Made by a program: the position numbers and the translations under genes
Notes under the pieces: generated by a model
The model's input: only the letters and a program-made list of their open reading frames with translations
Told to the model about the DNA's origin: nothing
The model's database searches: none
From: a virus
Taxonomy: Duplodnaviria; Heunggongvirae; Uroviricota; Caudoviricetes
Strand: one strand, 5' to 3'
Length of the DNA: 35,093 bases
Virus record (IMG/VR): IMGVR_UViG_2529293015_000001
Shown: positions 1 to 35,093 of the stretch, piece after piece
Position numbering within the stretch: the stretch's first letter is position 1
How the letters are laid out: the number at the start of each line of letters is the position of its first letter

Positions 1-75
1 CCACTTATCCAATAGTATTAAGACCTGAAAGACAGTAACGGTAAGGCATTAACCGGACTGGCTGATAACATTGAA

Positions 76-2163
76 ATGTCTGTGGAATTTACTGCGGATA
101 GCAATAGTGCTCGACAGCGTGAAACGGTAACTGCTCCGTCATTAGGCGCGGTAGAGGAAATCTCTGCTGGTGTATATCGCTCTGTTCTGGCTGCTGGTTC
201 GCAGGCTGGGACGGTACGTGTAACTGCAAAAGTTCAGGGAAAAACATTTACTCTCAGTATTAAGCAAACAGCAGCAACAGAACCTGATTCTGAGGTCAGT
301 GCTGCTTTAACCGCTGCACCAGCAGAACAGGTAGTTGGTTACAATATCAATCTACAACTGGCAGTGAAGGATTCACAAGGAAATGCAATCACTGGTGATA
401 ACACTCTGAGCTTTTATGCTCTTAACCAGGCAGAAGGAGTCGAGTTTGGGACTGTAACGGAAAAAGACGGTGTCTATAGCGCGACAGTAACTTCAAAACG
501 AGCTGGTAAGATTACTATCGGTGTTAAATCTGATAGTCATGATTTCTCAGGTGTTAAGAAAGAAATCACCTTTATTGAGGACCGGCAGCAGGTTACATTC
601 TCTCAGTTTGAAGCCAGCCAAAATAATGCATTGGCTGATGGAATACAGAGAAATATGGTAACTGTAAGCCTTGCGGACCGTTTCGGCAATGTTGTTCCTG
701 GTTATGCTGTTACGTTGTCCTTACCTGCGGGGGTAACTCAAGTTGGTGGTGAACATGCAGTGTCAACTGACGAAAACGGAAATGCTGTTTTTGCATTAAT
801 AAGCTCCACTCCAGGTTCTTACGTGATTAAAGCTCACGCTGGGCCTCAGGTATCTACTGAGTTAACTGTAACCTTTGCATCAAATATGAGCGGAGCTTCA
901 CTGTCACTGATGCCTGAAAACAGTAGCTTAATTTCGAATATTCCTGCTAATGGTAAAGATGCTGCGGTATTGAATGTTCAGCTAACAAATAATACTAATG
1001 CGTCGGTTAATGGACAGAAGGTTCAGCTCATCACCTCATCTGAAGGGTTGTCTGTGCCGACAAATATCGTGACTGATTCAACAGGACATGTTTCTGTACC
1101 AGTTACAACGGTTAGAGCTGGTGAGTACACGGTAACTGCACGGGTGACTGATGGTTCTAATAGTGTGGAATCTGGAAGCGTTAAGTTAACTTTTGTGCCA
1201 GATATTGCTTCCGCAGAACTCACTATGAGTGTATCAAAACAGCAGATTGTGGCCGATAGCAGTGAAAGTGCAACAGTAGACATTCAGTTGGTTGACGCCA
1301 ATAACAATACGTTTACCGGTGATGTAAATTTAACGATCACCCCATCGACGGGAGCATCATTGACCAGCAGTAAACTGCAGCTGGATGCTTATGGAAAGGC
1401 ATCAACGCAGTTCACTGCATCGAAATCGGGCCAGTACACAATTCAGGCCGAGCATGTTCAGGATGGGAAACGCATAACGGCGAGCCAAAATATTGATGCC
1501 GTGACGGATGTGAAGGAGGCTGTGTTGGAGATCGCATCATCTGTATCTTCTGCTGTTGTGAGCGATTCCAACAATCTTACATTTACGTTGCATCTGAAAA
1601 ATACGTCAGGCGAAGCATTAAGTGGTCGAGCACTGAATATTAAGACTTCTGGACCGTCCAAATATGGTGCTTTGGTGGTTGATAAAACCACAGTAACGAC
1701 TGATGAGCGCGGCCAGGCTACGGTAAGCGTACATGGTCGAACGGCTGGTTCGTATAAATTAACGGCGACCTTAAACGAACTTGGTAGTGATGTTAGCGCG
1801 GTGAAATCATTCTCCCTGTACGCTGATGAAGCAAATGGGGTTCTGAGTCTTGAAAAAGACTATGGTTATGAGGTTAATGACGGCTCTCCAACAGGTATTT
1901 ATGCTCGATTTGTCGATCATTTTGGAAACCCATTATCTGGTACGGTTGAGTTTTCTGCTGGTAGTGAAGATAGTCCAGACTCTCAACACGTCAAAATGGA
2001 ACCTGCTACAGTAACGTTAAGCTCGACAGGTTACGCTGCCTCTGAGTTCAGCACCTATGAAAGTGGTTATCACTGGATTAAGGCCAAAATAACGAATAGC
2101 AAAAATACATATGAGAAAACAATAAGGACTTATGTTGTAAAACTACCTGAAAAGGATAGTTAA
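76..2163 (+). CDS. Ig-like (Big_1-type) repeat adhesin of the invasin/intimin passenger kind; no signal peptide or beta-barrel visible, so probably a 3' fragment or frameshifted gene
   Basis: 695-aa ORF made of about seven tandem ~95-aa T/S/V/G-rich repeats typical of bacterial Ig-like domains; in-frame stops at 13-21 just upstream; no convincing SD before ATG 76; GC lower than phage core. Confidence 0.5.
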   Translation: MSVEFTADSNSARQRETVTAPSLGAVEEISAGVYRSVLAAGSQAGTVRVTAKVQGKTFTLSIKQTAATEPDSEVSAALTAAPAEQVVGYNINLQLAVKDSQGNAITGDNTLSFYALNQAEGVEFGTVTEKDGVYSATVTSKRAGKITIGVKSDSHDFSGVKKEITFIEDRQQVTFSQFEASQNNALADGIQRNMVTVSLADRFGNVVPGYAVTLSLPAGVTQVGGEHAVSTDENGNAVFALISSTPGSYVIKAHAGPQVSTELTVTFASNMSGASLSLMPENSSLISNIPANGKDAAVLNVQLTNNTNASVNGQKVQLITSSEGLSVPTNIVTDSTGHVSVPVTTVRAGEYTVTARVTDGSNSVESGSVKLTFVPDIASAELTMSVSKQQIVADSSESATVDIQLVDANNNTFTGDVNLTITPSTGASLTSSKLQLDAYGKASTQFTASKSGQYTIQAEHVQDGKRITASQNIDAVTDVKEAVLEIASSVSSAVVSDSNNLTFTLHLKNTSGEALSGRALNIKTSGPSKYGALVVDKTTVTTDERGQATVSVHGRTAGSYKLTATLNELGSDVSAVKSFSLYADEANGVLSLEKDYGYEVNDGSPTGIYARFVDHFGNPLSGTVEFSAGSEDSPDSQHVKMEPATVTLSSTGYAASEFSTYESGYHWIKAKITNSKNTYEKTIRTYVVKLPEKDS

Positions 2164-2175
2164 CAAAATTGAATG

Positions 2176-2201
2176 GGGAGGGCTTAGCCCTCCCTCTTTT
2201 T
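2176..2201. terminator. Bidirectional intrinsic terminator between convergent genes
   Basis: Perfect 8-bp GC-rich stem GGGAGGGC/GCCCTCCC (2176-2183, 2187-2194), loop TTA, then TCTTTTT; A/T run on the other side as well. Confidence 0.7.
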
Positions 2202-3243
2202 ACAGGTTAGCGTTTGGGTTTTGTTGTTGGGGAGCTGTTTTTATAGGCGCTCCCAGGTTTTTAGTAAACCACTCAACGACTCTGTTTATAATAATTGGCT
2301 GATACCATGTCTTATCGCCATGCTCGGCCCCTTCTACCAGAACGTACTCAGCGTTATCGCTGTTCTTCTTCAACATCCTGAATAGTTTGGCGCTTTGCTC
2401 CGGTGAAACCAGAGTGTCTTTGCTACCATGCATAATAAGAAATGGAGGTTTTACTCCTTTCATATGTCCGATTGGACTGGCGTTTAGCGCTTTTTCTTTT
2501 GACGCTGTGATGGGGGCTCCCGCAAAATTTCTGAATGCAGGGCCATTGATCATTAAGGCTTCGGTTACGGCAGGAGAGCGATGAACCTCCTGAACTGATT
2601 CAGGGAACCCCTCGCCAATATTCAACAAGTCAGAAATTCCATAAAGTGTGGCAACTGCCTGAACATCTGAGGATTGCTGAAGAAAGTCACCTTTATCAAA
2701 GGTTTTGTCACCATTTGTAGTTCCCATCATCTGGGCAAGCCATCCACCGGCAGAGTCACCCAGAACTCCGATTCTTTGAGGATCAATCCCATAATCGCTG
2801 GCATGCTCTCTCAGGTAACGTATTGCAGCTTTTCCATCCTCAACTGGTGCTGGAAATGTATCAGGAATTGTTCGGTATTCTACAGCGGCCACAACAAAAC
2901 CAGCTTCTGCCAGAGCCATTCTCATTTCAATAAATTTGTCATGTTCAGAAGACATGAATCCGCCGCCGGGATAATAAATAATGGCTGGTTTTAAATCATT
3001 TGTTCGCGGGACAAGAACTGACATGTGAAGCTGTCTGACAGAACGAGTTCCTTTTATCTGGGAGTAAACAACATCACCAATGAGATCGACCTGGTTTCTG
3101 GTCGGTGAAACACTAATGATATCTGCGCCCGGGGTGTAACCAGGAAGATTAGTCTGGACAGGTGTTGCACAACTCCCGACCGACATGGCCATTGACATAC
3201 CATACAATAGTGTTGCAGATGATAATATCTTGTTAATTTTCAT
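2200..3243 (-). CDS. Lipoprotein alpha/beta-hydrolase, hormone-sensitive-lipase-type esterase/lipase
   Basis: 347 aa; N-terminal signal with lipobox-like VGSC; HGG-like oxyanion motif YYPGGGF; nucleophile elbow GDSAG; later Asp and His consistent with a catalytic triad. Confidence 0.65.
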   Translation of the reverse strand: MKINKILSSATLLYGMSMAMSVGSCATPVQTNLPGYTPGADIISVSPTRNQVDLIGDVVYSQIKGTRSVRQLHMSVLVPRTNDLKPAIIYYPGGGFMSSEHDKFIEMRMALAEAGFVVAAVEYRTIPDTFPAPVEDGKAAIRYLREHASDYGIDPQRIGVLGDSAGGWLAQMMGTTNGDKTFDKGDFLQQSSDVQAVATLYGISDLLNIGEGFPESVQEVHRSPAVTEALMINGPAFRNFAGAPITASKEKALNASPIGHMKGVKPPFLIMHGSKDTLVSPEQSAKLFRMLKKNSDNAEYVLVEGAEHGDKTWYQPIIINRVVEWFTKNLGAPIKTAPQQQNPNANL

Positions 3244-3690
3244 GTTTTACATGCCTTGACTTATCGGATGAAATTCTCTTACTGAATTTAACGGCAGTTT
3301 AATAGCCGTACAACTCGTGGTAGCCAGGGAAATATCCCAGTCGTGGTTAAGGTTGTACTTGACGGCTATTATTTCAACAATGCTTAAAGTGAGAGCTTAA
3401 GGTTATGCGTATGTTTTACAGCCCGAGTAGATTCTGACCAATAGCTTCTTTGTATAATTCTGTCAGAAATAAATCTTGGCTTGCATGAAGTTTGAGACCT
3501 TATCTTGTTTGATTATGAATAATCAATTCGCCATAATTGTATCACCGGAGCCTGAACAACTCCGGTGACTTCTGCGCTAAACGGGGACGTTTATGCGCAC
3601 ATACAATCCAACCTATCTTCTCCCTTCACAGATGCAGAAATGCACCTGCGATATCTTGCATCCAGCGTTTGATCTCTGCGGAGGTGAAGC

Positions 3691-4146
3691 GTGAACTTCC
3701 CACAAGATGGCATCAAACTGCATCGCGGTAACTTCACCGCTATCGGTCGGCAGATCCAGCCTTATCTGGAGGACGGCAAATGCTTTCGCATGGTGCTTAA
3801 ACCATGGCGCGAGAGACGCAGTCTTTCCCAGAATGCACTCAGCCACATGTGGTACAGCGAAATCAGTGAATACCTCATCAGCAGGGGTAAAACGTTCGCC
3901 ACTCCAGCTTGGGTAAAAGATGCTCTCAAACACACTTATCTCGGTTATGAAACCAAAGAACTGGTTGATGTCGTAACCGGTGAAATCACCACCATTCAGT
4001 CATTACGTCATACCTCCGATCTCGATACCGGAGAGATGTATGTCTTCCTGTGTAAGGTTGAAGCCTGGGCGATGAATATTGGTTGCCACCTGACTATTCC
4101 GCAGAGCTGCGAGTTCCAGCTGCTGCGCGACAAGCAGGAGGCGTAA
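3691..4146 (+). CDS. ybcN: YbcN/NinB-like nin-region protein (DNA base-flipping protein family)
   Basis: 151 aa, GTG start with SD GGAGGTG 4-5 nt upstream; sequence recalled as close to E. coli DLP12 YbcN; first gene of a ybcN-ninE-ybcO-rusA block. Confidence 0.55.
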
Positions 4147-4316
4147 TGGCTACACCGCTTATTCGTGTCATGAACGGACACATCTACAGAGTACCAAATC
4201 GTCGTAAGCGTAAACCTGAGCTGAAGCCATCCGAAATACCAACACTGCTCGGATATACCGCCAGCCTGGTTGATAAAAAATGGTTGCGACTGGCAGCAAG
4301 GAGGAATCATGGCTGA
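4146..4316 (+). CDS. ninE: NinE-like small protein
   Basis: ATG overlaps ybcN stop (TAATG); 56 aa basic protein with KRKP...W.R signature recalled from lambda/DLP12 NinE; the six-frame ORF 4083-4316 is an upstream extension of it. Confidence 0.55.
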   Translation: MATPLIRVMNGHIYRVPNRRKRKPELKPSEIPTLLGYTASLVDKKWLRLAARRNHG

Positions 4317-4638
4317 TTTGAGAAAAGCAGCGTGTGGTCGGGAATGCCAGGTAAGAATCCCAGGCGTATGTAATGGCAATCCTGAAACGTCTGTACTGGC
4401 ACATATCCGGCTGGCTGGATTGTGCGATACCGGTATCAAACCGCCAGACCTGATTGCCACCATTGCATGTTCTGCCTGTCACGACGAAATCGACCGTCGC
4501 ACGCATTTTGTTGACGCTGGATATGCAAAAGAATGCGCGCTGGAAGGTATGGCGAGAACACTGGTTATCTGGCTGAAAGAGGGGTTATTAAGGCGTGAAT
4601 ACCTACAGCATCACATTACCCTGGCCTCCGAGCAATAA
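4309..4638 (+). CDS. ybcO: YbcO-like (DUF1364) putative nuclease, Cys-rich
   Basis: ATG 4309 preceded by AGGAGG; [23 protein letters not shown]... recalled as DLP12 YbcO; several conserved Cys. Confidence 0.6.
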
Positions 4639-4957
4639 TCGCTATTACCGCCATAATCGCGGGCGCACGCACGTCAGCGCAGAGGGGCAGGCATACCGCG
4701 ATAACGTCGCCCGAATTATTAAAAACGCAATGCTGGATATCGGCCTGGCTATTCCTGTGAAAATCCGCATTGAGTGCCACATGCCGGATCGCCGTCGCCG
4801 TGACCTAGATAATCTGCAAAAGGCCGCTTTTGACGCACTCACCAAAGCAGGTTTCTGGCTGGATGATGTTCAGGTCGTTGATTACCGCGTTGTGAAGATG
4901 CCCGTTACCAAAGGTGGGAAGCTGGAGCTGACCATCACCGAACTGGGGAATGAATGA
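4595..4957 (+). CDS. rusA: RusA Holliday-junction resolvase
   Basis: 120 aa; [18 protein letters not shown]... matches recalled RusA of prophage DLP12 almost residue for residue; GTG start overlapping ybcO 3' end. Confidence 0.85.
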
Positions 4958-5094
4958 TGTTTGAGTCTTATATAGCAGAACGTCTTCGCCACCGCTGGAT
5001 GCGCCTGCGCTTATATCGTTTCCCCGGTTCTGTTTTGACCGATTACCGGATACTGAAGAATTACGCCAAAACACTGAAAGGAGCTGCCGCATGA
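4954..5094 (+). CDS. ylcG: YlcG-like small protein (46 aa)
   Basis: ATG 4954 overlaps rusA stop; stop overlaps Q start (ATGA); [23 protein letters not shown]...; same position as ylcG between rusA and Q in DLP12; below the 60-aa ORF-track cutoff. Confidence 0.45.
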
Positions 5095-5798
5095 ATACCC
5101 AATATTTACAGTATGTCCGCGAGCAACTCATTGTGGCTACCGCTGATTTGAGCGGAGCAACGAAAGGCCAGCTTGAAGCCTGGCTGGAGCATGCACAATT
5201 TGATACTGGTACATATAAACGAAAGAAGCCGCGCATTCTGGATGAGGTAACGGGCAAGACGATTACGCTGGATAATCCGCCGATCCCGGGAAAACAATCG
5301 CTGGCGAAAGGCTCATCAATTGCCCTGGTCAGCCCGGTTGAGTTTTCGACATCATCATGGCGGCGGGCGGTTCTGTCTCTTGAAGAACATCATAAAGTCT
5401 GGTTGTTGTGGTGTTATGGCGGAAACATTTACTGGGAGCATCAGATCGCGATAACGCAGTGGGCATGGAACGAGTTTAAGGCTCTGTTAGGTACAAGAAA
5501 AATTGCCAGTAAAACACTGGAACGCTTAAAGAAGTTGATCTGGCTGGCTGCACAGGATGTGAAGAACGAACTGGCCGGGCGTAAGACCTATGAATACCAG
5601 GCGCTGGCGGCGCTGCTTGGTGTGGCTAAATCCACTTGGACGGGGACTTATCTTCCCTACTGGTTGATGATGTGGGATGTATATGTCCGTCTGGATAACG
5701 AAGCATTGTGTCATGCGTCCCTGACTCGTTCGCAACAGAGGTCGACAAACTACCATCAAAATATTGCAAAAACGAACCGGAATCGCTATATTTTATGA
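5091..5798 (+). CDS. Late-gene antiterminator Q-like protein
   Basis: 235 aa; SD AAAGGAG 8 nt upstream; sits after rusA/ylcG and before the lysis cassette, the canonical Q slot; resembles long Qin/phage-82-type Q rather than lambda Q or 127-aa DLP12 QuuD. Confidence 0.55.
   Translation: MNTQYLQYVREQLIVATADLSGATKGQLEAWLEHAQFDTGTYKRKKPRILDEVTGKTITLDNPPIPGKQSLAKGSSIALVSPVEFSTSSWRRAVLSLEEHHKVWLLWCYGGNIYWEHQIAITQWAWNEFKALLGTRKIASKTLERLKKLIWLAAQDVKNELAGRKTYEYQALAALLGVAKSTWTGTYLPYWLMMWDVYVRLDNEALCHASLTRSQQRSTNYHQNIAKTNRNRYIL
5764..5792 (+). promoter_or_regulatory. Candidate sigma70 late promoter (pR'-like), possibly with qut site
   Basis: TTGCAA (5764-5769), 17-bp spacer, TATATT (5787-5792), overlapping the last Q codons. 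Confidence 0.35.
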
Positions 5799-5847
5799 AA
5801 TCCTGATATTATGCGAATATTTTATTCGCTGGTAGTAAACCAGCTTT

Positions 5848-5878
5848 CCCCAAGGAGCTACTCCTTGGGGTTTTTATT
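5848..5878 (+). terminator. Strong intrinsic terminator, candidate tR' ending a ~75-nt leader RNA
   Basis: Perfect 10-bp stem CCCCAAGGAG/CTCCTTGGGG with loop CTA followed by TTTTTATTTATT. Confidence 0.6.
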
Positions 5879-6036
5879 TATTATTGCAACGACATTTATA
5901 ATACCGTTGCTTTATTGTAACGGTGTTCCCTGCTGTAGCCTTATTTTTTTGTGGGTTTTTTCTTGCTGAAGTTTGGCAAAGTGAACTTTGTATGCATATA
6001 CTTCATCCAAATATTCAGTAATATCAGGTGGATGAT

Positions 6037-6771
6037 ATGGCAATTACATGTTCAGTTATATTGGTTCTGGAGTCGTTTGATGTGCCTTTGGGAAAGAATA
6101 GAGTGTTTCTGGAAAAAGGCTCATCTGTACTTGTTGACTATGGAACCAGAGATTTTTTTCTGACATATCCGGAAAGAGTTATAGTAGCGGATTTTGGTGG
6201 TGAATTTATTAGCCGCTATTTGAAAGCTAATAATCTAAGGGGTTTTTCTGATTGTAGGGAATATCCATCTTATATAAAAACAAATTTTGCTGATTTCAGT
6301 CTAATTAAGGGGTTAATTAGTTGGGCTAATCACTGCACTGAATACATTGAAGTTTTAGATGAGTCTATTGCATTTACATGCCTATCCGCATTTGCGTCGG
6401 AAAAACAATTTACAATATTCCTGTTTGGATGTCTGAAAAGTGTAGGGGCTAAAGTTAAAGCGATTATTCATACGGATATGTCTGCACCCTGGCGTCTTAA
6501 AGATATATCTTCAAGATTATATCTCAGCGAAAGTTTGCTAAAGAGGAAATTGAGAGAAGAAGGTCTGTCATTCAGTAAAATTATACTTGATGAGAGGATG
6601 CGGATGGCTGAATATTTACTCAGCACTCGTTGCTATTCTATTCGCAAAGTAGCCGAGGTCTGTGGTTATGTAAGTGTCTCGTACTTTGTTCATGTATTTA
6701 GATGTTATTTTGGTATTTCTCCAAACCAGTATTCACAGAAGAACTCAGAAAGTGAGATTATCACTCACTAG
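6037..6771 (+). CDS. AraC-family transcriptional regulator of the AppY/YdeO/GadX-like subfamily; moron
   Basis: C-terminal twin helix-turn-helix typical of AraC/XylS (…IRKVAEVCGYVSVSYFVHVFRCYFGISPNQY); N-terminus M-x3-CSV parallels the appY-like ORF at 34362; AT-rich island; ATG 6037 with AGGTG upstream (GTG 6028 alternative). Confidence 0.75.
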   Translation: MAITCSVILVLESFDVPLGKNRVFLEKGSSVLVDYGTRDFFLTYPERVIVADFGGEFISRYLKANNLRGFSDCREYPSYIKTNFADFSLIKGLISWANHCTEYIEVLDESIAFTCLSAFASEKQFTIFLFGCLKSVGAKVKAIIHTDMSAPWRLKDISSRLYLSESLLKRKLREEGLSFSKIILDERMRMAEYLLSTRCYSIRKVAEVCGYVSVSYFVHVFRCYFGISPNQYSQKNSESEIITH

Positions 6772-6951
6772 AGCGGCTGTACGGTCTGCTGCTGATAGCT
6801 TTTACGGACCGTAGTAATACACCCAGAATGGACGCCAGCATTATTGCTGGTTTTTTGTAAAGTAAATCCGACAATTTCTTTAGCTATTTTATCTTCCTTT
6901 CTTTTTATCTTCGGTCTGATTATGCCATCCGTTCTGTACGGAGGTGAGGCT

Positions 6952-7167
6952 ATGAAATCCATGGACAAGTTAACAACGGGGGTCGCTTATGGCACATCTG
7001 CGGGTAATGCAGGTTTTTGGGCATTACAGCTACTTGATAAAGTGACCCCATCGCAGTGGGCTGCAATAGGTGTGCTGGGTAGTCTGATATTTGGTTTGCT
7101 GACGTACCTGACAAACCTGTATTTCAAGATAAAAGAGGACCGTCGCAAGGCGGCGCGGGGAGAGTAA
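6952..7167 (+). CDS. essD: Phage-21-type pinholin (S21/EssD family), dual-start
   Basis: 71 aa; [26 protein letters not shown]...[14 protein letters not shown] close to recalled S21; MKSM dual start typical of antiholin/holin pair; SD GGAGGTG; the 6844 ORF-track start is an upstream extension. Confidence 0.8.
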
Positions 7168-7171
7168 TTCA

Positions 7172-7516
7172 ATGATTAAAAGCTATGAGTTGATTGTGAA
7201 AGGGATCCGCAATTTTGAGAATAAAGTTGCGGTAACTGTAGCATTACGGGACAAAAAACGCTTTGACGGTGAAATTTTTGACCTGGACATCTCGCTGGAC
7301 CGTGTTGAAGGTGCCGCGCTGGAGTTTTATGAGGCAGCAGCCAGAAGGAGCATCAGACAGGTCTTCCTGGATGTTGCTGCCGGGTTATGTGAAGGGGATG
7401 AGCAGTCGCCGGAAAAGCGCCCCGTAATTTTAGAGGCGCAGAATGTGTGGATAACCTACAAAGGAAAGCTACCAGGAAGAATTACTGGTTCCCTGAAGAC
7501 TCCACCGAAATGGTAA
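7172..7516 (+). CDS. Hypothetical 114-aa protein between holin and endolysin; possibly YdfR-like (DUF1327)
   Basis: ATG 5 nt after holin stop; same position as ydfR between essQ and rrrQ in prophage Qin; family assignment from memory only. Confidence 0.4.
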   Translation: MIKSYELIVKGIRNFENKVAVTVALRDKKRFDGEIFDLDISLDRVEGAALEFYEAAARRSIRQVFLDVAAGLCEGDEQSPEKRPVILEAQNVWITYKGKLPGRITGSLKTPPKW

Positions 7517-7754
7517 TTTTACCAGCATATTTTTCTTCCAGTAATGCCGCCAGCCACTTAAAAGAATTTTGTTGTTCCTGGGACCATTTGGGGTTGCGTG
7601 ATTCAAGCAGGAGCGATGCCAGTGTTGGTTGCATTTGTTCTCTGGGAATTGATAAGGCCAGATATGAAAATGCAACAGTGAGGGCATTTACATCATCCCG
7701 AAGCCTGGAAATGCAGTCGAGCAACTCCTGTAGAGAAATGGTGTTATTGTCCAT
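7482..7754 (-). CDS. Hypothetical 90-aa protein, antisense to the late operon, convergent with and overlapping the previous ORF
   Basis: ATG (rc of 7752-7754) preceded by a strong SD AAGAGGA with 6-nt spacing; protein-like composition; no family recognised. Confidence 0.35.
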   Translation of the reverse strand: MDNNTISLQELLDCISRLRDDVNALTVAFSYLALSIPREQMQPTLASLLLESRNPKWSQEQQNSFKWLAALLEEKYAGKITISVESSGNQ

Positions 7755-7859
7755 AAATAATCCTCTTGATTGTATTTACCTTTTCCCCGCCTGATTCAAC
7801 AGGCCGGGGCAGATAAACATATCCAGGGTTCAGAAACCGATAAATCCTGATAAATATCC

Positions 7860-8393
7860 ATGAACGCAAAAATCAAATACGGCCTGTCAGCGGCCGTTCT
7901 GGCGCTGATTGGAGCAGGCGCATCTGCTCCTGAGATACTTGACCAGTTTCTGGATGAAAAAGAGGGTAACCACACTACGGCATACCGCGATGGTTCCGGC
8001 ATATGGACCATCTGCCGCGGTGCCACGATAGTAGATGGTAAACCTGTTATTCCGGGCATGACACTGACGAAGGAAAAATGCGTTCAGGTTAATGCCATTG
8101 AGCGTGATAAGGCGCTGGCATGGGTGGATCGCAATATTAAAGTAACACTGACCGAACCACAAAAAGCGGGTATCGCGTCATTTTGTCCCTATAACATTGG
8201 CCCCGGTAAGTGTTTTCCGTCGACGTTTTATAAGCGGCTGAATGCCGGTGATCGTAAGGGTGCATGCGAGGCGATTCGCTGGTGGATAAAAGATGGTGGG
8301 CGCGATTGCCGCATACGTTCAAATAACTGCTATGGACAGGTTATTCGCCGTGACCAGGAAAGCGCATTAGCCTGTTGGGGGATAGATCAGTGA
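7860..8393 (+). CDS. rrrD: SAR endolysin, lysozyme (GH24-like) with N-terminal signal-arrest-release domain
   Basis: 177 aa; [45 protein letters not shown]... recalled as near-identical to DLP12 RrrD; hydrophobic Gly/Ala-rich N-terminus fits a SAR domain and the pinholin partner. Confidence 0.85.
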
Positions 8394-8851
8394 GCAGAGT
8401 CGCCGCGATTATTTATGCTCTGGTTATCTGCATCATCGTCTGCCTGTCATGGGCTGTTAATCATTACCGTGATAACGCCATTACCTACAAAGCCCAGCGC
8501 GACAAAAATGCCAAAGAACTGAAGCTGGCGAACGCGGCAATTACTGACATGCAGATGCGTCAGCGTGATGTTGCTGCGCTCGATGCAAAATACACGAAGG
8601 AGTTAGCTGATGCGAAAGCTGAAAATGATGCTCTGCGTGATGATGTTGCCGCTGGTCGTCGTCGGTTGCACATCAAAGCAGTCTGTCAGTCAGTGCGTGA
8701 AGCCACCACCGCCTCCGGCGTGGATAATGCAGCCTCCCCCCGACTGGCAGACACCGCTGAACAGGATTATTTCACCCTCAGAGAGAGGCTGATCACTATG
8801 CAAAAACAACTGGAAGGAACCCAGAAGTATATTAATGAGCAGTGCAGATAG
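8390..8851 (+). CDS. rzpD: Rz i-spanin
   Basis: GTG 8390 overlaps endolysin stop (GTGA); N-terminal TM helix then coiled-coil-like region; matches recalled DLP12 RzpD; ORF track extends to TTG 8375. Confidence 0.8.
8610..8792 (+). CDS. rzoD: Rz1 o-spanin lipoprotein, embedded in +1 frame inside Rz
   Basis: 60 aa; SD AAGGAG 8 nt upstream; signal peptide with lipobox VVGC; Pro-rich mature part (PPPPPAW...PPPDW). Confidence 0.75.
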
Positions 8852-8882
8852 AGCTGCCCATATCGATGGGCAACTCATGCAA

Positions 8883-9176
8883 TTATTGTGAGCAATACAC
8901 ACGCGCTTCCAGCGGAGTATAAATGCCTAAAGTAATAAAACCGAGCAATCCATTTACGAATGTTTGCTGGGTTTCTGTTTTAACAACATTTTCTGCGCCG
9001 CCACAAATTTTGGCTGCATCAACAGTTTTCTCCTGTCCAATTCCCGAAACGAAGAAGTGATGGGTGATGGTTTCCTTTGGTGTTACTGCTGTCGGTTTGT
9101 TTCCAACAGTAAACGTCTGTTGAGCACATCCTGTAATAAGCATTGCCAGAGCGGCAGAAAACAACATTTTTTTCAT
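8883..9176 (-). CDS. bor: Bor lipoprotein (serum-resistance, Iss family)
   Basis: 97 aa from MKKMLFSAALAMLITGCAQQ (lipobox ITGC); same place and orientation as lambda bor; ORF-track start 9224 is an upstream extension. Confidence 0.85.
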   Translation of the reverse strand: MKKMLFSAALAMLITGCAQQTFTVGNKPTAVTPKETITHHFFVSGIGQEKTVDAAKICGGAENVVKTETQQTFVNGLLGFITLGIYTPLEARVYCSQ

Positions 9177-9535
9177 CTTATTATCCTGCATTGTTAAAAA
9201 CGGCAGAATCCTATGTGACAACAATTAAACGATAGTTAAATGGATTGATGAAAATTAAAACTATATAGGTGGATGCTCAGCCTATTGGAGGAGGGGGGCA
9301 CTCAGAATCCTGTGGAATGAAATAAACCGCTCTTTCTGTCCATTACCCTTTTAGCTGCGCTGTATCGTCGCCGTATTCCCGCATTAACCATGACCGTAGC
9401 CCGACGGGGAATTCCTTCTGCGTGAGTGTGCGGGAATAATCAAAAACGATGCACACCGGGTTTTACTGTGCTGACAGACGCAGGGTTACCCTCATAGTCG
9501 CTTTTCCGGTGCGATGGTGGAAGAAACCGGGATGT

Positions 9536-9730
9536 TTATTCATCATCACTTTGGATTGATGTATATGCTCTCTTTTCTGACGTTAGTCTCCGACGGCAGG
9601 CTTCAATGACCCAGGCTGAGAAATTCCCAGACCCTTTTTGCTCAAGAGCGATGTTAATTTGTTCAATCATTTGGTTAGGAAAGCGGATGTTGCGGGTTGT
9701 TGTTCTGCGGGTTCTGTTCTTAGTTGACAT
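9536..9730 (-). CDS. ylcI: Small basic protein (DUF3950/YlcI-like)
   Basis: 64-aa ORF MSTKNRTRRTTTRNIRFPNQMIEQINIALEQKG... recalled as DLP12 YlcI; weak RBS, so expression uncertain. Confidence 0.45.
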   Translation of the reverse strand: MSTKNRTRRTTTRNIRFPNQMIEQINIALEQKGSGNFSAWVIEACRRRLTSEKRAYTSIQSDDE

Positions 9731-9929
9731 GAGGTTGCCCCGTATTCAGTGTCGCTGATTTGTATTGTCTGAAGTTGTTTTTACGTTAAGTTGATGCAGA
9801 TCAATTAATACGATACCTGCGTCATAATTGATTATTTGACGTGGTTTGATGGCGTAGATGCACGTTGCGACATGTAGATGATAATTATTATCATTTTGCG
9901 GGTCCTTTCCGGCGATCCGACAGGTTACG

Positions 9930-9941
9930 GGGCGGCGACCT
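9930..9941. other. cosN with lambda 12-nt cohesive end GGGCGGCGACCT
   Basis: ...CAGGTTACG|GGGCGGCGACCT|CGCGGGTTTTCGCTATTTATGAAAATTTTCCGG... matches recalled lambda right-end/left-end junction. Confidence 0.75.
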
Positions 9942-9981
9942 CGCGGGTTTTCGCTATTTATGAAAATTTTCCGGTTTAAGG

Positions 9982-10094
9982 CGTTTCCGTTCTTCTTCGT
10001 CATAACTTAATGTTTTTATTTAAAATACCCTCTGAAAAGAAAGGAAACGACAGGTGCTGAAAGCGAGCTTTTTGGCCTCTGTCGTTTCCTTTCT
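9982..10094 (+). promoter_or_regulatory. cosB: small-terminase (Nu1) binding repeats R3, R2, R1
   Basis: 16-mer CTGTCGTTTCCTTTCT at 10079-10094, its reverse complement at 10038-10053, related CGTTTCCGTTCT at 9982-9993; between cosN and Nu1. Confidence 0.6.
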
Positions 10095-10118
10095 CTGTTT
10101 TTGTCCGTGGAATGAACA

Positions 10119-10638
10119 ATGGAAGTCAACAAAAAGCAGCTGGCTGACATTTTCGGTGCGAGTATCCGTACCATTCAGAACTGGCAGGAACAGGGAATGC
10201 CCGTTCTGCGAGGCGGTGGCAAGGGTAATGAGGTGCTTTATGACTCTGCCGCCGTCATAAAATGGTATGCCGAAAGGGATGCTGAAATTGAGAACGAAAA
10301 GCTGCGCCGGGAAGTTGAAGAACTGCGGCAGGCCAGCGAGACAGATCTCCAGCCAGGGACTATTGAGTACGAACGCCATCGACTTACGCGTGCGCAGGCC
10401 GACGCACAGGAGCTGAAAAATGCCAGAGACTCCGCTGAAGTGGTGGAAACCGCATTCTGTACTTTCGTGCTGTCGCGGATCGCAGGTGAAATTGCCAGTA
10501 TTCTCGACGGGATCCCCCTGTCGGTGCAGCGGCGTTTTCCGGAACTGGAAAACCGACATGTTGATTTCCTGAAACGGGATATCATCAAAGCCATGAACAA
10601 AGCAGCCGCGCTGGATGAACTGATACCGGGGTTGCTGA

Positions 10639-10664
<26 letters not shown>
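10119..10664 (+). CDS. nu1: Terminase small subunit Nu1
   Basis: 181 aa; MEVNKKQLADIFGASIRTIQNWQEQGMPVLRGGGKGNEVLYDSAAVIKWY... matches recalled lambda Nu1. Confidence 0.9.
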
Positions 10665-14345
<3,681 letters not shown>

Positions 14346-14365
<20 letters not shown>

Positions 14366-15665
14366 TCTCCCGCATATTGCCAGCATGGCCTTTAATGAGC
14401 CGCTGATGCTTGAACCCGCCTATGCGCGGGTTTTCTTTTGTGCGCTTGCAGGCCAGCTTGGGATCAGCCGCCTGACGGATGCGGTGTCCGGCGACAGCCT
14501 GACTGCCCAGGAGGCACTCGCGACGCTGGCATTATCCGGTGATGATGACGGACCACGACAGGCCCGCAGTTATCAGGTCATGAACGGCATCGCCGTGCTG
14601 CCGGTGTCCGGCACGCTGGTCAGCCGGACGCGGGCGCTGCAGCCGTACTCGGGGATGACCGGTTACAACGGCATTATCGCCCGTCTGCAACAGGCTGCCA
14701 GCGATCCGATGGTGGACGGCATTCTGCTCGATATGGACACGCCCGGCGGGATGGTGGCGGGGGCATTTGACTGCGCTGACATCATCGCCCGTGTGCGTGA
14801 CATAAAACCGGTATGGGCGCTTGCCAACGACATGAACTGCAGTGCAGGTCAGTTGCTTGCCAGTGCCGCCTCCCGGCGTCTGGTCACGCAGACCGCCCGG
14901 ACAGGCTCCATCGGCGTCATGATGGCTCACAGTAATTACGGTGCTGCGCTGGAGAAACAGGGTGTGGAAATCACGCTGATTTACAGCGGCAGCCATAAGG
15001 TGGATGGCAACCCCTACAGCCATCTTCCGGATGACGTCCGGGAGACACTGCAGTCCCGGATGGACGCAACCCGCCAGATGTTTGCGCAGAAGGTGTCGGC
15101 ATATACCGGCCTGTCCGTGCAGGCTGTGCTGGATACCGAGGCTGCAGTGTACAGCGGTCAGGAGGCCATTGATGCCGGACTGGCTGATGAACTTGTTAAC
15201 AGCACCGATGCGATCACCGTCATGCGTGATGCACTGGATGCACGTAAATCCCGTCTCTCAGGAGGGCGAATGACCAAAGAGACTCAATCAACAACTGTTT
15301 CAGCCACTGCTTCGCAGGCTGACGTTACTGACGTGGTGCCAGCGACGGAGGGCGAGAACGCCAGCGCGGCGCAGCCGGACGTGAACGCGCAGATCACCGC
15401 AGCGGTTGCGGCAGAAAACAGCCGCATTATGGGGATCCTCAACTGTGAGGAGGCTCACGGACGCGAAGAACAGGCACGCGTGCTGGCAGAAACCCCCGGT
15501 ATGACCGTGAAAACGGCCCGCCGCATTCTGGCCGCAGCACCACAGAGTGCACAGGCGCGCAGTGACACTGCGCTGGATCGTCTGATGCAGGGGGCACCGG
15601 CACCGCTGGCTACAGGTAACCCGGCATCTGATGCCGTTAACGATTTGCTGAACACACCAGTGTAA
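14346..15665 (+). CDS. C: Head maturation protease / minor capsid protein C (S49/ClpP-like)
   Basis: GTG 14346 overlaps B by 20 nt as in lambda; 439 aa; the ORF-track start 14211 is an in-frame upstream extension. Confidence 0.85.
15060..15665 (+). CDS. nu3: Scaffolding protein Nu3, in-frame internal start within C
   Basis: In-frame ATG 15060 (MDATRQMF...) at the offset expected from lambda C/Nu3 coordinates; Ala-rich C-terminal part. Confidence 0.55.
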   Translation: MDATRQMFAQKVSAYTGLSVQAVLDTEAAVYSGQEAIDAGLADELVNSTDAITVMRDALDARKSRLSGGRMTKETQSTTVSATASQADVTDVVPATEGENASAAQPDVNAQITAAVAAENSRIMGILNCEEAHGREEQARVLAETPGMTVKTARRILAAAPQSAQARSDTALDRLMQGAPAPLATGNPASDAVNDLLNTPV

Positions 15666-15674
15666 GGGATGTTT

Positions 15675-16007
15675 ATGACGAGCAAAGAAACCTTTACCCA
15701 TTACCAGCCGCAGGGCAACAGTGACCCGGCTCATACCGCAACCGCGCCCGGCGGATTGAGTGCGAAAGCGCCTGCAATGACCCCGCTGATGCTGGACACC
15801 TCCAGCCGTAAGCTGGTTGCGTGGGATGGCACCACCGACGGTGCTGCCGTTGGCATTCTTGCGGTTGCTGCTGACCAGACCAGCACCACGCTGACGTTCT
15901 ACAAGTCCGGCACGTTCCGTTATGAGGATGTGCTCTGGCCGGAGGCTGCCAGCGACGAGACGAAAAAACGGACCGCGTTTGCCGGAACGGCAATCAGCAT
16001 CGTTTAA
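15675..16007 (+). CDS. D: Head decoration protein D
   Basis: 110 aa [27 protein letters not shown]...; SD AGGGA; ORF track starts 2 codons upstream. Confidence 0.9.
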
Positions 16008-16025
16008 CTTTACCCTTCATCACTA

Positions 16026-16050
16026 AAGGCCGCCTGTGCGGCTTTTTTTA
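16026..16050 (+). terminator. Hairpin plus T-tract between D and E (possible attenuator)
   Basis: Stem GCCGC/GCGGC extendable with A-U/G-U pairs, loop CTGT, then seven T. Confidence 0.3.
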
Positions 16051-16062
16051 CGGGATTTTTTT

Positions 16063-17088
16063 ATGTCGATGTACACAACCGCCCAACTGCTGGCGGCAAA
16101 TGAGCAGAAATTTAAGTTTGATCCGCTGTTTCTGCGTCTCTTTTTCCGTGAGAGCTATCCCTTCACCACGGAGAAAGTCTATCTCTCACAAATTCCGGGA
16201 CTGGTAAACATGGCGCTGTACGTTTCGCCGATTGTTTCCGGTGAGGTTATCCGTTCCCGTGGCGGCTCCACCTCTGAATTTACGCCGGGATATGTCAAAC
16301 CCAAGCATGAAGTGAATCCGCAGATGACCCTGCGTCGCCTGCCGGATGAAGATCCGCAGAATCTGGCGGACCCGGCTTACCGCCGCCGTCGCATCATCAT
16401 GCAGAACATGCGTGACGAAGAGCTGGCCATTGCTCAGGTCGAAGAGATGCAGGCAGTTTCTGCCGTGCTTAAGGGCAAATACACCATGACCGGTGAAGCC
16501 TTCGATCCGGTTGAGGTGGATATGGGCCGCAGTGAGGAGAATAACATCACGCAGTCCGGCGGCACGGAGTGGAGCAAGCGTGACAAGTCCACGTATGACC
16601 CGACCGACGATATCGAAGCCTACGCGCTGAACGCCAGCGGTGTGGTGAATATCATCGTGTTCGATCCGAAAGGCTGGGCGCTGTTCCGTTCCTTCAAAGC
16701 CGTCAGGGAGAAGCTGGATACCCGTCGTGGCTCTAATTCCGAGCTGGAGACAGCGGTGAAAGACCTGGGCAAAGCGGTGTCCTATAAGGGGATGTATGGC
16801 GATGTGGCCATCGTCGTGTATTCCGGACAGTACGTGGAAAACGGCGTCAAAAAGAACTTCCTGCCGGACAACACGATGGTGCTGGGGAACACTCAGGCAC
16901 GCGGTCTGCGCACCTATGGCTGCATTCAGGATGCGGACGCACAGCGCGAAGGCATTAACGCCTCTGCCCGTTACCCGAAAAACTGGGTGACCACCGGCGA
17001 TCCGGCGCGTGAGTTCACCATGATTCAGTCAGCACCGCTGATGCTGCTGGCTGACCCTGATGAGTTCGTGTCCGTACAACTGGCGTAA
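16063..17088 (+). CDS. E: Major capsid protein E
   Basis: 341 aa MSMYTTAQLLAANEQKFKFDPLFLRLFFRESYPF... matches recalled lambda gpE. Confidence 0.93.
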   Translation: MSMYTTAQLLAANEQKFKFDPLFLRLFFRESYPFTTEKVYLSQIPGLVNMALYVSPIVSGEVIRSRGGSTSEFTPGYVKPKHEVNPQMTLRRLPDEDPQNLADPAYRRRRIIMQNMRDEELAIAQVEEMQAVSAVLKGKYTMTGEAFDPVEVDMGRSEENNITQSGGTEWSKRDKSTYDPTDDIEAYALNASGVVNIIVFDPKGWALFRSFKAVREKLDTRRGSNSELETAVKDLGKAVSYKGMYGDVAIVVYSGQYVENGVKKNFLPDNTMVLGNTQARGLRTYGCIQDADAQREGINASARYPKNWVTTGDPAREFTMIQSAPLMLLADPDEFVSVQLA

Positions 17089-17090
17089 TC

Positions 17091-17117
17091 ATGGCCCTTC
17101 GGGGCCATTGTTTCTCT
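17091..17117 (+). terminator. Hairpin just after E: 7-bp stem with UUCG-type tetraloop and U-rich tail (possible attenuator or RNA-stability element)
   Basis: ATGGCCC-TTCG-GGGCCAT followed by TGTTTCTCT. Confidence 0.3.
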
Positions 17118-17129
17118 GTGGAGGAGTCC

Positions 17130-17528
17130 ATGACGAAAGATGAACTGATTGCCCGTCTCCGCTCGCTGGGTGAACAACTGAACCGTGATGTCAGCCTGAC
17201 GGGGACGAAAGAAGAACTGGCGCTCCGTGTGGCAGAGCTGGAAGAGGAGCTTGATGACACGGATGAAACTGCCGGTCAGGACACCCCTCTCAGCCGGGAA
17301 AATGTGCTGACCGGACATGAAAATGAGGTGGGATCAGCGCAGCCGGATACCGTGATTCTGGATACGTCTGAACTGGTCACGGTCGTGGCACTGGTGAAGC
17401 TGCATACTGATGCACTTCACGCCACGCGGGATGAACCTGTGGCATTTGTGCTGCCGGGAACGGCGTTTCGTGTCTCTGCCGGTGTGGCAGCCGAAATGAC
17501 AGAACGTGGCCTGGCCAGAATGCAATAA
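17130..17528 (+). CDS. FI: DNA-packaging/head assembly protein FI
   Basis: 132 aa MTKDELIARLRSLGEQLNRDVSLTGTKEELALRVAELEEELDD...; SD GGAGGAG; lambda order. Confidence 0.85.
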   Translation: MTKDELIARLRSLGEQLNRDVSLTGTKEELALRVAELEEELDDTDETAGQDTPLSRENVLTGHENEVGSAQPDTVILDTSELVTVVALVKLHTDALHATRDEPVAFVLPGTAFRVSAGVAAEMTERGLARMQ

Positions 17529-17539
17529 CGGGAGGCGCT

Positions 17540-17893
17540 GTGGCTGATTTCGATAACCTGTTCGATGCTGCCATTGCCCGCGCCGATGAAACGATACGCG
17601 GGTACATGGGAACGTCAGCCACCATGACATCCGGTGAGCAGTCCGGCGCAGTAATACGTGGTGTTTTTGATGACCCTGAAAATATCAGCTATGCCGGACA
17701 GGGCGTGCGCGTTGAAGGCTCCAGCCCGTCCCTGTTTGTCCGGACTGATGAGGTGCGGCAGCTGCGGCGTGGAGACACGCTGACCATCGGTGAGGAAAAC
17801 TTCTGGGTAGACCGGGTTTCGCCGGATGATGGCGGAAGTTGTCATCTCTGGCTTGGGCGTGGCGTGCCGCCTGCCGTTAACCGTCGCCGCTGA
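17540..17893 (+). CDS. FII: Head-tail connector protein FII
   Basis: 117 aa, lambda order and size. Confidence 0.85.
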   Translation: MADFDNLFDAAIARADETIRGYMGTSATMTSGEQSGAVIRGVFDDPENISYAGQGVRVEGSSPSLFVRTDEVRQLRRGDTLTIGEENFWVDRVSPDDGGSCHLWLGRGVPPAVNRRR

Positions 17894-17904
17894 AAGGGGG
17901 ATGT

Positions 17905-18483
17905 ATGGCCATAAAAGGTCTTGAGCAGGCCATTGAAAACCTCAGCCGTATCAGCAAAACGGCGGTGCCTGGTGCCGCCGCAATGGCCATTAACCGCGTT
18001 GCTTCATCCGCGATATCGCAGTCGGCGTCACAGGTTGCCCGTGAGACAAAGGTACGCCGGAAACTGGTAAAGGAAAGGGCCAGGCTGAAAAGGGCCACGG
18101 TCAAAAATCCGCAGGCCAGAATCAAAGTTAACCGGGGGGATTTGCCCGTAATCAAGCTGGGTAATGCGCGGGTTGTCCTTTCGCGCCGCAGGCGTCGTAA
18201 AAAGGGGCAGCGTTCACCCCTGAAAGGTGGCGGCAGCGTGCTTGTGGTGGGTAACCGTCGTATTCCCGGCGCGTTTATTCAGCAACTGAAAAATGGCCGG
18301 TGGCATGTCATGCAGCGTGTGGCCGGGAAAAACCGTTACCCCATTGATGTGGTGAAAATCCCGATGGCGGTGCCGCTGACCACGGCGTTTAAACAAAATA
18401 TTGAGCGGATACGGCGTGAACGTCTTCCGAAAGAGCTGGGCTATGCGCTGCAGCATCAACTGAGGATGGTAATAAAGCGATGA
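17905..18483 (+). CDS. Z: Tail completion protein Z
   Basis: 192 aa, lambda order and size. Confidence 0.85.
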   Translation: MAIKGLEQAIENLSRISKTAVPGAAAMAINRVASSAISQSASQVARETKVRRKLVKERARLKRATVKNPQARIKVNRGDLPVIKLGNARVVLSRRRRRKKGQRSPLKGGGSVLVVGNRRIPGAFIQQLKNGRWHVMQRVAGKNRYPIDVVKIPMAVPLTTAFKQNIERIRRERLPKELGYALQHQLRMVIKR

Positions 18484-18875
18484 AACATACTGAACTCCGT
18501 GCAGCCGTACTGGATGCACTGGAGAAGCATGACACCGGGGCGACGTTTTTTGATGGTCGCCCCGCTGTTTTTGATGAGGCGGATTTTCCGGCAGTTGCCG
18601 TTTATCTCACCGGCGCTGAATACACGGGCGAAGAGCTGGACAGCGATACCTGGCAGGCGGAGCTGCATATCGAAGTTTTCCTGCCTGCTCAGGTGCCGGA
18701 TTCAGAGCTGGATGCGTGGATGGAGTCCCGGATTTATCCGGTGATGAGCGATATCCCGGCACTGTCAGATTTGATCACCAGTATGGTGGCCAGCGGCTAT
18801 GACTACCGGCGCGACGATGATGCGGGCCTGTGGAGTTCAGCCGATCTGACTTATGTCATTACCTATGAAATGTGA
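18480..18875 (+). CDS. U: Tail terminator protein U
   Basis: 131 aa; ATGA overlap with Z. Confidence 0.85.
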
Positions 18876-18882
18876 GGACGCT

Positions 18883-19623
18883 ATGCCTGTACCAAATCCT
18901 ACAATGCCGGTGAAAGGTGCCGGGACCACCCTGTGGGTTTATAAGGGGAGCGGTGACCCTTATGCGAATCCGCTTTCAGACGTTGACTGGTCGCGTCTGG
19001 CAAAAGTTAAAGACCTGACGCCCGGCGAACTGACCGCTGAGTCCTATGACGACAGCTATCTCGATGATGAAGATGCAGACTGGACTGCGACCGGGCAGGG
19101 GCAGAAATCTGCCGGAGATACCAGCTTCACGCTGGCGTGGATGCCCGGAGAGCAGGGGCAGCAGGCGCTGCTGGCGTGGTTTAATGAAGGTGATACCCGT
19201 GCCTATAAAATCCGCTTCCCGAACGGCACGGTCGATGTGTTCCGTGGCTGGGTCAGCAGTATCGGTAAGGCGGTGACGGCGAAGGAAGTGATCACCCGCA
19301 CGGTGAAAGTCACCAATGTGGGACGTCCGTCGATGGCAGAAGATCGCAGCACGGTAACAGCGGCAACCGGCATGACCGTGACGCCTGCCAGCACCTCGGT
19401 GGTGAAAGGGCAGAGCACCACGCTGACCGTGGCCTTCCAGCCGGAGGGCGTAACCGACAAGAGCTTTCGTGCGGTGTCTGCGGATAAAACAAAAGCCACC
19501 GTGTCGGTCAGTGGTATGACCATCACCGTGAACGGCGTTGCTGCAGGCAAGGTCAACATTCCGGTTGTATCCGGTAATGGTGAGTTTGCTGCGGTTGCAG
19601 AAATTACCGTCACCGCCAGTTAA
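18883..19623 (+). CDS. V: Major tail tube protein V with C-terminal Ig-like (Big_2) domain
   Basis: 246 aa [31 protein letters not shown]...; C-terminal T/V/S-rich Ig-like segment; SD GAGGA. Confidence 0.9.
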
Positions 19624-19638
19624 TCCGGAGAGTCAGCG

Positions 19639-20061
19639 ATGTTCCTGAAAACCGAATCATTTGAACATAACGGTGTGACCGTCACGCTTTCTGAACTGTC
19701 AGCCCTGCAGCGCATTGAGCATCTCGCCCTGATGAAACGGCAGGCAGAACAGGCGGAGTCAGACAGCAACCGGAAGTTTACTGTGGAAGACGCCATCAGA
19801 ACCGGCGCGTTTCTGGTGGCGATGTCCCTGTGGCATAACCATCCGCAGAAGACGCAGATGCCGTCCATGAATGAAGCCGTTAAACAGATTGAGCTGGAAG
19901 TGCTTACCACCTGGCCCACGGAGGCAATTTCTCATGCTGAAAACGTGGTGTACCGGCTGTCTGGTATGTATGAGTTTGTGGTGAATAATGCCCCTGAACA
20001 GACAGAGGACGCCGGGCCCGCAGAGCCTGTTTCTGCGGGAAAGTGTTCGACGGTGAGCTGA
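19639..20061 (+). CDS. G: Tail assembly chaperone G
   Basis: 140 aa; lambda order; slippery heptamer near its 3' end. Confidence 0.85.
   Translation: MFLKTESFEHNGVTVTLSELSALQRIEHLALMKRQAEQAESDSNRKFTVEDAIRTGAFLVAMSLWHNHPQKTQMPSMNEAVKQIELEVLTTWPTEAISHAENVVYRLSGMYEFVVNNAPEQTEDAGPAEPVSAGKCSTVS
20037..20043 (+). promoter_or_regulatory. Programmed -1 ribosomal frameshift site G GGA AAG producing the G-T fusion
   Basis: Heptamer GGGAAAG in the G zero frame (codons GGA 20038, AAG 20041), 6 codons before the G stop; the -1 frame is open through 20477. Confidence 0.8.
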
Positions 20062-20477
20062 GTTTTGCCCTGAAACTGGCGCGCGAGATGGGGCGACCCG
20101 ACTGGCGTGCCATGCTTGCCGGGATGTCATCCACGGAGTATGCCGACTGGCACCGCTTTTACAGTACCCATTATTTTCATGATGTTCTGCTGGATATGCA
20201 CTTTTCCGGGCTGACGTACACCGTACTCAGCCTGTTTTTCAGCGATCCGGATATGCATCCGCTGGATTTCAGTCTGCTGAACCGGCGCGAGGCTGACGAA
20301 GAGCCTGAAGATGATGTGCTGATGCAGAAAGCGGCAGGGCTTGCCGGAGGTGTCCGCTTTGGCCCGGACGGGAATGAAGTTATCCCCGCTTCCCCGGATG
20401 TGGCGGACATGACGGAGGATGACGTAATGCTGATGACAGTATCAGAAGGGATCGCAGGAGGAGTCCGGTATGGCTGA
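20043..20477 (+). CDS. T: T reading frame of tail assembly chaperone, expressed as G-T fusion by -1 frameshifting
   Basis: Open -1 frame from the slippery site to 20477, overlapping the H start, as in lambda. Confidence 0.75.
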   Translation: MFDGELSFALKLAREMGRPDWRAMLAGMSSTEYADWHRFYSTHYFHDVLLDMHFSGLTYTVLSLFFSDPDMHPLDFSLLNRREADEEPEDDVLMQKAAGLAGGVRFGPDGNEVIPASPDVADMTEDDVMLMTVSEGIAGGVRYG

Positions 20478-23019
20478 ACCGGTAGGCGATCTGGTCGTTG
20501 ATTTGAGTCTGGATGCGGCCAGATTTGACGAGCAGATGGCCAGAGTCAGGCGTCATTTTTCCGGTACGGAAAGTGATGCGAAAAAAACAGCGGCAGTCGT
20601 TGAACAGTCAATGAACCGGCAGGCGCTGGCTGCACAGAAAGCGGGGATTTCCGTCGGACAGTATAAAGCCGCCATGCGTATGCTTCCTGCACAGTTCACC
20701 GACGTGGCCACGCAGCTTGCAGGCGGGCAAAGTCCGTGGCTGATCCTGCTGCAACAGGGGGGGCAGGTTAAGGACTCCTTCGGCGGGATGATCCCCATGT
20801 TCAGGGGGCTTGCCGGTGCGATCACCCTGCCGATGGTCGGGGCCACCTCGCTGGCGGTGGCGACCGGTGCGCTGGCGTATGCCTGGTATCAGGGCAACTC
20901 AACCCTGTCCGATTTCAACAAAACGCTGGTCCTTTCCGGCAATCAGGCGGGACTGACGGCAGATCGTATGTTGGTCCTGTCCAGAGCCGGGCAGGCGGCA
21001 GGGCTGACGTTTAACCAGACCAGCGAGTCACTCAGCGCACTGGTTAAGGCGGGGGTAAGCGGTGAGGCTCAGATTGCGTCCATCAGCCAGAGTGTGGCGC
21101 GTTTCTCCTCTGCATCCGGCGTGGAGGTGGACAAGGTCGCTGAAGCCTTCGGGAAGCTGACCACAGACCCGACGTCGGGGCTGACGGCGATGGCACGCCA
21201 GTTCCATAACGTGACGGCGGAGCAGATTGCGTATGTTGCTCAGTTGCAGCGTTCCGGCGATGAAGCCGGGGCATTGCAGGCGGCGAACGAGGCCGCAACG
21301 AAAGGGTTTGATGACCAGACCCGCCGCCTGAAAGAGAACATGGGCACGCTGGAGACCTGGGCAGACAGGACAGCGCGGGCATTCAAATCCATGTGGGATG
21401 CGGTGCTGGATATTGGTCGTCCTGATACCGCGCAGGAGATGCTGATTAAGGCAGAGGCTGCGTTTAAGAAAGCAGACGACATCTGGAATCTGCGCAAGGA
21501 TGATTATTTTGTTAACGATGAAGCGCGGGCGCGTTACTGGGATGATCGTGAAAAGGCCCGTCTTGCGCTTGAAGCCGCCCGAAAGAAGGCTGAGCAGCAG
21601 ACTCAACAGGACAAAAATGCGCAGCAGCAGAGCGATACCGAAGCGTCACGGCTGAAATATACCGAAGAGGCGCAGAAGGCTTACGAACGCCTGCAGACGC
21701 CGCTGGAGAAATATACCGCCCGTCAGGAAGAACTGAACAAGGCACTGAAAGACGGGAAAATCCTGCAGGCGGATTACAACACGCTGATGGCGGCGGCGAA
21801 AAAGGATTATGAAGCGACGCTGAAAAAGCCGAAACAGTCCGGCGTGAAGGTGTCTGCGGGCGATCGTCAGGAGGACAGTGCTCATGCTGCCCTGCTGACG
21901 CTTCAGGCAGAACTCCGGACGCTGGAGAAGCATGCCGGAGCGAATGAGAAAATCAGCCAGCAGCGCCGGGATTTGTGGAAGGCAGAAAGTCAGTTCGCGG
22001 TACTGGAGGAGACGGCACAACGTCGCCAGCTGTCCGCACAGGAGAAATCCCTGCTGGCGCATAAAGATGAGACGCTGGAGTACAAACGCCAGCTGGCTGC
22101 ACTTGGCGACAAGGTTACGTATCAGGAGCGCCTGAACGCGCTGGCGCAGCAGGCGGATAAATTCGCACAGCAGCAACGGGCAAAACGGGCCGCCATTGAT
22201 GCAAAAAACCGGGGGCTGACTGACCGGCAGGCAGCGTGGGAAGCCACGGAACAGCGCCTGAAGGAACAGTATGGCGATAATCCTCTGGCGCTGAATAACG
22301 TCATGTCAGAGCAGAAAAAGACCTGGGCGGCTGAAGACCAGCTTCGCGGGAGCTGGATGGCAGGCCTGAAGTCCGGCTGGAGTGAGTGGGAAGAGAGCGC
22401 CACGGACAGTATGTCGCAGGTAAAAAGTGCAGCCACGCAGACCTTTGATGGTATTGCACAGAATATGGCGGCGATGCTGACCGGCAGTGAACAGAACTGG
22501 CGCAGCTTCACCCGTTCCGTGCTGTCCATGATGACAGAAATTCTGCTTAAGCAGGCAATGGTGGGGATTGTCGGAAGTATAGGCAGCGCCATTGGCGGCG
22601 GCGCATCAGCGTCAGGCGGTACAGCCATTCAGGCCGCTGCGGCGAAATTCCATTTTGCAACCGGAGGATTTACGGGAACCGGCGGCAAATATGAGCCAGC
22701 GGGGATTGTTCACCGTGGTGAATTTGTCTTCACGAAGGAGGCAACCAGCCGGATTGGCGTGGGGAATCTTTACCGGCTGATGCGCGGCTATGCCACCGGC
22801 GGTTATGTCGGTGGCACCGGAAGTCCGGCGCAAATGCGGCGTTCAGAGGGTATCAGGTTTGAGCAGAACAACAACGTGGTGATTCAGAACGACGGTACGA
22901 ATGGTCTGCCAGGTCCACAGATGATGAAGGCGGTGTATGACATGGCCCGCAAGGGTGCCCGTGATGAAATCCAGGCACAGATGCGCGATGGTGGTCTGTT
23001 CTCCGGAGGTGGACGATGA
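20470..23019 (+). CDS. H: Tail tape-measure protein H
   Basis: 849 aa (4 aa shorter than lambda H); coiled-coil-rich middle, Gly-rich C-terminus. Confidence 0.9.
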   Translation: MAEPVGDLVVDLSLDAARFDEQMARVRRHFSGTESDAKKTAAVVEQSMNRQALAAQKAGISVGQYKAAMRMLPAQFTDVATQLAGGQSPWLILLQQGGQVKDSFGGMIPMFRGLAGAITLPMVGATSLAVATGALAYAWYQGNSTLSDFNKTLVLSGNQAGLTADRMLVLSRAGQAAGLTFNQTSESLSALVKAGVSGEAQIASISQSVARFSSASGVEVDKVAEAFGKLTTDPTSGLTAMARQFHNVTAEQIAYVAQLQRSGDEAGALQAANEAATKGFDDQTRRLKENMGTLETWADRTARAFKSMWDAVLDIGRPDTAQEMLIKAEAAFKKADDIWNLRKDDYFVNDEARARYWDDREKARLALEAARKKAEQQTQQDKNAQQQSDTEASRLKYTEEAQKAYERLQTPLEKYTARQEELNKALKDGKILQADYNTLMAAAKKDYEATLKKPKQSGVKVSAGDRQEDSAHAALLTLQAELRTLEKHAGANEKISQQRRDLWKAESQFAVLEETAQRRQLSAQEKSLLAHKDETLEYKRQLAALGDKVTYQERLNALAQQADKFAQQQRAKRAAIDAKNRGLTDRQAAWEATEQRLKEQYGDNPLALNNVMSEQKKTWAAEDQLRGSWMAGLKSGWSEWEESATDSMSQVKSAATQTFDGIAQNMAAMLTGSEQNWRSFTRSVLSMMTEILLKQAMVGIVGSIGSAIGGGASASGGTAIQAAAAKFHFATGGFTGTGGKYEPAGIVHRGEFVFTKEATSRIGVGNLYRLMRGYATGGYVGGTGSPAQMRRSEGIRFEQNNNVVIQNDGTNGLPGPQMMKAVYDMARKGARDEIQAQMRDGGLFSGGGR

Positions 23020-23345
23020 AAACCTTCCGCTGGAAAGTGAAACCCGGTATGGATGTGGCTTCGGCCCCTTCTGTAAGAAAGGTACGCTTTGGTGATGGCT
23101 GTTCCCAGCGAGCGCCTGCCGGGCTGAATGCCAACCTGAAAACGTACAGCGTGACGCTTTCTGTCCCCCGTGAGGAGGCCACGGTACTGGAGTCGTTTCT
23201 GGAAGAGCACGGGGGCTGGAAAGCCTTTCTGTGGACGCCGCCTTATGAGTGGCGGCAGATAAAGGTGACCTGCGCAAAATGGTCGTCGCGGGTCAGTATG
23301 CTGCGTGTTGAGTTCAGCGCAGAGTTTGAACAGGTGGTGAACTGA
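23016..23345 (+). CDS. M: Tail tip protein M
   Basis: 109 aa, ATGA overlap with H. Confidence 0.85.
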   Translation: MKTFRWKVKPGMDVASAPSVRKVRFGDGCSQRAPAGLNANLKTYSVTLSVPREEATVLESFLEEHGGWKAFLWTPPYEWRQIKVTCAKWSSRVSMLRVEFSAEFEQVVN

Positions 23346-24043
23346 TGCAGGATATCCGGCAGGAAACACTGAATGAATGCACCCGTGCGGAGCAGTCGGC
23401 CAGCGTGGTGCTCTGGGAAATCGATCTGACAGAGGTCGGTGGAGAACGTTATTTTTTCTGTAATGAGCAGAACGAAAAAGGTGAGCCGGTCACCTGGCAG
23501 GGGCGACAGTATCAGCCGTATCCCATTCAGGGGAGTGGTTTTGAACTGAATGGCAAAGGCACCAGTACGCGCCCCACGCTGACGGTTTCTAACCTGTACG
23601 GTATGGTCACCGGGATGGCGGAAGATATGCAGAGTCTGGTCGGCGGAACGGTGGTCCGGCGTAAGGTTTACGCCCGTTTTCTGGATGCGGTGAACTTCGT
23701 CAACGGAAACAGTGACGCCGATCCGGAGCAGGAGGTGATCAGCCGCTGGCGTATTGAGCAGTGCAGCGAACTGAGCGCGGTCAGTGCCTCCTTTGTACTG
23801 TCCACGCCGACGGAAACGGACGGCGCTGTTTTTCCGGGGCGCATCATGCTTGCTAATACCTGCACCTGGACCTATCGCGGTGATGAGTGCGGTTATCACG
23901 GTCCGGCGGTCGCGGATGAATATGACCAGCCGACATCCGAAATCACGAAGGATAAATGCAGCAAATGCCTGAGTGGCTGTAAGTTCCGCAATAATGTCGG
24001 CAACTTTGGCGGCTTCCTTTCCATTAACAAACTTTCGCAGTAA
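23345..24043 (+). CDS. L: Tail tip protein L
   Basis: 232 aa; overlaps M stop; four C-terminal Cys. Confidence 0.85.
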   Translation: MQDIRQETLNECTRAEQSASVVLWEIDLTEVGGERYFFCNEQNEKGEPVTWQGRQYQPYPIQGSGFELNGKGTSTRPTLTVSNLYGMVTGMAEDMQSLVGGTVVRRKVYARFLDAVNFVNGNSDADPEQEVISRWRIEQCSELSAVSASFVLSTPTETDGAVFPGRIMLANTCTWTYRGDECGYHGPAVADEYDQPTSEITKDKCSKCLSGCKFRNNVGNFGGFLSINKLSQ

Positions 24044-24192
24044 ATCCCATGACAGAGACAGAATCAGCGATTCTGGCGCACGCCCGGCGATGTGCGCCAG
24101 CGGAGTCGTGCGGCTTCGTGGTAAGCACGCCGGAGGGGGAAAGATATTTCCCCTGCGTGAATATCTCCGGTGAGCCGGAGGCGTATTTCCGT

Positions 24193-24792
24193 ATGTCGCC
24201 GGAAGACTGGCTGCAGGCAGAAATGCAGGGTGAGATTGTGGCGCTGGTCCACAGCCACCCCGGTGGTCTGCCCTGGCTGAGTGAGGCCGACCGGCGGCTG
24301 CAGGTGCAGAGTGATTTGCCGTGGTGGCTGGTCTGCCGGGGGACGATTCATAAGTTCCGCTGTGTGCCGCATCTCACCGGGCGGCGCTTTGAGCACGGGG
24401 TGACGGACTGTTACACGCTGTTCCGGGATGCTTATCATCTGGCGGGGATTGAGATGCCGGATTTTCATCGCGAGGATGACTGGTGGCGTCACGGTCAGAA
24501 TCTCTATCTGGATAATCTGGAGGCCACAGGGCTGTATCAGGTGCCGTTGTCATCAGCACAACCGGGCGATGTGCTGCTGTGCTGTTTTGGTTCATCGGTG
24601 CCGAATCATGCCGCCATTTACTGTGGTGACGGCGAGCTGCTGCACCATATTCCTGAACAACTGAGCAAACGAGAGAGGTATACCGACAAATGGCAGCGAC
24701 GCACACACTCCCTCTGGCGTCACCGGGCATGGCACGCATCTGCCTTTACGGGGATTTGCAACGATTTGGCCGCCGCATCGACCTTCGTGTGA
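24193..24792 (+). CDS. K: Tail tip assembly protein K (JAMM/MPN plus NlpC/P60-like); lambda-equivalent start, ORF is open from 24049
   Basis: ATG 24193 corresponds to the lambda K start by offset; JAMM motif HSHPGGLPWLSEAD; later Cys/His pair of NlpC/P60 type; 48 in-frame codons upstream. Confidence 0.75.
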   Translation: MSPEDWLQAEMQGEIVALVHSHPGGLPWLSEADRRLQVQSDLPWWLVCRGTIHKFRCVPHLTGRRFEHGVTDCYTLFRDAYHLAGIEMPDFHREDDWWRHGQNLYLDNLEATGLYQVPLSSAQPGDVLLCCFGSSVPNHAAIYCGDGELLHHIPEQLSKRERYTDKWQRRTHSLWRHRAWHASAFTGICNDLAAASTFV

Positions 24793-25361
24793 AAACGGGG
24801 GCTGAAGCTATCCGGGCGCTGGCCACACAGCTCCCGGCGTTTCGTCAGAAACTGAGCGACGGCTGGTATCAGGTACGGATTGCCGGGCGGGATGTCAGCA
24901 CGTCCGGATTAACGGCGCAGTTACATGAGACTCTGCCTGATGGCGCTGTGATTCATATTGTTCCCAGAGTCGCCGGGGCCAAGTCAGGTGGTGTATTCCA
25001 GATTGTCCTGGGAGCTGCCGCCATTGCCGGATCATTCTTTACTGCCGGAGCCACCCTTGCAGCATGGGGGGCAGCCATTGGGGCCGGTGGTATGACCGGC
25101 ATCCTGTTTTCTCTCGGTGCCAGTATGGTGCTCGGTGGTGTGGCGCAGATGCTGGCACCGAAAGCCAGAACTCCCCGTACACAGACAACGGATAACGGCA
25201 AACAGAACACCTATTTTTCCTCACTGGATAACATGGTTGCTCAGGGCAATGTTTTGCCTGTTCTGTACGGTGAAATGCGTGTGGGGTCGCGGGTGGTTTC
25301 TCAGGAGATCAGCACGGCAGACGAAGGGGACGGTGGTCAGGTTGTGGTGATTGGTCGCTGA
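24690..25361 (+). CDS. I: Tail tip protein I
   Basis: 223 aa; overlaps K 3' end as in lambda; Gly/Ala-rich hydrophobic C-terminal part. Confidence 0.85.
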   Translation: MAATHTLPLASPGMARICLYGDLQRFGRRIDLRVKTGAEAIRALATQLPAFRQKLSDGWYQVRIAGRDVSTSGLTAQLHETLPDGAVIHIVPRVAGAKSGGVFQIVLGAAAIAGSFFTAGATLAAWGAAIGAGGMTGILFSLGASMVLGGVAQMLAPKARTPRTQTTDNGKQNTYFSSLDNMVAQGNVLPVLYGEMRVGSRVVSQEISTADEGDGGQVVVIGR

Positions 25362-25379
25362 TGCAAAATGTTTTATGTG

Positions 25380-25400
25380 AAACCGCCTCCGGGCGGTTTT
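25380..25400 (+). terminator. Hairpin plus T run between I and J
   Basis: AAACCGCC-TCCG-GGCGGTTT then T; sits inside a co-transcribed operon so probably only attenuates. Confidence 0.3.
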
Positions 25401-25421
25401 GTCGTTTATGGAGCATGACGA

Positions 25422-28400
25422 ATGGGTAAAGGCAGCAGTAAGGGGCATACCCCGCGCGAAGCGAAGGATAACCTGAAATCCACGCAGCTGCTGAGTGTGA
25501 TCGATGCCATCAGCGAAGGGCCGATTGAAGGTCCGGTGGATGGATTAAAAAGCGTGCTGCTGAACAGTACACCGGTGCTGGACAGTGAGGGGAATACCAA
25601 CATCTCCGGTGTCACGGTGGTGTTCCGGGCAGGTGAGCAGGAGCAGACACCGCCGGAGGGATTTGAATCCTCCGGTTCCGAGACGGTGCTGGGTACGGAA
25701 GTGAAATACGAAACGCCGATCACCCGGACCATCACGTCTGCAAACATCGACCGTCTGCGCTTTACCTTCGGTGTGCAGGCACTGGTGGAAACCACCTCAA
25801 AGGGTGACCGGAATCCGTCGGAAGTCCGCCTGCTGGTTCAGATACAACGTAACGGTGGCTGGGTGACAGAAAAAGACATCACCATTAAGGGCAAAACCAC
25901 GTCGCAGTATCTGGCCTCGGTGGTGGTGGATAACCTGCCGCCGCGACCGTTCAATATCCGGATGCGCAGGATGACACCGGACAGCACCACAGACCAGCTG
26001 CAGAACAAAACGCTCTGGTCGTCATACACCGAAATCATCGATGTGAAACAGTGCTACCCGAACACGGCACTGGTCGGCGTGCAGGTGGATTCGGAGCAGT
26101 TCGGCAGCCAGCAGGTGAGCCGTAATTATCATCTTCGCGGGCGCATTCTGCAGGTGCCGTCGAACTATAACCCGCAGACGCGGCAATACAGCGGTATCTG
26201 GGACGGGACGTTTAAACCGGCATACAGCAACAACATGGCCTGGTGTCTGTGGGATATGCTGACCCATCCGCGCTACGGCATGGGGAAGCGTCTCGGTGCG
26301 GCGGATGTGGACAAATGGGCGCTGTATGTCATCGGCCAGAATTGCGACCAGTCGGTGCCGGATGGCTTTGGTGGCACGGAGCCGCGCATCACCTGTAACG
26401 CTTACCTGACCACGCAGCGCAAGGCGTGGGATGTGCTCAGTGATTTCTGCTCGGCGATGCGCTGTATGCCGGTATGGAACGGGCAGACGCTGACGTTCGT
26501 GCAGGACCGACCGTCGGATAAGGTGTGGACCTATAACCGCAGTAATGTGGTGATGCCGGATGATGGCGCGCCGTTCCGCTACAGCTTCAGCGCCCTGAAG
26601 GACCGCCATAATGCCGTTGAGGTGAACTGGATTGACCCGAATAACGGCTGGGAGACGGCGACAGAGCTTGTTGAAGATACGCAGGCCATTCTCCGTTACG
26701 GTCGTAACGTCACGAAGATGGATGCCTTTGGCTGTACCAGCCGGGGGCAAGCACACCGCGCCGGGCTGTGGCTGATTAAAACGGAGCTGCTGGAAACGCA
26801 GACCGTGGACTTCAGCGTGGGTGCAGAAGGGCTTCGCCATGTACCGGGCGATGTCATTGAAATCTGTGATGATGACTATGCGGGTATCAGCATCGGCGGG
26901 CGCGTGCTGGCGGTGAACAGCCAGACGCGGACACTGACGCTCGACCGTGAAATCACGCTGCCATCCTCCGGCACCACGCTGATAAGCCTGGTTGACGGAC
27001 AGGGGAATCCGGTCAGCGTGGAGGTCCAGTCCGTCACCGACGGCGTGAAGGTGAAAGTGAGCCGGGTTCCTGACGGCGTTGCCGAGTACAGCGTGTGGGG
27101 GCTGAAGCTGCCGACGCTGCGCCAGCGCCTGTTCCGCTGTGTGAGTATCCGTGAGAACGATGACGGCACGTATGCCATCACTGCCGTGCAGCATGTGCCG
27201 GAGAAAGAAGCCATCGTGGATAACGGGGCGCACTTTGACGGCGACCAGAGCGGAACGGTGAATGGCGTTACTCCGCCAGCAGTGCAGCACCTGACCGCAG
27301 AAGTCACCGCAGACAGCGGGGAATACCAGGTGCTGGCGCGCTGGGATACGCCGAAGGTGGTGAAGGGGGTGAGCTTTATGCTTCGCCTGACCGTGGCAGC
27401 GGATGACGGCAGTGAGCGGCTGGTCAGCACGGCCCGGACGACGGAAACCACATACCGCTTCAGGCAACTGGCGCTGGGGCGTTACACGCTGACGGTCCGG
27501 GCGGTAAATGCGTGGGGACAGCAGGGCGATCCGGCATCGGTATCGTTCCGGATTGCCGCACCGGCAGCGCCGTCGCGGATTGAGCTGACGCCGGGCTATT
27601 TTCAGATCACCGCCACGCCGCATCTTGCGGTTTATGATCCGACGGTACAGTTTGAGTTCTGGTTCTCGGAAAAGCGGATTGCGGATATCAGGCAGGTTGA
27701 AGCCAGCGCGCGTTATCTTGGTACGGCGCTGTACTGGATAGCCGCCAGTATCAATATCAAACCGGGCCATGATTATTATTTTTACATTCGCAGTGTGAAC
27801 ACCGTTGGCAAATCGGCATTCGTGGAGGCTGTTGGCCAGCCGAGTGATGATGCATCCGGCTATCTGGATTTTTTCAAAGGCGAGATAGGGAAAACCCATC
27901 TGGCTCAGGAGCTGTGGACGCAGATTGATAACGGTCAGCTTGCGCCTGACCTGGCTGAAATCAGGACGTCCATTACGGATGTCAGCAATGAAGTCACGCA
28001 GACCGTCAATAAGAAACTGGAAGACCAGAGTGCGGCAATTCAGCAGATACAGAAGGTTCAGGTTGATACAAATAATAACCTGAACAGCATGTGGGCTGTG
28101 AAGCTGCAGCAGATGCAGGACGGACGCCTTTATATCGCGGGTATTGGTGCCGGTATTGAGAATACCCCTGACGGCATGCAGAGTCAGGTGCTGCTGGCGG
28201 CGGACAGGATTGCGATGGTTAATCCTGCGAATGGCAACACAAAGCCGATGTTTGTTGGTCAGGGCGATCAGATATTCATGAACGAAGTGTTCCTGAAATA
28301 TCTGACGGCTCCCACCATTACCAGCGGCGGTAATCCTCCGGCATTTTCCCTGACACCGGACGGGCGGCTGACGGCGAAAAATGCCGATATCAGCGGTAAC

Positions 28401-28901
28401 GTGAATGCGAACTCCGGGACGCTCAACAACGTCACGATTAACGAGAACTGCCGGGTTCTGGGAAAACTGTCCGCGAACCAGATTGAAGGCGATCTCGTTA
28501 AAACAGTGGGCAAAGCTTTCCCCCGGGACTCCCGTGCACCGGAGCGGTGGCCATCAGGGACCATTACCGTCAGGATTTATGACGATCAGCCGTTTGACCG
28601 GCAGATTGTTATTCCGGCGGTGGCATTCAGCGGCGCTAAACATGAGAGAGAGCATACTGATATTTACTCCTCATGCCGTCTGATAGTGCGGAAAAACGGT
28701 GCTGAAATTTATAACCGTACCGCGCTGGATAATACGCTGATTTACAGTGGCGTTATTGATATGCCTGCCGGTCACGGTCACATGACACTGGAGTTTTCGG
28801 TGTCAGCATGGCTGGTAAATGGCTGGTATCCCACAGCAAGTATCAGCGATTTGCTGGTTGTTGTGATGAAGAAAGCCACTGCAGGCATCACTATTAGCTG
28901 A
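25422..28901 (+). CDS. J: Central tail fiber / host-specificity protein J
   Basis: 1159 aa (about 27 aa longer than the 1132 aa recalled for lambda J); N-terminal [24 protein letters not shown]... as in lambda. Confidence 0.9.
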
Positions 28902-28968
28902 ATTTTATAACCCAGATACGGGCGTCAGAAATGGCGCCTTTTTTATTGCAGAAAAGCGAGAGGTAATT

Positions 28969-29568
28969 ATGCGTAAATTATGTGCTGTTATTCTGTCCGC
29001 AGTAGTCTGGCTGGTTGCCGCTGGTACGCCAGCGAGCGCAGCAGAGCATCAGTCCACACTAAGCGCCGGGTATCTTCAGACCCATACTGATATGCCAGGC
29101 AGCGATGACCTGAAGGGCATTAATGTGAAATACCGTTATGAATTTACGGACACGCTGGGGCTGGTGACGTCATTCAGTTATGCCAATGCCAAAGATGAGC
29201 AAAAAACGCATTACAGCGATACCCGCTGGCATGAAGATTCAGTGCGTAACCGCTGGTTCAGCATGATGGCGGGGCCATCTGTACGCGTGAATGAATGGTT
29301 CAGTGCTTATGCGATGGCAGGTGTGGCTTACAGCCGTGTTTCGACGTTCTCCGGGGATTATCTCCGCGTAACTGACAGCAAGGGGAAAACGCACGATGTG
29401 CTGACCGGAAGTGATGACGATCGCCACAGCAACACGTCTCTGGCGTGGGGAGCTGGCGTGCAGTTTAACCCGACCGAATCCGTGGCCATTGATATTGCTT
29501 ATGAAGGCTCCGGCAGTGGCGACTGGCGCACTGACGGTTTCATCGTGGGTGTCGGTTATAAGTTCTGA
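28969..29568 (+). CDS. lom: Lom outer-membrane protein (Ail/Lom/PagC family)
   Basis: 199 aa; signal peptide ...AAGTPASAAEH; beta-barrel-like alternating pattern; C-terminal ...GVGYKF; SD GAGAGG. Confidence 0.8.
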   Translation: MRKLCAVILSAVVWLVAAGTPASAAEHQSTLSAGYLQTHTDMPGSDDLKGINVKYRYEFTDTLGLVTSFSYANAKDEQKTHYSDTRWHEDSVRNRWFSMMAGPSVRVNEWFSAYAMAGVAYSRVSTFSGDYLRVTDSKGKTHDVLTGSDDDRHSNTSLAWGAGVQFNPTESVAIDIAYEGSGSGDWRTDGFIVGVGYKF

Positions 29569-29594
29569 TTAGCCAGGTAACACAGTGTTATGAC

Positions 29595-29622
29595 AGCCCG
29601 CCGGTTCAGGCGGGCTTTTTTG
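29595..29622 (+). terminator. Intrinsic terminator after lom
   Basis: AGCCCGCC-GGTTCA-GGCGGGCT followed by TTTTTTG. Confidence 0.65.
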
Positions 29623-29632
29623 TGGAGTGGAT

Positions 29633-32026
29633 ATGGCAGCAGTAAAAATCTCAGGTGTGCTGAAAGATGGTGCGGGAAAACCAATACAGAACTGCACTAT
29701 TCAACTGAAGGCAAAGCGTAACAGCACCACGGTACTGGTGAACACGGTGGCCTCTGAAAATCCGGATGAAGCCGGGCGTTACAGCATGGATGTTGAGTAT
29801 GGCCAGTACAGCGTCATCCTGCTGGTTGAAGGTTTTCCGCCTTCACATGCCGGGACCATTACCGTCTATGAAGGCTCCAGACCAGGTACGCTGAATGATT
29901 TTCTCGGTGCCATGACGGAAGATGATGTCATGCCGGAGGCATTGCGTCGTTTTGAGGAAATGGTGGAAGAAGCGGCACGCAACGCTGAAGCCGCCTCTCA
30001 GAGCGCAGCGGCGGCAAAGAAATCAGAAACTGCAGCGGCATCATCGAAGAACGCGGCGAAAACCTCAGAAACGAATGCAGCTAATAGTGCACAGGCGGCA
30101 GCGGCCTCACAGACTGCATCAGCAAACTCCGCGACAGCAGCCAAAAAATCAGAAACCAACGCGAAAAATAGCGAGACAGCCGCAAAGACGAGCGAAACCA
30201 ACGCAAAGTCCAGCCAGACGGCAGCGAAGACCAGCGAAACGAATGCTAAAGCCAGTGAAACTGCGGCAAAAAACAGCCAGGTTGCAGCAGCCCAAAGCGA
30301 GAGCGCGGCAGCCGGTTCTGCGACTTCAGCAGCTGGATCAGCAACTGCTGCGGCTAACAACCAGAAAGCTGCGAAGACGAGTGAAACTAACGCAAAGTCC
30401 AGCCAGACGGCAGCGAAGACCAGCGAAACGAATGCCAAAGCCAGTGAAACTGCGGCGAAAAGCAGTCAGGATGCAGCAGCTGAAAGCGAGAGTGCCGCAG
30501 CCAGTTCTGCAAGTGCGGCGGCTTCTTCTGCCACTGCATCAGCCAACAGTCAAAAAGCTGCAAAAACCAGTGAAACCAACGCAAAGGCGAGCGAGACTGC
30601 GGCGGATAACTCAGCGAAAGCATCGGCAGCAAGCCAGACGGCAGCTAAAGAAAGCGAAGACGCAGCCAGGGAGTACGCAAGCCAGGCTGCGGAGCCGTAT
30701 AAACAAGTTTTGCAGCCGCTTCCAGATGTGTGGATACCGTTTAACGATTCTATGGATATGATCACCGGATTTGCGCCGGGATATAAAAAAATTACTGTTG
30801 GTGCGGATGTTGTCACTATGCCTAGTGACAAGATTGTTAGTTTTACCCGTGCATCAACCGCTACATATATTAATAAATCTGGTAGGCTTAGTGTCGCTGC
30901 AATTGATGAACCACGATTTGAAAAAAATGGTTTATTGATTGAAGGTCAACGAACTAACTATTTTGTTAAATCTAACACCCCCGCCGAATGGACTAGCACA
31001 AGCAATATTGATAAAAGCAATAATGGCGTTGATGAATTTGGTTTTTCATTTGCAAAAATGAAAACTAAGGAAAATATGACGGGTCAATCATCCGCTCTTA
31101 GTTTGCATACATGCAGCGCATCCCGTGGTGTTGATGTTAGTGGTGATAATAAGTTTTGCACTGTTTCTTGTCGTGTTAAGGCTCCTGATGGCCTCCGTTG
31201 CCGTTTACGCTTTGAAAAATACGACGGATCAGCTTACACCTTTTTGGGTGATGCTTATTTGACCTTCGGTAAAACTTTGACGATCAAAAAAACTGGCGGT
31301 GCTGCTAACCGTATAACGGCAAATGCTATTAAAGACCCGGTTACTGGTTGGGTCTTCTATGAAGCAACGATAGAAGCGGTTGAAGGGGAATCCTTGATTG
31401 GCGCAATGATTCAGTATGCGCCGAAAGAGGGTGGGAAGACAGAAGCTGATGATTATATCTATCTTGCCACACCGCAATTCGAAAATGGTAGTTGTGCGTC
31501 ATCTTTTATTATTACTACAACAGCCCCTTCTACCCGCGCTAGTGATATGGTTAATATTCCTATTACCAATAATTTGGGATCTATTCCGTTGAGTTGCTTA
31601 GTTGAGGTGCATCGCAATTGGAATATTTCTCCTAGCTCTGCTCCTCGAATTGTCCACACAATTGGGGTCGCTTCAAATGACGAGCAAATGATTTTGGCGT
31701 TTAGGAATCCAACAAGTGGTAATGTCGAACCGTTGCCATATTGTCAATTCGGCGTTAAACAATCATACACTCCGGTTGAAGTAAAAACTGGTGGTTTGAT
31801 GGTTGCTGGATTTGTTTGTAAATCCAATTATGAATTTAAATGTGTTGTGAATGGTACATTTGCATCAACTCAAACGACAACATGGAATAATCCGGGCGCA
31901 GCGTCACAGATTAGAATGGGTGGATCGTCTGGTGGCGGAGAGCGGCATCTGTTCGGTCATTTAAGAAATCTCCGTCTTTGGCATAAAGCGTTAACTGATG
32001 CACAAATGGGGGAGTCAGTAGAATGA
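29633..32026 (+). CDS. stf: Side tail fiber Stf: lambda-like N-terminal anchor, Ala/Ser/Thr-rich repeat shaft, foreign lectin-like (LamG/concanavalin-like) distal domain
   Basis: First ~120 aa (MAAVKISGVLKDGAGKPIQNCTIQLKAKRNSTT...) match recalled lambda Stf; low-GC C-terminal half from ~30700; C-terminal ...HLRNLRLWHKALTDAQMGE resembles the end of LamG-type jelly rolls; ATG 29633 with GGAG upstream. Confidence 0.8.
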   Translation: MAAVKISGVLKDGAGKPIQNCTIQLKAKRNSTTVLVNTVASENPDEAGRYSMDVEYGQYSVILLVEGFPPSHAGTITVYEGSRPGTLNDFLGAMTEDDVMPEALRRFEEMVEEAARNAEAASQSAAAAKKSETAAASSKNAAKTSETNAANSAQAAAASQTASANSATAAKKSETNAKNSETAAKTSETNAKSSQTAAKTSETNAKASETAAKNSQVAAAQSESAAAGSATSAAGSATAAANNQKAAKTSETNAKSSQTAAKTSETNAKASETAAKSSQDAAAESESAAASSASAAASSATASANSQKAAKTSETNAKASETAADNSAKASAASQTAAKESEDAAREYASQAAEPYKQVLQPLPDVWIPFNDSMDMITGFAPGYKKITVGADVVTMPSDKIVSFTRASTATYINKSGRLSVAAIDEPRFEKNGLLIEGQRTNYFVKSNTPAEWTSTSNIDKSNNGVDEFGFSFAKMKTKENMTGQSSALSLHTCSASRGVDVSGDNKFCTVSCRVKAPDGLRCRLRFEKYDGSAYTFLGDAYLTFGKTLTIKKTGGAANRITANAIKDPVTGWVFYEATIEAVEGESLIGAMIQYAPKEGGKTEADDYIYLATPQFENGSCASSFIITTTAPSTRASDMVNIPITNNLGSIPLSCLVEVHRNWNISPSSAPRIVHTIGVASNDEQMILAFRNPTSGNVEPLPYCQFGVKQSYTPVEVKTGGLMVAGFVCKSNYEFKCVVNGTFASTQTTTWNNPGAASQIRMGGSSGGGERHLFGHLRNLRLWHKALTDAQMGESVE
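30182..30630 (+). repeat. In-frame tandem repeats of 189 bp (63 aa) in the stf shaft, about 2.4 copies plus degenerate copies upstream
   Basis: Units starting 30182, 30371, 30560 are near-identical (GC[AG]AAGAC[CG]AG[CT]GAAAC...); encode AAKTSETNAKSSQTAAKTSETNAKASETAAK... Confidence 0.85.
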
Positions 32027-32301
32027 AAGATTTTACGCTGAAGTTTCGAGATCGGGAAGACTATAAAGCATTCTTGAATGAAATTAATTGGGAAGATAAC
32101 GAAGTATTGCAAGATCAACTCCTGATTGATGAAATTGGATTCGCTTTCGATGAAGTCGGCAGAAATGCCGACGACGAACCAATTTATCAACGACGCGACG
32201 GTTATTTTGTAAATATTAGAATCTTAGATGAAAAACTGGACGCATCACCATTTACCGGAAATGTAGTGATTCTTGATGCTCCTCTTCGTGAATGGGCTTG
32301 A
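32023..32301 (+). CDS. Hypothetical 92-aa acidic protein, translationally coupled to stf
   Basis: ATG overlaps stf stop (GAATGA); AT-rich; no family recognised; sits where a Tfa chaperone would normally follow stf. Confidence 0.4.
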   Translation: MKDFTLKFRDREDYKAFLNEINWEDNEVLQDQLLIDEIGFAFDEVGRNADDEPIYQRRDGYFVNIRILDEKLDASPFTGNVVILDAPLREWA

Positions 32302-32311
32302 GGGGTAATAT

Positions 32312-33352
32312 ATGGCGAGCTTAACAGTAATTCCTGATGACATCAAAACGCTAAAATCCGACGTTAGCAAATTAAAAAACGATCAAGGAAGCTACGCAAC
32401 AAAATCATATGTAGACAATAAAACAACATGGAATAGTTATTGCAATGTAATCTATGATCAAAAGACATTGCCGACCACTGGAACTATATTTAGCGGTAAG
32501 ATTCACTTGTCAAATAAGACAGGAGAAACTGAAAACGCTTATAGTGAGATGTACACCAGAAAAAATATTGACGGTACAAAAGATACAATGACAAGGATTG
32601 TCACACACAATGGAATAAAAGGTATCTTTTGGGATTTTAGCGATCTTTACGGCGGAACATTAATTTTTCCAGGCAGTGATGGTTACCTTAAGATGGGGAA
32701 CTGTCTCATGTCGTATGGTGTGCGGGGAAGTAACGCGCTTATTAAATTTGATTACACCGACACATTACAGATCAAATATGCCAATCATGGGTCAACCATG
32801 ACATTAAACACACAGGGGACCGCTCATTCTGGCGCTACTACTAGTTTGTGGGGTAACTCTACCCGTCCGGTTGTATATGAAGTTGGTGCTGATGGTGGCG
32901 CGTATATGTTCTATGCGCAGAAAAATACCGATAACACCTATATGTTAAGCGTTAATGGTGCATGTCATGCCACCGCATTTAACCAGCATTCCGACCGGGA
33001 TCTGAAAGACAACATTCAGGTGATCGATAATGCAACCGACCGCATCCGTAAAATGAACGGCTATACATACACGCTTAAAGAAAACGGTATGCCCTATGCT
33101 GGTGTCATTGCACAGGAAGCTCTGGAAGCAATCCCAGAAGTTGTAGGTTCCGCAATGAAATATCAGGACGGTGCGGGCGGATCGGAAGGTGAAGAAGGTG
33201 AACGTTATTACACAGTAGATTATTCTGGTGTTACTGGCTTGCTTGTTCAGGTAGCCAGAGAGTCAGACGACAGAATAACAGCACTGGAAGAAGAAAACGC
33301 AGAATTAAGACAAAGATTATCTGCAATTGAGGCGGCGCTTGCGTCTAAATAA
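32312..33352 (+). CDS. Second tail-fiber-like protein with C-terminal intramolecular chaperone (peptidase S74-like) domain
   Basis: 346 aa; SD GAGGGG 6 nt upstream; C-terminal ~120 aa (…NQHSDRDLKDNIQVIDNATDRIRKMNGYTYTLKE…GVIAQEALEAIPEVV…YTVDYSGVTGLLVQVARE…) match the recalled consensus of self-cleaving fiber/tailspike chaperone domains, then a short coiled-coil tail. Confidence 0.6.
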   Translation: MASLTVIPDDIKTLKSDVSKLKNDQGSYATKSYVDNKTTWNSYCNVIYDQKTLPTTGTIFSGKIHLSNKTGETENAYSEMYTRKNIDGTKDTMTRIVTHNGIKGIFWDFSDLYGGTLIFPGSDGYLKMGNCLMSYGVRGSNALIKFDYTDTLQIKYANHGSTMTLNTQGTAHSGATTSLWGNSTRPVVYEVGADGGAYMFYAQKNTDNTYMLSVNGACHATAFNQHSDRDLKDNIQVIDNATDRIRKMNGYTYTLKENGMPYAGVIAQEALEAIPEVVGSAMKYQDGAGGSEGEEGERYYTVDYSGVTGLLVQVARESDDRITALEEENAELRQRLSAIEAALASK

Positions 33353-33358
33353 TATCAA

Positions 33359-33378
33359 GGGGCCGAGCGCCCCGTTTT
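33359..33378 (+). terminator. Weak intrinsic terminator after the second fiber gene
   Basis: GGGGC-CGAGC-GCCCC followed by GTTTTATT. Confidence 0.4.
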
Positions 33379-33388
33379 ATTGGGTAGG

Positions 33389-33688
33389 ATGAAAATGGAT
33401 ATAACACCTTTCCTTCATGCGCTTTGTGCTGTGGCTGCGCAGGTACTGATTGGCCTTTTTACCGGAAACTGGGCTTACGGGGCGATAGCCGGTTGTACGT
33501 TCTTCATTGCGCGCGAACACACCCAGGCAGAATATCGCTGGATCGAAATGTTCGGGCATGGCAAGCGAATGAATATGCCGTGGTGGGGCGGTTTTGATCC
33601 GCGCGCATGGGATGTGGCAAGCCTGATGGATTTTGCTGTGCCGGTGGTGGCGTGTCTGCTGGTCTGGCTGTTGGTTAATCGTGGGTGA
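33389..33688 (+). CDS. Small hydrophobic inner-membrane protein (two or three predicted TM helices); moron
   Basis: About 99 aa; hydrophobic stretches AVAAQVLIGLF, AIAGCTFFIA, AVPVVACLLVWLLV; higher GC than flanks; ATG 33389 or 33395. Confidence 0.4.
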   Translation: MKMDITPFLHALCAVAAQVLIGLFTGNWAYGAIAGCTFFIAREHTQAEYRWIEMFGHGKRMNMPWWGGFDPRAWDVASLMDFAVPVVACLLVWLLVNRG

Positions 33689-34361
33689 AAAAAGGTGAGC
33701 TGTATATGCAACGGAGGAAGAAAACTCGTTGCTGGAAGCCTTGAAGAAGTATCGGGTGTTGCTGAACCGTGTGGACACTTCCGTAGCACCAGATATCGAG
33801 TGGCTTATTCAACCATAATAAACAGTATGTATATCATAGGTTATTAATTGTGAGTTTTTTCGGTGTGTTATTTGTTTGTTTGATGTTATGCTTTTGCGCC
33901 CCAAAAGGTTGTTTAGATGTATTTTATCAATTGATTTTCAATATCGTTTAATAAAGAAAAATTAAGCAAGCTGGATGTTGGTTTTTTGTTAATTGAATGG
34001 TTCTAATAATGTTTTTTTACTGTTGTTGAATGTGACTTGATAAGAGATGCAAGTAAAAATGATGCTCTTTTTATTTTAAATTCAAACGGTTGATATATAT
34101 AGCAAGAGGTTTCAGGTGCGTTGTAGTGAGTTTATGTTAATAAAAAGCATAGTAAACGTTGAAAAATGTAACTTTGAAATACGTTAGAATAAAAAACAAT
34201 ATACATATAATAATTTAATCTTAAATGAAATTTATTAAAATTTGCAAACTATAATTTTGTGTATAAAAATATAAATGCACATCATCCTGATTATGATTGT
34301 GTATTTAATTGGTTGTTATTTGACTACTATCAACTTGTTTTAATTTTATGATAGGTGCAAG

Positions 34362-34739
34362 ATGGATTATGTTTGCTCCGTAGTTTTCATCTGTCAATCA
34401 TTTGATTTAATTATAAACAGGAGAGTTATCTCGTTCAAAAAAAATTCATTGTTTATTGTAAGCGACAAAATTAGAAGAGAGTTACCAGTATGCCCCTCTA
34501 AACTAAGAATTGTTGATATAGATAAGAAAACATGTTTATCCTTTTTTATCGACGTGAATAATGAGTTGCCTGGCAAATTTACTCTTGATAAGAATGGCTA
34601 TATTGCTGAAGAGGAACCTCCATTATCGCTTGTTTTTTCTCTGTTTGAAGGGATTAAAATAGCAGACTCACACTCCCTTTGGTTAAAAGAAAGACTATGT
34701 ACTGATGAATCCCCTAATGATTTTGGTAAAAATCATTAA
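34362..34739 (+). pseudogene. appY: appY-like AraC-family regulator truncated after about codon 113 by IS10; the last 12 codons are read from the IS10 end
   Basis: [30 protein letters not shown]... recalled as the AppY N-terminus (DLP12); homology ends where the IS10 outside end begins (34702); the AraC helix-turn-helix part is missing. Confidence 0.6.
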
Positions 34740-34747
34740 GTTAAGGT

Positions 34748-34816
34748 GGATACACATCTTGTCATATGATCAAATGGTTTCGCGAAAAATCAATAATCAG
34801 ACAACAAGATGTGCGA
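34748..34816 (-). ncRNA. IS10 RNA-OUT antisense RNA (position estimated by offset from the IS10 end)
   Basis: Known IS10 organisation: ~69-nt RNA-OUT from pOUT, complementary to the 5' end of the transposase mRNA; coordinates are the IS10 positions about 47-115 mapped onto the window, not an independent prediction. Confidence 0.4.
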
Positions 34817-35093
34817 ACTCGATATTTTACACGACTCTCTTTACCAATTCTGCCCCGAATTACACTTAAAACGACTCAACAGCTTAACGTTGGCTTGCCA
34901 CGCATTACTTGACTGTAAAACTCTCACTCTTACCGAACTTGGCCGTAACCTGCCAACCAAAGCGAGAACAAAACATAACATCAAACGAATCGACCGGTTG
35001 TTAGGTAATCGTCACCTCCACAAAGAGCGACTCGCTGTATACCGTTGGCATGCTAGCTTTATCTGTTCGGGCAATACGATGCCCATTGTACTT
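34809..35093 (+). CDS. IS10 transposase, N-terminal 95 codons (partial)
   Basis: MCELDILHDSLYQFCPELHLKRLNSLTLACHALLDCKTLTLTELGRNLPTKARTKHNIKRIDRLLGNRHLHKERLAVYRWHASF... matches recalled IS10 transposase; no stop inside the window. Confidence 0.85.
   Translation, partial: MCELDILHDSLYQFCPELHLKRLNSLTLACHALLDCKTLTLTELGRNLPTKARTKHNIKRIDRLLGNRHLHKERLAVYRWHASFICSGNTMPIVL

Follow-up and report, generated by a model that had tools for sequence, protein, structure and literature searches.

The low-GC gene pair at the left end of this prophage sequence very probably consists of the 3' portion of an inverse-autotransporter adhesin gene of the complete type (positions 1 to 2163), carried as cargo by a prophage at the DLP12 locus, and of a convergent esterase gene that is an independent moron. 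The window (the whole 35,093-nucleotide stretch that was analyzed) is contig CADHNQ010000008.1 of a draft Escherichia coli assembly. The adhesin looks truncated in it, and this truncation is an assembly break in a repeat, not biology: window position 1 is a contig end and not a gene boundary, and the open reading frame (ORF) start at position 76 is not a gene start. The features of the region are collected in Table 1.

Table 1. Coordinates, strands, and supporting evidence for the features at the left end of the window
Position	Strand	Feature	Evidence
1..2163	+	3' 55% of a probable prophage-borne inverse-autotransporter (type Ve) adhesin gene	99.97% alignment to intact locus L007; RefSeq; Pfam Big_1, Invasin_D3
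1..266	+	Segment of copy 2 of the 357-bp (119-aa) tandem repeat; contig break inside	TRF on L007
23..23	+	Extra A, frame shift	AAGACCTG vs AAGCCTG elsewhere; private to this assembly
36..38	+	TAA stop met by frame 3 after the extra base (...TYPIVLRPERQ*)	Three-frame translation
76..2163	+	695-aa remnant ORF from the first ATG of the shifted frame	ORF list, Pfam; exact protein limited to this assembly and the scaffolded twin
2175..2195	.	GC-rich hairpin terminator in the gap of the convergent pair	9-bp stem, 7 GC pairs, then CTTTTTA; folding energy
2200..3243	-	347-aa predicted secreted serine esterase, BD-FAE/family-IV-like alpha/beta hydrolase	Pfam, PDB, phrog_3341, orthologue alignment, AF2 and Foldseek
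3244..3507	-	AT-rich esterase upstream region	Moves with the esterase gene as one module

The apparent truncation of the adhesin gene

The first-pass annotation, made from the letters of the window alone, described a 695-aa protein of Ig-like repeats with no signal or barrel and with stops upstream, and as a description this holds. The Pfam search of the ORF gives Big_1 (4.8e-57, in five stretches) and Invasin_D3 (1.1e-42, in six stretches) and no match to IAT_beta, the N terminus (MSVEFTADSNSARQ) has no hydrophobic signal, and in-frame stops stand ahead of it at 13 to 15 and 19 to 21. Both the upstream stops and the 695-aa ORF are products of the frame shift caused by one additional A at position 23. 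Frame 3 from the first base of the window (...TYPIVL) belongs to the same adhesin gene, whose Ig-like passenger domains extend throughout this part; the window portion corresponds approximately to codons 585 to 1303 of the intact 1303-codon form, with the stop codon at 2161 to 2163. RefSeq names the gene "inverse autotransporter beta domain-containing protein."

The translocator half lies just beyond the window. Both window ends are N-gaps of scaffold JH590646.1 (exact, with 0 mismatches), position 1 abutting a gap of 291 N. Directly upstream of that gap in the scaffolded twin (L002), and preceded by phage genes O and P, is a 516-aa ORF (L002 8085 to 9634) with the putative signal peptide, the IAT_beta barrel (PF11924), and the first Ig repeat. 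The two halves are on separate contigs because the draft assembly broke inside the 357-bp repeat of the 3.9-kb adhesin gene (TRF on L007: period 357, 2.0 copies, 97% matches), and window positions 1 to 272 match repeat copy 1 at 97.4%. Two further contigs (L015 and L016) end at window-equivalent positions 135 and 216. Leftward extension, which the first-pass annotation had offered as a check, finds the upstream translocator continuation in L002 and also in L007.

Six independent near-identical loci carry the adhesin gene intact, at either 1303 aa (L007, L009, L010, and L011) or 1184 aa (L008 and L014), and the gene of NZ_AP022087 is intact at 1303 aa. Variation in repeat number gives proteins of 1184, 1302 to 1303, 1421, and 1540 aa; the best match to the tip domain, a 1064-aa protein (P0256), is a deletion variant in the same prophage context. 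The gene appears to be dispensable, because an IS3-family element interrupts the copies of some lineages.

It is very improbable that the locus has decayed in the way that was proposed at first, with the 5' translocator part lost before the prophage captured the gene or as it did so, and only an Ig-repeat pseudogene left. The window on its own, with stops upstream and neither signal peptide nor barrel, would fit such a history, but the translocator part stands immediately upstream in the same scaffold, the barrel and Ig parts are contiguous in all of the near-identical loci (the gene being intact in six), and position 1 is where a contig happens to end. Still less probable is a stand-alone, barrel-less Ig-repeat protein exported via a partner inverse autotransporter, as SinI or ZirS/ZirU are with SinH or ZirT. 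Barrel-less partners of this kind are described by Goh et al. (2019), and a 648-aa PHROGs family (phrog_16344) equals this C-terminal part of the adhesin. However, the 695-aa ORF lacks a signal peptide and is found in its exact form only in this assembly, the 648-aa and 675-aa versions are contig-end fragments (L015 and L016), and in the intact loci the frame runs on from the barrel.

Whether the adhesin gene of this particular strain is intact would hang on one base, 23 nucleotides from the contig end. The A is missing from L001, L007 to L011, and L014, as well as from the first repeat copy in the scaffold itself; indeed, alignment of L007 to window positions 1 to 3700 has 0 mismatches and one gap, which is this A. 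The 33-mer that contains it occurs in 0 metagenome contigs, compared with 19 for the 32-mer without it, and neither was found in the GTDB species representatives. We regard a contig-end error as the likelier explanation. The competing one, a real frameshift private to the strain, is less probable but deserves serious consideration, and would make the adhesin a recent pseudogene here, consisting of an approximately 595-aa stub (the barrel and two Ig domains, ending ...TYPIVLRPERQ*) and a 695-aa remnant that is untranslated or cytoplasmic. Both accessions have the A as deposited, it is not a homopolymer-type error, and decay of the gene through IS3 insertion does occur in other lineages. Against this, the contig and scaffold accessions represent the same contig set, because both contig ends equal scaffold gaps, and therefore they provide no independent confirmation of the A. 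Moreover, the base lies close to the contig end and inside a 97%-identical repeat, is never met elsewhere, and is unaccompanied by any further difference from L007. Only in the narrow sense of such a private frameshift could the second idea of the first-pass annotation, a hydrolase moron with a pseudogene neighbor, still apply. Phase variation by slipped-strand mispairing at position 23 was considered and rejected, as there is no homopolymer or short repeat at this site and the change occurs in one assembly only.

The wider consequence is that the near-identical 357-bp repeat breaks short-read assemblies and generates apparent "truncated Ig-repeat proteins," which have even been gathered as a protein family of their own (phrog_16344). 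Such fragments should not be taken for pseudogenes or barrel-less adhesins. Misassembly of genes with near-identical tandem Ig repeats is known, as for YrIlm (Goh et al. 2019).

The full-length adhesin and known inverse autotransporters

The intact near-identical genes match the intimin-type barrel PF11924 at about 8e-101 (8.3e-101). Compared with PDB sequences, the barrel is closest to those of invasin (4e1t; 3.9e-75, 256 bits) and intimin (4e1s; 3.7e-64, 220 bits), and the passenger matches the FdeC fragment 4e9l (3.9e-16). A putative Sec signal peptide, recognized by inspection only, precedes the barrel in L002 and L007 (MTTVNKKLKKTASGAITWSVIVTQILSPVSLSLIPANSFA/SS), and promoter-like hexamers occur upstream of the gene. 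The 1303-aa form is predicted to begin with a long Sec signal peptide and to continue with a beta-barrel of 12 strands of the intimin/invasin type (residues ~58 to 334) and then roughly ten Ig-like domains, a count estimated from length where Pfam detects seven. BAM would insert the barrel into the membrane, and the passenger would be exported C-terminus-outward, yielding a rod-like surface adhesin or biofilm factor; the 119-aa Ig unit, present in one to four copies, would alter the length of the stalk. Pfam gives no match at E<=0.001 to LysM, Intimin_C, or lectin domains in the intact adhesin. The tip domain (last 118 to 122 aa) has no significant match in the PDB, and a search of 1.84 billion representatives recovers only its own family, fragments of that family, and weak matches to Big repeats.

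The protein shares the common plan of the type Ve adhesins invasin (Yersinia pseudotuberculosis) and intimin (EPEC/EHEC), i.e., an N-terminal signal peptide (putative in the prophage adhesin), the PF11924 barrel, a RYDxVxRNNNIVLEY linker, and C-terminal tandem Big_1/Invasin_D3 domains. It differs in having no detected LysM domain or C-type lectin-like tip and in being encoded on a lambdoid prophage, whereas intimin and invasin are encoded on the LEE or the chromosome. The barrel is also common to IatC, SinH/IatB, Ilp, YrIlm, Inv, and YchO, yet the prophage adhesin misses widely every curated cut-off of the NCBIfam equivalog models for named inverse-autotransporter subtypes. The best score, 392 bits against a cut-off of 2400, is to the IatC N-terminal model, and the others are intimin (329/1400), SinH (321/999), Ilp (315/1125), YrIlm (305/750), Inv (282/710), and YchO (272/508). 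The seven groups set out in the consulted text of Goh et al. (2019) include none that is located in a prophage, and across the paper "prophage" has 0 occurrences; C-type lectin caps are given in the consulted text only for YeeJ, IatC, and IatD.

Another close parallel is FdeC (EaeH) of E. coli, likewise an inverse autotransporter with a long Big_1 passenger, similar in size, and no LysM domain, the last point being made for FdeC by Goh et al. (2019). Reported roles of FdeC are in adhesion, autoaggregation, and the formation of biofilm (PMC7312957, table). In contrast to FdeC, a conserved chromosomal gene product of 1415 aa (Goh et al. 2019), the prophage adhesin is accessory, lies in the P-nin position, has a 119-aa variable-number repeat, and ends in a tip without relatives outside its own family. 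IatB to IatD have been studied by expression, immunofluorescence, and biofilm assays (Goh et al. 2019). Searching the literature by theme and with the protein accessions, we found no publication that deals with the prophage adhesin or the esterase.

The convergent esterase and the module boundary

Profile searches bear out the first-pass assignment of the convergent gene product to the GDSAG-type alpha/beta hydrolases. Its Pfam matches are BD-FAE (PF20434; 7.7e-45, 153.5 bits against a cut-off of 26.8) and Abhydrolase_3 (9.4e-22, 78.2 against a cut-off of 25), and it matches phrog_3341, "esterase," at 5e-129. Sequence matches in the PDB are 6nkf (2e-36) and the carbohydrate esterases 6mly, 6xyc, and 6tkx. 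The AF2 model (mean pLDDT 74.1, pTM 0.76, with low-confidence loops) has the alpha/beta-hydrolase fold, and Foldseek places 6nkf at the top (1.7e-20) and then 6xyc, 6mly, and 6tkx, each with probability 1.00. The catalytic triad is Ser164 (GDSAGG), Asp276, and His308, with a PGGGF oxyanion motif at 92 to 96; these and G162-D163-S164-A165-G166 are invariant in 17 sequences ranging to 63% identity (A165 in 90% or more). The BD-FAE family of bifunctional feruloyl/acetyl-xylan esterases, Lip_vut4 (6nkf), the gut carbohydrate esterases 6xyc and 6tkx, and the GH43-CE protein 6mly have the same fold, GDSAG motif, and Ser-Asp-His triad, but the prophage enzyme is only 23 to 33% identical to any solved structure. 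The prophage enzyme differs from these in standing alone, with neither a polysaccharide-utilization locus nor a fused glycosidase, and in its lipobox-like signal. We infer the substrate class from family resemblance only (<=33% identity to solved structures), and the most likely activity is cleavage of feruloyl or acetyl substituents from carbohydrate esters.

The esterase is probably Sec-exported and lipid-anchored. Its N terminus (MKINK...AMSVGS-C25) is lipobox-like, with predicted cleavage before Cys25, and fits a rule resembling PROSITE PS51257, which asks for [LVI][ASTVI][GAS]-C among the ~35 N-terminal residues, preceded by an n-region of positive charge and a hydrophobic h-region. The earlier description of a lipoprotein is supported to the extent that Cys25 is kept in the four other E. 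coli or phage alleles checked (L001 and L004 to L006), but most orthologues lack this Cys, and Tyr takes its place in the E. coli 90% cluster representative. The Gly at lipobox position -2 is atypical, and S-C-A/T is compatible with signal-peptidase I cleavage as well.

Plant-associated enterobacteria have chromosomal enzymes 63 to 80% identical to the esterase, with orthologues in Dickeya, Pectobacterium, and Pantoea. The Dickeya orthologues have a signal peptide and are 63 to 69% identical, and that of D. aquatica is named "Ferulate esterase" by its source. FaeD of Dickeya is a feruloyl esterase of family CE10 secreted by the Out type II system; the name and signal peptide suggest that FaeD, and not a different CE10 enzyme, is what the Dickeya orthologue represents. 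Unlike Dickeya, E. coli has no Out-secreted pectinase set, and its esterase allele has the Cys25 lipobox in place of a signal-peptidase I site.

The esterase gene would be transcribed antisense to the early operon, possibly from a promoter of its own in the lysogen. The sigma-70 consensus scan gave no minus-strand match for an esterase promoter, and promoter-like sites in general were no more numerous than in shuffled sequence. The upstream region contains an inverted repeat (3300 to 3309 and 3362 to 3371), and positions 3244 to 3690 have a GC content of 41.8%. An Rfam scan of window positions 1 to 6000 at E<=1 returned sub-threshold noise only, with nothing in the esterase upstream region.

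The stop codons of the two genes are 36 nt apart, and the hairpin in this gap folds at -18.1 kcal/mol on the plus strand and -16.7 on the minus strand (z of -2.8 and -3.3). It was first called a bidirectional terminator. The plus strand does have a good U-tract (CUUUUUA), but the minus-strand tail (CAUUCAAUUUUGUU) is weak; as a terminator the hairpin looks strong in the adhesin direction and weaker in the esterase direction. We assign it, from sequence comparison, to the adhesin module: at this junction phage 4A7 has another hairpin, with homology starting again at approximately 2193 to 2196. From 2196 to 3696, the sequence is common at 97.9% to phages 4A7, Lambda_4C10, D2, 1W, 3W, PhiR47_2, and Perceval, whereas for phage 82 and other esterase-less phage records homology starts only at 3508 to 3530. 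Eight phage records, representing seven named phages, have the esterase without the adhesin and carry ren-emrE-ybcK in its place, so that viable lambdoid phages carry the esterase alone. The DLP12-like ren-emrE-ybcK of phage 4A7 agrees with the initial observation that the pair is not lambda or K-12 DLP12 gene content. We found no support for functional coupling of adhesin and esterase, as the genes are convergent, a module boundary falls at 2193 to 2196, and there are viable phages that have the esterase but no adhesin.

Distribution and significance of the gene pair

The prophage occupies the E. coli DLP12 (argU-ompT) locus, with the adhesin cargo in the interval from replication gene P to the nin region. 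Of 5426 complete E. coli genomes, 560 (about 10%) have the 5' portion of the adhesin gene, wherever seen between phage P and nin genes, and 681 (about 12.6%) have the esterase; carriers of the pair include O25b:H4-ST131. The pair is thus a common accessory module at a cargo-exchange hot-spot of DLP12-type lambdoid prophages. The first reading was right to see an inverse-autotransporter passenger as prophage cargo beside a predicted secreted esterase, and right about the low GC content of the pair, which is 44 to 45%, the nin genes having 50% and the late region 53%.

Adhesin and esterase appear to be an ordinary moron pair, and both are catalogued. Like the lambdoid morons Lom and Bor of lambda and NanS-p of STEC, they are accessory, predicted to be surface or secreted, and variable, lie between conserved phage modules with their own terminator, and have lower GC. 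The prophage NanS-p esterases of STEC are lysogenic-conversion morons; they have the SGNH fold and lie in the late region, whereas the BD-FAE-type esterase has the alpha/beta-hydrolase fold and occupies the cargo slot between P and nin. The adhesin, if expressed, would be the eighth inverse-autotransporter type in the E. coli adhesin repertoire, with a phage route of spread, which is a modest, incremental gain and not a new kind of system. More speculatively, and on balance doubtful, the intact gene might encode a functional, phage-transmitted adhesin outside the seven described E. coli groups, with a length-variable stalk and a unique tip, conferring a new specificity for host or surface binding on lysogens (~10% of E. 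coli, including ST131). Its constant neighbor might then be a feruloyl/acetyl esterase of plant type that came from plant-associated enterobacteria, was turned into a lipoprotein, and helps lysogens in the use of dietary fiber or mucin esters in the gut. A tRNA scan of the window found none. Lambda Lom and Bor are both carried by the same prophage.

The adhesin gene at the contig edge

The first-pass annotation described an adhesin ORF of Ig-like repeats only, with stops just upstream, convergent with a GDSAG-type hydrolase, and the analysis found both ORFs as described. In Pfam searches, the 695-aa product matched Big_1 (4.8e-57, five stretches) and Invasin_D3 (1.1e-42, six stretches) and gave no IAT_beta match; its N terminus has no hydrophobic stretch, and stops occur in its frame at 13-15 and 19-21. 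The 347-aa product matched BD-FAE (7.7e-45) and Abhydrolase_3 (9.4e-22) and contains the GDSAG motif. The region is 44-45% GC, compared to 50% for the nin genes and 53% for the late genes. The hairpin between the two genes had been read as a bidirectional terminator, which holds for the + strand (-18.1 kcal/mol, then CUUUUUA) but less well for the - strand, where the stem (-16.7 kcal/mol) is followed by a poor U-tract.

Features of the adhesin/esterase region and of other prophage cargo (window positions)
Feature	Position	Strand	Remarks
Ig-repeat ORF, 695 aa	76-2163	+	ORF calling
GC-rich hairpin, 9-bp	2175-2195		between stop codons of adhesin and esterase ORFs; folding
Alpha/beta hydrolase ORF, 347 aa	2200-3243	-	ORF calling
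YbcO-family ORF, 109 aa	4309-4638		overlaps rusA start (4595)
AraC-family regulator, 244 aa	6037-6771		37% GC island 5799-6951
Bor homologue	8883-9176	-
Lom homologue	28969-29568	+

The further proposal, that this is a decayed locus lacking a translocator, did not survive leftward extension. The window is the entire contig CADHNQ010000008.1 (35,093 bp) of draft assembly GCA_902849155.1, and the identical sequence forms a stretch of scaffold JH590646.1 (GCA_000242015.1), in which a 291-N gap precedes position 1 and a 146-N gap comes after position 35,093. As both ends abut gaps, the two assemblies share a single set of contigs, and the assembly breaks at position 1. Ahead of the 291-N gap, the scaffold carries phage O, P, and then a 516-aa ORF that runs into the Ns and encodes a long putative signal peptide, a PF11924 inverse-autotransporter beta-barrel, and the first Ig units. 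This ORF is the missing half of the adhesin gene, directly upstream of the window. The complete genome NZ_AP022087 has the homologous gene (96% identity) as a single ORF of 1303 codons, named "inverse autotransporter beta domain-containing protein" in RefSeq; the gene sits in a lambdoid prophage integrated at argU, in the order P, adhesin gene, alpha/beta hydrolase, ybcN, ninE, ybcO, rusA, ylcG, Q.

Retrieval through the exact esterase protein yielded 10 loci. Six independent ones (isolates L007, L008, L011, and L014 and metagenome scaffolds L009 and L010) match window 1-3700 at 99.6-99.97%, with an intact adhesin gene encoding 1303 or 1184 aa. The sole difference from L007 is one base: the window reads AAGACCTG, and all six of these loci read AAGCCTG, as does repeat copy 1 on the window's own scaffold. 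From the first base of the window, frame 3 reads ...TYPIVL, the adhesin sequence; with the extra A (position 23) it becomes RPERQ*, with a stop at 36-38, and the adhesin frame resumes as frame 1, where the first ATG, at 76, is the start of the 695-aa ORF. Thus, a single extra base 23 nt from the contig end accounts for both the apparent upstream stops and the 695-aa ORF. The 33-mer with the extra A occurred in none of the JGI metagenome contigs or GTDB representatives, so the extra base is private to one assembly; the unshifted 32-mer occurred in 19 JGI metagenome contigs, in 5 of which it appears twice at a spacing of 357 bp. Because the extra A sits at a contig edge within a repeat, we consider it probably an assembly artefact, a real, recent frameshift private to this strain being the less probable reading, though one with a substantial chance. 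The translocator-less adhesin of the first-pass annotation reflects an assembly error or, at most, a private one-base lesion.

The repeat in question has a period of 357 bp (119 aa) and 2.0 copies that are 97% identical (L007 8978-9685), and window 1-266 falls within copy 2. Two related draft contigs, L015 and L016, break inside it (window-equivalent 135 and 216), giving "proteins" of 675 and 648 aa, and a third locus, L012, is scrambled there. In a collection of 5.8 billion proteins, adhesin lengths vary in 119-aa steps (1184, 1302-1303, 1421, and 1540 aa), 1302-1303 aa being the length on by far the most contigs; a 1064-aa protein (P0256) is a deletion variant in the same prophage context. 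In PHROGs, the full-length family is phrog_7803, and phrog_16344 (648 aa) equals the C-terminal fragment; the latter family may stem from genes that were split or that broke during assembly, and not from a real protein. The same 648-aa length also arises at the contig end in L016 (7081-9027). Decay of the gene in other lineages is genuine, as an IS3-family element splits it in some E. coli (locus L006, 5351-6564; also locus L005, 1-1160). In these lineages, replication gene O is frameshifted beside another IS3 remnant, and the module lies in a defective prophage with the esterase still intact.

The full-length adhesin

Every part of a type Ve autotransporter can be recognised in the full-length protein, the signal peptide by inspection. 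The barrel matches the beta-domains of invasin (3.9e-75) and intimin (3.7e-64), with the RYDxVxRNNNIVLEY linker within the match; residues 342-442 match intimin fragment 6tqd (1.1e-09) and are followed by FdeC-like Big_1 domains, and the last ~118 aa resemble a divergent Ig domain. Domain and profile searches of the full-length protein found neither a LysM domain nor a lectin cap, and the tip had no relatives outside its own prophage family among 1.84 billion representative proteins. The gene has an AT-rich 250-bp leader containing promoter-like hexamers and ends at a hairpin that looks like a strong terminator. If the protein behaves like FdeC, YeeJ, and IatB-D, the barrel would be inserted by BAM and the passenger exported as a hairpin, with an expected role in adhesion or biofilm.

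As the protein misses the NCBIfam equivalog cut-off of every named subtype by a wide margin, its sequence places it outside all of them. The available part of the 2019 survey of E. coli inverse autotransporters (Goh et al.) distinguishes seven groups and describes none of them at a prophage, a word absent from that survey; it also reports other members silenced in laboratory conditions, and by analogy the present adhesin would probably be silenced there as well. Both adhesin and esterase are already annotated in RefSeq and catalogued in PHROGs, and both are uncharacterised; searches of the literature by theme and by protein found no paper on either.

The esterase

The esterase has PGGGF (92-96) as its oxyanion motif and GDS164AGG as its nucleophile elbow, together with Asp276 and His308; among 17 orthologues, some as little as 63% identical, Ala165 is the only one of these residues that varies, and its conservation is still at least 90%. 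Among solved structures, its best matches are the rumen-metagenome lipase/esterase Lip_vut4 (6nkf, 2e-36), a bifunctional GH43-CE enzyme of Bacteroides (6mly), and 6xyc and 6tkx, which are gut carbohydrate/acetyl-xylan esterases; Foldseek with an AlphaFold model (pLDDT 74, pTM 0.76) returned the same structures. In PHROGs, the match is phrog_3341, "esterase" (5e-129). Records of E. coli (e.g., EHN91284.1) contain the exact protein, which falls in a 90% cluster of 1454 members. Chromosomes of Pectobacterium, Dickeya, Pantoea, Kosakonia, Klebsiella, Kluyvera, and Rhizobium encode orthologues that are 63-80% identical, that of D. aquatica being named "Ferulate esterase." A presumed orthologue, FaeD of Dickeya, is a feruloyl esterase of family CE10 that leaves the cell through the Out system.

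Secretion of the esterase is solidly supported. That it is a lipoprotein, as first proposed, is plausible from the sequence: the N terminus MKINKILSSATLLYGMSMAMSVGS-C25 agrees with a lipobox rule, and Cys25 is retained in four other E. coli/phage alleles, but the -2 residue is Gly, the cluster representative has Tyr25, and most orthologues have ordinary signal-peptidase I signals. If lipidated, the protein would be sorted to the outer membrane, as expected under the +2 rule for Ala at +2. Upstream lies a perfect 10-nt inverted repeat with arms 52 nt apart (3300-3309, TAATAGCCGT; 3362-3371, ACGGCTATTA), with no Rfam match.

Cargo exchange and the rest of the prophage

Window 2196-3696 recurs at 97.9% identity, with the adhesin gene absent, in eight records from seven named lambdoid phages (4A7, Lambda_4C10, D2, 1W, 3W, PhiR47_2, and Perceval). 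In 4A7, the left neighbours of the esterase are ren, an emrE-like gene, and a ybcK-like recombinase, a DLP12-type arrangement. Homology between arrangements begins at a shared T-tract, and the hairpin differs in each; in phage records lacking the esterase (phage 82 and others), it begins only at about 3508-3530, at orf33. These separate boundaries indicate two cargo modules, adhesin gene plus hairpin and esterase plus a 260-bp upstream region, at one exchange hot-spot. The esterase occurs in 681 and the adhesin 5' part in 560 of 5426 complete E. coli genomes, the carriers including O25b:H4-ST131, and in 411 genomes at least 80% of window 1-3700 lies together at a single location. A 33-aa ORF (3593-3694) that overlaps the ybcN start corresponds to orf33 of phage 82 (X92588), a record in which a promoter and a regulator-binding site are also marked at this point.

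On JH590646.1, the genes that follow the 146-N gap are ompT and one of the AraC family, so the prophage lies at the DLP12 (argU-ompT) locus. At its right end (34701-35093), the contig runs into what we take to be an IS10-like element, judging by a transposase ORF from 34809 (MCELDILHDSLYQF...) and the terminal inverted repeat CTGATGAATCCCCTAATGATTTTGG; the element appears to cut a 125-aa ORF (34362-34739). The AraC-family gene inside the window is another moron in the same prophage. Its island is flanked by the genes for antiterminator Q (5091-5798) and for the holin (6952-7167), the interval that holds stx in Stx phages. The YbcO-family ORF has its tabulated length in the window and L007 and 96 aa in several near-identical loci, which may reflect a mosaic junction or an alternative end. 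Counting the Bor and Lom homologues along with the adhesin and the esterase, at least four cargo proteins of the prophage are envelope or secreted proteins.

Follow-up and report, generated by a model that had tools for sequence, protein, structure and literature searches.

A conserved RNA hairpin at the head of the nin region in lambdoid prophages: a probable 5′-terminal stabilizing stem-loop with a near-invariant loop

What does a perfect hairpin do in the gap that precedes ybcN in a lambdoid prophage? We analyzed a 35,093-nt stretch of DNA, hereafter the window, which carries a prophage almost identical to one in Escherichia coli Z1323HEC0475. A sequence-only reading of the window had placed the hairpin in a non-coding gap of about 450 bp and had offered three functions for it: a protein-binding palindrome, an RNA processing or stability element, or a Rho-dependent or nin-type terminator. 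The gap does measure 447 bp (3244-3690), but it is not wholly non-coding, as the small gene ylcH lies inside it; both this gene and the promoter described below had been overlooked.

The gene order in Z1323HEC0475 is O, P, an inverse-autotransporter gene, an alpha/beta-hydrolase gene on the opposite strand, a 33-codon 'hypothetical protein', ybcN, ninE, ybcO, rusA, a YlcG-family gene, and Q. The 33-codon ORF is ylcH of the K-12 prophage DLP12 and orf33 of phage 82. Positions 76-3243 of the window hold a large repetitive ORF, the inverse autotransporter of the near-identical strain, followed by the hydrolase gene (2200-3243, − strand), which is divergent from the leader studied here; the two genes sit between P and the nin region, where K-12 and SE15 have emrE, ybcK, ybcL, and ybcM. 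The Pfam NinB match of ybcN is weak (E = 2e-4; 21.6 bits, under the 23.8-bit cut-off). At the far side of the window, a full-length Rfam match to RNA-OUT, the IS10 antisense RNA (98.8 bits, 34747-34816, − strand), indicates an IS10 end near the right edge. It is the sole match at the gathering score in the whole window, with no family for the leader, and a search of 3100-3900 at E ≤ 10 likewise gave none for the leader, returning only a chance mir-33 match elsewhere in that stretch.

The hairpin itself, hairpin 1, consists of TCACCGGAG (3542-3550), the loop CCTGAACAA (3551-3559), and CTCCGGTGA (3560-3568), which reproduces exactly the 9-bp stem and 9-nt loop reported from the sequence alone; all nine pairs are perfect, and the next outward pair, A3541/C3569, is unpaired. 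It ends 122 nt ahead of the GTG of ybcN at 3691, in keeping with the earlier figure of about 120 bp. Folded as RNA, 3542-3568 has a free energy of −14.4 kcal/mol (z = −5.2 against shuffles). Perfect hairpins of at least 9 bp with loops of 3-12 nt gave 10 raw matches at 8 distinct places in the 35-kb window, compared with about 1.4 ± 1.6 expected by chance per dinucleotide-shuffled window. Because similar hairpins arise by chance in shuffles, the window sequence alone is not decisive for the function of hairpin 1. The seven other places are 5848-5870, 18536-18564, 24073-24100, 28056-28085, 30810-30831, 31043-31064, and 34715-34738. A regex-plus-pairing scan found a single copy of the leader in the window. 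As judged from its relatives, it is comparative evidence, not the single sequence, that sets hairpin 1 above chance. The features of the locus are collected in Table 1.

Table 1. Features of the promoter and leader region (window positions).
Feature	Position	Strand	Basis or remark
−35 hexamer TTGATT	3509-3514	+	Promoter scan; X92588 annotation
Palindrome TTGATTAT-GA-ATAATCAA	3509-3526	.	Over the −35 hexamer and spacer; read directly from the sequence
−10 hexamer CATAAT	3532-3537	+	Promoter scan; X92588 annotation
Hairpin 1	3542-3568	+	Folds and covariation; 9-bp DNA stem, of which 3544-3566 (7 bp) is transcribed
Transcription start	3544	+	Homology with the mapped K-12 start; 7 nt past the −10 hexamer
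9-nt loop CCUGAACAA, near-invariant core UGAACA	3551-3559	+	Invariance over 51 sequences
Hairpin 2	3573-3599	+	Folds; same architecture in at least 8 sequences
ylcH (orf33 of phage 82)	3593-3694	+	33 codons; RefSeq in the near-identical strain and K-12
ybcN (NinB/Orf-like)	3691-4146	+	First large gene served by the leader

A simple promoter scan of 3200-3750 detected only one promoter-like site, the sigma-70 promoter TTGATT-17-CATAAT (3509-3537), and hairpin 1 begins 4 nt past it. The two hexamers are 17 bp apart in 84 of 85 relatives, and the A, T, A, and final T of the −10 hexamer are invariant among 51 sequences. The K-12 counterpart has a mapped start: Kim et al. (2012; PMC3415461, supplementary file 2) report one at NC_000913.2 571542 (+) with 247 reads, obtained from mid-exponential cells in M9 glucose by terminator-exonuclease treatment, 5′ RACE, and deep sequencing. 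They assign it to ylcH with a 5′ UTR of 49 nt, and the neighboring starts, of ybcM and ybcQ, have 2 and 3 reads. Set against the K-12 sequence, the upstream 50-mer in that data set ends ...GGCATAATTATGTCA, which makes the start the A of TCACCGGAG; we carried it to A3544 of the window by the identical stem and the equal distance from the −10 hexamer. Counted along the DNA palindrome, the K-12 start is base three, so that transcription begins within the stem. The predicted RNA 5′ end reads ACCGGAG[CCUGAACAA]CUCCGGU, a 7-bp hairpin of −9.9 kcal/mol without an unpaired 5′ nucleotide.

Judged by 571542, then, the stem begins no more than about 2 nt from the primary 5′ end, although this start does not appear in the Cappable-seq list (PMC4782308), which instead has a weak one (relative score 2.86) at 571565. 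That position (U00096.2) corresponds to G3567 of the window, just past the transcribed stem. By eye, no promoter matching a G3567 start is visible, and none of the sigma-54, sigma-32, sigma-E, or extended −10 readings fits. Terminator exonuclease can be stopped by a structured 5′ end, and a processed end at the hairpin could therefore mimic a primary start. The part of Curtis et al. (2014; PMC4118853) that cites earlier rusA work states that adequate expression in K-12 seems to need promoter-supplying insertions; on that account, the output of the native promoter would be limited.

A second palindrome overlies the promoter itself. Its TTGA[TA]-N8-[AT]TCA form (in general, TTGA-N8-TCA) occurs in 82 of 90 distinct leaders and is missing from the most distant ones (L214, L215, and L217), and the element could be an operator. 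Its half-sites resemble those of FNR, with the wrong spacing (8 rather than 4).

Homology with E. coli genomes and phages starts at window position 3508, one base before the −35 hexamer, and in several relatives a canonical intrinsic terminator, distinct from hairpin 1, directly precedes the −35. Promoter, module edge, and upstream terminator thus point to an independent transcription unit that opens the nin region. This arrangement bears on the suggestion that hairpin 1 is an intrinsic or Rho-dependent stop for upstream transcripts, pR-derived or from a moron, that would otherwise enter the nin region. A GC-rich stem at the entrance of that region would suit such a role, but the CTTCTGCGC directly 3′ of the stem (CUUCUGCGC as RNA) is not a T-tract, as had been noted before, and a terminator scan of 3200-3750 found no terminator-like site. 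The upstream hydrolase gene, moreover, runs the other way, the mapped start puts hairpin 1 at +1 and not at a 3′ end, and the relatives already possess the terminator upstream of the −35. We therefore find a terminator scarcely credible.

To compare pairing, we gathered leaders from searches with the YbcN protein in IMG/VR (80 loci) and in one genome per species (19 loci), and with a DNA pattern. Hairpin 1 is present in every protein-found leader that has the module, including those of Enterobacter, Citrobacter, Huaxiibacter, Siccibacter, and Phytobacter; four of the five most distant loci (three Pantoea, one Rosenbergiella) lack the module as a whole. Pairing statistics were taken from an alignment of 51 distinct sequences (A2), which was used in place of a MAFFT alignment of short, loop-anchored segments (A1) whose register was broken by a one-sided gap. 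In the longer alignment, 95.0% of stem cells pair against a shuffle mean of 86.7%, with none of 500 shuffles reaching the observed value, and 37 cells are compensatory against 9.1 expected; the sequences are related and these shuffle figures are not probabilities, and the pairing figures are slightly conservative because two leaders (L214 and L217) are misaligned in the stem and counted as gaps or mismatches. Changes on both sides are found in 9 of the 10 stem pairs, whereas control structures slid by 1-3 columns pair only 18-59%. The compensatory changes across the 51 sequences speak for selected pairing, in agreement with RNAalifold, which yields the same helix unprompted.

In our comparison, the count of unrelated stems is a stronger argument than the shuffle figures. 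Behind the same promoter, and around nearly the same loop, the stem takes at least 10 unrelated sequences, with examples from phi80, Siccibacter, Phytobacter, and Enterobacter. The commonest allele, TCATCGGAG/CTCCGGTGA, is an imperfect palindrome as DNA yet a perfect helix as RNA, with one U·G pair. Other lineages have TTACTGTCGG/CCGGTGGTGG, ACGTCGACAG/CTGTTGGTGA, TCGCAGTCGG/CCGGTTGCGA, TTGCTGACGG/CCGTCAGTGA, or GGTTGTCAG/CTGACAACC, and phi80 has CTGCCAGCGG/CCCTGGCAG; single compensated doubles are seen in TCATCGGAG/CTCCGATGA and TCACCAGAG/CTCTGGTGA. The non-Watson-Crick cells comprise 68 of G·U type and 8 of A·C type (+ strand, n = 51), a bias that neither duplex DNA nor the opposite strand would give, and the helix was therefore selected in the + strand transcript. 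The stability of the stem ranges from about −3 to −16 kcal/mol among relatives, and the outermost DNA pairs, 3542/3568 and 3543/3567, mostly pair in them, though they are untranscribed from A3544. On these alignments, hairpin 1 is a real, conserved RNA element. A failure of the pairing to be conserved in related prophages had been named in advance as what would refute a function; the pairing is conserved, and that refutation fails.

The same data bear on the protein-binding palindrome, in the form of a double-stranded DNA operator at which a dimeric regulator blocks the promoter at +1. A perfect 9-bp palindrome over the transcription start invites this explanation, and the phage 82 record X92588 annotates the repeat as a 'possible regulator-binding site'. 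However, the half-sites are not conserved: the arms have been replaced wholesale with pairing kept, so that one combination of promoter and loop comes with 10 or more unrelated pairs of arms, and the commonest allele is imperfect as DNA. The asymmetries on the + strand are mostly of the G·T type, in the proportion given above, as expected for RNA and not for duplex DNA. What is conserved, furthermore, is the center, usually the least constrained part of a dimeric operator. Hence we consider an operator improbable.

The remaining proposal, an RNA processing or stability element, gains support from the compensatory and G·U changes and from a mapped K-12 start that puts the hairpin at the 5′ end of the mRNA. 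We assign a probability of about 55% to the reading that hairpin 1 is a 5′-terminal stem-loop that stabilizes the ylcH–ybcN, or nin-region, mRNA. A 5′ hairpin is known to stabilize E. coli mRNA and to impede RppH (reviewed in PMC3997798). In the proposed mechanism, the conserved sigma-70 promoter would start transcription at A3544, inside the stem, and hairpin 1 would form the RNA 5′ end without an unpaired nucleotide. Such a base-paired end would be expected to hinder RppH and 5′-end-dependent attack by RNase E, and hairpin 1 would therefore lengthen the life of the ylcH–nin mRNA in the manner of ompA and papA. Hairpin 2 would present the ylcH ribosome-binding site in its loop and hold the start codon in its stem, and ylcH would be translationally coupled to the first nin-region gene, here ybcN.

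Several points count against a stabilizing stem-loop. A spread of −3 to −16 kcal/mol is wide for a purely protective clamp, and a stabilizer needs no invariant 9-nt loop. The pairing of the two untranscribed outer pairs, the start at 571542 missing from Cappable-seq, and the possibility that the mapped end is a processed, exonuclease-resistant one all weigh on the same side, as does the limited native promoter output suggested by the rusA passage of PMC4118853. In favor of the stabilizing stem-loop is a second context, the leader of a DUF1367 gene, in which a hairpin with the same loop stands at the predicted +1. This shorter relative is found at 3020-3086 of L115 and also in L089, L116, L118, L142, L177, L198, and L202. 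It has an extended −10 (TGATAATAT), the hairpin AACGG/CCGTT with the same loop followed by CTTCTGCGC, and a second hairpin whose loop holds the ribosome-binding site and whose stem holds the AUG; it is without ylcH.

Hairpin 2 follows six nucleotides past hairpin 1. Its loop is GGGA, where the ribosome-binding site GGGGA (3583-3587) is exposed, and the ylcH AUG (3593-3595) lies in its 3′ arm. The arms of hairpin 2 covary, and its architecture recurs in at least eight different sequences, such as UAAACG/CGUUUA, UUUGAG/CUCAAA, AUUUAAG/CUUAAAU, AUAUGAUU/AAUUAUAU, and CGCAAUG/CAUUAUGG; the phi80 annotation calls hairpin 2 IR4. The ATG of ylcH is 24 nt past the end of hairpin 1, and its stop (TGA) overlaps the GTG of ybcN (GTGA). 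Relatives of ylcH have 31-33 codons with a conserved core, and their stop overlaps a start codon (GTGA or ATGA) ahead of several different downstream sequences. From these overlaps, ylcH has the look of a portable leader ORF by which translation is coupled to the following gene.

A further hairpin lies within ylcH at 3627-3650 (TGCAG...CTGCG, or the longer GCAGAAA/UUUCUGC) and is conserved in its nucleotide sequence; an attenuator tied to ylcH translation is one possibility. In one relative (L213, 2446-2463) a T-run comes after it and its score is terminator-like, whereas the tail in the window is ATATCTTG. A K-12 transcriptome study found ylcH RNA 2.03-fold up in microaerobic versus aerobic growth (PMC8910356). 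Three loci (L011, L032, and L140) carry two copies of the leader, about 1.9 kb apart in L032; the other copy runs into a chimeric 53-codon ORF, which suggests gene insertion by recombination within ylcH.

Of 5426 complete E. coli genomes, 2815 carry the promoter with its leader, and prophages from several further enterobacterial genera have it as well. Because the pair is this widespread and homology between otherwise different prophages starts at the −35, it can be regarded as a portable cassette for expressing ybcN/NinB and the further recombination and repair genes downstream in the nin region.

A stabilizing role does not explain the near-invariant loop, which probably has a second, sequence-specific function. 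The T, G, A, and C of the UGAACA core are unchanged in 51 of 51 sequences, most of which have CCUGAACAA as the whole loop, part of this set having come from a pattern that fixes CTGAACA; among the 38 distinct leaders found through the protein search alone, all 38 carry TGA[AG]C[AT]. The final loop base is A or C (C in 12 of the 51). Such conservation suggests an additional, putative partner. The loop complement TTGTTCAGG, allowing up to one mismatch, has 19 matches in the window against 8.2 expected from shuffles, none of them notable as a partner, and RNAduplex comparison of the loop with the 260 nt downstream in seven diverse leaders found no conserved complementary site in the leader or the first gene. 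Some IMG/VR contigs (for instance L095 and L112) match the search pattern a second time on the same strand, 7-8 kb upstream; CTGAACA lies outside a hairpin loop there, and these apparent copies were set aside as chance matches.

One could go further and take hairpin 1 to be mainly a recognition site: the invariant loop, whatever the stem beneath it, would be bound by RNA polymerase, by a protein of phage or host, or by another RNA. In that case the two hairpins of the leader would govern either elongation, through nut- or put-like antitermination from an N-independent promoter, or the translation of ylcH and the nin genes. The UGAACA core does stay invariant while stems are wholly replaced, and the same loop and the following CUUCUGCGC recur with a different promoter, stem, and first gene (DUF1367). 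Against this, the searches for a complementary site and for an Rfam family gave the loop no RNA partner and the leader no match. Reported poor expression of rusA, about 1 kb downstream, in K-12 (in the passage of PMC4118853 cited above) argues against strong processive antitermination. We consider a mainly recognition-based function possible, if rather unlikely; a recognition role as such is compatible with a stabilizing one.

The antitermination sites of lambda and HK022 offer the nearest models for recognition. Hairpin 1 shares with boxB of the lambda nut site its small size, its place close to the start of a lambdoid operon, and a variable stem topped by a conserved loop rich in purines. 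A lambda-type nut site consists of a boxA (CGCUCUUA-like) beside a boxB hairpin with a closed GNRNA pentaloop. In our own reading, the loop could fold as U[GAACA]A into a GNRA-like pentaloop of the boxB kind, and it resembles the GAAAA and GAAGA pentaloops. However, closing a GAACA pentaloop with U-A needs a 2-nt bulge, and 12 of the 51 sequences, which end the loop in C, cannot form that pair. The loop of hairpin 1 is 9 nt rather than 5, no boxA-like sequence is apparent by eye in 3538-3600, and the hairpin begins at the +1 of its own promoter; its loop, unlike that of boxB, is constant over many different prophages and over several genera of host. The near-identical prophage has no annotated N gene in its immunity region.

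The put sites of HK022 act in cis and also form two adjacent stem-loops from a lambdoid transcript start, with putL lying just downstream of an early promoter (PMC9378689). The put RNAs are nevertheless longer, at about 70 nt; their bulged stems are long, they contain a triplex, and they bind the beta′ zinc-binding domain of RNA polymerase and render the enzyme resistant to terminators (PMC9378689). The leader structure, compared by architecture only, spans about 56 nt, and its second hairpin is one of translation initiation, holding the ribosome-binding site and AUG. HK022 itself is without the leader element.

The position of the loop allows one more explanation, namely that the conserved center is a DNA-level signal for promoter escape or sigma-dependent pausing and that the flanking complementarity is secondary. 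The loop spans +8 to +16, where sigma-dependent pause elements can act, and putL has a −10-like element at +23 to +28 (PMC9378689). TGAACA, however, is without the key A2 and T6 of a −10-like element, and a signal of this kind leaves the compensatory changes in the stem unexplained. We give it very little credence.

Taken as a whole, hairpin 1, its CCUGAACAA loop, CUUCUGCGC, and hairpin 2 may tentatively be proposed as a hitherto undescribed cis-regulatory RNA family (the 'nin leader') read by a dedicated, putative partner, an idea that we hold to be speculative and unlikely. If it were true, the family would mark where the nin region begins in many lambdoid prophages of enterobacteria, and its partner, whether a phage or host protein, RNA polymerase, or an RNA, would set the N-independent expression of recombination genes, possibly also of Q, from a promoter active in lysogens. 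If hairpin 1 is only a stabilizer, it is a clean yet unsurprising case of a known principle. It provides a defined, easily mutated element for studying the expression of cryptic prophage genes in lysogens, and the invariant loop is a concrete lead to a putative RNA-binding partner.

The element is already on record as DNA. Positions 82-110 of phage 82 X92588 correspond to window positions 3541-3569, with the same promoter and the same orf33 (ylcH); the record annotates a putative −35, a putative −10, the repeat, orf33, and orf151. It treats the repeat as a DNA regulator site, whereas the comparative data favor a + strand RNA helix, and action of the palindrome as RNA would correct that annotation. 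The searchable full-text literature on ylcH, ybcN, and nin-region promoters holds no description of the leader. What is known, then, is the feature as a DNA repeat in X92588; its RNA nature, covariation, distribution, and place in a two-hairpin leader are new relative to the searchable papers.

Two further known systems resemble parts of this leader. The replicase operator of MS2/R17 resembles hairpin 2 in that the AUG lies in the 3′ arm and the ribosome-binding site in the loop. For hairpin 1, the likeness is to the ompA, papA, and engineered bla stem-loops (Emory, Bouvet and Belasco 1992, reviewed in PMC3997798), which also start at the 5′ triphosphate or one or two bases from it. As in ompA and papA, there is no single-stranded 5′ tail, pairing rather than stem sequence is conserved, and the stem-loop stands upstream of the ribosome-binding site. 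Hairpin 1 differs from them in its near-invariant 9-nt loop, in the start-codon hairpin that always follows, and in belonging to a mobile phage module rather than to a host gene.

What the first reader, a model, noticed from the sequence alone, without database searches (positions are those of the whole stretch)
5764..5878. Candidate late promoter, short leader and tR' terminator at the end of the Q-like gene
A near-consensus sigma70 promoter (TTGCAA-17-TATATT) overlaps the last codons of Q and is followed about 55 bp later by a perfect 10-bp GC-rich hairpin with T-tract. This mirrors the lambdoid pR'-qut-tR' arrangement in which Q modifies RNA polymerase paused near the promoter to read through tR'. 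The predicted ~75-nt terminated RNA would be a 6S-like leader.
Basis: partly seen in the sequence, partly recalled or inferred. Interest (0 to 1): 0.45.

Follow-up and report, generated by a model that had tools for sequence, protein, structure and literature searches.

The report
Phage 82-type late promoter and terminator
This is the ordinary late-gene switch of a lambda-like prophage: a promoter, a built-in pause signal and a terminator just after the Q antiterminator gene, lined up base for base with the well-studied switch of phage 82.

Summary
ORF 5091-5798 is a Q82-family antiterminator (Pfam PF06323, E 1e-87; 77% identical to phage 82 Q). TTGCAA(5764-5769)-17 bp-TATATT(5787-5792) aligns without gaps with the late promoter of 82-like phages. 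The start is placed by that alignment at A5799. An extended -10-like pause element, TGATATTAT, lies at +6..+14 (5804-5812), followed by GCG at +15..+17. The predicted pause is at +25 (T5823). The 10-bp hairpin 5848-5870 (+50..+72, -17.4 kcal/mol) starts at the same position as the 82-type terminator, so the terminated RNA should be about 80 nt. In 165 related loci the geometry is nearly invariant: TTGCAA in 162, a 17-bp spacer in 164, and TG at +6/+7 with A at +10 in all. Lysis and lambda-type head and tail genes follow on the same strand. Local peculiarities are minor. The Q gene is a mosaic whose C-terminal third and -35/-10 spacer (the 82 Q-binding site region) both differ from phage 82. 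Q has lost its ancestral stop codon and now runs through the -10. A YdeO/GadX-like AraC gene is inserted after the terminator. No transcript or Q-dependence data exist. This is a new member of a well-known kind, of low novelty.

The parts
5091..5798 (+). Q antiterminator gene, Q82 family, 235 aa. The stop TGA at 5796-5798 is positions -3..-1 of the promoter.
   Evidence: Pfam PF06323, E 1.3e-87. 77% identical to phage 82 Q. The exact protein is on 11 public contigs.
5601..5795 (+). Diverged C-terminal block of Q (codons 171-235). Likely the DNA-recognition part, plus a 6-residue extension created by loss of the ancestral stop codon.
   Evidence: Residues 1-170 are 89% identical to 82 Q, residues 171-229 only 41%. 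An AlphaFold model of 82 Q has a C-terminal helix-turn-helix (PMC9371919). The class-B stop TGA is CGG here.
5764..5769 (+). -35 element of the late promoter (TTGCAA)
   Evidence: Same hexamer in 162 of 165 related loci.
5770..5786 (+). 17-bp spacer. Expected position of the Q-binding element, with a conserved block at -29..-18 (5770-5781, AAACGAACCGGA).
   Evidence: The 82 Q-binding element lies between the -35 and -10 (PMC4914094). Positions -29..-18 are nearly invariant within classes A and B. Spacer type tracks the type of the putative recognition helix in 165 loci.
5787..5792 (+). -10 element (TATATT)
   Evidence: TATATT in 158 of 165 loci.
5799..5799 (+). Predicted transcription start (+1, A)
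   Evidence: Gap-free alignment to 82-like phages. Their numbering is fixed by the published GCC at +15..+17 and U at +25 (PMC5001585). Inferred, not mapped.
5804..5815 (+). Sigma-70-dependent pause element: TG (+6,+7), -10-like TATTAT (+9..+14), GC-rich triplet GCG (+15..+17)
   Evidence: 82-like phages have TGATATTTTGCC at the same positions. All 165 loci have TG at +6/+7 and A at +10; TGNTAT at +6..+11 in 161. Roles of these elements are from PMC5001585.
5823..5824 (+). Predicted promoter-proximal pause site (+25/+26)
   Evidence: By register with the 82 late promoter, which pauses at +25/+26 with U at +25 (PMC5001585). The window has T at 5823. Inferred.
5848..5882 (+). Intrinsic terminator (tR'-like): 10-bp stem, 3-nt loop (5848-5870), then a T-rich tract (5871-5882)
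   Evidence: -17.4 kcal/mol. Colinear with the 82-type hairpin, which also starts at +50. 93.5% of cells paired, 9 cells changed on both sides.
5973..6002 (+). Separate promoter of the inserted AraC-family gene (TTGGCA-18-TATACT). Not part of the Q switch.
   Evidence: 10 of 12 match. Identical but for one spacer base in four divergent copies, two of them far from any Q gene.
6037..6771 (+). AraC-family regulator (YdeO/GadX-like) inserted between the terminator and the lysis genes
6834..6851 (+). Second terminator-like hairpin, between the AraC gene and the holin. Q-modified polymerase would also have to pass it.
6952..8851 (+). Lysis cassette: holin 6952-7167, DUF1327/YdfR 7172-7516, lysozyme 7860-8393, Rz 8375-8851. 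First late genes under the switch.

Best explanation
This is the late-gene switch of a lambdoid prophage of the phage 82 type. Host sigma-70 RNA polymerase starts at the promoter embedded in the end of the Q gene, with +1 at about 5799. Sigma-70 re-binds the extended -10-like element TGATATTAT at +6..+14 on the non-template strand, and the complex pauses near +25. Without Q, transcription ends at the hairpin and T tract (5848-5882), leaving an RNA of about 80 nt. When Q (5091-5798) has been made from early transcription, it binds its site in the -35/-10 spacer and joins the paused complex, probably with NusA's help. The polymerase then becomes resistant to this terminator and to later ones. 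It goes on to transcribe the AraC-like gene, the lysis genes and the head and tail genes.

Shown here: the sequence elements, their exact register with 82-like phages, and their conservation across 165 loci. Inferred: the start site, the pause, termination, Q binding and read-through.
For: - The Q ORF belongs to PF06323 and is 77% identical to phage 82 Q.
- The -35, 17-bp spacer, -10, the 11 bases before TGA and the TGATAT element align without gaps to the 82-like phage PhiR47_2, whose Q is 97% identical to 82 Q.
- PhiR47_2's numbering reproduces the published landmarks of the 82 late promoter: GCC at +15..+17, U at +25, an extended -10 in the pause element (PMC5001585).
- Across 165 Q82-family loci: TTGCAA in 162, a 17-bp spacer in 164, TATATT in 158, TG at +6/+7 and A at +10 in all (TGNTAT at +6..+11 in 161), and a terminator-like hairpin in 155, starting at +50 in 109 of them.
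- The window hairpin starts at +50 and has compensatory differences from the 82-type stem.
- The composite motif is unique in the window, with 0.03 expected by chance.
- Displaced copies of the downstream block lack Q and the -35. In them the hairpin and T tract have decayed, while the AraC promoter is intact.
- Holin, lysozyme, Rz, terminase, portal, capsid and tail genes follow on the + strand.
- The mechanism itself is established for Q proteins and for 82 Q (PMC9388147, PMC4914094).
Against: - There are no transcript, pausing or read-through data for this locus.
- The promoter alone scores 9 of 12, which is not above chance.
- The spacer, where 82 Q binds, differs from 82 at 7 of the 12 positions -29..-18, and the Q C-terminal third is only 41% identical to 82 Q. 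So binding of this Q to this site is assumed from co-inheritance, not shown.
- Q has lost the ancestral stop codon and carries 6 extra residues of unknown effect.
- +17 is G where 82 has C. Only changes to A were tested in PMC5001585.
- This variant is rare: it is absent from 5,426 complete E. coli genomes by megablast. A decaying prophage cannot be excluded.
Confidence: 0.88

Rival explanations
1. The hairpin is not a Q-regulated terminator. It is an insulator or terminator that belongs to the mobile AraC-gene block and travels with it.
For: The block 5787-6771, from the -10 to the AraC stop codon, recurs at about 83% identity after tail genes in phage mEp332 and in 645 of 5,426 complete E. 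coli genomes.
Against: In those displaced copies the stem has lost pairs and the T tract is gone, while the AraC promoter is conserved. The hairpin is colinear with the 82-type terminator, which also starts at +50, in phages that have no AraC gene. The displaced copies therefore look like fossils of a late-promoter leader.
Confidence: 0.04
2. The promoter-like match is a by-product of A+T-rich coding sequence. The real late promoter is elsewhere, for example TTGGCA-18-TATACT at 5973-6002.
For: 9 of 12 matches are as frequent as chance predicts, and 5973-6002 scores higher at 10 of 12.
Against: The same hexamers and spacing are kept in 165 loci, in 158 of which the -10 lies downstream of the Q stop (the stop ends at -18) and so is non-coding. 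Site 5973-6002 travels with the AraC gene to places with no late genes. It has no pause element and no terminator after it before the AraC gene.
Confidence: 0.03
3. The cassette is a non-functional relic. Recombination and stop-codon loss have uncoupled this Q from its binding site, so the terminator is never overcome and the prophage is cryptic.
For: Q is a mosaic. Its ancestral stop codon is lost. The variant is rare. IS10 sequence lies at the window end.
Against: The recombination junction lies upstream of the C-terminal block, so that block and the spacer were inherited together. Three sequence variants of this type all keep an intact Q ORF, promoter, pause element and hairpin. The full set of lysis and lambda-type morphogenesis genes is intact.
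Confidence: 0.08
4. In addition to its role in the switch, the RNA of about 80 nt made constitutively in the lysogen acts in trans as an Hfq-binding small RNA, as StxS does in Shiga-toxin phages.
For: StxS is exactly such a late-promoter-to-terminator by-product (PMC7547250). This leader has a stable terminator hairpin with a U tail and an A/U-rich stretch, and folds at z = -4.66.
Against: No Rfam family reaches its threshold here. No target or Hfq data exist. The leader differs from other Q82-family leaders after +15, so any such role would be lineage-specific.
Confidence: 0.12

Closest known systems
Phage 82 Q and its late promoter (82 pR', with Q-binding element, +25 pause and downstream terminator)
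   Same: Same Q family (PF06323), 77% identity. Same -35 (TTGCAA), 17-bp spacer and -10 (TATATT). Same distance to the extended -10-like pause element at +6..+14, and a GC-rich triplet at +15..+17. T at +25, and a terminator hairpin starting at +50.
   Different: The spacer, where the Q-binding element lies, differs at 7 of the 12 positions -29..-18. The Q C-terminal 59 residues are only 41% identical. The pause hexamer is TATTAT rather than TATTTT, and the triplet GCG rather than GCC. Q is 6 residues longer and ends at -1 instead of -18. An AraC-family gene is inserted after the terminator.
Class-B Q82-family cassettes of Raoultella, Citrobacter, Enterobacter and Klebsiella prophages (e.g. 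L006, L025, L093, L125)
   Same: Closest match for the Q C-terminal block (GVAKSTWT.TYLP.WL) and for the spacer (AACCGAACTGAA or AAACGAACTGAA, against the window's AAACGAACCGGA). Same promoter geometry.
   Different: Only 53-56% identical over residues 171-229. Class B keeps the TGA stop inside the spacer. Its pause hexamer is TATCGT and its leader differs after +12.
Phage lambda Q, pR', qut and tR' (6S RNA)
   Same: [quoted passage not shown]
   Different: Lambda Q (PF03589) is unrelated in sequence. Its pause is at +16/+17 (PMC5001585) and tR' stops transcription at +193 (PMC4914094), against about 80 nt here.
StxS small RNA of Shiga-toxin phages
   Same: A short RNA produced by termination just downstream of the late promoter during lysogeny.
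   Different: No match to any Rfam family (StxS itself was not compared directly), and no evidence of Hfq binding or targets here.
Phage 434 late region (Q82-like)
   Same: Q82-family Q, TTGCAA-17-TATACT promoter, TGGTAT pause element at the same position, early terminator.
   Different: The 434 terminator starts at +28 and the leader is unrelated after +12. The 434 spacer is of the 82 type.

Membership tests
Q82-type Q-dependent late regulatory cassette | A gene for a Q82-family antiterminator (Pfam PF06323) immediately upstream | tested here: met
   PF06323, E 1.3e-87, covering 218 of 220 profile positions. 77% identical to 82 Q.
Q82-type Q-dependent late regulatory cassette | A sigma-70 promoter at the 3' end of Q with the geometry of the 82 late promoter | tested here: met
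   TTGCAA-17-TATATT, aligned without gaps to 82-like phages. The same arrangement is in 165 loci.
Q82-type Q-dependent late regulatory cassette | A -10-like sigma-dependent pause element in the initial transcribed region, followed by a GC-rich triplet | tested here: met
   TGATATTAT at +6..+14 and GCG at +15..+17. These are the positions published for 82 (PMC5001585). This is a sequence-level test only.
Q82-type Q-dependent late regulatory cassette | A Q-binding element between the -35 and -10 that is recognised by the cognate Q | tested here: inconclusive
   The spacer differs from 82 at 7 of 12 positions. It co-varies with the Q C-terminal block across 165 loci, but physical linkage is not excluded. 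The exact 82 site was not retrievable: the paper's supplement is not held.
Q82-type Q-dependent late regulatory cassette | An intrinsic terminator shortly downstream of the pause site | tested here: met
   10-bp stem with T tract at +50..+84. Homologous position and compensatory changes relative to the 82 type.
Q82-type Q-dependent late regulatory cassette | Lysis and morphogenesis genes downstream on the same strand | tested here: met
   Holin, lysozyme, Rz, Nu1, terminase A, portal, capsid E, tail tube, tape measure and J.
Q82-type Q-dependent late regulatory cassette | A measured pause near +25 and Q-dependent read-through of the terminator | not testable with these tools
   Needs in vitro transcription or reporter assays.
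Lambda-Q (PF03589) or Q21 (PF06530) cassettes | A Q protein of that family | tested here: not met
   Only PF06323 was matched, at E <= 0.01.
StxS-like leader-derived small RNA | A stable processed RNA that binds Hfq and pairs with targets | not testable with these tools
   No Rfam family reaches threshold in 5600-6100. Only the generic features are present (terminator with U tail, A/U-rich stretch).

The most novel reading that the evidence does not exclude
The window-type Q and its promoter may form a third, orthogonal DNA-recognition class within the Q82 family. The classes are: putative recognition helix KSTWTGTYLPYW with spacer ACGAACCGGA (window), KNWSETFTERW with CTGGATTAA (82 type), and KSTWTETYLPHW with CCGAACTGA (class B). 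If so, natural helix-site pairs would give a direct handle on how this Q family reads DNA and loads onto polymerase. No member of the family has a solved structure.
Probability: 0.4. Interest if true: 0.35.

Novelty: new member of a known kind. Interest (0 to 1): 0.15.

Why it matters
It mainly serves annotation. It fixes the late promoter, pause element and first terminator of this prophage. It also shows that the YdeO/GadX-like regulator lies inside the Q-controlled late transcript, as toxin genes do in Shiga-toxin phages, so prophage induction should boost its expression.

Two by-products have modest wider use. First, the survey of 165 loci gives a sequence footprint of the Q82-type switch, including a conserved block at -29..-18 that is a candidate Q-binding element. 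It also shows a strict association between that block and the Q C-terminal helix type, in a family with no solved structure. Second, the widespread chromosomal AraC module carries a fossil late-promoter leader, which records where the module came from.

Tried and rejected
- **Structure prediction of Q.** AlphaFold2 with a 44-sequence alignment gave mean pLDDT 42. The model is unusable, so no fold search was run.
- **Solved structures.** Sequence and profile searches of the PDB found nothing, even at E <= 10.
- **Rfam.** No family reaches threshold in the leader. All matches in 5600-6100 are far below gathering scores.
- **Exact 82 Q-binding site.** The supplement with the template sequences is not held. 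A full-text search for the leader sequence found only unrelated papers.
- **Species-representative genomes.** The scan returned only 3 loci. The viral-contig scans were far more useful.
- **Small ORF 5811-5969 (52 aa) across the leader.** Rejected. It has no ribosome-binding site and no Pfam hit, it reads through the terminator, its C-terminus shifts in the closest variants, and it is broken in mEp332.
- **Minus-strand promoter-like site 5817->5790.** Treated as a chance match in A+T-rich sequence.
- **Promoter 5973-6002 as the late promoter.** Rejected, because it belongs to the AraC module.
- **Inverted repeat GCAACG-N13-CGTTGC at 5886-5910.** It surrounds a perfect TATAAT but is not conserved in the displaced copies. 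Not pursued.

Full report
**What is in the sequence.** Window 5764-5882 contains TTGCAA (5764-5769), a 17-bp spacer and TATATT (5787-5792). These overlap the last codons of ORF 5091-5798, whose stop TGA is at 5796-5798. Fifty-five bases after the -10 lies a perfect 10-bp stem with a 3-nt loop (CCCCAAGGAG-CTA-CTCCTTGGGG, 5848-5870; 7 G-C pairs; -17.4 kcal/mol) followed by TTTTTATTTATT.

The promoter matches 9 of 12 consensus positions. That is no more frequent than chance: 9 sites in 4 kb against 7.3 +/- 2.8 in shuffles. The case therefore rests on context. The composite TTGCAA-N17-TATATT-N11-TGATAT occurs once in 35 kb, against 0.03 expected. The leader 5799-5880 folds to -28.7 kcal/mol, z = -4.66.

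**The gene upstream.** ORF 5091-5798 is a Q82-family antiterminator: Pfam PF06323, E 1.3e-87, with no hit to the lambda-Q or Q21 families. It is 77% identical to phage 82 Q from X92588. The neighbourhood is the phage 82 / DLP12-type nin region (ybcN-like, NinE, YbcO, RusA, YlcG, then Q). Downstream on the same strand are:

- an AraC-family gene (6037-6771);
- a P21-type holin (6952-7167), DUF1327/YdfR, lysozyme and Rz;
- lambda-type Nu1, terminase A, portal, protease, capsid E, tail tube, tape measure and J.

The window is contig CADHNQ010000008.1 of assembly GCA_902849155.1.

**Register with the phage 82 late promoter.** The X92588 record ends at the Q stop, but it already shows AATATTGCAAAACTGGATTAA. 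Phage PhiR47_2, whose Q is 97% identical to 82 Q, supplies the rest: TTGCAA-AACTGGATTAAAAATCA-TATATT-TTATGT-AAATCTGATATTTTGCCAATGTTGT....

Counting +1 as the seventh base after the -10 puts GCC at +15..+17 and T at +25. These are exactly the landmarks published for the 82 late promoter: discriminator-like GCC at +15-17, major pause at +25/+26 with U at +25, and a pause element with an extended -10 (PMC5001585).

The window aligns to this without any gap: TTGCAA-AAACGAACCGGAATCGC-TATATT-TTATGA-AATCCTGATATTATGCGAATATTTT. That gives the following assignments:

| Feature | Position | Window coordinates |
|---|---|---|
| Start (A) | +1 | 5799 |
| TG of the extended -10-like element | +6, +7 | 5804-5805 |
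| -10-like hexamer TATTAT (5 of 6 to consensus; 82 has TATTTT) | +9..+14 | 5807-5812 |
| GC-rich triplet GCG | +15..+17 | 5813-5815 |
| Predicted pause (T) | +25 | 5823 |

**The terminator.** The hairpin occupies +50..+72. In 82-like phages the first hairpin (AAGCCCGAGG...CCTTGGGCTT, -17.8 kcal/mol) also starts at +50. The two leaders are colinear. On an alignment of ten leaders, 93.5% of cells in the ten stem pairs form standard pairs, against 21-70% when the partner is slid. Nine cells are changed on both sides, against 2.7 +/- 1.5 in shuffles. Release 7-9 nt after the stem predicts an RNA of about 79-81 nt.

**Family-wide geometry.** I collected Q82-family loci from species-representative genomes, public assemblies and two scans of viral contigs. 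That gave 165 parsable loci with 83 distinct sequences over -40..+110. Results:

- TTGCAA in 162;
- a 17-bp spacer in 164;
- TATATT in 158 (the rest CATATT or TATACT);
- TG at +6/+7 and A at +10 in all 165, with TGNTAT at +6..+11 in 161 (four loci read TGATAG);
- a terminator-like hairpin starting between +28 and +51 in 155, at +50 in 109 of them.

Within the 82-type class (28 distinct sequences) variation is concentrated at -17..-13, -6..-1, +12/+13 and beyond +15. The -35, positions -29..-18, the -10 and the TG-N-TAT element are nearly invariant. This reads as a phylogenetic footprint of the promoter, a candidate Q-binding element and the pause element. The published statement is that the 82 Q-binding element lies between the -35 and -10, within -31..+30 (PMC4914094).

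**How it most likely works.** The mechanism follows from the established biology of Q proteins (PMC9388147, PMC4914094, PMC5001585).

1. Sigma-70 holoenzyme initiates at about 5799.
2. Sigma region 2 re-binds TGATATTAT on the non-template strand. After a few nucleotides of scrunching, the complex pauses near +25.
3. Without Q it resumes and terminates at 5848-5882.
4. With Q bound in the spacer, and with NusA stimulating as it does for 82 Q, the complex is modified. It then reads through this terminator, the second hairpin at 6834-6851 and later signals into the lysis and morphogenesis genes.

Only the sequence anatomy and its conservation are shown here. The start, pause, termination and Q dependence are inferred by homology.

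**What is particular to this locus.**

1. *Q is a mosaic.* Residues 1-170 are 89% identical to 82 Q, but residues 171-229 only 41%. The nearest C-termini, at 53-56%, are in a class common in Raoultella, Citrobacter, Enterobacter and Klebsiella prophages.
2. *The spacer differs in parallel.* The 82 type reads AACTGGATTAAA, class B reads AACCGAACTGAA and the window reads AAACGAACCGGA at -29..-18. Across 165 loci the putative recognition-helix type (KNWSETFT, KSTWTETY or KSTWTGTY) and the spacer type are perfectly associated, including in recombinants such as L025, L007 and L173. An AlphaFold model of 82 Q places a helix-turn-helix in the C-terminal segment (PMC9371919). The association fits co-evolving Q and binding-site specificity. 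However, the two features lie within about 150 bp of each other, and the spacer also encodes the last Q codons, so linkage is not excluded.
3. *The ancestral stop codon is lost.* The class-B stop (TGA inside the spacer; L125 has AAACGAACTGA) is CGG here and CAG in L011. Q therefore runs on for 5-6 residues through the -10 and stops at -3..-1.
4. *The type is rare.* The exact protein is on 11 contigs, with two near clusters of 28 and 3 member sequences. No megablast match to 5600-6030 exists in 5,426 complete E. coli genomes.

**The insertion downstream.** The AraC-family protein is YdeO/GadX-like, below the family cut-offs. It has its own promoter, TTGGCA-18-TATACT at 5973-6002.

The block 5787-6771 starts exactly at the -10 and ends at the AraC stop codon. 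It recurs at about 83% identity after the tail genes of phage mEp332 and in 645 of 5,426 complete E. coli genomes, for example beside pinE and tail-fibre genes. In those copies the -35 and spacer are absent, the stem has lost pairs and the T tract is gone. The AraC promoter is unchanged apart from one spacer base.

This argues that the hairpin belongs functionally to the Q switch rather than to the AraC module. It also shows that the widespread module carries a fossil late-promoter leader.

**Rivals considered.**

- *The hairpin is an insulator of the AraC module* (0.04). Contradicted by its decay in displaced copies and by its presence at the same position in phages without the AraC gene.
- *The promoter is a chance match* (0.03). 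Contradicted by its conservation in 165 loci, in 158 of which the -10 lies downstream of the Q stop and so is non-coding.
- *The cassette is a dead relic* (0.08). Possible, but three sequence variants of this type keep every element and an intact Q.
- *The leader doubles as a StxS-like small RNA* (0.12). There is a precedent (PMC7547250) but no evidence here. This reading is compatible with the main explanation rather than a replacement for it.

**Dead ends.** The AlphaFold2 model of Q was unusable, with pLDDT 42. There is no PDB relative by sequence or profile, which matches the published remark that the Q82 family remains structurally unexplored (PMC9388147). Rfam has no matching family. The ORF 5811-5969 is spurious.

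**Verdict.** The locus is a new member of the phage 82-type Q-dependent late switch, with a variant Q C-terminus and spacer, a stop-codon read-on and an inserted regulator gene. Interest is low (0.15). The most novel reading still open is a distinct Q/binding-site specificity class within the Q82 family (probability about 0.4, interest about 0.35 if true).

Noticed in passing
window 5973-6851: A YdeO/GadX-like AraC-family gene (6037-6771) sits between the late terminator and the holin. It has its own promoter (5973-6002), unchanged apart from one spacer base across four divergent copies, and its own terminator-like hairpin (6834-6851). Like toxin genes in Shiga-toxin phages, it would be expressed from its own promoter in the lysogen and boosted by Q on induction.
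   Followed up: partly
window 5787-6771; L003 2501-3479; L175 3501-4479: The block from the late-promoter -10 to the AraC stop codon recurs at about 83% identity after tail genes in phage mEp332 and in 645 of 5,426 complete E. coli genomes. Those copies have no -35 or spacer and a decayed hairpin, so they carry a fossil late-promoter leader attached to a mobile gene.
   Followed up: partly
window 5770-5798: The Q stop codon of related phages (TGA within the spacer) is CGG here and CAG in a near relative. Q therefore reads on for 5-6 residues through the -10 and stops at -3..-1 of its own target promoter.
   Followed up: yes
window 5756-5769, minus strand: The -35 hexamer TTGCAA is its own reverse complement. 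On the minus strand of 82-type and class-B phages it forms TTGC-N6-TTGC, which is annotated in phage 434 as a CII-binding site for the antisense promoter paQ. The window has TTGCAATATTTTGA, a 7 of 8 match. No cII gene is in the window.
   Followed up: partly
165 Q82-family loci (L002-L174): There is a strict association between the type of Q residues about 176-195 (KNWSETFT, KSTWTETY or KSTWTGTY) and the -29..-18 spacer sequence (CTGGATTAA, CCGAACTGA or ACGAACCGGA). These are candidate recognition-helix and Q-binding-site pairs. Physical linkage is not excluded.
   Followed up: partly
window 34747-34816, minus strand: RNA-OUT of IS10/Tn10 (Rfam RF00240, 98.8 bits) at the right end of the contig. 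An IS10 copy lies next to the prophage tail region.
   Followed up: no
window 76-3243: An invasin-like ORF with Big_1/Invasin_D3 repeats (76-2163; 1303 aa on a longer contig) and an alpha/beta-hydrolase esterase (2200-3243, minus strand) lie just left of the nin region. The esterase is also present in phage PhiR47_2, so these look like phage-carried accessory genes.
   Followed up: no
window 28969-29568: An outer-membrane protein of the Lom/Ail/OmpX type (best NCBIfam match 'resistance to complement killing', below cut-off) follows the J tail-tip gene, at the usual lambda lom position.
   Followed up: no
window 5886-5910: An inverted repeat GCAACG-N13-CGTTGC surrounds a perfect TATAAT (5897-5902), just after the terminator. 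It is not conserved in the displaced AraC modules, and its meaning is unknown.
   Followed up: partly

Follow-up and report, generated by a model that had tools for sequence, protein, structure and literature searches.

It is already known that prophage-encoded AraC regulators such as AppY, PatE and PsrA/B plug into the acid-resistance and LEE networks of Escherichia coli. AppY, an AraC/XylS protein carried by the prophage DLP12, activates gadE and AR2 genes (PMC10057817), and PatE activates gadE, gadBC and hdeAB and acts in the acid resistance of EHEC (PMC10877973). The activation of acid-resistance genes of the gadE/hdeA type is a property common to PatE, PsrB and AppY (PMC10877973, PMC10057817). 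PatE is the product of Z0321, a putative regulator of the prophage CP-933H in O-island 8 (PMC10877973, PMC2907692). Expression of Z0321 is RpoS-dependent, with an expression ratio of 6 (PMC2907692), and that of the Sakai gene ECs0287 rises on entering stationary phase (PMC2241611). In DLP12, appY lies beyond the tail fibres, at the right end and not in the late operon; it occupies a slot equivalent to that of the patE copies, between tail fibre and att.

A different site of prophage cargo is the interval that leads from the late promoter pR' and its terminator tR' to the holin gene. It harbors the toxin gene stx in the Stx phages and the porin gene nmpC in DLP12, where the order is quuD, nmpC, essD. 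In the Stx phages pR' is constitutive, its transcript is terminated in lysogens, and the cargo located there is Q-dependent (PMC7547250). The regulator described in the present work belongs to the same subfamily as AppY and to the clade of PatE, and it is located in this second type of slot. Whereas stx and nmpC encode a toxin and a porin, this cargo encodes a transcription factor and has its own candidate promoter and terminator.

The prophage and the cargo slot

The stretch of DNA analyzed, hereafter the window, is the entire contig CADHNQ010000008.1 (35,093 bp) of the public E. coli assembly GCA_902849155.1. According to gene calls and Pfam, it consists almost wholly of a single lambda/DLP12-like E. 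coli prophage, in which the early/nin region is followed by Q, the lysis cassette, the lambda-type terminase, head and tail genes, lom with the tail fibres, and finally appY. The early/nin region contains a NinB-like gene, ninE, ybcO, rusA and ylcG, of which the NinB-like gene is weak (21.6 bits, under the Pfam cut-off of 23.8). The lysis cassette comprises a P21-type holin, a DUF1327/YdfR gene, lysozyme, Rz/Rz1 and bor. The features discussed below are collected in Table 1.

Table 1. Features of the regulator locus and of the right end of the prophage, with coordinates in the window.
Feature	Coordinates	Strand	Evidence
Late-gene antiterminator Q, 235 aa	5091-5798	+	Pfam PF06323 Phage_antiter_Q, 1.3e-87
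Candidate late promoter pR' (TTGCAA 5764-5769, 17-nt spacer, TATATT 5787-5792)	5764-5792	+	Consensus scan; overlaps 3' end of Q
Predicted late leader: -10-like TGATATT (5804-5810), tR' stem (5848-5870), then T run	5799-5880	+	RNA fold and terminator scan
Candidate own promoter of the regulator (TTGGCA, 18-nt spacer, TATACT, then T)	5973-6002	+	Consensus scan
Shine-Dalgarno AGGTGGA, 4 nt before ATG	6026-6032	+	Direct reading; conserved across subfamilies
AraC/XylS-family regulator, 244 aa, PatE clade	6037-6771	+	Pfam HTH_AraC and HTH_18; 83.6% to Sakai ECs_0287
Predicted intrinsic terminator between regulator and holin, GCCAGCATTATTGCTGGT then TTTTTGT	6834-6858	+	Terminator scan
P21-type class II holin, dual start (MKSM)	6952-7167	+	Pfam PF04971, 4.2e-34; public contig gene calls agree
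appY fragment, codons 1-113	34362-34701	+	100% identical to K-12 AppY residues 1-113; corresponding position annotated as appY in E. coli genomes
IS10 end interrupting appY, to contig end	34702-35093		Terminus CTGATGAATCCCCTAATGATTTTGG; Rfam RNA-OUT

The Q gene of the window is 78% identical to that of E. coli L9, and its DNA homology to E. coli Q genes ends at position 5608/5666, from which it follows that the C-terminal part of Q is mosaic. Between Q and the holin extends an island (5881-6951) of 37.3% GC, within which the coding sequence of the regulator has 36.5%, as opposed to 48.7% in Q and 47.9% from holin to lysozyme. No tRNA genes were detected by a tRNA scan of the Q-to-holin interval; tRNAs are common in the Stx-phage version of the slot. 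Likewise, no Rfam family was found in this interval, where the leader and the 3' flank gave only far-sub-threshold matches.

That the gene is an addition to this site can be appreciated from a relative (L013) that shares the nin region and has a Q of 78% identity. There, about 320 bp, free of genes, separate Q from the holin, and the regulator is therefore an extra gene between neighbors that are adjacent in a related phage, a moron in the sense of Hendrix and Juhala. The remaining attributes of a moron, namely a promoter and a terminator of its own and a deviant base composition (36.5% GC against flanks of 48-49%), are also recognizable at the sequence level. As read from the DNA, the gene thus shows every attribute of a moron: promoter, terminator, base composition and position.

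The regulator gene and its product

The open reading frame is intact and runs on the + strand from ATG 6037 to TAG 6771, encoding 244 aa. A GTG at 6028, which an automatic list of open reading frames had taken as the start, was rejected, as it falls inside the Shine-Dalgarno sequence and the public gene calls take the ATG. At least 13 contigs carry an identical protein under E. coli annotations, EHN91291.1 among them, and the frame is intact on all those read. In comparison with the gene of the PatE locus, dN/dS is 0.17 (0.15 and 0.21 for the two halves) at a dS of about 0.5, and the regulator is therefore under purifying selection. Judged by the identical annotated copies and this ratio, it is a real gene and not a chance reading frame.

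The profile search called for in the initial annotation, which had proposed an AraC-type regulator, gave clear matches. HTH_AraC is recognized in two stretches (1.3e-14; 54.3 bits, cut-off 26.6) and HTH_18 at residues 158-234 (4.4e-13; 49.8 bits, cut-off 33.6), and the protein thus has, within a C-terminal domain of some 100 aa, the pair of helix-turn-helix motifs that characterizes the AraC/XylS family. By sequence it also matches the DNA-binding domain of GadX (3MKL) at 1.1e-22. An AlphaFold model built from 14 family members has a mean pLDDT of 75.8. Its C-terminal domain (pLDDT 82-96) superposes on GadX 3MKL with a TM of 0.89-0.90 and an rmsd of 1.1-1.4 A, and its N-terminal domain is predicted to be beta-rich with moderate confidence (pLDDT 65-76, and below 50 at residues 71-86). 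Full-chain Foldseek matches to CsvR, Rns and ToxT reach E values of about 1e-10, but with a TM of 0.40 and the N-terminal half at moderate confidence; the sequence match to CsvR spans residues 23-232 of the regulator.

The more specific proposal, that the protein is AppY/YdeO/GadX-like, holds for the subfamily and fails for the closest relative, which is PatE (83.6% identity) rather than AppY (30%). The identity of 30% to K-12 AppY extends over the full length (E = 3e-38) and led us to reject AppY orthology; identity to YdeO and GadW is 34%, and to the chromosomal AR2 regulators YdeO, GadX and GadW together 34-38%. Among NCBIfam models, those for YdeO and GadX score highest, and neither assignment was accepted: the former (NF007407) scores 142.1 bits against an equivalog cut-off of 348, and the latter (NF007432) 105 bits against 500, with residues 98-237 alone aligned. 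Since both scores are far under the equivalog cut-offs, the regulator is neither YdeO nor GadX. In the PHROGs collection it belongs to phrog_1450, function unknown (1.5e-89). The first recognition helix, SESLLKRKL, does not vary within the clade and is almost unchanged in YdeO, AppY and GadW. It is shared with the YdeO/GadX/GadW group, the genes of which are chromosomal and not phage-borne.

Relationship to PatE

The regulator is 83.6% identical over 244 aa to ECs_0287 of E. coli Sakai (about 85% at the nucleotide level over the whole gene) and 84.0% identical to the homologue of ETEC H10407. ECs_0287 is the sole such regulator in the Sakai prophage Sp1, the counterpart of EDL933 CP-933H, and this position makes ECs_0287 the presumed PatE. 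Compared with the protein of the PatE locus, the window protein has 3 residues fewer and departs from it at 40 positions. Three of the substitutions, V218T, H219Y and C223R, fall in the second recognition helix. Since 16% of the residues differ, including these three, the specificity and the targets of the regulator may differ from those of PatE.

Full-length identity, together with a shared regulatory region (72-74% over the upstream 250 nt), qualifies the gene for the PatE orthologue group. Both genes are low-GC prophage cargo, and a near-identical promoter block and Shine-Dalgarno sequence are common to the two. The location, by contrast, is not that of PatE in the right arm of the prophage: patE lies between the tail-fibre/pin genes and att, and the window gene in the Q-to-holin interval. 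At each of the five patE-type loci compared (Sakai Sp1, ETEC H10407, mEp332, PhiR70_1 and ev099), the regulator comes after tail-fibre/pin genes. The patE-type copies precede the attachment site or the integrase, and an IS3-family remnant follows them. In 5,426 complete E. coli genomes, no holin is joined to a gene of the patE type, and no copy of the window regulator is better than about 85%.

Transcription signals around the gene

The regulator was originally placed in an AT-rich cargo slot between Q and the holin, downstream of a candidate late promoter and terminator and possibly behind a promoter of its own, and each element of this picture is borne out by the features in Table 1. The late leader is predicted to fold into three hairpins (-28.7 kcal/mol, z = -4.95), with a stability that none of 200 shuffled sequences attained; the tR' stem comprises 10 pairs, 7 of them G-C. 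An identical TTGCAA-17-TATATT layout follows the Q of two relatives devoid of cargo (L013 and L014), and the leader of the window is homologous to that of L013, with an alignment score of 45 against a null maximum of 27. In its layout, the pR'-leader-tR' segment upstream of the regulator is the standard lambdoid unit, and pR' is predicted to function as such in the window. By position, the gene is cargo of the stx type, as pR', tR', the regulator and the holin follow one another on the + strand. Since the gene lies 3' of pR', leader and tR', Q-modified polymerase should traverse it after induction.

No promoter-like site in the region scores better than the candidate own promoter, which matches the consensus at 10 of 12 positions and lies 35 bases 5' of the ATG. 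The promoter and terminator calls are consensus matches, and 6 promoter-like sites were found where 4.3 are expected by chance. Conservation can be followed at this site: the block from -35 to -10 differs by 1-2 bases from the patE loci, and the TATACTT element is invariant in subfamilies that are 52-55% identical to the regulator. TATACTT resembles the sigma-S -10 consensus. The candidate has an A at position -13, where C is typical of sigma-S promoters. A sigma-S-like -10 element would fit the RpoS dependence and the stationary-phase induction reported for patE. On the other side of the gene, the predicted terminator lies about 100 nt upstream of the holin, and the 243-aa subfamilies retain its core, ACGCCAG..AT.AT.GC.GG..TTT, where the AraC gene meets the holin.

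Distribution of AraC genes in the Q-to-holin slot

On the 13 contigs that carry the identical protein, the order is always Q, regulator, holin. A 95% identical allele occupies the same slot in L007, a phage whose packaging and head module differs. The 90%-identity cluster of the regulator contains nine sequences, and the named ones are all from E. coli. A peptide-pattern scan of species-representative genomes returned only an unrelated Parabacteroides helix-turn-helix protein of 23% identity.

More distant relatives are considerably more frequent. The regulator is 52-55% identical to groups of 243/244-aa E. coli proteins (P0010, P0011 and P0016). The gene for P0010 is situated 204 bp after a lambda-type Q, and those for P0011, P0014 and P0016 are directly 5' of a P21-type holin. 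Of 5,426 complete E. coli genomes, 1,033 (about 19%) carry the P0011-type gene, and isolated lambdoid phages such as Lambda_2E9, ev087 and 1H12 have a gene that is 99% identical to the P0016 type. These 243/244-aa genes resemble the window gene in slot, TATACTT element, Shine-Dalgarno sequence, terminator and holin junction; several of them differ in standing behind other Q families (PF06530, PF03589) and in sharing the slot with a lipocalin and a DUF1722 protein. They are uncharacterized, and are annotated as hypothetical or helix-turn-helix proteins. Given their presence in 1,033 genomes and in isolated phages, an AraC regulator in the Q-to-holin slot can be regarded as a common, little-annotated arrangement. 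What is specific to the window is that, by homology, the occupant of the slot is of the PatE branch.

In the EDL933 prophage beside ydfJ, a 237-aa AraC-like gene, 39% identical to the regulator, lies in the Q-to-holin region and may be PsrB. By tblastn, no AraC homologue was found at EDL933 1,625,001-1,675,000, the potB/potC prophage where O-island 50 was expected, nor does the annotation of EDL933 1,675,001-1,700,000 contain one. Another set of relatives (P0025 type, 39% identical) was observed in a non-phage island beside IS elements and has no bearing on the phage slot.

Origin of the PatE lineage

The DNA homology between the window and the patE loci extends beyond the coding region. In all five loci (blastn E 3e-31 to 9e-38) it runs from position 5787, the -10 element of pR', to the stop codon, and the stretch of leader and tR' is 72-74% identical. 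An alignment restricted to the leader scores 37, where the highest of 1,000 shuffles reached 28. At the patE loci mutations affect the stem of the terminator, and the fold of the segment is no more stable than that of shuffled sequence (z = +0.45, versus -4.95 in the window, where the leader is intact). No remnant of Q was found upstream of the patE loci, where the homology begins exactly at the -10 element of pR'. The patE copies thus keep a decayed pR' -10, leader and tR', and on this basis a late-operon origin is proposed. The sequences suggest that the PatE lineage was first Q-to-holin cargo, and that its move to the region between tail fibre and att came later and involved a segment with the -10 element of pR' at its start.

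A further-reaching version of this proposal can be put forward only tentatively, as a possibility rather than a probability. It holds that the PatE lineage is late-operon cargo by origin, that the ancestral state is kept in the window, and that the gene ancestrally had two inputs, a sigma-S-type promoter in the lysogen and Q antitermination upon induction. If this were true, prophage induction would switch on a host circuit that controls GAD and LEE in the induced subpopulation. The decayed late leader 5' of patE offers a simple account of the origin of patE and of its promoter region.

The interrupted appY gene

The same prophage carries a second AraC-type gene at its right end, as had been pointed out, together with its inactivation by IS10. 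The reading frame of appY is cut after codon 113, at the junction 34701/34702, and the contig stops within the inserted element. The terminal sequence CTGATGAATCCCCTAATGATTTTGG is that of IS10, and Rfam confirms the element through RNA-OUT (RF00240) at 34747-34816 on the minus strand with 98.8 bits. The initial annotation had also described the two regulators as paralogous. They do belong to one subfamily; a recent duplication, on the other hand, is contradicted by their identity of 30%, owing to which the two are better seen as old members of that subfamily.

Proposed function and alternatives

The reading that we consider probable is that the gene is a self-contained prophage moron encoding a PatE-clade activator of the AraC/XylS family, with dual expression and targets among the acid-resistance genes of the host. 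In the lysogen, constitutive pR' would give only a short leader ending at tR', and the regulator would be transcribed from its own TTGGCA-18-TATACTT promoter, with the downstream terminator keeping this transcript out of the holin gene. Upon induction, Q-modified RNA polymerase would pass tR', the regulator and the terminator into the lysis genes, whereby the regulator would also be carried on the late transcript. The protein is expected, by analogy with its relatives, to bind AT-rich sites at host promoters, such as those of gadE and hdeAB, and to raise acid resistance. Its homology to PatE, PsrB and AppY points to gadE, hdeAB and related AR2 genes as likely targets, and the LEE, where present, would be repressed indirectly (PMC10877973, PMC10057817). 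The host gad and hde loci fall outside the window. The activity of the promoter, the dependence on Q and the target regulon are all predictions drawn from these relatives and signals.

The location of the gene inside the late transcription unit raises the alternative that the regulator serves the phage itself, by tuning the timing of lysis, the expression of the late genes or the decision between lysis and lysogeny. This would explain the frequent place of the clade before P21-type holins, where the 52-55% identical subfamilies also hold their position with a conserved junction and terminator. However, the patE-type relatives are far from the lysis genes, including those of the plaque-forming phages mEp332, PhiR70_1 and ev099, the Q-to-holin interval is empty in related phages, so that the gene is dispensable for lysis, and the terminator insulates the regulator from the holin. 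Host regulons, moreover, are documented for PatE, PsrB and AppY (PMC10877973, PMC10057817), and a role in the phage cycle appears unlikely. Even less probable is that the regulator was kept or acquired to compensate for the appY gene inactivated by IS10 in the same prophage, the question raised at the outset. The two proteins share the AraC subfamily and the first recognition helix, and the regulons of AppY and PatE overlap at gadE and the AR2 genes (PMC10057817, PMC10877973), but an identity of only 30% separates them, and the occurrence of the 95% allele in the slot of L007, on another backbone, implies that the presence of the gene is independent of the appY of this prophage. In addition, IS10 insertions are typically recent, whereas the lineage of the regulator has diverged from patE to a dS of about 0.5.

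H-NS commonly silences AT-rich, horizontally acquired DNA in E. coli, and the island might on this account be silent or decaying cargo with no current function. Such decay is at odds with a reading frame that is intact in every copy read, with dN/dS values of 0.15-0.21 in both domains, and with the conservation of promoter, Shine-Dalgarno sequence and terminator, and this is in our estimation the most improbable of the explanations considered. A moron whose product acts on host acid resistance remains the preferred interpretation.

The arrangement described here is not unusual, and it does not overturn the current understanding of prophage-borne regulators. New is the occurrence of a PatE-clade gene in the late operon, and the decayed pR'-leader-tR' segment at the patE loci adds one small new point. 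As a PatE-clade member situated in the late operon, where stx sits, the gene would offer a convenient natural case in which to ask whether prophage induction feeds the stress regulons of the host. The AraC genes located in the Q-to-holin slot of about 19% of complete E. coli genomes constitute a sizeable unexplored set of potential regulators.

Late-control region and AraC-type genes

The late-control region upstream of the PatE-like regulator gene is mosaic in the window. E. coli Q genes show 94% homology to the Q gene of this prophage, but this homology breaks off at 5608/5666, and for the C-terminal third of Q, together with the candidate late promoter (pR') and its terminator (tR'), nothing above ~85% was found among 5,426 complete E. 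coli genomes. The sequence comparison suggests that this segment is an exchanged module, in which the specificity of Q would be transferred together with its promoter site.

The leader RNA between pR' and tR' is predicted to be highly structured (z = -4.95), and an Rfam search of the leader matched no family. This RNA of ~80 nt should be a constitutive product in lysogens, analogous in origin both to the 6S RNA of lambda and to StxS, a regulatory sRNA of Stx phages (PMC7547250).

All five patE loci examined retain a leader, a terminator and the -10 element of a late phage promoter in decayed form, and this retention points to a Q-to-holin slot as the place where patE may have originated.

Features in the window and at the compared loci
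Feature	Position	Strand	Remarks
Invasin/intimin-like adhesin gene	76-2163	+	Big_1/Invasin_D3 repeats
BD-FAE/alpha-beta-hydrolase esterase gene	2200-3243	-	adjoins adhesin gene, opposite strand
Mosaic joint inside Q, through pR' and tR'	5608-5880		homology break versus E. coli Q genes
pR' leader RNA ending at tR'	5799-5877	+	~80 nt, predicted
90-aa ORF	7482-7754	-	antisense, between ydfR/DUF1327 and lysozyme
Tail-fibre gene	29627-32026	+	prophage tail-fibre N-terminal domain
102-aa ORF	33380-33688	+	between last tail-fibre gene and appY
IS10 antisense RNA-OUT	34747-34816	-	98.8 bits
Decayed late-promoter segment at patE	L008 (Sakai) 18860-18960; also L001, L015, L016, L017		directly 5' of patE promoter region
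AraC-like gene WP_000301797, 237 aa	L033 9274-9987 = EDL933 1,905,274-1,905,987		39% identical

In EDL933, the AraC-like gene WP_000301797, which may be PsrB, is flanked within a prophage by a Q-like DUF1133 gene on one side and by tRNA-Ile, tRNA-Arg, TerB, nanS-p and a holin on the other. According to reviews, the potB/potC prophage of the same genome should be O-island 50, carrying psrA (z1789); a tblastn search of this prophage in the resequenced genome (L026, EDL933 1,625,001-1,675,000) detected no AraC homologue. The element that interrupts appY, the second AraC-type gene of the window, is confirmed as IS10 because its RNA-OUT was found. Because the contig runs out inside this element, neither the prophage end nor the 3' portion of appY is visible.

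Other genes of the prophage

Pfam searches assigned no family to either of two small ORFs, and each matches a PHROG listed as of unknown function. The 90-aa ORF, which overlaps the 3' end of ydfR and is called as a gene on all contigs read, matches PHROG 2411 (1.1e-56), while the 102-aa ORF, which may be a further small cargo gene, matches PHROG 1443 (4.5e-59). The tail-fibre gene contains KTSETNAK-type imperfect repeats in a long Ala/Ser/Thr-rich run. Its AT skew reaches 0.61 at 30001-30500, and a C-terminal lectin-like domain is matched weakly, below threshold.

The adhesin gene is located 5' of a ninB-like gene, within the prophage early region. It is truncated by the contig start and encodes five repeats; the version on contig L002 is 1,303 aa long and includes an IAT_beta domain. 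The adhesin and the esterase are additional cargo of the prophage, possibly with a link to virulence.

Follow-up and report, generated by a model that had tools for sequence, protein, structure and literature searches.

The phage lambda genes bor and lom are morons expressed from the prophage. bor lies just after Rz, opposite to the late operon, and has its own promoter; by the account of Barondess and Beckwith, it is said to be expressed in lysogens. RNase E has phage and host modulators; one of them, T4 Srd, attaches to its N-terminal catalytic half. Escherichia coli K-12 YdfR binds this same half, as RapZ does (PMC13232886). Residues 1-72 of K-12 YdfR are enough for a two-hybrid interaction with Rne 1-597, and Strep-YdfR pulls down Rne 1-598 together with RNA (PMC13232886).

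The window analysed here, a stretch of 35,093 nt from a Caudoviricetes virus (IMG/VR record IMGVR_UViG_2529293015_000001), carries a ydfR-family gene and a convergent 90-aa gene between its holin and lysozyme genes. On balance, we favor the view that this segment is two independent things, the conserved accessory late gene ydfR and a mosaic cassette of about 300 bp with a bor-like moron.

Results

The lysis cassette and its ydfR-family gene

The holin gene of the window (6952-7167, plus strand) encodes a class II, P21 S-type holin (PF04971, E 4.5e-34) with the dual start MKSM (M1, M4). The lysozyme gene (7860-8393, plus strand; PF00959, E 6e-24) encodes an N-terminal segment that is weakly hydrophobic and SAR-like by reading of the sequence, and SAR behavior is predicted for it. 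Rz with an embedded Rz1 is also present (PF03245 and PF06085 matches), and the dual-start PF04971 holin, SAR-like lysozyme and Rz/Rz1 together identify a cassette of the P21-type pinholin/SAR-endolysin kind. pN/pS is 0.106 for the holin gene (37 alleles) and 0.115 for the lysozyme gene. The bor gene (8883-9179, minus strand) lies 1.1 kb downstream in the same window, with a terminator-like site at 8824-8810.

The gap from holin to lysozyme is 692 bp, and the coordinates, 35-bp overlap, Shine-Dalgarno (SD) sequence and imperfect hairpin that a first-pass annotation had reported for this segment are all present in the sequence. Its premise of an endolysin gene close behind the holin holds for the phage 21/DLP12 subtype alone, because YdfR-family genes occur in the Qin-like lysis cassette examined and in the H-19B, BP-4795 and Stx1a phage records.

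In the window this gene is 7172-7516 on the plus strand and encodes a 114-aa DUF1327 protein (PF07041; phrog_406/2091). The Pfam match spans residues 1-112 and profile positions 1-92 of 93 at 142.4 bits (cut-off 25; E 5e-42), bearing out the earlier guess that the protein may be YdfR-like. In the alignment with Qin ydfR that had been suggested as a check, 78% of residues 1-74 are identical to K-12 YdfR and 92% are similar. The N-terminal domain is beta-beta-beta-alpha (residues 5-74), and the C-terminal segment is conserved and predicted to be disordered. The protein has a pI of 8.7 and its gene a pN/pS of 0.40. An AF2 model was poor (pLDDT 51), and Foldseek with this model against the PDB gave nothing below E 0.06. 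No sequence or fold similarity was found between YdfR and T4 Srd, T7 gp0.7, phiKZ Dip, RraA/RraB or RapZ.

We conclude that ydfR is a routine member of Qin-type and Stx1-phage lysis cassettes. It sits where this family is expected, between a class II holin gene and a lysozyme gene in a lambdoid prophage; the family occurs in 101 phage records, including H-19B, BP-4795 and Stx1a phages, and RefSeq annotations place it between essQ and rrrQ. A scan of a genome collection with YdfR returned only seven close loci of Escherichia type. Because the gene starts 4 nt past the holin stop, with an SD-like run (GGGGAGAG) inside the holin 3' end, its position suggests that it is made late, probably from the Q-dependent transcript. 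RNase E binding is known for the K-12 allele alone, the C-terminus of which is unrelated to that of the window's YdfR. By similarity, we infer that the N-terminal domain of the window's protein may bind RNase E through the latter's catalytic N-terminal half, and perhaps RNA as well. Its most likely role would be to adjust RNA turnover late in infection, not to disrupt the envelope.

The minus-strand gene

Positions 7482-7754 of the minus strand encode a 90-aa protein that matches PHROG 2411 end to end (phrog_2411, E 1e-56). The acidic, soluble product (10 kDa, pI 4.8) is modeled by AF2 as four helices (pLDDT 70) with a disordered tail, residues 80-90, that is unconserved among relatives. The 3' end of the gene is convergent with ydfR and overlaps it by 35 bp, and its last ~8 codons and stop (7482-7507) read the conserved ydfR 3' end in antisense. 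An SD sequence, AAGAGGA (7767-7761, minus strand), lies 6 nt from the ATG; its GAGGA core and the start codon are kept in all alleles.

This ORF is a genuine protein-coding gene, with selection acting on the protein sequence. In the part outside the overlap, variable sites are distributed 17/13/35 over the three codon positions (chi-square p = 0.0018) and pN/pS is 0.32. A 115-aa shadow ORF on the plus strand (7447-7794) has wobble positions in common with the 90-aa ORF and a pN/pS of 0.25; stop codons break it in 24 of 29 distinct alleles, and it was rejected as a true gene for that reason. The minus-strand frame is the conserved one, since it is intact in 25 of the 29 alleles, against 5 for the shadow ORF. 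The 90-aa gene is cut short in several alleles, as it is in many database versions; this is expected of decaying prophages and also compatible with weak selection.

Profile searches of the 90-aa protein and its family against Pfam, NCBIfam, PADLOC and PDB-sequence profiles gave no credible match, and when its model was compared with the PDB by Foldseek, no match fell below E = 1, so that the structure search proposed in the first-pass annotation was uninformative for either protein. PADLOC-DB held no match for YdfR, the 90-aa protein, its relatives or the 86-aa alternative described below, apart from one marginal one (P0199, E 0.005). As its mode of action, binding to some protein of the host or of a phage is most likely.

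The close family is confined to Escherichia/Shigella, and homologues of at least 72% identity adjoin ydfR wherever context was available among the IMG/VR loci. Searched with a profile, 1.84 billion representatives yielded relatives of 81-97 aa and 28-56% identity that have the conserved helical core. These distant relatives sit between tail genes M and L, beside terminase genes and in chromosomes, and no YdfR gene was found near them in the loci examined. There is an orientation bias: in phage contexts the relatives point against the adjoining late genes at four of four loci (L169, L174, L175 and L176). In four other contexts (five loci) a distant relative is convergent with, and overlaps, a small sense-strand ORF. 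Compared as possible homologues of YdfR or of one another, these ORFs showed no similarity (all E > 0.1).

A mosaic slot between ydfR and the lysozyme gene

The junctions of the ~300-bp mosaic cassette A (7508-7809) were taken from alignment A4 and BLAST architecture. In type B loci the slot is nearly empty: about 35 bp replace 7508-7809, YdfR is about 60 bp from lysozyme, and YdfR has the same C-terminus as in the window without the 90-aa gene. As the first-pass annotation had proposed, the minus-strand gene is therefore on an inserted segment, related prophages passing from YdfR to lysozyme almost directly. YdfR is present without the 90-aa gene in types D and E as well, and types B, D and the phage 21/DLP12 type are without any antisense unit.

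In type C, the slot holds a different antisense gene, of 86 aa, together with a C-terminal extension of YdfR. The 86-aa occupant matches phrog_2572, and the indels in its family are all in-frame. That the 90-aa and 86-aa genes are distant homologues was rejected by BLASTP and by profile-profile comparison with hhalign; PHROG 2411 and PHROG 2572 are unrelated families, and no annotation stands on either.

The conserved body of ydfR is not cut by the cassette junction, and the overlap falls within the shared ydfR flank. From this layout, the best account of the 35-bp overlap is a by-product of the recombination junction, not a regulatory design. The cassette would have entered, by recombination, a variable slot that stretches from ydfR codon ~112 to the lysozyme leader, and the overlap would exist because the junction took away the 90-aa gene's own end, leaving it to read ~8 codons into ydfR antisense and to acquire its disordered, unconserved tail.

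Among 5426 complete E. coli genomes, 1136 (about one in five) carry the cassette, including CFT073; in the collection searched it also occurs in phage records such as Chlobot, phiSTEC1575-Stx2k and vB_EcoS-783R2. PGAP annotations show the layout of holin, YdfR family, hypothetical (minus strand) and lysozyme in at least 1033 of the 5426 genomes. An arrangement that had been called unusual is ordinary, because one in five of these genomes has the cassette. The first-pass annotation was to be abandoned if both ORFs proved to be ordinary conserved components of the cassette type with known function; ordinary conserved components they are, and a known function is established for neither.

Expression signals of the minus-strand gene

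A promoter scan upstream of the 90-aa gene found no site at threshold. The flank common to types A, B and C, directly upstream of the lysozyme ATG (7811-7859), contains on its minus strand a candidate weak sigma-70 promoter with a -35 of TTATCG (7843-7838), a 16-nt spacer, a -10 of TATGTT (7821-7816) and a predicted start at ~7809; it is a 7/12 match, under the scan threshold. The -10-like box is preserved with an antisense cargo gene and mutated in the empty slot: GGATATGTT is kept in 18 of 18 type-A and 5 of 5 type-C contexts, and GGACAGGTT is found in the three empty type-B contexts. This correlation between promoter and cargo comes from few, related alleles. From sequence considerations, a minus-strand promoter in the lysozyme-side flank probably drives the 90-aa gene. 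Another candidate, TTGAAT-19-TACAAT inside the cassette, was rejected, since most alleles read GACAAT at its -10 and a transcript from its start would lack the SD.

The imperfect hairpin (7785-7809) lies 55-31 nt upstream of the 90-aa start. Minus-strand RNA from 7745-7830 folds to -28 kcal/mol (z = -2.9); the inner stem alone is kept among alleles, and one allele has a compensated, better stem. The hairpin is probably the 5' end of the gene's mRNA leader. Rfam gave nothing relevant in the window region or at four related loci. A hairpin leader of the distant relatives, GGAUGGCUGAUUAAC, was sought in the window and had no match at one mismatch or fewer, and an nhmmer profile of 26 distant-relative leaders had none at 7755-7875; pairwise likeness of the window's upstream region to the L169 leader is suggestive only. 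A minus-strand scan downstream of 7482 found no terminator-like site, and the ORF ends inside ydfR. Literature searches found no expression data for the 90-aa gene.

Discussion

The independence of the two parts of the segment is seen from both sides: types B, D and E have ydfR but not the 90-aa gene, and relatives of the 90-aa gene occur without YdfR nearby in the loci examined. Type B loci also reveal the 90-aa gene as an extra gene between genes that are adjacent in related phages, as in a moron. The classical definition (Juhala/Hendrix) fits in part only, because no factor-independent terminator of its own follows the gene on the minus strand after 7482. We propose a model where the 90-aa gene would be expressed in the lysogen from a weak promoter, with a 5' hairpin leader, and where this expression would be overridden by Q-modified late transcription upon induction.

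It is conceivable, though unlikely, that the ydfR-lysozyme slot is a dedicated expression site, in which a conserved minus-strand promoter serves exchangeable small cargo genes that act in the lysogen. If so, the cargo could counter incoming phages or restrain the prophage's own RNase E-binding YdfR or its lysis genes, and the 90-aa family would be a new class of small prophage effectors that repeatedly insert antisense into late operons.

Since no terminator follows the minus-strand gene, transcriptional interference or antisense effects would have room to act. The unit might work mainly as RNA or through the act of transcription, with transcripts from ~7809 running antisense through ydfR and the holin gene, such that leaky holin and YdfR are damped in the lysogen or lysis timing is tuned by collision with late transcription. 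In favor, the convergent overlap of 35 bp does exist, and unrelated 90-aa and 86-aa genes have the same slot, orientation and flank, so that orientation could outweigh cargo. However, purifying selection on the 90-aa protein, the existence of distant protein homologues and the exclusively in-frame indels of the 86-aa family all point to protein products. The overlap falls within the shared ydfR flank and resembles a junction scar, the promoter candidate is a weak one, and many related cassettes (types B, D and phage 21/DLP12) are without an antisense unit. We therefore consider a mainly RNA-based role improbable. It is likewise improbable that the ORF is a decaying or silent remnant that this prophage has ceased to express, its conservation owed to recent common ancestry and to hitch-hiking with the lysis cassette. 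Such a remnant would agree with the lack of a strong promoter and of a terminator, with the many truncated database versions, with confinement of the close family to Escherichia/Shigella, and with a constraint much weaker than that on the holin and lysozyme genes (pN/pS 0.32 against 0.11 for both). Yet its pN/pS is similar to that of ydfR, the frame has stayed open in 25 of 29 alleles while an equally long shadow frame is broken in 24, every allele keeps the start codon and SD core, and homologues at 28-56% identity keep the helical core.

The adjacency and overlap of ydfR and the 90-aa gene, and their products' opposite charges (pI 8.7 and 4.8), could suggest an effector and antagonist, similar to a toxin-antitoxin pair, in which the acidic protein, made in the lysogen, would neutralize the basic, RNase E-binding YdfR until late transcription wins. 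The constant place of close homologues beside ydfR in the IMG/VR contexts would suit such a pair, as would the overlapping small sense ORFs that face distant relatives in four other contexts (five loci). These partner ORFs are, however, unlike YdfR and one another. A test of obligate co-occurrence failed, each family occurring without the other: type B loci have YdfR with the same C-terminus and no 90-aa gene, and distant 90-aa relatives have no YdfR homologue nearby in the loci examined. The cassette junction, moreover, leaves the conserved ydfR body untouched. Overexpression of K-12 YdfR alone changed few transcripts, and growth arrest was reported for YegJ only (PMC13232886). We regard such a pairing as very unlikely.

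Our preferred reading, a routine ydfR beside a bor-like moron, describes a layout that is common and already annotated, and that agrees with the familiar view of lambdoid genomes as mosaics whose late regions carry morons. It leaves two leads. One is a possible modulator of RNA turnover encoded right after the holin gene, beside the lysis clock, in prophages of many E. coli genomes, Stx1 phages among them. The other is a validated member of an uncharacterized family of small proteins carried against the direction of phage late genes; if expressed in lysogens, it would be a cheap candidate when lysogens are examined for phenotypes in, say, exclusion, stress tolerance or RNA metabolism.

Among known systems, the Qin-type cassette essQ-ydfR-rrrQ-rzpQ has the gene order and the holin, YdfR and lysozyme families of the window. 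E. coli O55:H7 CB9615, CFT073 and C8 carry the same 90-aa minus-strand gene, with the same place and overlap, under the label of a hypothetical protein. A K-12-like form of the cassette (L005, E. coli ECDA1023) differs: its YdfR is 103 aa long, matching the 103 aa and 309 bp reported for K-12 (PMC13232886), and ends in an unrelated C-terminus whose coding sequence overlaps the start of the lysozyme gene, and there is no minus-strand gene. YdfR may be compared with, though not placed among, the RNase E modulators T4 Srd, T7 gp0.7, phiKZ Dip, RraA/RraB and RapZ: it is small and phage-encoded, would be made in lytic growth, and in its K-12 form targets the half of RNase E that RapZ and T4 Srd also bind. 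For the 90-aa gene, the nearest precedent is lambda bor. Bor is an exported lipoprotein and its gene has a terminator-like site, whereas the 90-aa protein is predicted to be cytoplasmic and its gene overlaps a neighbor, has a weak candidate promoter only and lacks a terminator. Both are nonetheless small accessory genes set among late genes, close to the lysis functions but encoded on the other strand, and absent from otherwise collinear relatives; with bor itself in this window, an antisense gene beside a lysis cassette has a textbook precedent and loses the rarity first ascribed to it.

A minus-strand coding gene in the lysis cassette

The codon-position bias of the minus-strand frame between the holin and lysozyme genes, together with its integrity and its distant relatives, shows that this 90-aa ORF is a real protein-coding gene. 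The cassette lies 3′ of the Q antiterminator gene (5091-5798) and opens with a P21-type class II holin (6952-7167, +; PF04971, E 4.5e-34) that has a dual start, MKSM. A 114-aa ORF of the ydfR family (7172-7516, +) begins 4 nt past the holin and is convergent with the 90-aa ORF (7482-7754, −), the two sharing 35 bp where their 3′ ends meet. The SD of the 90-aa ORF, AAGAGGA (7767-7761, −), is 6 nt from its ATG, an imperfect hairpin occupies 7785-7809, and the lysozyme gene (7860-8393, +; PF00959) is followed by Rz, Rz1 and then bor on the minus strand. The window sequence agrees exactly with the first-pass annotation on both ORFs, their overlap, the SD and the hairpin.

We gathered 160 related loci from IMG/VR and aligned the collinear subset. 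Outside the ydfR overlap, variable sites of the 90-aa ORF fall at codon positions 1/2/3 in the numbers 17/13/35 (chi-square p = 0.0018), and pN/pS for this part is 0.32, with 0.40 for ydfR and 0.11 for holin and lysozyme. A 115-aa shadow ORF (7447-7794, +), exactly antisense to the 90-aa gene, has a pN/pS of 0.25; its wobble positions coincide with those of the 90-aa ORF, so that it mimics coding selection and can mislead gene callers as well as dN/dS-based tests. Reading-frame integrity resolves this tie in favor of the minus strand: stop codons break the shadow ORF in 24 of 29 distinct alleles, whereas the 90-aa frame is intact in 25 and short of only its last residue in two more. These stops, and the lack of any PHROG match, rule out the plus-strand ORF as a real gene.

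The 90-aa family extends beyond Escherichia prophages. Its profile, run against 1.84 billion representative proteins, recovered relatives of 81-97 aa at 28-56% identity with the common core ELL..I..LR..VN.L..AFSYLAF..P.E....TI.AL.FES.N. The existence of such distant homologues, and a conserved reading frame, contradict the idea that the gene is a silent remnant. Its product (10.2 kDa, pI 4.8) has no hydrophobic segment; AF2 predicts a four-helix protein (pLDDT 70) whose residues 80-90 form a disordered tail. It matches phrog_2411, a family without functional annotation, and Pfam, NCBIfam, PADLOC, PDB sequences and PDB folds gave no match.

A minus-strand gene within a lysis cassette had been thought unusual, a view that the genome counts overturn. 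At a query coverage of at least 80%, the holin / YdfR / hypothetical (−) / lysozyme layout is present in 1033 of 5426 complete E. coli genomes; the cassette alone is present in 1136 of the same 5426. Cassette identity is 100% in strain C8 and 93% in CFT073, where PGAP each time annotates an opposite-strand hypothetical protein, and the phage records Chlobot, phiSTEC1575-Stx2k and vB_EcoS-783R2 also carry it. The arrangement is a very common configuration and no surprise to a specialist.

A mosaic slot between ydfR and lysozyme

Locus comparison delimits a mosaic slot from ydfR codon ~112 (…SLKTPP) to a conserved lysozyme leader of ~50 bp. In type A, the form present in the window, the slot (7508-7809) holds the minus-strand 90-aa gene. 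Type B has only ~35 bp, with a YdfR of 116 aa. Type C (~560 bp; L133:1501-2260 and similar loci) carries a C-terminal extension that brings YdfR to 183 aa (phrog_2091), together with a minus-strand 86-aa gene (phrog_2572). In the K-12-like type D, a YdfR of 103 aa overlaps the lysozyme start and there is no minus-strand gene; type E (L008:270-890) has a YdfR fusion of 206 aa. Unrelated to the 90-aa family, the 86-aa type-C gene lies behind the flank common to other types and is convergent with and overlaps the 183-aa ydfR form; its family varies by in-frame indels only.

In minus-strand reading, the left junction precedes the 90-aa stop codon by 26 nt, so the last ~8 codons and the stop are antisense of the shared ydfR flank. 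This junction-derived tail is the part of the protein predicted to be disordered and is not kept in distant relatives. This makes a recombination-junction by-product the best reading of the 35-bp overlap.

The YdfR-family protein

A DUF1327 match of 142 bits against a cut-off of 25 (phrog_406/2091) bears out the earlier suggestion that the 114-aa protein may be YdfR-like. Identity to K-12 YdfR is 78% across residues 1-74 and the C-termini are unrelated; across the family, a constant N-terminal domain with exchangeable C-termini yields forms of 103, 114/116, 176/183 and 206 aa. The AF2 model is poor (pLDDT 51), with three strands and a long helix over residues 5-74, and a fold search with it gave no useful match. 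Despite their predicted disorder (pLDDT 28-38), the C-terminal 40 residues (75-114; 7397-7516) rank with the best-conserved parts of the family, many positions being invariant, and may form a segment that folds upon partner binding. A total of 101 phage records contain YdfR-family genes, among them H-19B, BP-4795, Stx2 phage 86 and many Stx1a phages, and ydfR, directly 3′ of the holin gene, belongs to the ordinary accessory late genes of this cassette type.

K-12 YdfR turned up in a two-hybrid screen in a 2026 study (PMC13232886), where its residues 1-72 were enough for interaction with Rne 1-597, Rne 1-598 and DNase-resistant nucleic acid co-purified with Strep-YdfR, and few transcripts were altered on its overexpression. 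Judging from homology to the K-12 protein, the most likely activity of the ydfR product would be RNase E or RNA binding late in infection.

Expression signals

Upstream of the 90-aa gene, the scan tool scored no sigma-70-like site above its threshold, and it called no terminator past the gene's end. Within the cassette, TTGAAT-19-TACAAT is not conserved and was ruled out as a promoter. A weak candidate promoter (−35 TTATCG, 7843-7838; 16 nt; −10 TATGTT, 7821-7816) occupies the flank common to types A, B and C, and its predicted start at ~7809 coincides with the hairpin's 5′ edge. The −10-like box persists in 18/18 type-A and 5/5 type-C contexts, and the empty type-B contexts (n = 3) read CAGGTT in its place; the apparent tracking of the box with an antisense cargo gene is suggestive only, since the alleles are few and related. 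The leader RNA (7745-7830, −) has a stable predicted fold (−28 kcal/mol, z = −2.9) in which part of the SD is paired. Just upstream of the candidate promoter, a terminator-like hairpin with a T-run (7879-7897, −) lies within the 5′ part of the lysozyme gene that encodes the SAR segment; it may shield the slot from antisense transcription arriving from bor or be incidental to the coding sequence.

A role of the minus-strand unit at the RNA level or by transcriptional interference is a less likely alternative: the missing terminator would allow it, but selection acts on the 90-aa protein. In the favored reading, the prophage probably expresses the gene, and the product is probably a small protein-binding factor.

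Distant relatives and a structured leader

Relatives of the 90-aa gene lie between lambda-like tail genes M and L (L169, L176) and beside small ORFs and terminase genes (L174/L175). They are oriented against the adjacent late genes in all four of these phage-context loci, and none of the four has a YdfR homologue near the relative. On chromosomes, relatives lie between oxidoreductase and P-type ATPase genes, beside an autotransporter gene, and between dinI and bssS (P0199, 92 aa; L177:1-3279, L178); another, in a short contig, follows an Rnf/Nqr-like membrane protein gene. In L177 the P0199 gene is ~1.7 kb downstream of rne, a curious closeness given the link between YdfR and RNase E, and probably a coincidence. 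The relative overlaps a small convergent ORF in four contexts (five loci), and these partner ORFs resemble neither YdfR nor one another. The 90-aa gene and ydfR are thus independent units, and their independent distribution contradicts the proposal that the two proteins form a functional pair.

Absent from the window, a conserved structured leader of ~70-110 nt stands 5′ of distant 90-aa relatives and of many unrelated small ORFs on IMG/VR contigs. It occurs at L169:1032-1178, L172:683-829, L174:2863-3009 and L176:319-465 and in about 30 further loci (for example L186, L290, L255 and L233; alignment A9). From 5′ to 3′ it comprises an operator-like CTGAT-N5-ATCAG box, a −10-like TATGGT/TATGTT, UCAGCCC, an optional hairpin and, just 5′ of the SD, a final hairpin with the invariant loop GGAUGGCUGAUUAAC, whose GGCUGA could pair with the upstream UCAGCC in a possible pseudoknot. 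Its stems covary (10 of 19 pairs with double-sided changes), 95% of cells on A9 are paired versus 19-43% in slid controls, and Rfam 15 gave no match. Each locus has one copy, almost always directed against the tail or late genes around it and often adjacent to very large tail genes; relative to neighboring large ORFs, the unit is on the same strand in 12 cases and on the opposite strand in 102. It has the look of a platform, so far undescribed, for antisense expression of exchangeable cargo.

Comparison with known systems

With the orientation of bor, the 90-aa gene is a small insertion of moron-like character: it separates genes that are otherwise adjacent and has a weak candidate promoter, but lacks the terminator of a moron. 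The classical lambda morons bor and lom are both in the window, bor at 8883-9179 (−; PF06291) with a terminator-like site directly after it (8810-8824, −), and lom at 28969-29568 (+; PF06316) in the tail region. An AraC-family regulator gene (6028-6771, +; PF00165/PF12833) lies between Q/PR′-tR′, with a tR′-like terminator at 5848-5870, and the lysis cassette. Equipped with a promoter-like site of its own (5973-6002, 10/12 match) and a terminator-like hairpin (6834-6851), this unit (5973-6851) is a classical moron in sense orientation, at the position that stx occupies in Stx phages.

Three known systems come closest. The Qin-type essQ-ydfR-rrrQ cassette has the same layout as the one in the window. 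Phage modulators of RNase E offer a possible functional analogy for YdfR, without homology, and the 90-aa gene follows the same logic as lambda bor.

Follow-up and report, generated by a model that had tools for sequence, protein, structure and literature searches.

Gene K and its neighbours in the tail module

The window (the whole 35,093-nt stretch of IMG/VR virus record IMGVR_UViG_2529293015_000001), a lambda-like prophage, carries a lambda-type block of tail genes on the + strand in the order H (20470-23019), M (23016-23345), L (23345-24043), K (24049-24792), I (24690-25361) and J (25422-28901). As in lambda, K lies between the gene for minor tail protein L and that for the ubiquitin-like protein I, upstream of J, and so can be classified as a gpK/TAPK gene. 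The K ORF has 247 codons, and ATG 24049 is its first start codon past an in-frame stop (Table 1). This ORF opens just past the L stop codon, and the frame is open for 48 codons (144 nt, 24049 versus 24193) upstream of the ATG equivalent to the lambda start, both as set out in a preliminary description of this DNA; the gap from the L stop is 5 nt. Residues 21-47 read ...CGFVVSTPEGERYFPCVNISGEPEAYF, and CAPAESCGFVVSTPEGER and YFPCVNISGEPEAYFR are peptides from within residues 1-48. At the base composition of the window, an open stretch of 48 codons has a chance probability of P ~0.145. The open frame alone is therefore not significant, and its significance comes from homology and selection.

The two candidate start codons differ in their upstream context. 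As the preliminary description had noted, GGAGG stands 11 nt upstream of ATG 24193 (at 24177-24181), whereas ATG 24049 has no clear Shine-Dalgarno sequence: no 4-mer of AGGAGG is present in the 25 nt preceding it in the window.

Table 1. Features of gene K and adjacent sequence (window coordinates)
Feature	Position	Strand	Remarks
L ORF	23345..24043	+	From the ORF list
Stop codon (TAA) of tail gene L	24041..24043	+	5 nt (ATCCC) upstream of the K ATG
Full K CDS	24049..24792	+	247 aa, 28.2 kDa; includes stop TGA 24790-24792
48 codons left out of the lambda-style annotation	24049..24192	+	Encode one helix (3-15) and two strands (21-27, 30-36) of JAB
JAB/JAMM domain (Prok-JAB, PF14464)	24058..24360	+	Residues 4-104; 52.2 bits
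Glu19 codon (GAG), E-x-C-G motif	24103..24105	+	Predicted to act as general base in the JAMM active site
GGAGG (Shine-Dalgarno-like)	24177..24181	+	Within codons E42-P43-E44-A45; 11 nt to internal ATG
G missing from the lambda reference	24183..24183	+	Falls between NC_001416 14266 and 14267; K frame breaks there
Internal ATG (Met49)	24193..24195	+	144 nt (48 codons) downstream of ATG 24049; equivalent to lambda start 14276
H68-S-H70-x7-S78-x2-D81, predicted zinc-ligand part of JAMM motif	24250..24291	+	From the window sequence
NlpC/P60 (PF00877) cysteine-peptidase domain	24379..24720	+	Residues 111-224; candidate triad Cys121 (24409-24411), His187, His199
Overlap of K 3' end with start of gene I (other frame)	24690..24792	+	I ORF 24690..25361

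Conserved domains

The 247-aa K protein has two conserved domains. The first matches Pfam Prok-JAB with 52.2 bits (cut-off 25; profile positions 4-112 of 114) and the second matches Pfam NlpC/P60 with 49.2 bits (cut-off 23; profile positions 1-105 of 105). In the 199-aa form, the Prok-JAB match covers profile positions 63-112 only and, with 23.3 bits, does not reach the cut-off. Loss of the 48 codons leaves the NlpC/P60 domain (residues 111-224) unaffected.

The JAMM motif has been defined as EXnHS/THX7SXXD, and in AfJAMM the Glu of this motif (E22) serves as general acid-base catalyst, with zinc bound by the two His residues and the Asp (PMC300881). K has the complete motif, E19...H68-S69-H70-x7-S78-x2-D81, with the Glu encoded in the 48 upstream codons; residues 68-81 (24250-24291) read HSHPGGLPWLSEAD. 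The AfJAMM residues E22/H67/H69/S77/D80 correspond to E19/H68/H70/S78/D81 of K with near-identical spacing. In profile-to-PDB alignments, 2KCQ, 2KKS and PfJAMM1 are matched from position 3-15 with E-x-C-G on E-x-C-G, and Glu19 aligns with the Glu of PEEGCGFL, PNEACGLL and VEVCGFL in solved JAB/JAMM-family proteins.

Conservation was assessed in an alignment of 67 relatives with identity down to 38%. Seven of the 31 invariant columns fall within the first 48 residues (H11, E19, C21, G22, Y33, N38 and F47), Glu19 being kept in 67/67 sequences. Further along the JAB domain, S69 is invariant and H68, H70, S78 and D81 are each conserved in at least 90% of the sequences. D120, C121, N186, H187 and H199 of the second domain are also invariant; the Cys/His triad in this domain is a presumptive assignment by analogy with the family.

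These alignments support the assignment of the 48 upstream codons as encoding the first half of a JAB/JAMM domain, including an invariant and predicted catalytic Glu19. Since Glu19 and the N-terminal half of JAB lie in these codons, the 199-aa form would lose the catalytic Glu together with roughly half the fold. The preliminary description had suggested that the upstream segment precedes a JAMM motif and may supply the acidic residue of a complete MPN/JAMM fold. The motif is present at 24250-24291 (H68-S-H70-x7-S78-x2-D81), and the Glu19 of E-x-C-G, kept in all 67 relatives, is a good candidate for the acidic residue.

Two PHROGs families match the N-terminal part of K: phrog_7305 ("unknown function", 76 positions) matches residues 1-76 (24049-24276) and phrog_2635 ("tail protein", 135 positions) matches residues 1-132. 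N-terminal K fragments are thus catalogued as separate phage protein families, probably as a result of split or frameshifted gene calls.

Structure prediction

The 247-aa and 199-aa forms were modelled with AlphaFold from the same 67-sequence alignment. The longer form gave a pLDDT of 89.2 and a pTM of 0.82, with residues 1-40 at 91-96. The shorter form gave a pLDDT of 79.7 and a pTM of 0.68 (JAB remnant 59-84), and its C-terminal helix was less confident. In the 247-aa model, the upstream segment forms a helix (residues 3-15) and two strands (21-27 and 30-36) arranged as a beta-hairpin, which is consistent with the earlier proposal that this segment provides N-terminal secondary structure of the fold.

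In a Foldseek search against the PDB, the 247-aa model is most similar to PfJAMM1 (5LD9; TM-score 0.65 on the target, E = 3e-5), followed by Rpn11, AMSH and CSN5, and its second domain matches NlpC/P60 enzymes including MepS. For the 199-aa model, only NlpC/P60 proteins are found among the top 50 matches. The full-length protein models better (pLDDT 89 versus 80) and is the only one of the two whose model matches a solved JAMM enzyme, an outcome in favour of the longer form in the structural comparison that the preliminary description had proposed. The 247-aa K protein is predicted to have an MPN fold.

PfJAMM1 (5LD9/5LDA), which was crystallised with the ubiquitin-like protein SAMP2, has the same fold as the modelled JAB domain of K. 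Identity to the archaeal and prokaryotic stand-alone JAMM enzymes (AfJAMM, PfJAMM1) is ~20%, and K differs from both by its fusion to NlpC/P60 and its tail-assembly role. Its C-terminal domain appears to have the fold and the conserved Cys/His residues in common with MepS/Spr of Escherichia coli and with CwlO. These NlpC/P60 proteins are peptidoglycan endopeptidases, whereas K is not found in virions and gpI has been suggested as its target (Iyer et al., PMC1779556). Because K is absent from virions, a cell-wall role is not implied.

Selection and conservation of the upstream segment

A scan of viral contigs gave relatives at 97-100% identity only; the more divergent comparisons come from genome-contig loci and protein searches. 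Compared with relatives of 97% to 75% protein identity, codons 2-48 have dN/dS values of 0.09-0.40, like the rest of the gene. Among 89 close relatives, variable sites in codons 2-48 are distributed over the first, second and third codon positions as 11/7/29 (chi-square P = 1.6e-4), and the next two segments of K show 19/6/36 and 21/9/68. This third-position bias is absent from codons 214-247 (11/12/15), as their dual coding with gene I would predict. Codons 2-48 are under purifying selection and evolve as coding DNA. The conservation analysis put forward in the preliminary description thus comes out on the coding side, with both dN/dS and codon-position bias departing from a non-coding pattern.

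The segment is also retained in distant relatives. In those with 46-49% identity (from Erwinia, Pantoea, Hafnia, Xanthomonas and others), the N-terminal segment is kept and the ORF begins there. In an exhaustive search of cluster representatives (n=101; 35-61% identity), the alignment of 96 of the 101 proteins starts no later than residue 19 of the query and residue 31 of the relative itself, with a median protein length of 244 aa. The K ATG lies between a 4-nt overlap with the L stop and 11 nt downstream of it in all enterobacterial relatives, often as TGATG (1-nt overlap) or ATGATG; in Xanthomonas, 63 nt separate the L stop from the K ATG.

The internal start is less well kept. Met49 is encoded by ATG in 87 of 102 unique sequences and is replaced by Ile or Leu codons (ATC, ATA, ATT or CTG) in the remaining 15, and it is lost (CTG, ATA) even from intact genes that are 96-98% identical to K of the window. 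The GGAGG sequence is weakened to GGAAG in two close relatives and is absent at 75% identity.

The K segment was found in 4,331 of 5,426 complete E. coli genomes. The window K protein is 100% identical to that of a prophage of Escherichia ruysiae (locus L007), the adjacent L protein being only ~93% identical, which suggests from the sequence comparison (window 23345-24792) that a mosaic junction lies near the L/K boundary. In three chromosomal copies of K, at L055 and L057 (both in E. coli ECMA0423) and at L059 (in Shigella flexneri), frameshifts or stop codons interrupt the first 50-145 codons, and these copies resemble prophage remnants in decay. Among database proteins there are also several L-K or K-I fusions (e.g., P0022, P0015 and P0030).

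A missing base in the lambda reference sequence

Lambda K is annotated at 14276..14875 of NC_001416 (NP_040598, 199 aa), a start that corresponds to window position 24193. It is the same gene as K of the window, set in the same H-M-L-K-I-J order, and the two sequences are collinear except for one base. The 1-kb K region is ~97% identical in nucleotide sequence between the window and the lambda-group phage records. Where the window has GGAGGCGTATTTCC, NC_001416 reads GGAGGC-TATTTCC. Among 16 sequence variants at this site, NC_001416 is the sole carrier of the 1-nt gap; in L055 and L057, which are decayed copies, the damage is of another kind. In NC_001416, the frame from ATG 14133 meets a stop after 76 codons, and the K frame, as read from the sequence, has a TGA at 14255-14257. 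The missing G and this TGA together make ATG 14276 the first possible K start, giving 199 aa. With one missing G placing the two parts of K in different frames, the annotators in 1982 could only pick 14276.

Other lambda DNA does not have this gap. Seventeen contigs that match lambda without a single mismatch over up to 2,301 nt, lambda imm21 and HK630 among them, all have the extra G after 14266. K of the window is ~98% identical to the K protein of these lambda-identical contigs. Most of these represent lambda DNA, at low coverage, that has contaminated the assemblies of unrelated bacteria. More widely, short low-coverage contigs that are identical or nearly identical to lambda were found in assemblies of Neobacillus, Pseudomonas, Chromatium, Shewanella, Bradyrhizobium, Streptomyces, Veillonella and others (loci L008-L019, L028, L029, L032, L033, L037, L039-L043, L047, L058 and L060-L062). 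The lambda-identical contigs in unrelated assemblies are evidently contamination by laboratory lambda DNA and served as an independent resequencing of lambda. A lambda-gt10 transgene has also been resequenced, and "14266 C>CG" is listed among its constant differences from the reference in a paper that does not discuss K (PMC6760142 Table 5).

The lambda reference K therefore starts 48 codons late, and a K of 247 aa is encoded in the window as well as in resequenced lambda DNA. Judged from these sequences, the 199-aa lambda K is an annotation artefact in which the first 45 codons are shifted by the missing G after 14266. The suspicion in the preliminary description that the lambda start had been placed too far downstream is upheld by the G in the 17 contigs and in lambda-gt10. 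The simplest reading of the missing G is a one-base error in the 1982 sequence; a mutation specific to the stock is less likely. Lambda imm21 and HK630 have an intact 247-codon frame yet are annotated with 199 aa: the 14276-type start was later copied by similarity onto phages in which the longer frame is intact.

Annotation in databases

The 247-aa form of K is in wide use. RefSeq PGAP annotates the same 744-nt CDS in E. coli chromosomes as a 247-aa "C40 family peptidase", and the PhiR68_2 and RefSeq ev017 records also have 247 aa. The 2G7b record has 224 aa from a GTG start; the corresponding GTG 24118 was considered as a start for K of the window and rejected, as its use would remove Glu19 and the first strand. 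Large clusters of either length are present in protein databases. Gene callers often take the internal start, and some 199-aa clusters have thousands of members (P0059, P0060, P0064 and P0073). The UniProt entry for lambda K presumably also has 199 aa.

The fusion of JAB and NlpC/P60 domains in K was published in 2006 by Iyer et al. (PMC1779556), who described it beside the ubiquitin-like TAPI and TAPJ. K of the window has the same architecture; no differences from the published one were found, and it is an ordinary member of this group. The 247-aa K is thus already known, as the standard RefSeq form in relatives and through an architecture described in 2006, and the result corrects a long-standing annotation without adding new biology. 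A full-text literature search returned no explicit claim that lambda K is mis-started or that position 14266 is in error, its only match being the MutaMouse variant table (PMC6760142). The tie between the K annotation and one missing reference base is useful but may be known outside the literature searched.

Alternative readings of the K start

One departure from a 247-aa K would be that translation begins only at 24193, the upstream 144 nt being spacer that is not translated or a remnant in decay that happens to be open. The canonical annotation of lambda has this start; 48 codons stay open by chance with P ~0.145, and ATG 24049 lacks a Shine-Dalgarno sequence. The annotation is accounted for by the 1-nt reference gap, however, and the upstream codons show purifying selection, third-position bias and seven invariant residues, including the catalytic Glu. 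The Pfam, PDB-profile and fold matches all need the first 48 residues, and the internal Met is not conserved. Such a reading is already contradicted by the comparative data and is extremely improbable. Another possibility takes the missing G as a real frameshift in the lambda cI857 S7 stock sequenced in 1982, leaving that phage with a split or truncated K and a dispensable JAB half. Laboratory lambda does have one real frameshift, which disrupts stf (PMC10721106), and 10 nt past the lesion there is an internal start preceded by a good Shine-Dalgarno sequence. Against this, the G is present in all 17 lambda-identical contigs (from unrelated assemblies) as well as in the lambda-gt10 transgene, the JAB residues are strongly selected in relatives, and a gel-reading error would be unsurprising in the G/C-rich run GGAGGCG. 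A true frameshift in the stock is accordingly regarded as very unlikely.

A reading in which both starts are used is harder to set aside, although it too is judged unlikely. K of 247 aa would be made together with a 199-aa isoform from AUG 24193, whose NlpC/P60 domain is intact and JAB domain crippled and which could have a role of its own in the closest relatives of lambda. The GGAGG at a workable 11-nt spacing, the ATG at 24193 and the presence of that ATG in 87 of the 102 unique sequences point this way, as do the NlpC/P60-only versions of K in some phages and prophages (Iyer et al., PMC1779556). The loss of the ATG from 15 of the 102, among them intact genes at 96-98% identity, points the other way, as does the weakening of GGAGG in two sequences and its absence at 75% identity. 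The GGAGG is also made up of conserved E-P-E codons, such that constraint on the protein alone can explain it, and the 199-aa form models worse in AlphaFold. In predicted mRNA folds, the start at 24049 is left unpaired and a 7-bp hairpin joins the internal GGAGG to an upstream CUCC, an effect that is weak and, compared with shuffled sequences, not significant (z = -0.5 and -1.5, respectively). The hairpin corresponds to an inverted repeat, CTCCGG (24165-24170) and CCGGAG (24175-24180), within 24164-24181, in which the internal GGAGG pairs with an anti-Shine-Dalgarno-like CUCC (24165-24168). A scan for an internal promoter that could serve 24193 gave two weak consensus matches, none of them suitably placed. 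A more specific version, in which lambda's closest relatives make a coupled full-length K and an internal 199-aa NlpC/P60-only K whose ratio tunes gpI processing, is quite unlikely; in that case, masking of the internal GGAGG by the hairpin would possibly set the ratio of the two products.

Proposed model for the expression and function of K

The preferred reading, given a probability of about 0.9, is that K is translated from AUG 24049 as a 247-residue tail-tip protein and that the 199-aa lambda K is an artefact of the missing G. The view in the preliminary description that functional K would be longer than 199 aa is favoured by JAB completeness, by selection and by the predicted fold match. 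Translation from AUG 24049 most likely starts by coupling to termination of L, as judged from the geometry of the site: the L stop lies 5 nt upstream and the stretch is AU-rich and predicted to be unstructured. Translational coupling to L would also explain the lack of a Shine-Dalgarno sequence.

The N-terminal domain of the full-length protein (residues ~1-105) would be a JAB/JAMM zinc metallopeptidase with Glu19 as the predicted base and His68, His70 and Asp81 as predicted zinc ligands, together with Ser78. The C-terminal domain (~111-224) would be a papain-like NlpC/P60 domain with Cys121, His187 and His199. Lambda gpK is required for tail assembly and is absent from the virion (PMC10721106, PMC12617516), and K would be a non-virion tail-tip assembly factor that combines two domains of peptidase type. 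According to a hypothesis published by Iyer et al. (PMC1779556), K cleaves a ubiquitin-like N-terminal domain off gpI at its C-terminal glycine. In this view, K may process that domain while the tip is being assembled and leave afterwards.

Features of gpI are compatible with such a function. The I ORF has the Pfam domain Lambda_tail_I at residues 14-97. Shortly past this ubiquitin-like domain there is a Gly-Gly at residues 100-101 (24987-24992), in the context …RVAGAKSGG/VFQ…, as in ubiquitin. In the lambda cryo-EM structure, only residues 135-223 of gpI are resolved in the tip, and no gpK is present in virions (PMC10721106). The Lambda_tail_I domain, the Gly-Gly and the gpI residues seen in the virion fit removal of the gpI N-terminal domain by K, although this fit is not proof. 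Gene I has a start problem of its own. From the PGAP start, GTG 24789 (190 aa, overlapping the K stop), the product matches Lambda_tail_I profile positions 26-83 with 69 bits; from 24690 (lambda-style, 223 aa) or 24729 (Met14, 210 aa), it matches positions 2-83 with 100 bits. The PGAP start of gene I is probably too late, a mirror image of the problem with K.

Implications

GpK is among the last of the lambda tail proteins to lack a known mechanism, and recent cryo-EM papers call its role or location unknown (PMC10721106, PMC12617516). Lambda is the reference phage, and the K entry of NC_001416 is missing half of the JAB domain along with the catalytic glutamate. Any work based on this entry, whether cloning, structure prediction, interaction mapping or the design of mutants, would use a crippled protein. 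The practical correction is that K has 247 aa and that a G should be inserted after 14266.

Follow-up and report, generated by a model that had tools for sequence, protein, structure and literature searches.

Genes and composition of the stf locus

The window, i.e. the whole stretch of 35,093 nucleotides that was analysed (IMG/VR record IMGVR_UViG_2529293015_000001, Caudoviricetes), belongs to a lambda-like prophage and shows the gene order J-lom-stf. J, lom, stf, the small gene orf92 and the gene of a second fibre (fibre 2) are all intact in its ORF list (Table 1). Judged from homologues, the true start of stf is likely the ATG at 29633. The N-terminal domain of Stf matches PF08400 with an E value of 6e-67 (224 bits, cut-off 26.6) and the protein shares 52% identity with lambda orf-401 across residues 2-317, in agreement with the lambda-like anchor proposed in the first-pass annotation. 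With a PF08400 N-terminus encoded after J/lom, it has the anchor and the position of a lambda-type Stf. The shaft contains a 189-nt unit repeated 2.3 times with 42-nt sub-repeats inside (Tandem Repeats Finder), and the AT skew reaches 0.6 in this region.

Table 1. Coordinates of the features at the stf locus, numbered in the window
Feature	Position	Strand	Remarks
Terminator-like hairpin	29595-29616		directly 5' of stf
stf, side tail fibre	29627..32026	+	ORF; 799 aa from GTG; full-length phrog_1419 match
Stf N-terminal anchor domain	29639..30028	+	aa 5-134; PF08400 phage_tail_N
Stf shaft	30152..30604	+	rich in Ala/Lys/Ser/Thr, repetitive; Tandem Repeats Finder
Mobile C-terminal module of Stf (CTD)	30710..32026	+	aa ~362-799; GC 0.42, GC3 0.32
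CTD beta-sandwich domain 1	30935..31540	+	Stf aa 437-638; 'head spike fiber'/CBM-like
CTD beta-sandwich domain 2	31574..32023	+	Stf aa ~650-799; LamG/ConA-like; conserved tail RHLFGHLRNLRLWHKALTDAQMGE
orf92, obligate CTD partner	32023..32301	+	ORF; 92 aa, pI 4.2; phrog_1361
Fibre 2, putative distal or branch fibre	32312..33352	+	346 aa; full-length PHROG match (phrog_4563)
Fibre 2 putative N-terminal docking motif and heptad-like stalk	32312..32419	+	aa 1-36; M-x-x-x-T-V-I-P-x-D-I-x-x-L-K
Fibre 2 intramolecular chaperone, Peptidase_S74	32990..33352	+	aa 227-346; PF13884
Intrinsic-terminator-like hairpin closing the stf-orf92-fibre 2 unit	33359..33380	+	GGGGCCGAGCGCCCC then GTTTTATT
Small membrane protein	33395..33688	+	97 aa from ATG 33395; phrog_1443; GC 0.55
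tfa relic	33708..33815	+	last 36 codons, no start codon, stop just before; tblastn

Precisely at Stf residue ~362 (nt 30710), the GC content drops from 0.54 to 0.42/0.39/0.40; it is back to 0.55 downstream of 33352, which delimits a GC/GC3 island at 30710-33352; the distal ~430 aa of Stf are thus AT-rich as first described. The start codon of orf92 overlaps the stf stop codon as ATGA, so the earlier reading of an acidic ORF coupled to stf was correct. Lambda orf-314, which carries the gp37-like tip, has no significant match in the window (best E value 0.65), consistent with the proposed replacement of that tip. A search of the window with lambda Tfa found no intact tfa and only the 36-codon relic, which shows 81% identity to lambda Tfa residues 156-191 (E value 3e-13, tblastn). 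The absence of Tfa noted before therefore holds for an intact gene but not for this remnant. The small membrane protein shares 96% identity with phage 21 gp24 (annotated with two TMDs). It lies 3' of the cassette formed by CTD, orf92 and fibre 2 in 47+22 of the orf92-seeded loci among the matches listed, and it was not found beside the cassette in JenP1, IrisVonRoten and the prophage L005. It is a neighbour in lambdoid contexts only, outside the mobile cassette. A defence or exclusion role for orf92, the membrane protein and the AT-rich downstream ORF was considered and rejected (zero PADLOC matches).

The C-terminal module of Stf and its partner orf92

The CTD starts with a conserved junction segment and ends with a conserved tail, and two variable beta-sandwich domains lie in between; block conservation is 0.89-0.96 in the first 80 aa, 0.56-0.77 in the middle and 0.85 in the last 40 aa. 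We infer the junction from this conservation together with the low confidence of the monomer model there. The model is of moderate quality (mean pLDDT 64), and both conserved ends score below 50. Domain 1 matches NCBIfam NF048003 (GTA_spike_fiber) with 64.4 bits (cut-off 36) and also directly matches the head spike fibre Rcc01080 of RcGTA (PDB 6tb9, E value 0.014). In domain 2, Laminin_G_3 (PF13385) matches Stf residues 734-793 with 26.0 bits, below the gathering threshold of 27.6 and over the last 60 profile positions only; a 100% identical fragment (P0020) has a PF13385 match in a precomputed listing. Fold search predicted a beta-jelly-roll sandwich of the CBM/LamG type. The LamG/concanavalin-like end of Stf suggested by the first-pass annotation is therefore just sub-threshold in the Pfam profile, and it is backed by the GTA_spike_fiber match and the fold search.

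The CTD shows 95% aa identity to that of L005, a non-lambdoid prophage fibre with an unrelated N-terminus, and 35 to 57% identity to fibres of T1-, 9g-, T5- and rV5-like phages. The cassette is also found in phage 21, Tritos and T1-like, 9g-like, T5-like and rV5-like phages, on lambdoid, Drexlerviridae, Queuovirinae, T5-like and rV5-like backbones, and parts of it are present in 772 of 5,426 E. coli genomes. The GC/GC3 island, the identity to the L005 CTD, the diverse backbones and the tfa relic at the right border all point to an imported module, as the earlier proposal of horizontal acquisition had it.

Among the matches listed (redundant loci, mostly E. coli IMG/VR prophages, best 80 per scan, so that the counts do not represent independent events), the CTD lies 5' of orf92 in 91 of 91 orf92 loci and orf92 lies 3' of the CTD in 79 of 79 CTD loci, i.e. 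the two are paired in 170/170 loci in all. In the same set, fibre-2-type N-termini are found directly 3' of CTD and orf92 in 78/78 cases, in host phages with unrelated tail tips, while 47 loci, phage 21 among them, have CTD and orf92 without fibre 2. It was concluded that CTD and orf92 are obligately linked, and that fibre 2 depends on this pair, which often does without fibre 2.

AF2 predicted a confident, unassigned alpha/beta fold for orf92. No similarity to known chaperones or adaptors was found, and because of this its role is assigned from position and linkage alone. A remote Tfa homologue was rejected, as neither sequence nor profile similarity to Tfa was detected. An exhaustive phmmer search matched orf92 weakly, several times per protein, to giant proteins with PKD domains via the motif DGYFVNVRILD; a PKD/Ig-like domain was rejected since the repeats score only 0-14 bits each and the AF2 alpha/beta fold is not a beta-sandwich. 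The TPR/CHAT matches in the phmmer list were short-stretch artefacts. The dN/dS of orf92 is 0.30 in loci without fibre 2 (n = 10 distinct orf92 sequences only) and 0.33 in loci with it. These ratios indicate that orf92 is under purifying selection irrespective of the presence of fibre 2.

Fibre 2 and a probable two-part side tail fibre

Fibre 2 shares 89% identity with its counterpart in PhiR11_1 and is also found in Tritos, 2G7b and JenP1. Residues M1, T5, I7, P8, D10, I11 and L14 of its N-terminal motif are invariant in 106/106 haplotypes, and the motif is common to IrisVonRoten Gp24 and VogelGryff gp24. The second fibre was described as having no obvious stf-like anchor; PF08400 is indeed missing, but the protein has this invariant N-terminal motif of its own. 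Its body is variable and its tip is T5-pb1/gp37-like. PF13884 matches residues 227-278 with 52.5 bits (cut-off 22), which confirms an intramolecular chaperone domain at the C-terminus, as first proposed. This region was also aligned with S16 gp37 (6f45), and residues 317-340 give weak coiled-coil matches. A search for the S74 Ser/Lys dyad found S227-D-R-D-L-K232, with S227 kept in 100 and K232 in 101 of the 106 haplotypes; the spacing matches endoNF (S911/K916) and MyRF (S587/K592). S74 domains follow a Ser(i)/Lys(i+5) rule and are cleaved on the N-terminal side of the nucleophilic Ser (PMC8326128). Cleavage is accordingly expected at NQH/SDRDLKDN, one residue before the site originally placed near NQHS/DRDLKDN. 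By this motif, fibre 2 would cut itself between H226 and S227 to give a mature protein of 226 aa.

We favour, with a probability of about 70%, the reading that the side tail fibre specified here consists of two parts and is borne on a mobile cassette which displaced the ancestral gp37-like tip and tfa. By homology, Stf trimers are fixed to the tail tip by the lambda-type N-terminal domain. From residue ~362 on, Stf consists of the imported module, in which the junction, two hypervariable sandwiches of predicted CBM/LamG fold and the conserved tail follow one another; on fold class alone, the sandwiches most likely bind surface glycans. The linked orf92 is translated in step with stf, in the genomic place of Tfa and as a dedicated partner of the CTD. 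Most likely it serves in the assembly of the lectin-type tip or as its cap, and may remain attached there. Fibre 2 would be an optional plug-in, a distal or branch fibre whose N-terminal peptide and short coiled coil may dock on the CTD junction with or without orf92. Its variable body and T5-pb1/gp37-like tip could provide a second receptor specificity. The trimeric tip would fold via its own C-terminal S74 domain and then be released from it at the predicted site. The dual receptor-binding arrangement of the first-pass annotation gains support from the homologous IrisVonRoten Gp22-24, modelled as a proximal fibre and a docked distal fibre (PMC11990801).

A different part for orf92 is conceivable, if rather doubtful: rather than a chaperone, a small, permanent virion adaptor that sits terminally on the Stf trimer and forms the socket for the N-terminus of fibre 2, cf. 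the T4 gp36/gp35 joints, and a mere cap in phages lacking fibre 2. Against it, purifying selection is equal where fibre 2 is missing, and one and the same fibre 2 N-terminus serves beside orf92 variants only ~33% identical. Co-variation may just be lineage signal in slowly evolving segments. Detection of an orf92 counterpart in virions was not found either: the SIA3lw table, where ORF42-44 are the putative counterparts of the cassette genes, has ORF42 and ORF44 without ORF43, in a table from which bands <19 kDa were left out, and too few proteins were detected in the swan01 and mar003J3 proteomics to inform on orf92. A broader proposal is just as tentative. It would make orf92 a third, unrecognised kind of tail-fibre partner, neither Tfa-type nor intramolecular chaperone, with its own fold, virion-bound and obligately tied to lectin-type tips; orf92 and the conserved CTD ends would then jointly make up a universal socket for exchangeable distal fibres via a 15-residue peptide, a standard common to lambdoid, T1-, 9g-, T5- and rV5-like coliphages.

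It is improbable that the CTD is a docking hub only and fibre 2 the sole receptor-binding protein with one specificity. The tip-plus-IMC module of fibre 2 is classical, as in known receptor-binding fibres, and DT57C LtfA can be merely the attachment site of LtfB on some hosts (PMC4728585). However, the CTD sandwich domains vary as much as the body of fibre 2 does (mean identity 0.51-0.55 and 0.48-0.50, respectively), their predicted folds are of the CBM/LamG type, and CTD and orf92 are maintained in the 47 listed loci without fibre 2, including plaque-forming phage 21. Even smaller is the chance that fibre 2 is independent and attached elsewhere on the tail tip (e.g., to J), its adjacency reflecting operon organisation only. 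Such a fibre would fit the missing PF08400 anchor, the undemonstrated contact with Stf, and the separate start codon after a 10-nt spacer from orf92; its N-terminal motif is nevertheless invariant over lambdoid, T1-, 9g- and T5-like phages with unrelated tail tips, CTD and orf92 are its only constant neighbours (the 78/78 listed cases above), and the homologous Gp24 docks on Gp22 in AlphaFold-Multimer models (PMC11990801). Least probable of all, a decaying, functionless passenger of a defective prophage would accord with the truncated J and stf pseudogenes of the closest complete-genome relative (L001) and with the past decay marked by the tfa relic, against which stand the intact genes from J to fibre 2, dN/dS values of 0.25-0.33 and the same cassette in plaque-forming Tritos, PhiR11_1, JenP1 and IrisVonRoten.

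Host recognition in many coliphages begins at the level of glycans, a step set by side and lateral fibres, which are also the parts swapped by engineers to retarget lambda-based delivery particles. Since the cassette moves intact between unrelated phage families with its own helper and an optional second fibre, lambda-type Stf chimeras may need orf92, not Tfa. The PLPDVW motif of the junction at Stf residue ~369 and the putative docking peptide of fibre 2 are handles for modular design.

Comparison with known fibre systems

The arrangement of the cassette is already known and not unusual, and a T5-like homologue was previously modelled. New here are the obligate CTD-orf92 linkage, the dependence of fibre 2, the selection on orf92 and its fold unlike Tfa. 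RcGTA Rcc01080 is the counterpart of CTD domain 1; in our case the domain is terminal in a tail fibre, precedes a second, LamG-like one and has orf92 as partner. The chaperones of endosialidase, T5 pb1 and S16 gp37 have in common with fibre 2 the S74 profile, the i/i+5 dyad and a coiled-coil-like C-terminal segment, whereas fibre 2 is short (a predicted 226 aa in its mature form) and has no virion anchor itself. The LtfA/LtfB fibres of DT57C and DT571/2 and gp14/gp15 of phiEco32 likewise consist of a tail-anchored proximal fibre bearing an N-terminally attached second fibre, with the S74 chaperone on the distal fibre as in fibre 2; the likeness is one of logic. Two specificities were demonstrated genetically in these phages (PMC4728585, PMC10713586). 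LtfA differs in having an S74 domain of its own and no lectin-type CTD, and an orf92-like gene is not described there.

Lambda Stf+Tfa (orf-401/orf-314/orf-194) shares the anchor, the shaft and the place after J-lom with this Stf, and its downstream helper gene is translationally coupled like orf92. In contrast to lambda, a lectin-like tip takes the place of the orf-314/gp37-like one, the helper orf92 is unrelated to Tfa, and there is an additional, second fibre. The lambdoid Stf of phage 21 has a homologous CTD (46% identity) and is accompanied by an orf92 homologue (55%) and the membrane protein (96%); this phage represents the minimal form of the cassette because fibre 2 is wholly missing.

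In IrisVonRoten (Bas32, Tequintavirus, BASEL II), Gp22-Gp23-Gp24 correspond by homology, and in identical order, to Stf-CTD, orf92 and fibre 2. The C-terminal part of Gp22 shares 44% identity with Stf residues 133-798, Gp23 shares 47% with orf92, and Gp24 has the docking motif of fibre 2 in its N-terminus (MVTKTVIPTDITKLK) and a C-terminal IMC. The IrisVonRoten anchor is T5-type (with LtfC), in contrast to the lambda-type PF08400 anchor here, and Gp24 is T-shaped with 574 aa and two receptor-binding domains, unlike the 346-aa fibre 2 with its single tip. The published work leaves the 92-aa protein undiscussed (PMC11990801). In its AlphaFold-Multimer models, a galectin-like domain, which may serve as an additional receptor-binding domain, protrudes from the proximal fibre Gp22, and Gp24 is the distal fibre with an IMC, docked on Gp22 (PMC11990801).

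Layout of the tail-fibre region and borders of the replacement

The window ends in the tail-fibre region of a lambdoid prophage. An ORF scan of the window recovered, at the expected coordinates, every element listed by the first-pass annotation. The stf stop codon and the start codon of the 92-aa ORF (orf92) overlap as ATGA, and a 10-nt gap separates orf92 from the 346-aa ORF (fibre 2).

Features of the tail-fibre region in the window
Feature	Coordinates	Strand	Remarks
J	25422-28901		83% identity to lambda J
Terminator-like hairpin	28920-28939	+	Flanks lom
lom	28969-29568		Directly after J
Terminator-like hairpin	29595-29616	+	Flanks lom; ends 10 nt 5' of stf start
stf	29627-32026	+	
Stf shaft repeats	30152-30604	+	189-nt unit x2.3, 42-nt sub-repeats (AAKTSETNAKSSQT...)
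GC island	30710-33352		
orf92	32023-32301	+	92 aa
Fibre 2	32312-33352	+	346 aa
Terminator-like hairpin	33359-33373 plus T-run		3' of fibre 2, 5' of membrane-protein gene
Small membrane protein, phrog_1443	33395-33688	+	97 aa, two TM; 96% identity to phage 21 gp24
tfa relic	33708-33815	+	36 codons, 81% identity to lambda Tfa 156-191 (C-terminal end)
AT-rich stretch	33816-34700		GC 0.28
125-aa ORF	34362-34739		

Stf carries the proposed lambda-like anchor: residues 5-134 match PF08400 (E 6e-67), and alignment with lambda orf-401 residues 2-317 gave 52% identity. The shaft is a tandem-repeat region rich in Ala, Lys, Ser and Thr, whose 189-nt/42-nt repeat structure accounts for an AT skew that reaches 0.6. 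Unequal recombination probably makes the shaft variable in length, given that homologues span 686-812 aa. At residue ~362 (nt 30710) the GC content switches from 0.54 to 0.42 (GC3 0.32), and lambda orf-314 is unmatched in Stf beyond this point, in agreement with a distal Stf that is AT-rich, no longer lambda-like and devoid of a gp37-like tip. An intact gene for the tail fibre assembly protein Tfa is absent as predicted, but a relic of a lambda-type tfa remains, with a stop codon ahead of it and no start codon. The GC island and the relic mark both borders of the replacement event, the relic being the right-hand scar of tip replacement.

The hairpins around lom form a classic moron layout. The phrog_1443 membrane-protein gene, which follows a terminator, has a backbone-like GC content (0.55) and is found downstream of the fibre genes only where the backbone is lambdoid. 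A moron role is possible, such as exclusion or lysogenic conversion; the protein has no match in PADLOC. The highly AT-rich stretch beyond the relic could represent foreign cargo or the end of the prophage, and its 125-aa ORF belongs to no family in Pfam or PADLOC. The nearest complete-genome match to the window is E. coli GIMC1405 (96.7% nt), in whose prophage the annotation gives both J and stf as truncated pseudogenes; the window copies are intact. This prophage adjoins a fragment of icd, which is an attachment site of the e14 type.

The imported Stf tip and the second fibre

The imported C-terminal module of Stf (CTD, 438 residues from ~362 to 799) matches the NCBIfam 'phage head spike fiber' family at Stf 437-638 (64 bits, cut-off 36) as well as structure 6tb9, the head spike fibre of RcGTA (E 0.014). 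An AlphaFold2 monomer model built from 29 homologues shows a confident first beta-sandwich (pLDDT 75-94) and a second of moderate confidence; the ~85 N-terminal and ~35 C-terminal residues are poorly modelled. The profile, 6tb9 and AlphaFold2 results back the suggested lectin-like tip at the fold level, and the match of the last 60 Stf residues to the end of Pfam Laminin_G_3 scores just below the threshold (26.0 bits against 27.6). We infer that the CTD binds sugar.

Fibre 2 contains the anticipated self-cleaving chaperone domain (Peptidase_S74 at residues 227-278, 52.5 bits, Pfam cut-off 22), cleavage itself being predicted. Its closest solved structure is the S16 gp37 tip (6f45). S74 proteins have their base Lys at a distance of five residues from the nucleophile Ser and cut the bond that precedes this Ser, as in endoNF (S911/K916) and MyRF (between P586 and S587, with K592) (PMC8326128). 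A search for this dyad found S227-D-R-D-L-K232, with Ser conserved in 100 and Lys in 101 of 106 distinct haplotypes. By the S74 rule the predicted cut lies between H226 and S227, in the region originally indicated (NQHS/DRDLKDN) but one residue upstream of the bond named there. Judged from sequence, cleavage is expected to yield a 226-aa mature fibre 2 and a 120-aa freed chaperone, which ends in a coiled-coil-like segment. The C-terminal half of fibre 2, comprising the tip and this intramolecular chaperone (IMC), is a module common to rV5-like, T5-like and T-even/S16-type distal fibres. PF08400 is unmatched in fibre 2, consistent with the reported lack of an stf-like anchor, and its N-terminal 15 residues (M-x-x-x-T-V-I-P-x-D-I-x-x-L-K) show essentially no variation. 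In the E. coli CP024232 prophage (6600-7784 of locus L005), a 394-aa fibre 2 homologue has an N-terminal heptad-like unit (DI..LK.D...AK.) expanded several-fold, which indicates a stalk of variable length after the putative docking peptide.

Among the 106 haplotypes, mean pairwise identity is 0.84 for the 85 N-terminal CTD residues (PLPDVWIPFNDS...), 0.55 and 0.51 for its two beta-sandwich domains and 0.79 for its tail (...RHLFGH.RN.R.WHKALTD...). The corresponding values are 0.74 for orf92, 0.76 for fibre 2 residues 1-36 and 0.48-0.50 for the fibre 2 body. Two separate hypervariable surfaces would fit two receptor specificities. The conserved CTD pieces coincide with the parts that the monomer model cannot place and are natural candidates for trimer, orf92 and fibre 2 interfaces. 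orf92 co-varies most with the CTD tail (rho 0.66), then with the N-terminus of fibre 2 (0.57) and with the junction segment of the CTD (0.52); for the nearer variable domain rho is lower (0.22). These values are no more than suggestive, as lineage signal is common to slowly evolving segments.

Distribution of the cassette and linkage of orf92

Stf, orf92 and fibre 2 all match PHROG families at full length. The order of a CTD-ending fibre, a ~92-aa ORF and a fibre with the same N-terminus (the cassette) is found in several cultured phages: Tritos, PhiR11_1 and PhiR49_1 (all lambdoid), JenP1 (a virulent Nonagvirus), VogelGryff (a Seuratvirus) and IrisVonRoten (T5-like). It is also present in the non-lambdoid CP024232 prophage, where a 'pyocin knob' N-terminus on the upstream fibre is combined with a CTD 95% identical to that of the window; this combination points to recent exchange between unrelated phage types. 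By tblastn, 227 phage records contain the CTD and 188 contain orf92; Drexlerviridae, Dhillonvirus and rV5-like myoviruses are among them. Part of the region is matched in 772 of 5,426 complete E. coli genomes, and only three match >80% of the particular combination in the window. It was concluded that the cassette is mobile, common and already catalogued, the window's copy being a further instance.

The orf92 homologues of rV5-like myoviruses indicate that the CTD and orf92 pair is used on contractile-tail phages too. In this group, as in phage LL12 (4001-4333 of locus L010), the homologue carries an insertion (110 aa) and other small ORFs follow it, not a fibre-2-type gene. Distant CTD-like segments occur in tail proteins of Synechococcus phages S-WAM2, S-CAM4 and ACG-2014j, and an orf92-like fold in S-CBWM1; by these matches the pair may extend well beyond enterobacterial phages.

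Linkage was counted in redundant, E. coli-centred prophage calls (best 80 per scan), which are not independent events. The CTD is immediately upstream in 91/91 orf92-seeded loci and orf92 immediately downstream in 79/79 CTD-seeded loci; all 78 loci seeded with the fibre 2 N-terminal motif have CTD and orf92 directly upstream. Downstream of orf92, 40 of the 91 loci have a fibre-2-type gene and 47 lead directly to the membrane-protein gene, and phage 21 has the stf CTD, orf92 and membrane protein without fibre 2. CTD and orf92 are thus mutually obligate, and fibre 2 depends on both but not the reverse. Purifying selection on orf92 is equal with (dN/dS 0.33) and without fibre 2 (0.30, 10 distinct sequences).

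No family was found for orf92 in Pfam, NCBIfam or PADLOC, and hhalign indicated that it is unrelated to Tfa (probability 0.1%). Its AlphaFold2 model is a confident, compact and structurally unassigned beta-alpha-alpha-beta4 domain (pLDDT 89.7). Assignment as a PKD-type domain was rejected: the matches to giant proteins with PKD domains are weak, multi-copy and at motif level only, and the predicted fold contradicts them. The matches, to ~100-aa tandem repeats beside PKD domains, reach summed E values of 1e-7 to 1e-19 through the motif 'EP...DGYFVNVRILD' (P0244, P0256, P0259, P0262, P0264, P0275, P0287). Single repeats score only 0-14 bits each, which together with the discordant fold makes the similarity probably a convergent motif.

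Proposed arrangement and comparison with known systems

In the proposed arrangement, Stf trimers would be anchored at the tail tip and the imported CTD would present lectin-type domains. As a dedicated partner, orf92 would assemble or cap the CTD tip, acting either as a transient chaperone or as a resident adaptor; it takes the place of tfa in the gene order and is translationally coupled in the same way. Fibre 2, where present, would dock by its invariant N-terminal peptide to form a second tip, matured by its own S74 domain. In a T5-like phage, proteomics of purified virions found ORF42 (82 kDa fibre) and ORF44 (64 kDa S74 protein), putative counterparts of the cassette fibres, in an analysis that covered proteins of 19 kDa and above (PMC12752171).

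The dual receptor-binding reading of the first-pass annotation is supported and the observation confirmed. Lambda shares only the anchor and shaft with the window. The branched fibres of DT57C (LtfA/LtfB) and phiEco32 (gp14/gp15) follow the same logic and are genetically supported (PMC4728585, PMC10713586), although DT57C LtfA differs in carrying its own IMC (PMC4728585). The nearest described system is IrisVonRoten Gp22/Gp23/Gp24, homologous to the cassette gene for gene. In the BASEL II model, Gp22 is the proximal fibre, from which a galectin-like domain protrudes ('an additional RBD'), and Gp24 is a docked fibre with an IMC; the 92-aa Gp23 goes unmentioned (PMC11990801). The remaining interest lies in orf92, the obligate partner of the CTD.

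Follow-up and report, generated by a model that had tools for sequence, protein, structure and literature searches.

The right-hand end of a DLP12-type lambdoid prophage of Escherichia coli raises a simple question: a gene with a recognizable AppY-type beginning breaks off shortly before the available sequence ends. What interrupts this gene, where is the rest of it, and does any of its function remain? The window analysed here is the whole of the 35,093-nt contig CADHNQ010000008.1 (assembly GCA_902849155.1), which ends inside IS10 and in which the prophage retains a full late region, with appY at its right end. A sequence-only reading had proposed that an appY-like regulator gene was inactivated there by IS10. 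The answer reached below is that appY of E. coli B093 almost certainly carries a single 1.3-kb IS10 (an IS4-family element, labelled 'ISVsa5 family' by PGAP) flanked by a 9-bp duplication, and that the resulting allele is null as far as transcription factor function is concerned.

The interrupted gene starts at 34362 on the + strand, and its 5' fragment (34362..34701) comprises codons 1–113 and the first base of codon 114. Residues 1–113, encoded by 34362–34700, align without a single mismatch (113 of 113) to intact AppY from E. coli 7CC and from K-12, and the DNA of 34362–34701 differs from K-12 appY at 2 of 340 nt, both changes being synonymous. For this comparison, the 5' part in the window was joined to the scaffold sequence lying past IS10 (see below) and set against 7CC and K-12, the latter being rebuilt from ET12567. 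This identity, together with the name carried by the 90%-identity protein cluster of the interrupted ORF ('DNA-binding transcriptional activator AppY'), indicates at the sequence level that the gene is appY itself and not merely appY-like. The earlier description is thereby refined, while its observation that the AppY sequence breaks off at 34702 stands. As had also been noted, the reading frame then runs 12 codons into IS10 before reaching a TAA, which gives a fusion ORF of 125 aa (34362..34739, + strand) made of AppY residues 1–113 and 12 IS10-encoded residues. No Pfam or NCBIfam match was obtained for this ORF; neither database has a model for the AppY N-terminal region, and its identity is thus shown by alignment. 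A homologue search with the fusion protein returned six short fragments only and missed full-length AppY, owing to a word-index limit. Exact protein look-up found the 125-aa product in just two contigs, CADHNQ010000008.1 and JH590646.1, and the deposited record of this exact protein is EHN91323.1, 'hypothetical protein ESNG_00445 [Escherichia coli B093]'. Upstream of the gene, a region of only 28% G+C (33790..34361, + strand) extends from the tail-fibre end to the appY start codon; the same AT-rich region precedes the intact appY of 7CC.

The 392 nt from 34702 to the contig end (34702..35093, + strand) were tested as IS10 and correspond to nt 1–392 of this element, i.e., to its outside-end part, with 391 of 392 positions identical to a complete 1329-bp copy from strain 203740. 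IS10 matches at 99.7% are found in many genomes, where they are annotated as 'IS4-like element ISVsa5 family transposase'. The outside-end terminal inverted repeat, CTGATGAATCCCCTAATGATTTT, can be read directly from the sequence at 34702..34724 (+ strand) and pairs, as an imperfect inverted repeat, with the inside end, CTGAGAGATCCCCTCATAATTTC, as found in both the B093 scaffold and the ET12567 genome discussed below. A GATC (Dam) site lies in the pIN region at IS10 nt 67–70 (34768..34771), and its regulatory role there is established IS10 biology. The RNA-OUT antisense RNA gene (34747..34816, - strand), with pOUT directed toward the outside end and a 5' end that overlaps the transposase start codon, is matched over its full length (1–70, minus strand 34816..34747) by Rfam RF00240, at 98.8 bits for a gathering score of 41; a consensus promoter scan missed both pIN and pOUT, and this covariance model was relied on instead. 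The transposase ATG at 34809 corresponds to IS10 nt 108, and codons 1–95 of 402 are present before the contig end cuts the gene (34809..35093, + strand). Translated, they give the same residues as the start of the 402-aa transposase encoded by the complete copy, and the NCBIfam IS4-family transposase model matches this product (E = 7.6e-19). A single position, 34997 (IS10 nt 296), reads G in the window and A in the copies of strain 203740 and ET12567, a synonymous change in Arg codon 63. Among the best matches listed, no complete E. coli genome shares this G, all of them staying at 99.7%, so it seems, from these comparisons, to be private to B093 or a sequencing error. Elsewhere in the window, there is no further piece of IS10 and no 3' part of appY. 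Taken together, the pattern of matches to appY and IS10 cannot be due to chance.

The other side of the element was found by extending the sequence rightward on a sister scaffold, JH590646.1 (352 kb; GCA_000242015.1, E. coli B093), which shares the final 10,732 nt of the window without a single difference; coordinates in this scaffold are given below for the locus L003. To the right of the point where the window ends, the scaffold continues with 146 N, IS10 nt 989–1329 up to the inside end, the 9-bp sequence GACTATGTA, the rest of appY, and then ompT, envY, ybcH, and nfrA, as in K-12. More precisely, the inside end ...GGGGATCTCTCAG finishes at L003 11219 and is directly followed at 11220–11228 by a second copy of the 9 bp that stand immediately left of IS10 in the window (34693..34701) and that span appY codons 111–114. 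Past this second copy, the scaffold reads TATCCTTACTTGCC..., that is appY from codon 114 on. The other IS10 end, the 9-bp target duplication, and the remainder of appY, which had been proposed as things to look for, are therefore all present, and appY does not continue in frame across the junction, since its remainder lies beyond the IS10 inside end and the duplication. Window and scaffold together cover IS10 nt 1–392 and 989–1329 only, the middle 596 nt (393–988) being Ns in the only scaffold that spans the element. The two assemblies, GCA_902849155.1 and GCA_000242015.1, break at the identical base inside IS10 (window 35093; gap at L003 10733–10878), and the former looks like the latter split at its gaps, or like a re-assembly of the same reads; they are thus probably not independent data. 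The window stops inside IS10 because a short-read assembly broke at this repeat.

The gap leaves some room for a longer insertion bounded by IS10, whether Tn10 with its tet genes or two direct IS10 copies flanking a cargo. The scaffold gap lies precisely between IS10 nt 392 and nt 989, and a contig break at this place implies that IS10 is repeated in the B093 genome or hard to assemble. In a canonical Tn10, however, outside ends are found at both junctions, while here the outside end faces the left flank and the inside end the right flank, in one consistent orientation, and the sequenced pieces (nt 1–392 and 989–1329) fit one element. The spacing of 146 N would contradict a cargo of several kb only if it is a distance estimate and not a placeholder. 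No tet genes were seen in the window or in the scaffold flank. As for the full Tn10 that had been raised as a possibility, the ends and their orientation indicate, with nt 393–988 read as Ns, that the element at this site is a lone IS10 and not a composite Tn10, and a larger element is highly improbable. Closer still to negligible is the probability that the appY/IS10 junction is an assembly chimera formed at a contig end, despite its position within a repeat, 392 nt from the contig end, and despite the common break point, and probably common reads, of the two assemblies that carry it. Indeed, the break falls exactly at IS10 nt 1, and on the other side a precise inside end is followed by a perfect 9-bp direct repeat and then by appY in register, which is the signature of transposition and not of a mis-join. 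Furthermore, in ET12567, whose genome is finished, IS10 has demonstrably inserted into these very 9 bp.

What a lone IS10 at this position would do to AppY can be deduced from the domain organization of the protein. In intact AppY, the helix-turn-helix (HTH) region occupies residues 158–234 (Pfam HTH_18), and the structure of the GadX DNA-binding domain aligns to residues 135–236; the HTH thus lies entirely beyond residue 113. In an alignment with Rns, AppY residue 97 corresponds to Rns residue 121, which places the cut near Rns residue 137, ahead of the DNA-binding domain and, in the Rns structure, within the N-terminal domain. The fusion product is accordingly predicted to be devoid of the whole DNA-binding domain and of the end of the N-terminal domain, and, given a cut within the latter, the 125-aa fragment probably does not fold. 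The C-terminal double HTH (HTH_18/HTH_AraC) is absent from the fusion frame, which represents a disrupted allele and not a functional member of the family. Of the two fates that had been considered for the DNA-binding half, missing or displaced, only displacement holds, as this half is found beyond IS10 in the sister scaffold. IS10 would thus have transposed into appY with duplication of GACTATGTA, leaving AppY 1–113 followed by 12 unrelated residues as the remaining product, and displacing the HTH domain about 1.3 kb downstream, where it would have neither promoter nor start codon; such an arrangement is expected to make appY null as a transcription factor.

AppY is an AraC/XylS-type regulator encoded by DLP12 and induced by anaerobiosis, starvation, and stationary phase, and its direct targets include gadE, nhaR, and gadY (PMC10057817). 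It raises acid resistance and biofilm formation and lowers motility; it also affects RpoS degradation, by a route that is still unresolved, and lowers FlhDC (PMC10057817). Given this known role, B093 would no longer induce hya, cbd/app, gadE, nhaR, and gadY through AppY. A separate difference is found in the 3' part of the B093 gene, where L003 11395–11401 is a run of seven A, versus eight in K-12 and 7CC, and would cause a frameshift after residue 168 even without IS10. Either a sequencing error in the homopolymer or a second inactivating lesion may account for this shorter run; in the latter case, appY could have been a pseudogene before IS10 arrived, and its inactivation would then not be due to IS10.

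The window junction itself occurs in no complete genome of the collection searched. A second appY::IS10 allele was nonetheless found in ET12567, a K-12 dam strain (NZ_CP045457.1), where the element occupies exactly these 9 bp of appY and has likewise duplicated them (L001 4393–5740); this junction, too, is unique in the genome collection. The opposite orientation of the element, the different IS10 variant, and the different host all indicate that, on sequence grounds, the ET12567 insertion is an independent event. The shared 9 bp fit the published relaxed IS10 consensus, NRCNNNGYN, fully, and the classical NGCTNAGCN at 3 of 6 positions only. There are only 4 such relaxed-consensus sites in the AT-rich appY gene. 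For about 16 consensus sites per kb and up to 4301 chromosomal IS10 places in the genome collection, about 0.05 coincidences are expected at any given site. The coincidence was considered as a strong hot-spot signal and discounted as such: with about 0.05 expected and only 4 sites in appY, it is suggestive only.

A reading in which the insertion is more than a plain loss of function was weighed against this background. The 125-aa fragment might be active without DNA binding, for instance in RpoS stability, or loss of appY might be recurrently selected, for instance because it relieves repression of motility. In favour of such a possibility, the promoter region and start codon of appY are intact, as are 113 codons of the native gene; AppY acts on RpoS degradation by an unresolved route and lowers FlhDC (PMC10057817); and ET12567 has a second IS10, independently acquired, at these 9 bp. 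Against it stand the cut, which in the Rns alignment falls near residue 137, before the HTH domain, with a fragment that is probably unfolded, and the presence of each allele in one strain only. In addition, ET12567 harbours IS10 at no fewer than 40 places (at least 40), hence many sites have been sampled in this strain, and since the site is one of 4 consensus sites in appY, its reuse is expected from target preference alone. A reading other than plain loss is accordingly very unlikely, and there is an equally small probability that GACTATGTA is a natural IS10 hot spot in unrelated strains, with appY loss being selected or the 125-aa fragment acting without DNA binding, e.g., on RpoS turnover. 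The version based on selected loss would rest on AppY repressing motility and rewiring acid and stationary-phase responses. With only 4 consensus sites in appY and at least 40 IS10 places in ET12567, the known target preference adequately explains the reuse of this site, and the insertion in B093 is best regarded as a plain loss of appY function.

The remainder of the window provides the setting of this gene. Its late region (5091–33352) includes antiterminator Q, a second AraC-type regulator, lysozyme, Nu1, the terminase gpA, the portal protein, tail proteins K, I, and J, Lom, and tail fibres. The second AraC-family regulator (6028–6771, + strand; HTH_AraC/HTH_18) directly follows the Q antiterminator, at the position of ybcM in DLP12; ybcM is mentioned in the AppY study cited above (PMC10057817). 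At the left end, a 695-aa ORF with five Big_1/invasin-D3 Ig-like repeats (76–2163, + strand) is convergent with an alpha/beta-hydrolase ORF resembling BD-FAE esterases (2200–3243, - strand). The last tail-fibre gene (32312–33352, + strand) encodes a C-terminal Peptidase_S74 (endosialidase chaperone) domain, and 3' of it stands a G+C-rich hairpin with a terminator-like score on both strands. A sub-threshold match to the Rfam IS009 model was recorded at 33686–33784 (+ strand; 59–66 bits for a gathering score of 117, 3' half of the model only); it overlaps a region annotated in 7CC as a remnant of a tail-fibre-assembly gene. At three of the loci compared (L003, L001, and L005), the position of appY between the right end of the prophage and ompT/envY is kept.

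The presence of an IS10 outside end next to a prophage also raises the question of outward transcription, which had been suggested as possible on account of the pIN/pOUT control region. RNA-OUT begins at IS10 nt 115 (34816) and is directed leftward, on the minus strand, to the outside end, and, with RNA-OUT being intact, outward transcription from pOUT would be possible in principle. Such a read-through would cross the appY fragment in antisense and the 28% G+C spacer, and would then meet the hairpin at 33359–33373. All prophage late genes to the left of IS10, tail-fibre genes included, are on the + strand, as is the appY fragment, and the ORF list shows no credible minus-strand gene in this path; no gene is thus placed under pOUT. 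As the outside end faces the appY start, the pOUT/RNA-OUT unit would fire antisense into the appY fragment and would switch on no gene, so that the suggested transcription into the prophage, conceivable in principle, would be antisense throughout and have no obvious target.

The other general statement made about this locus, namely that IS10 is uncommon in wild-type chromosomes and therefore informative about strain history, is not borne out. IS10 nt 1–392 was matched in 1932 of 5426 complete E. coli genomes (36%), with at least 80% coverage in 1246 of them, and the places of IS10 in complete E. coli genomes amount to 4301 on chromosomes and 2518 on plasmids. The isolates that carry it come from people, poultry, pigs, cattle, and water, in addition to laboratory strains. 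Since IS10 is this widespread in natural isolates, its presence says little about ancestry and should not be taken as a mark of a laboratory past. The prophage of the window and the flank of appY are themselves like those of natural isolates and not like K-12, the best match being 7CC, from mink (98.4%). One further rearrangement of appY was noted during these comparisons: the best match initially listed as spanning the junction, in XL10-Gold (NZ_CP081008.1, L002 4111–4979), was rejected as an IS10 junction and has a rearranged appY 5' end instead. In this laboratory strain, appY adjoins ycgY, treA, and dhaM; the first codons of the gene are altered, which puts the end-point of the rearrangement, as read from the sequence, at the very start of appY.

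The appY::IS10 allele of B093 is an ordinary textbook gene knock-out of an already-known kind: it is one instance of a textbook process, in which the gene hit codes for a regulator already known and the genome is in the public databases. The gain is in annotation, as the last gene of the window, deposited as a hypothetical protein, can be named as the disrupted appY of B093. The finding also accounts for the point at which the contig stops; beyond that, it has little significance. It leads, by extension of what is known of AppY, to the prediction that B093 would be without AppY-dependent induction of hydrogenase 1, of cytochrome bd-II, and of part of the glutamate-dependent acid-resistance circuit.

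When set beside known systems, the B093 element most closely recalls IS10-Right of Tn10, with which it agrees at 391 of 392 nt. The two also have in common the outside and inside ends, a GATC at nt 67, a transposase start codon (ATG) at nt 108, RNA-OUT in full, and the duplication of a 9-bp target that fits NRCNNNGYN; the B093 element differs by the G at nt 296, and the middle 596 nt of the B093 copy are Ns. The composite transposon Tn10 likewise contains IS10, but consists of two inverted copies with outside ends at both junctions and tetR/tetA between them, whereas the right junction in B093 is an inside end. With regard to the host locus, appY of the K-12 DLP12 prophage is the same gene, with the same neighbours (a tail-fibre remnant upstream, ompT and envY downstream) and the same N-terminal 113 aa, except that the K-12 gene is whole and that of B093 interrupted. 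The prophages also differ, as K-12 DLP12 is truncated after nohD and has lost the complete lambda-like head and tail module that the B093 prophage keeps. Finally, the appY::IS10 allele of ET12567 occupies the same 9 bp as that of B093, but in the opposite orientation, with the inside end facing the appY start, with an IS10 variant that has 8 mismatches over nt 1–392, and in a K-12 host with a truncated DLP12.
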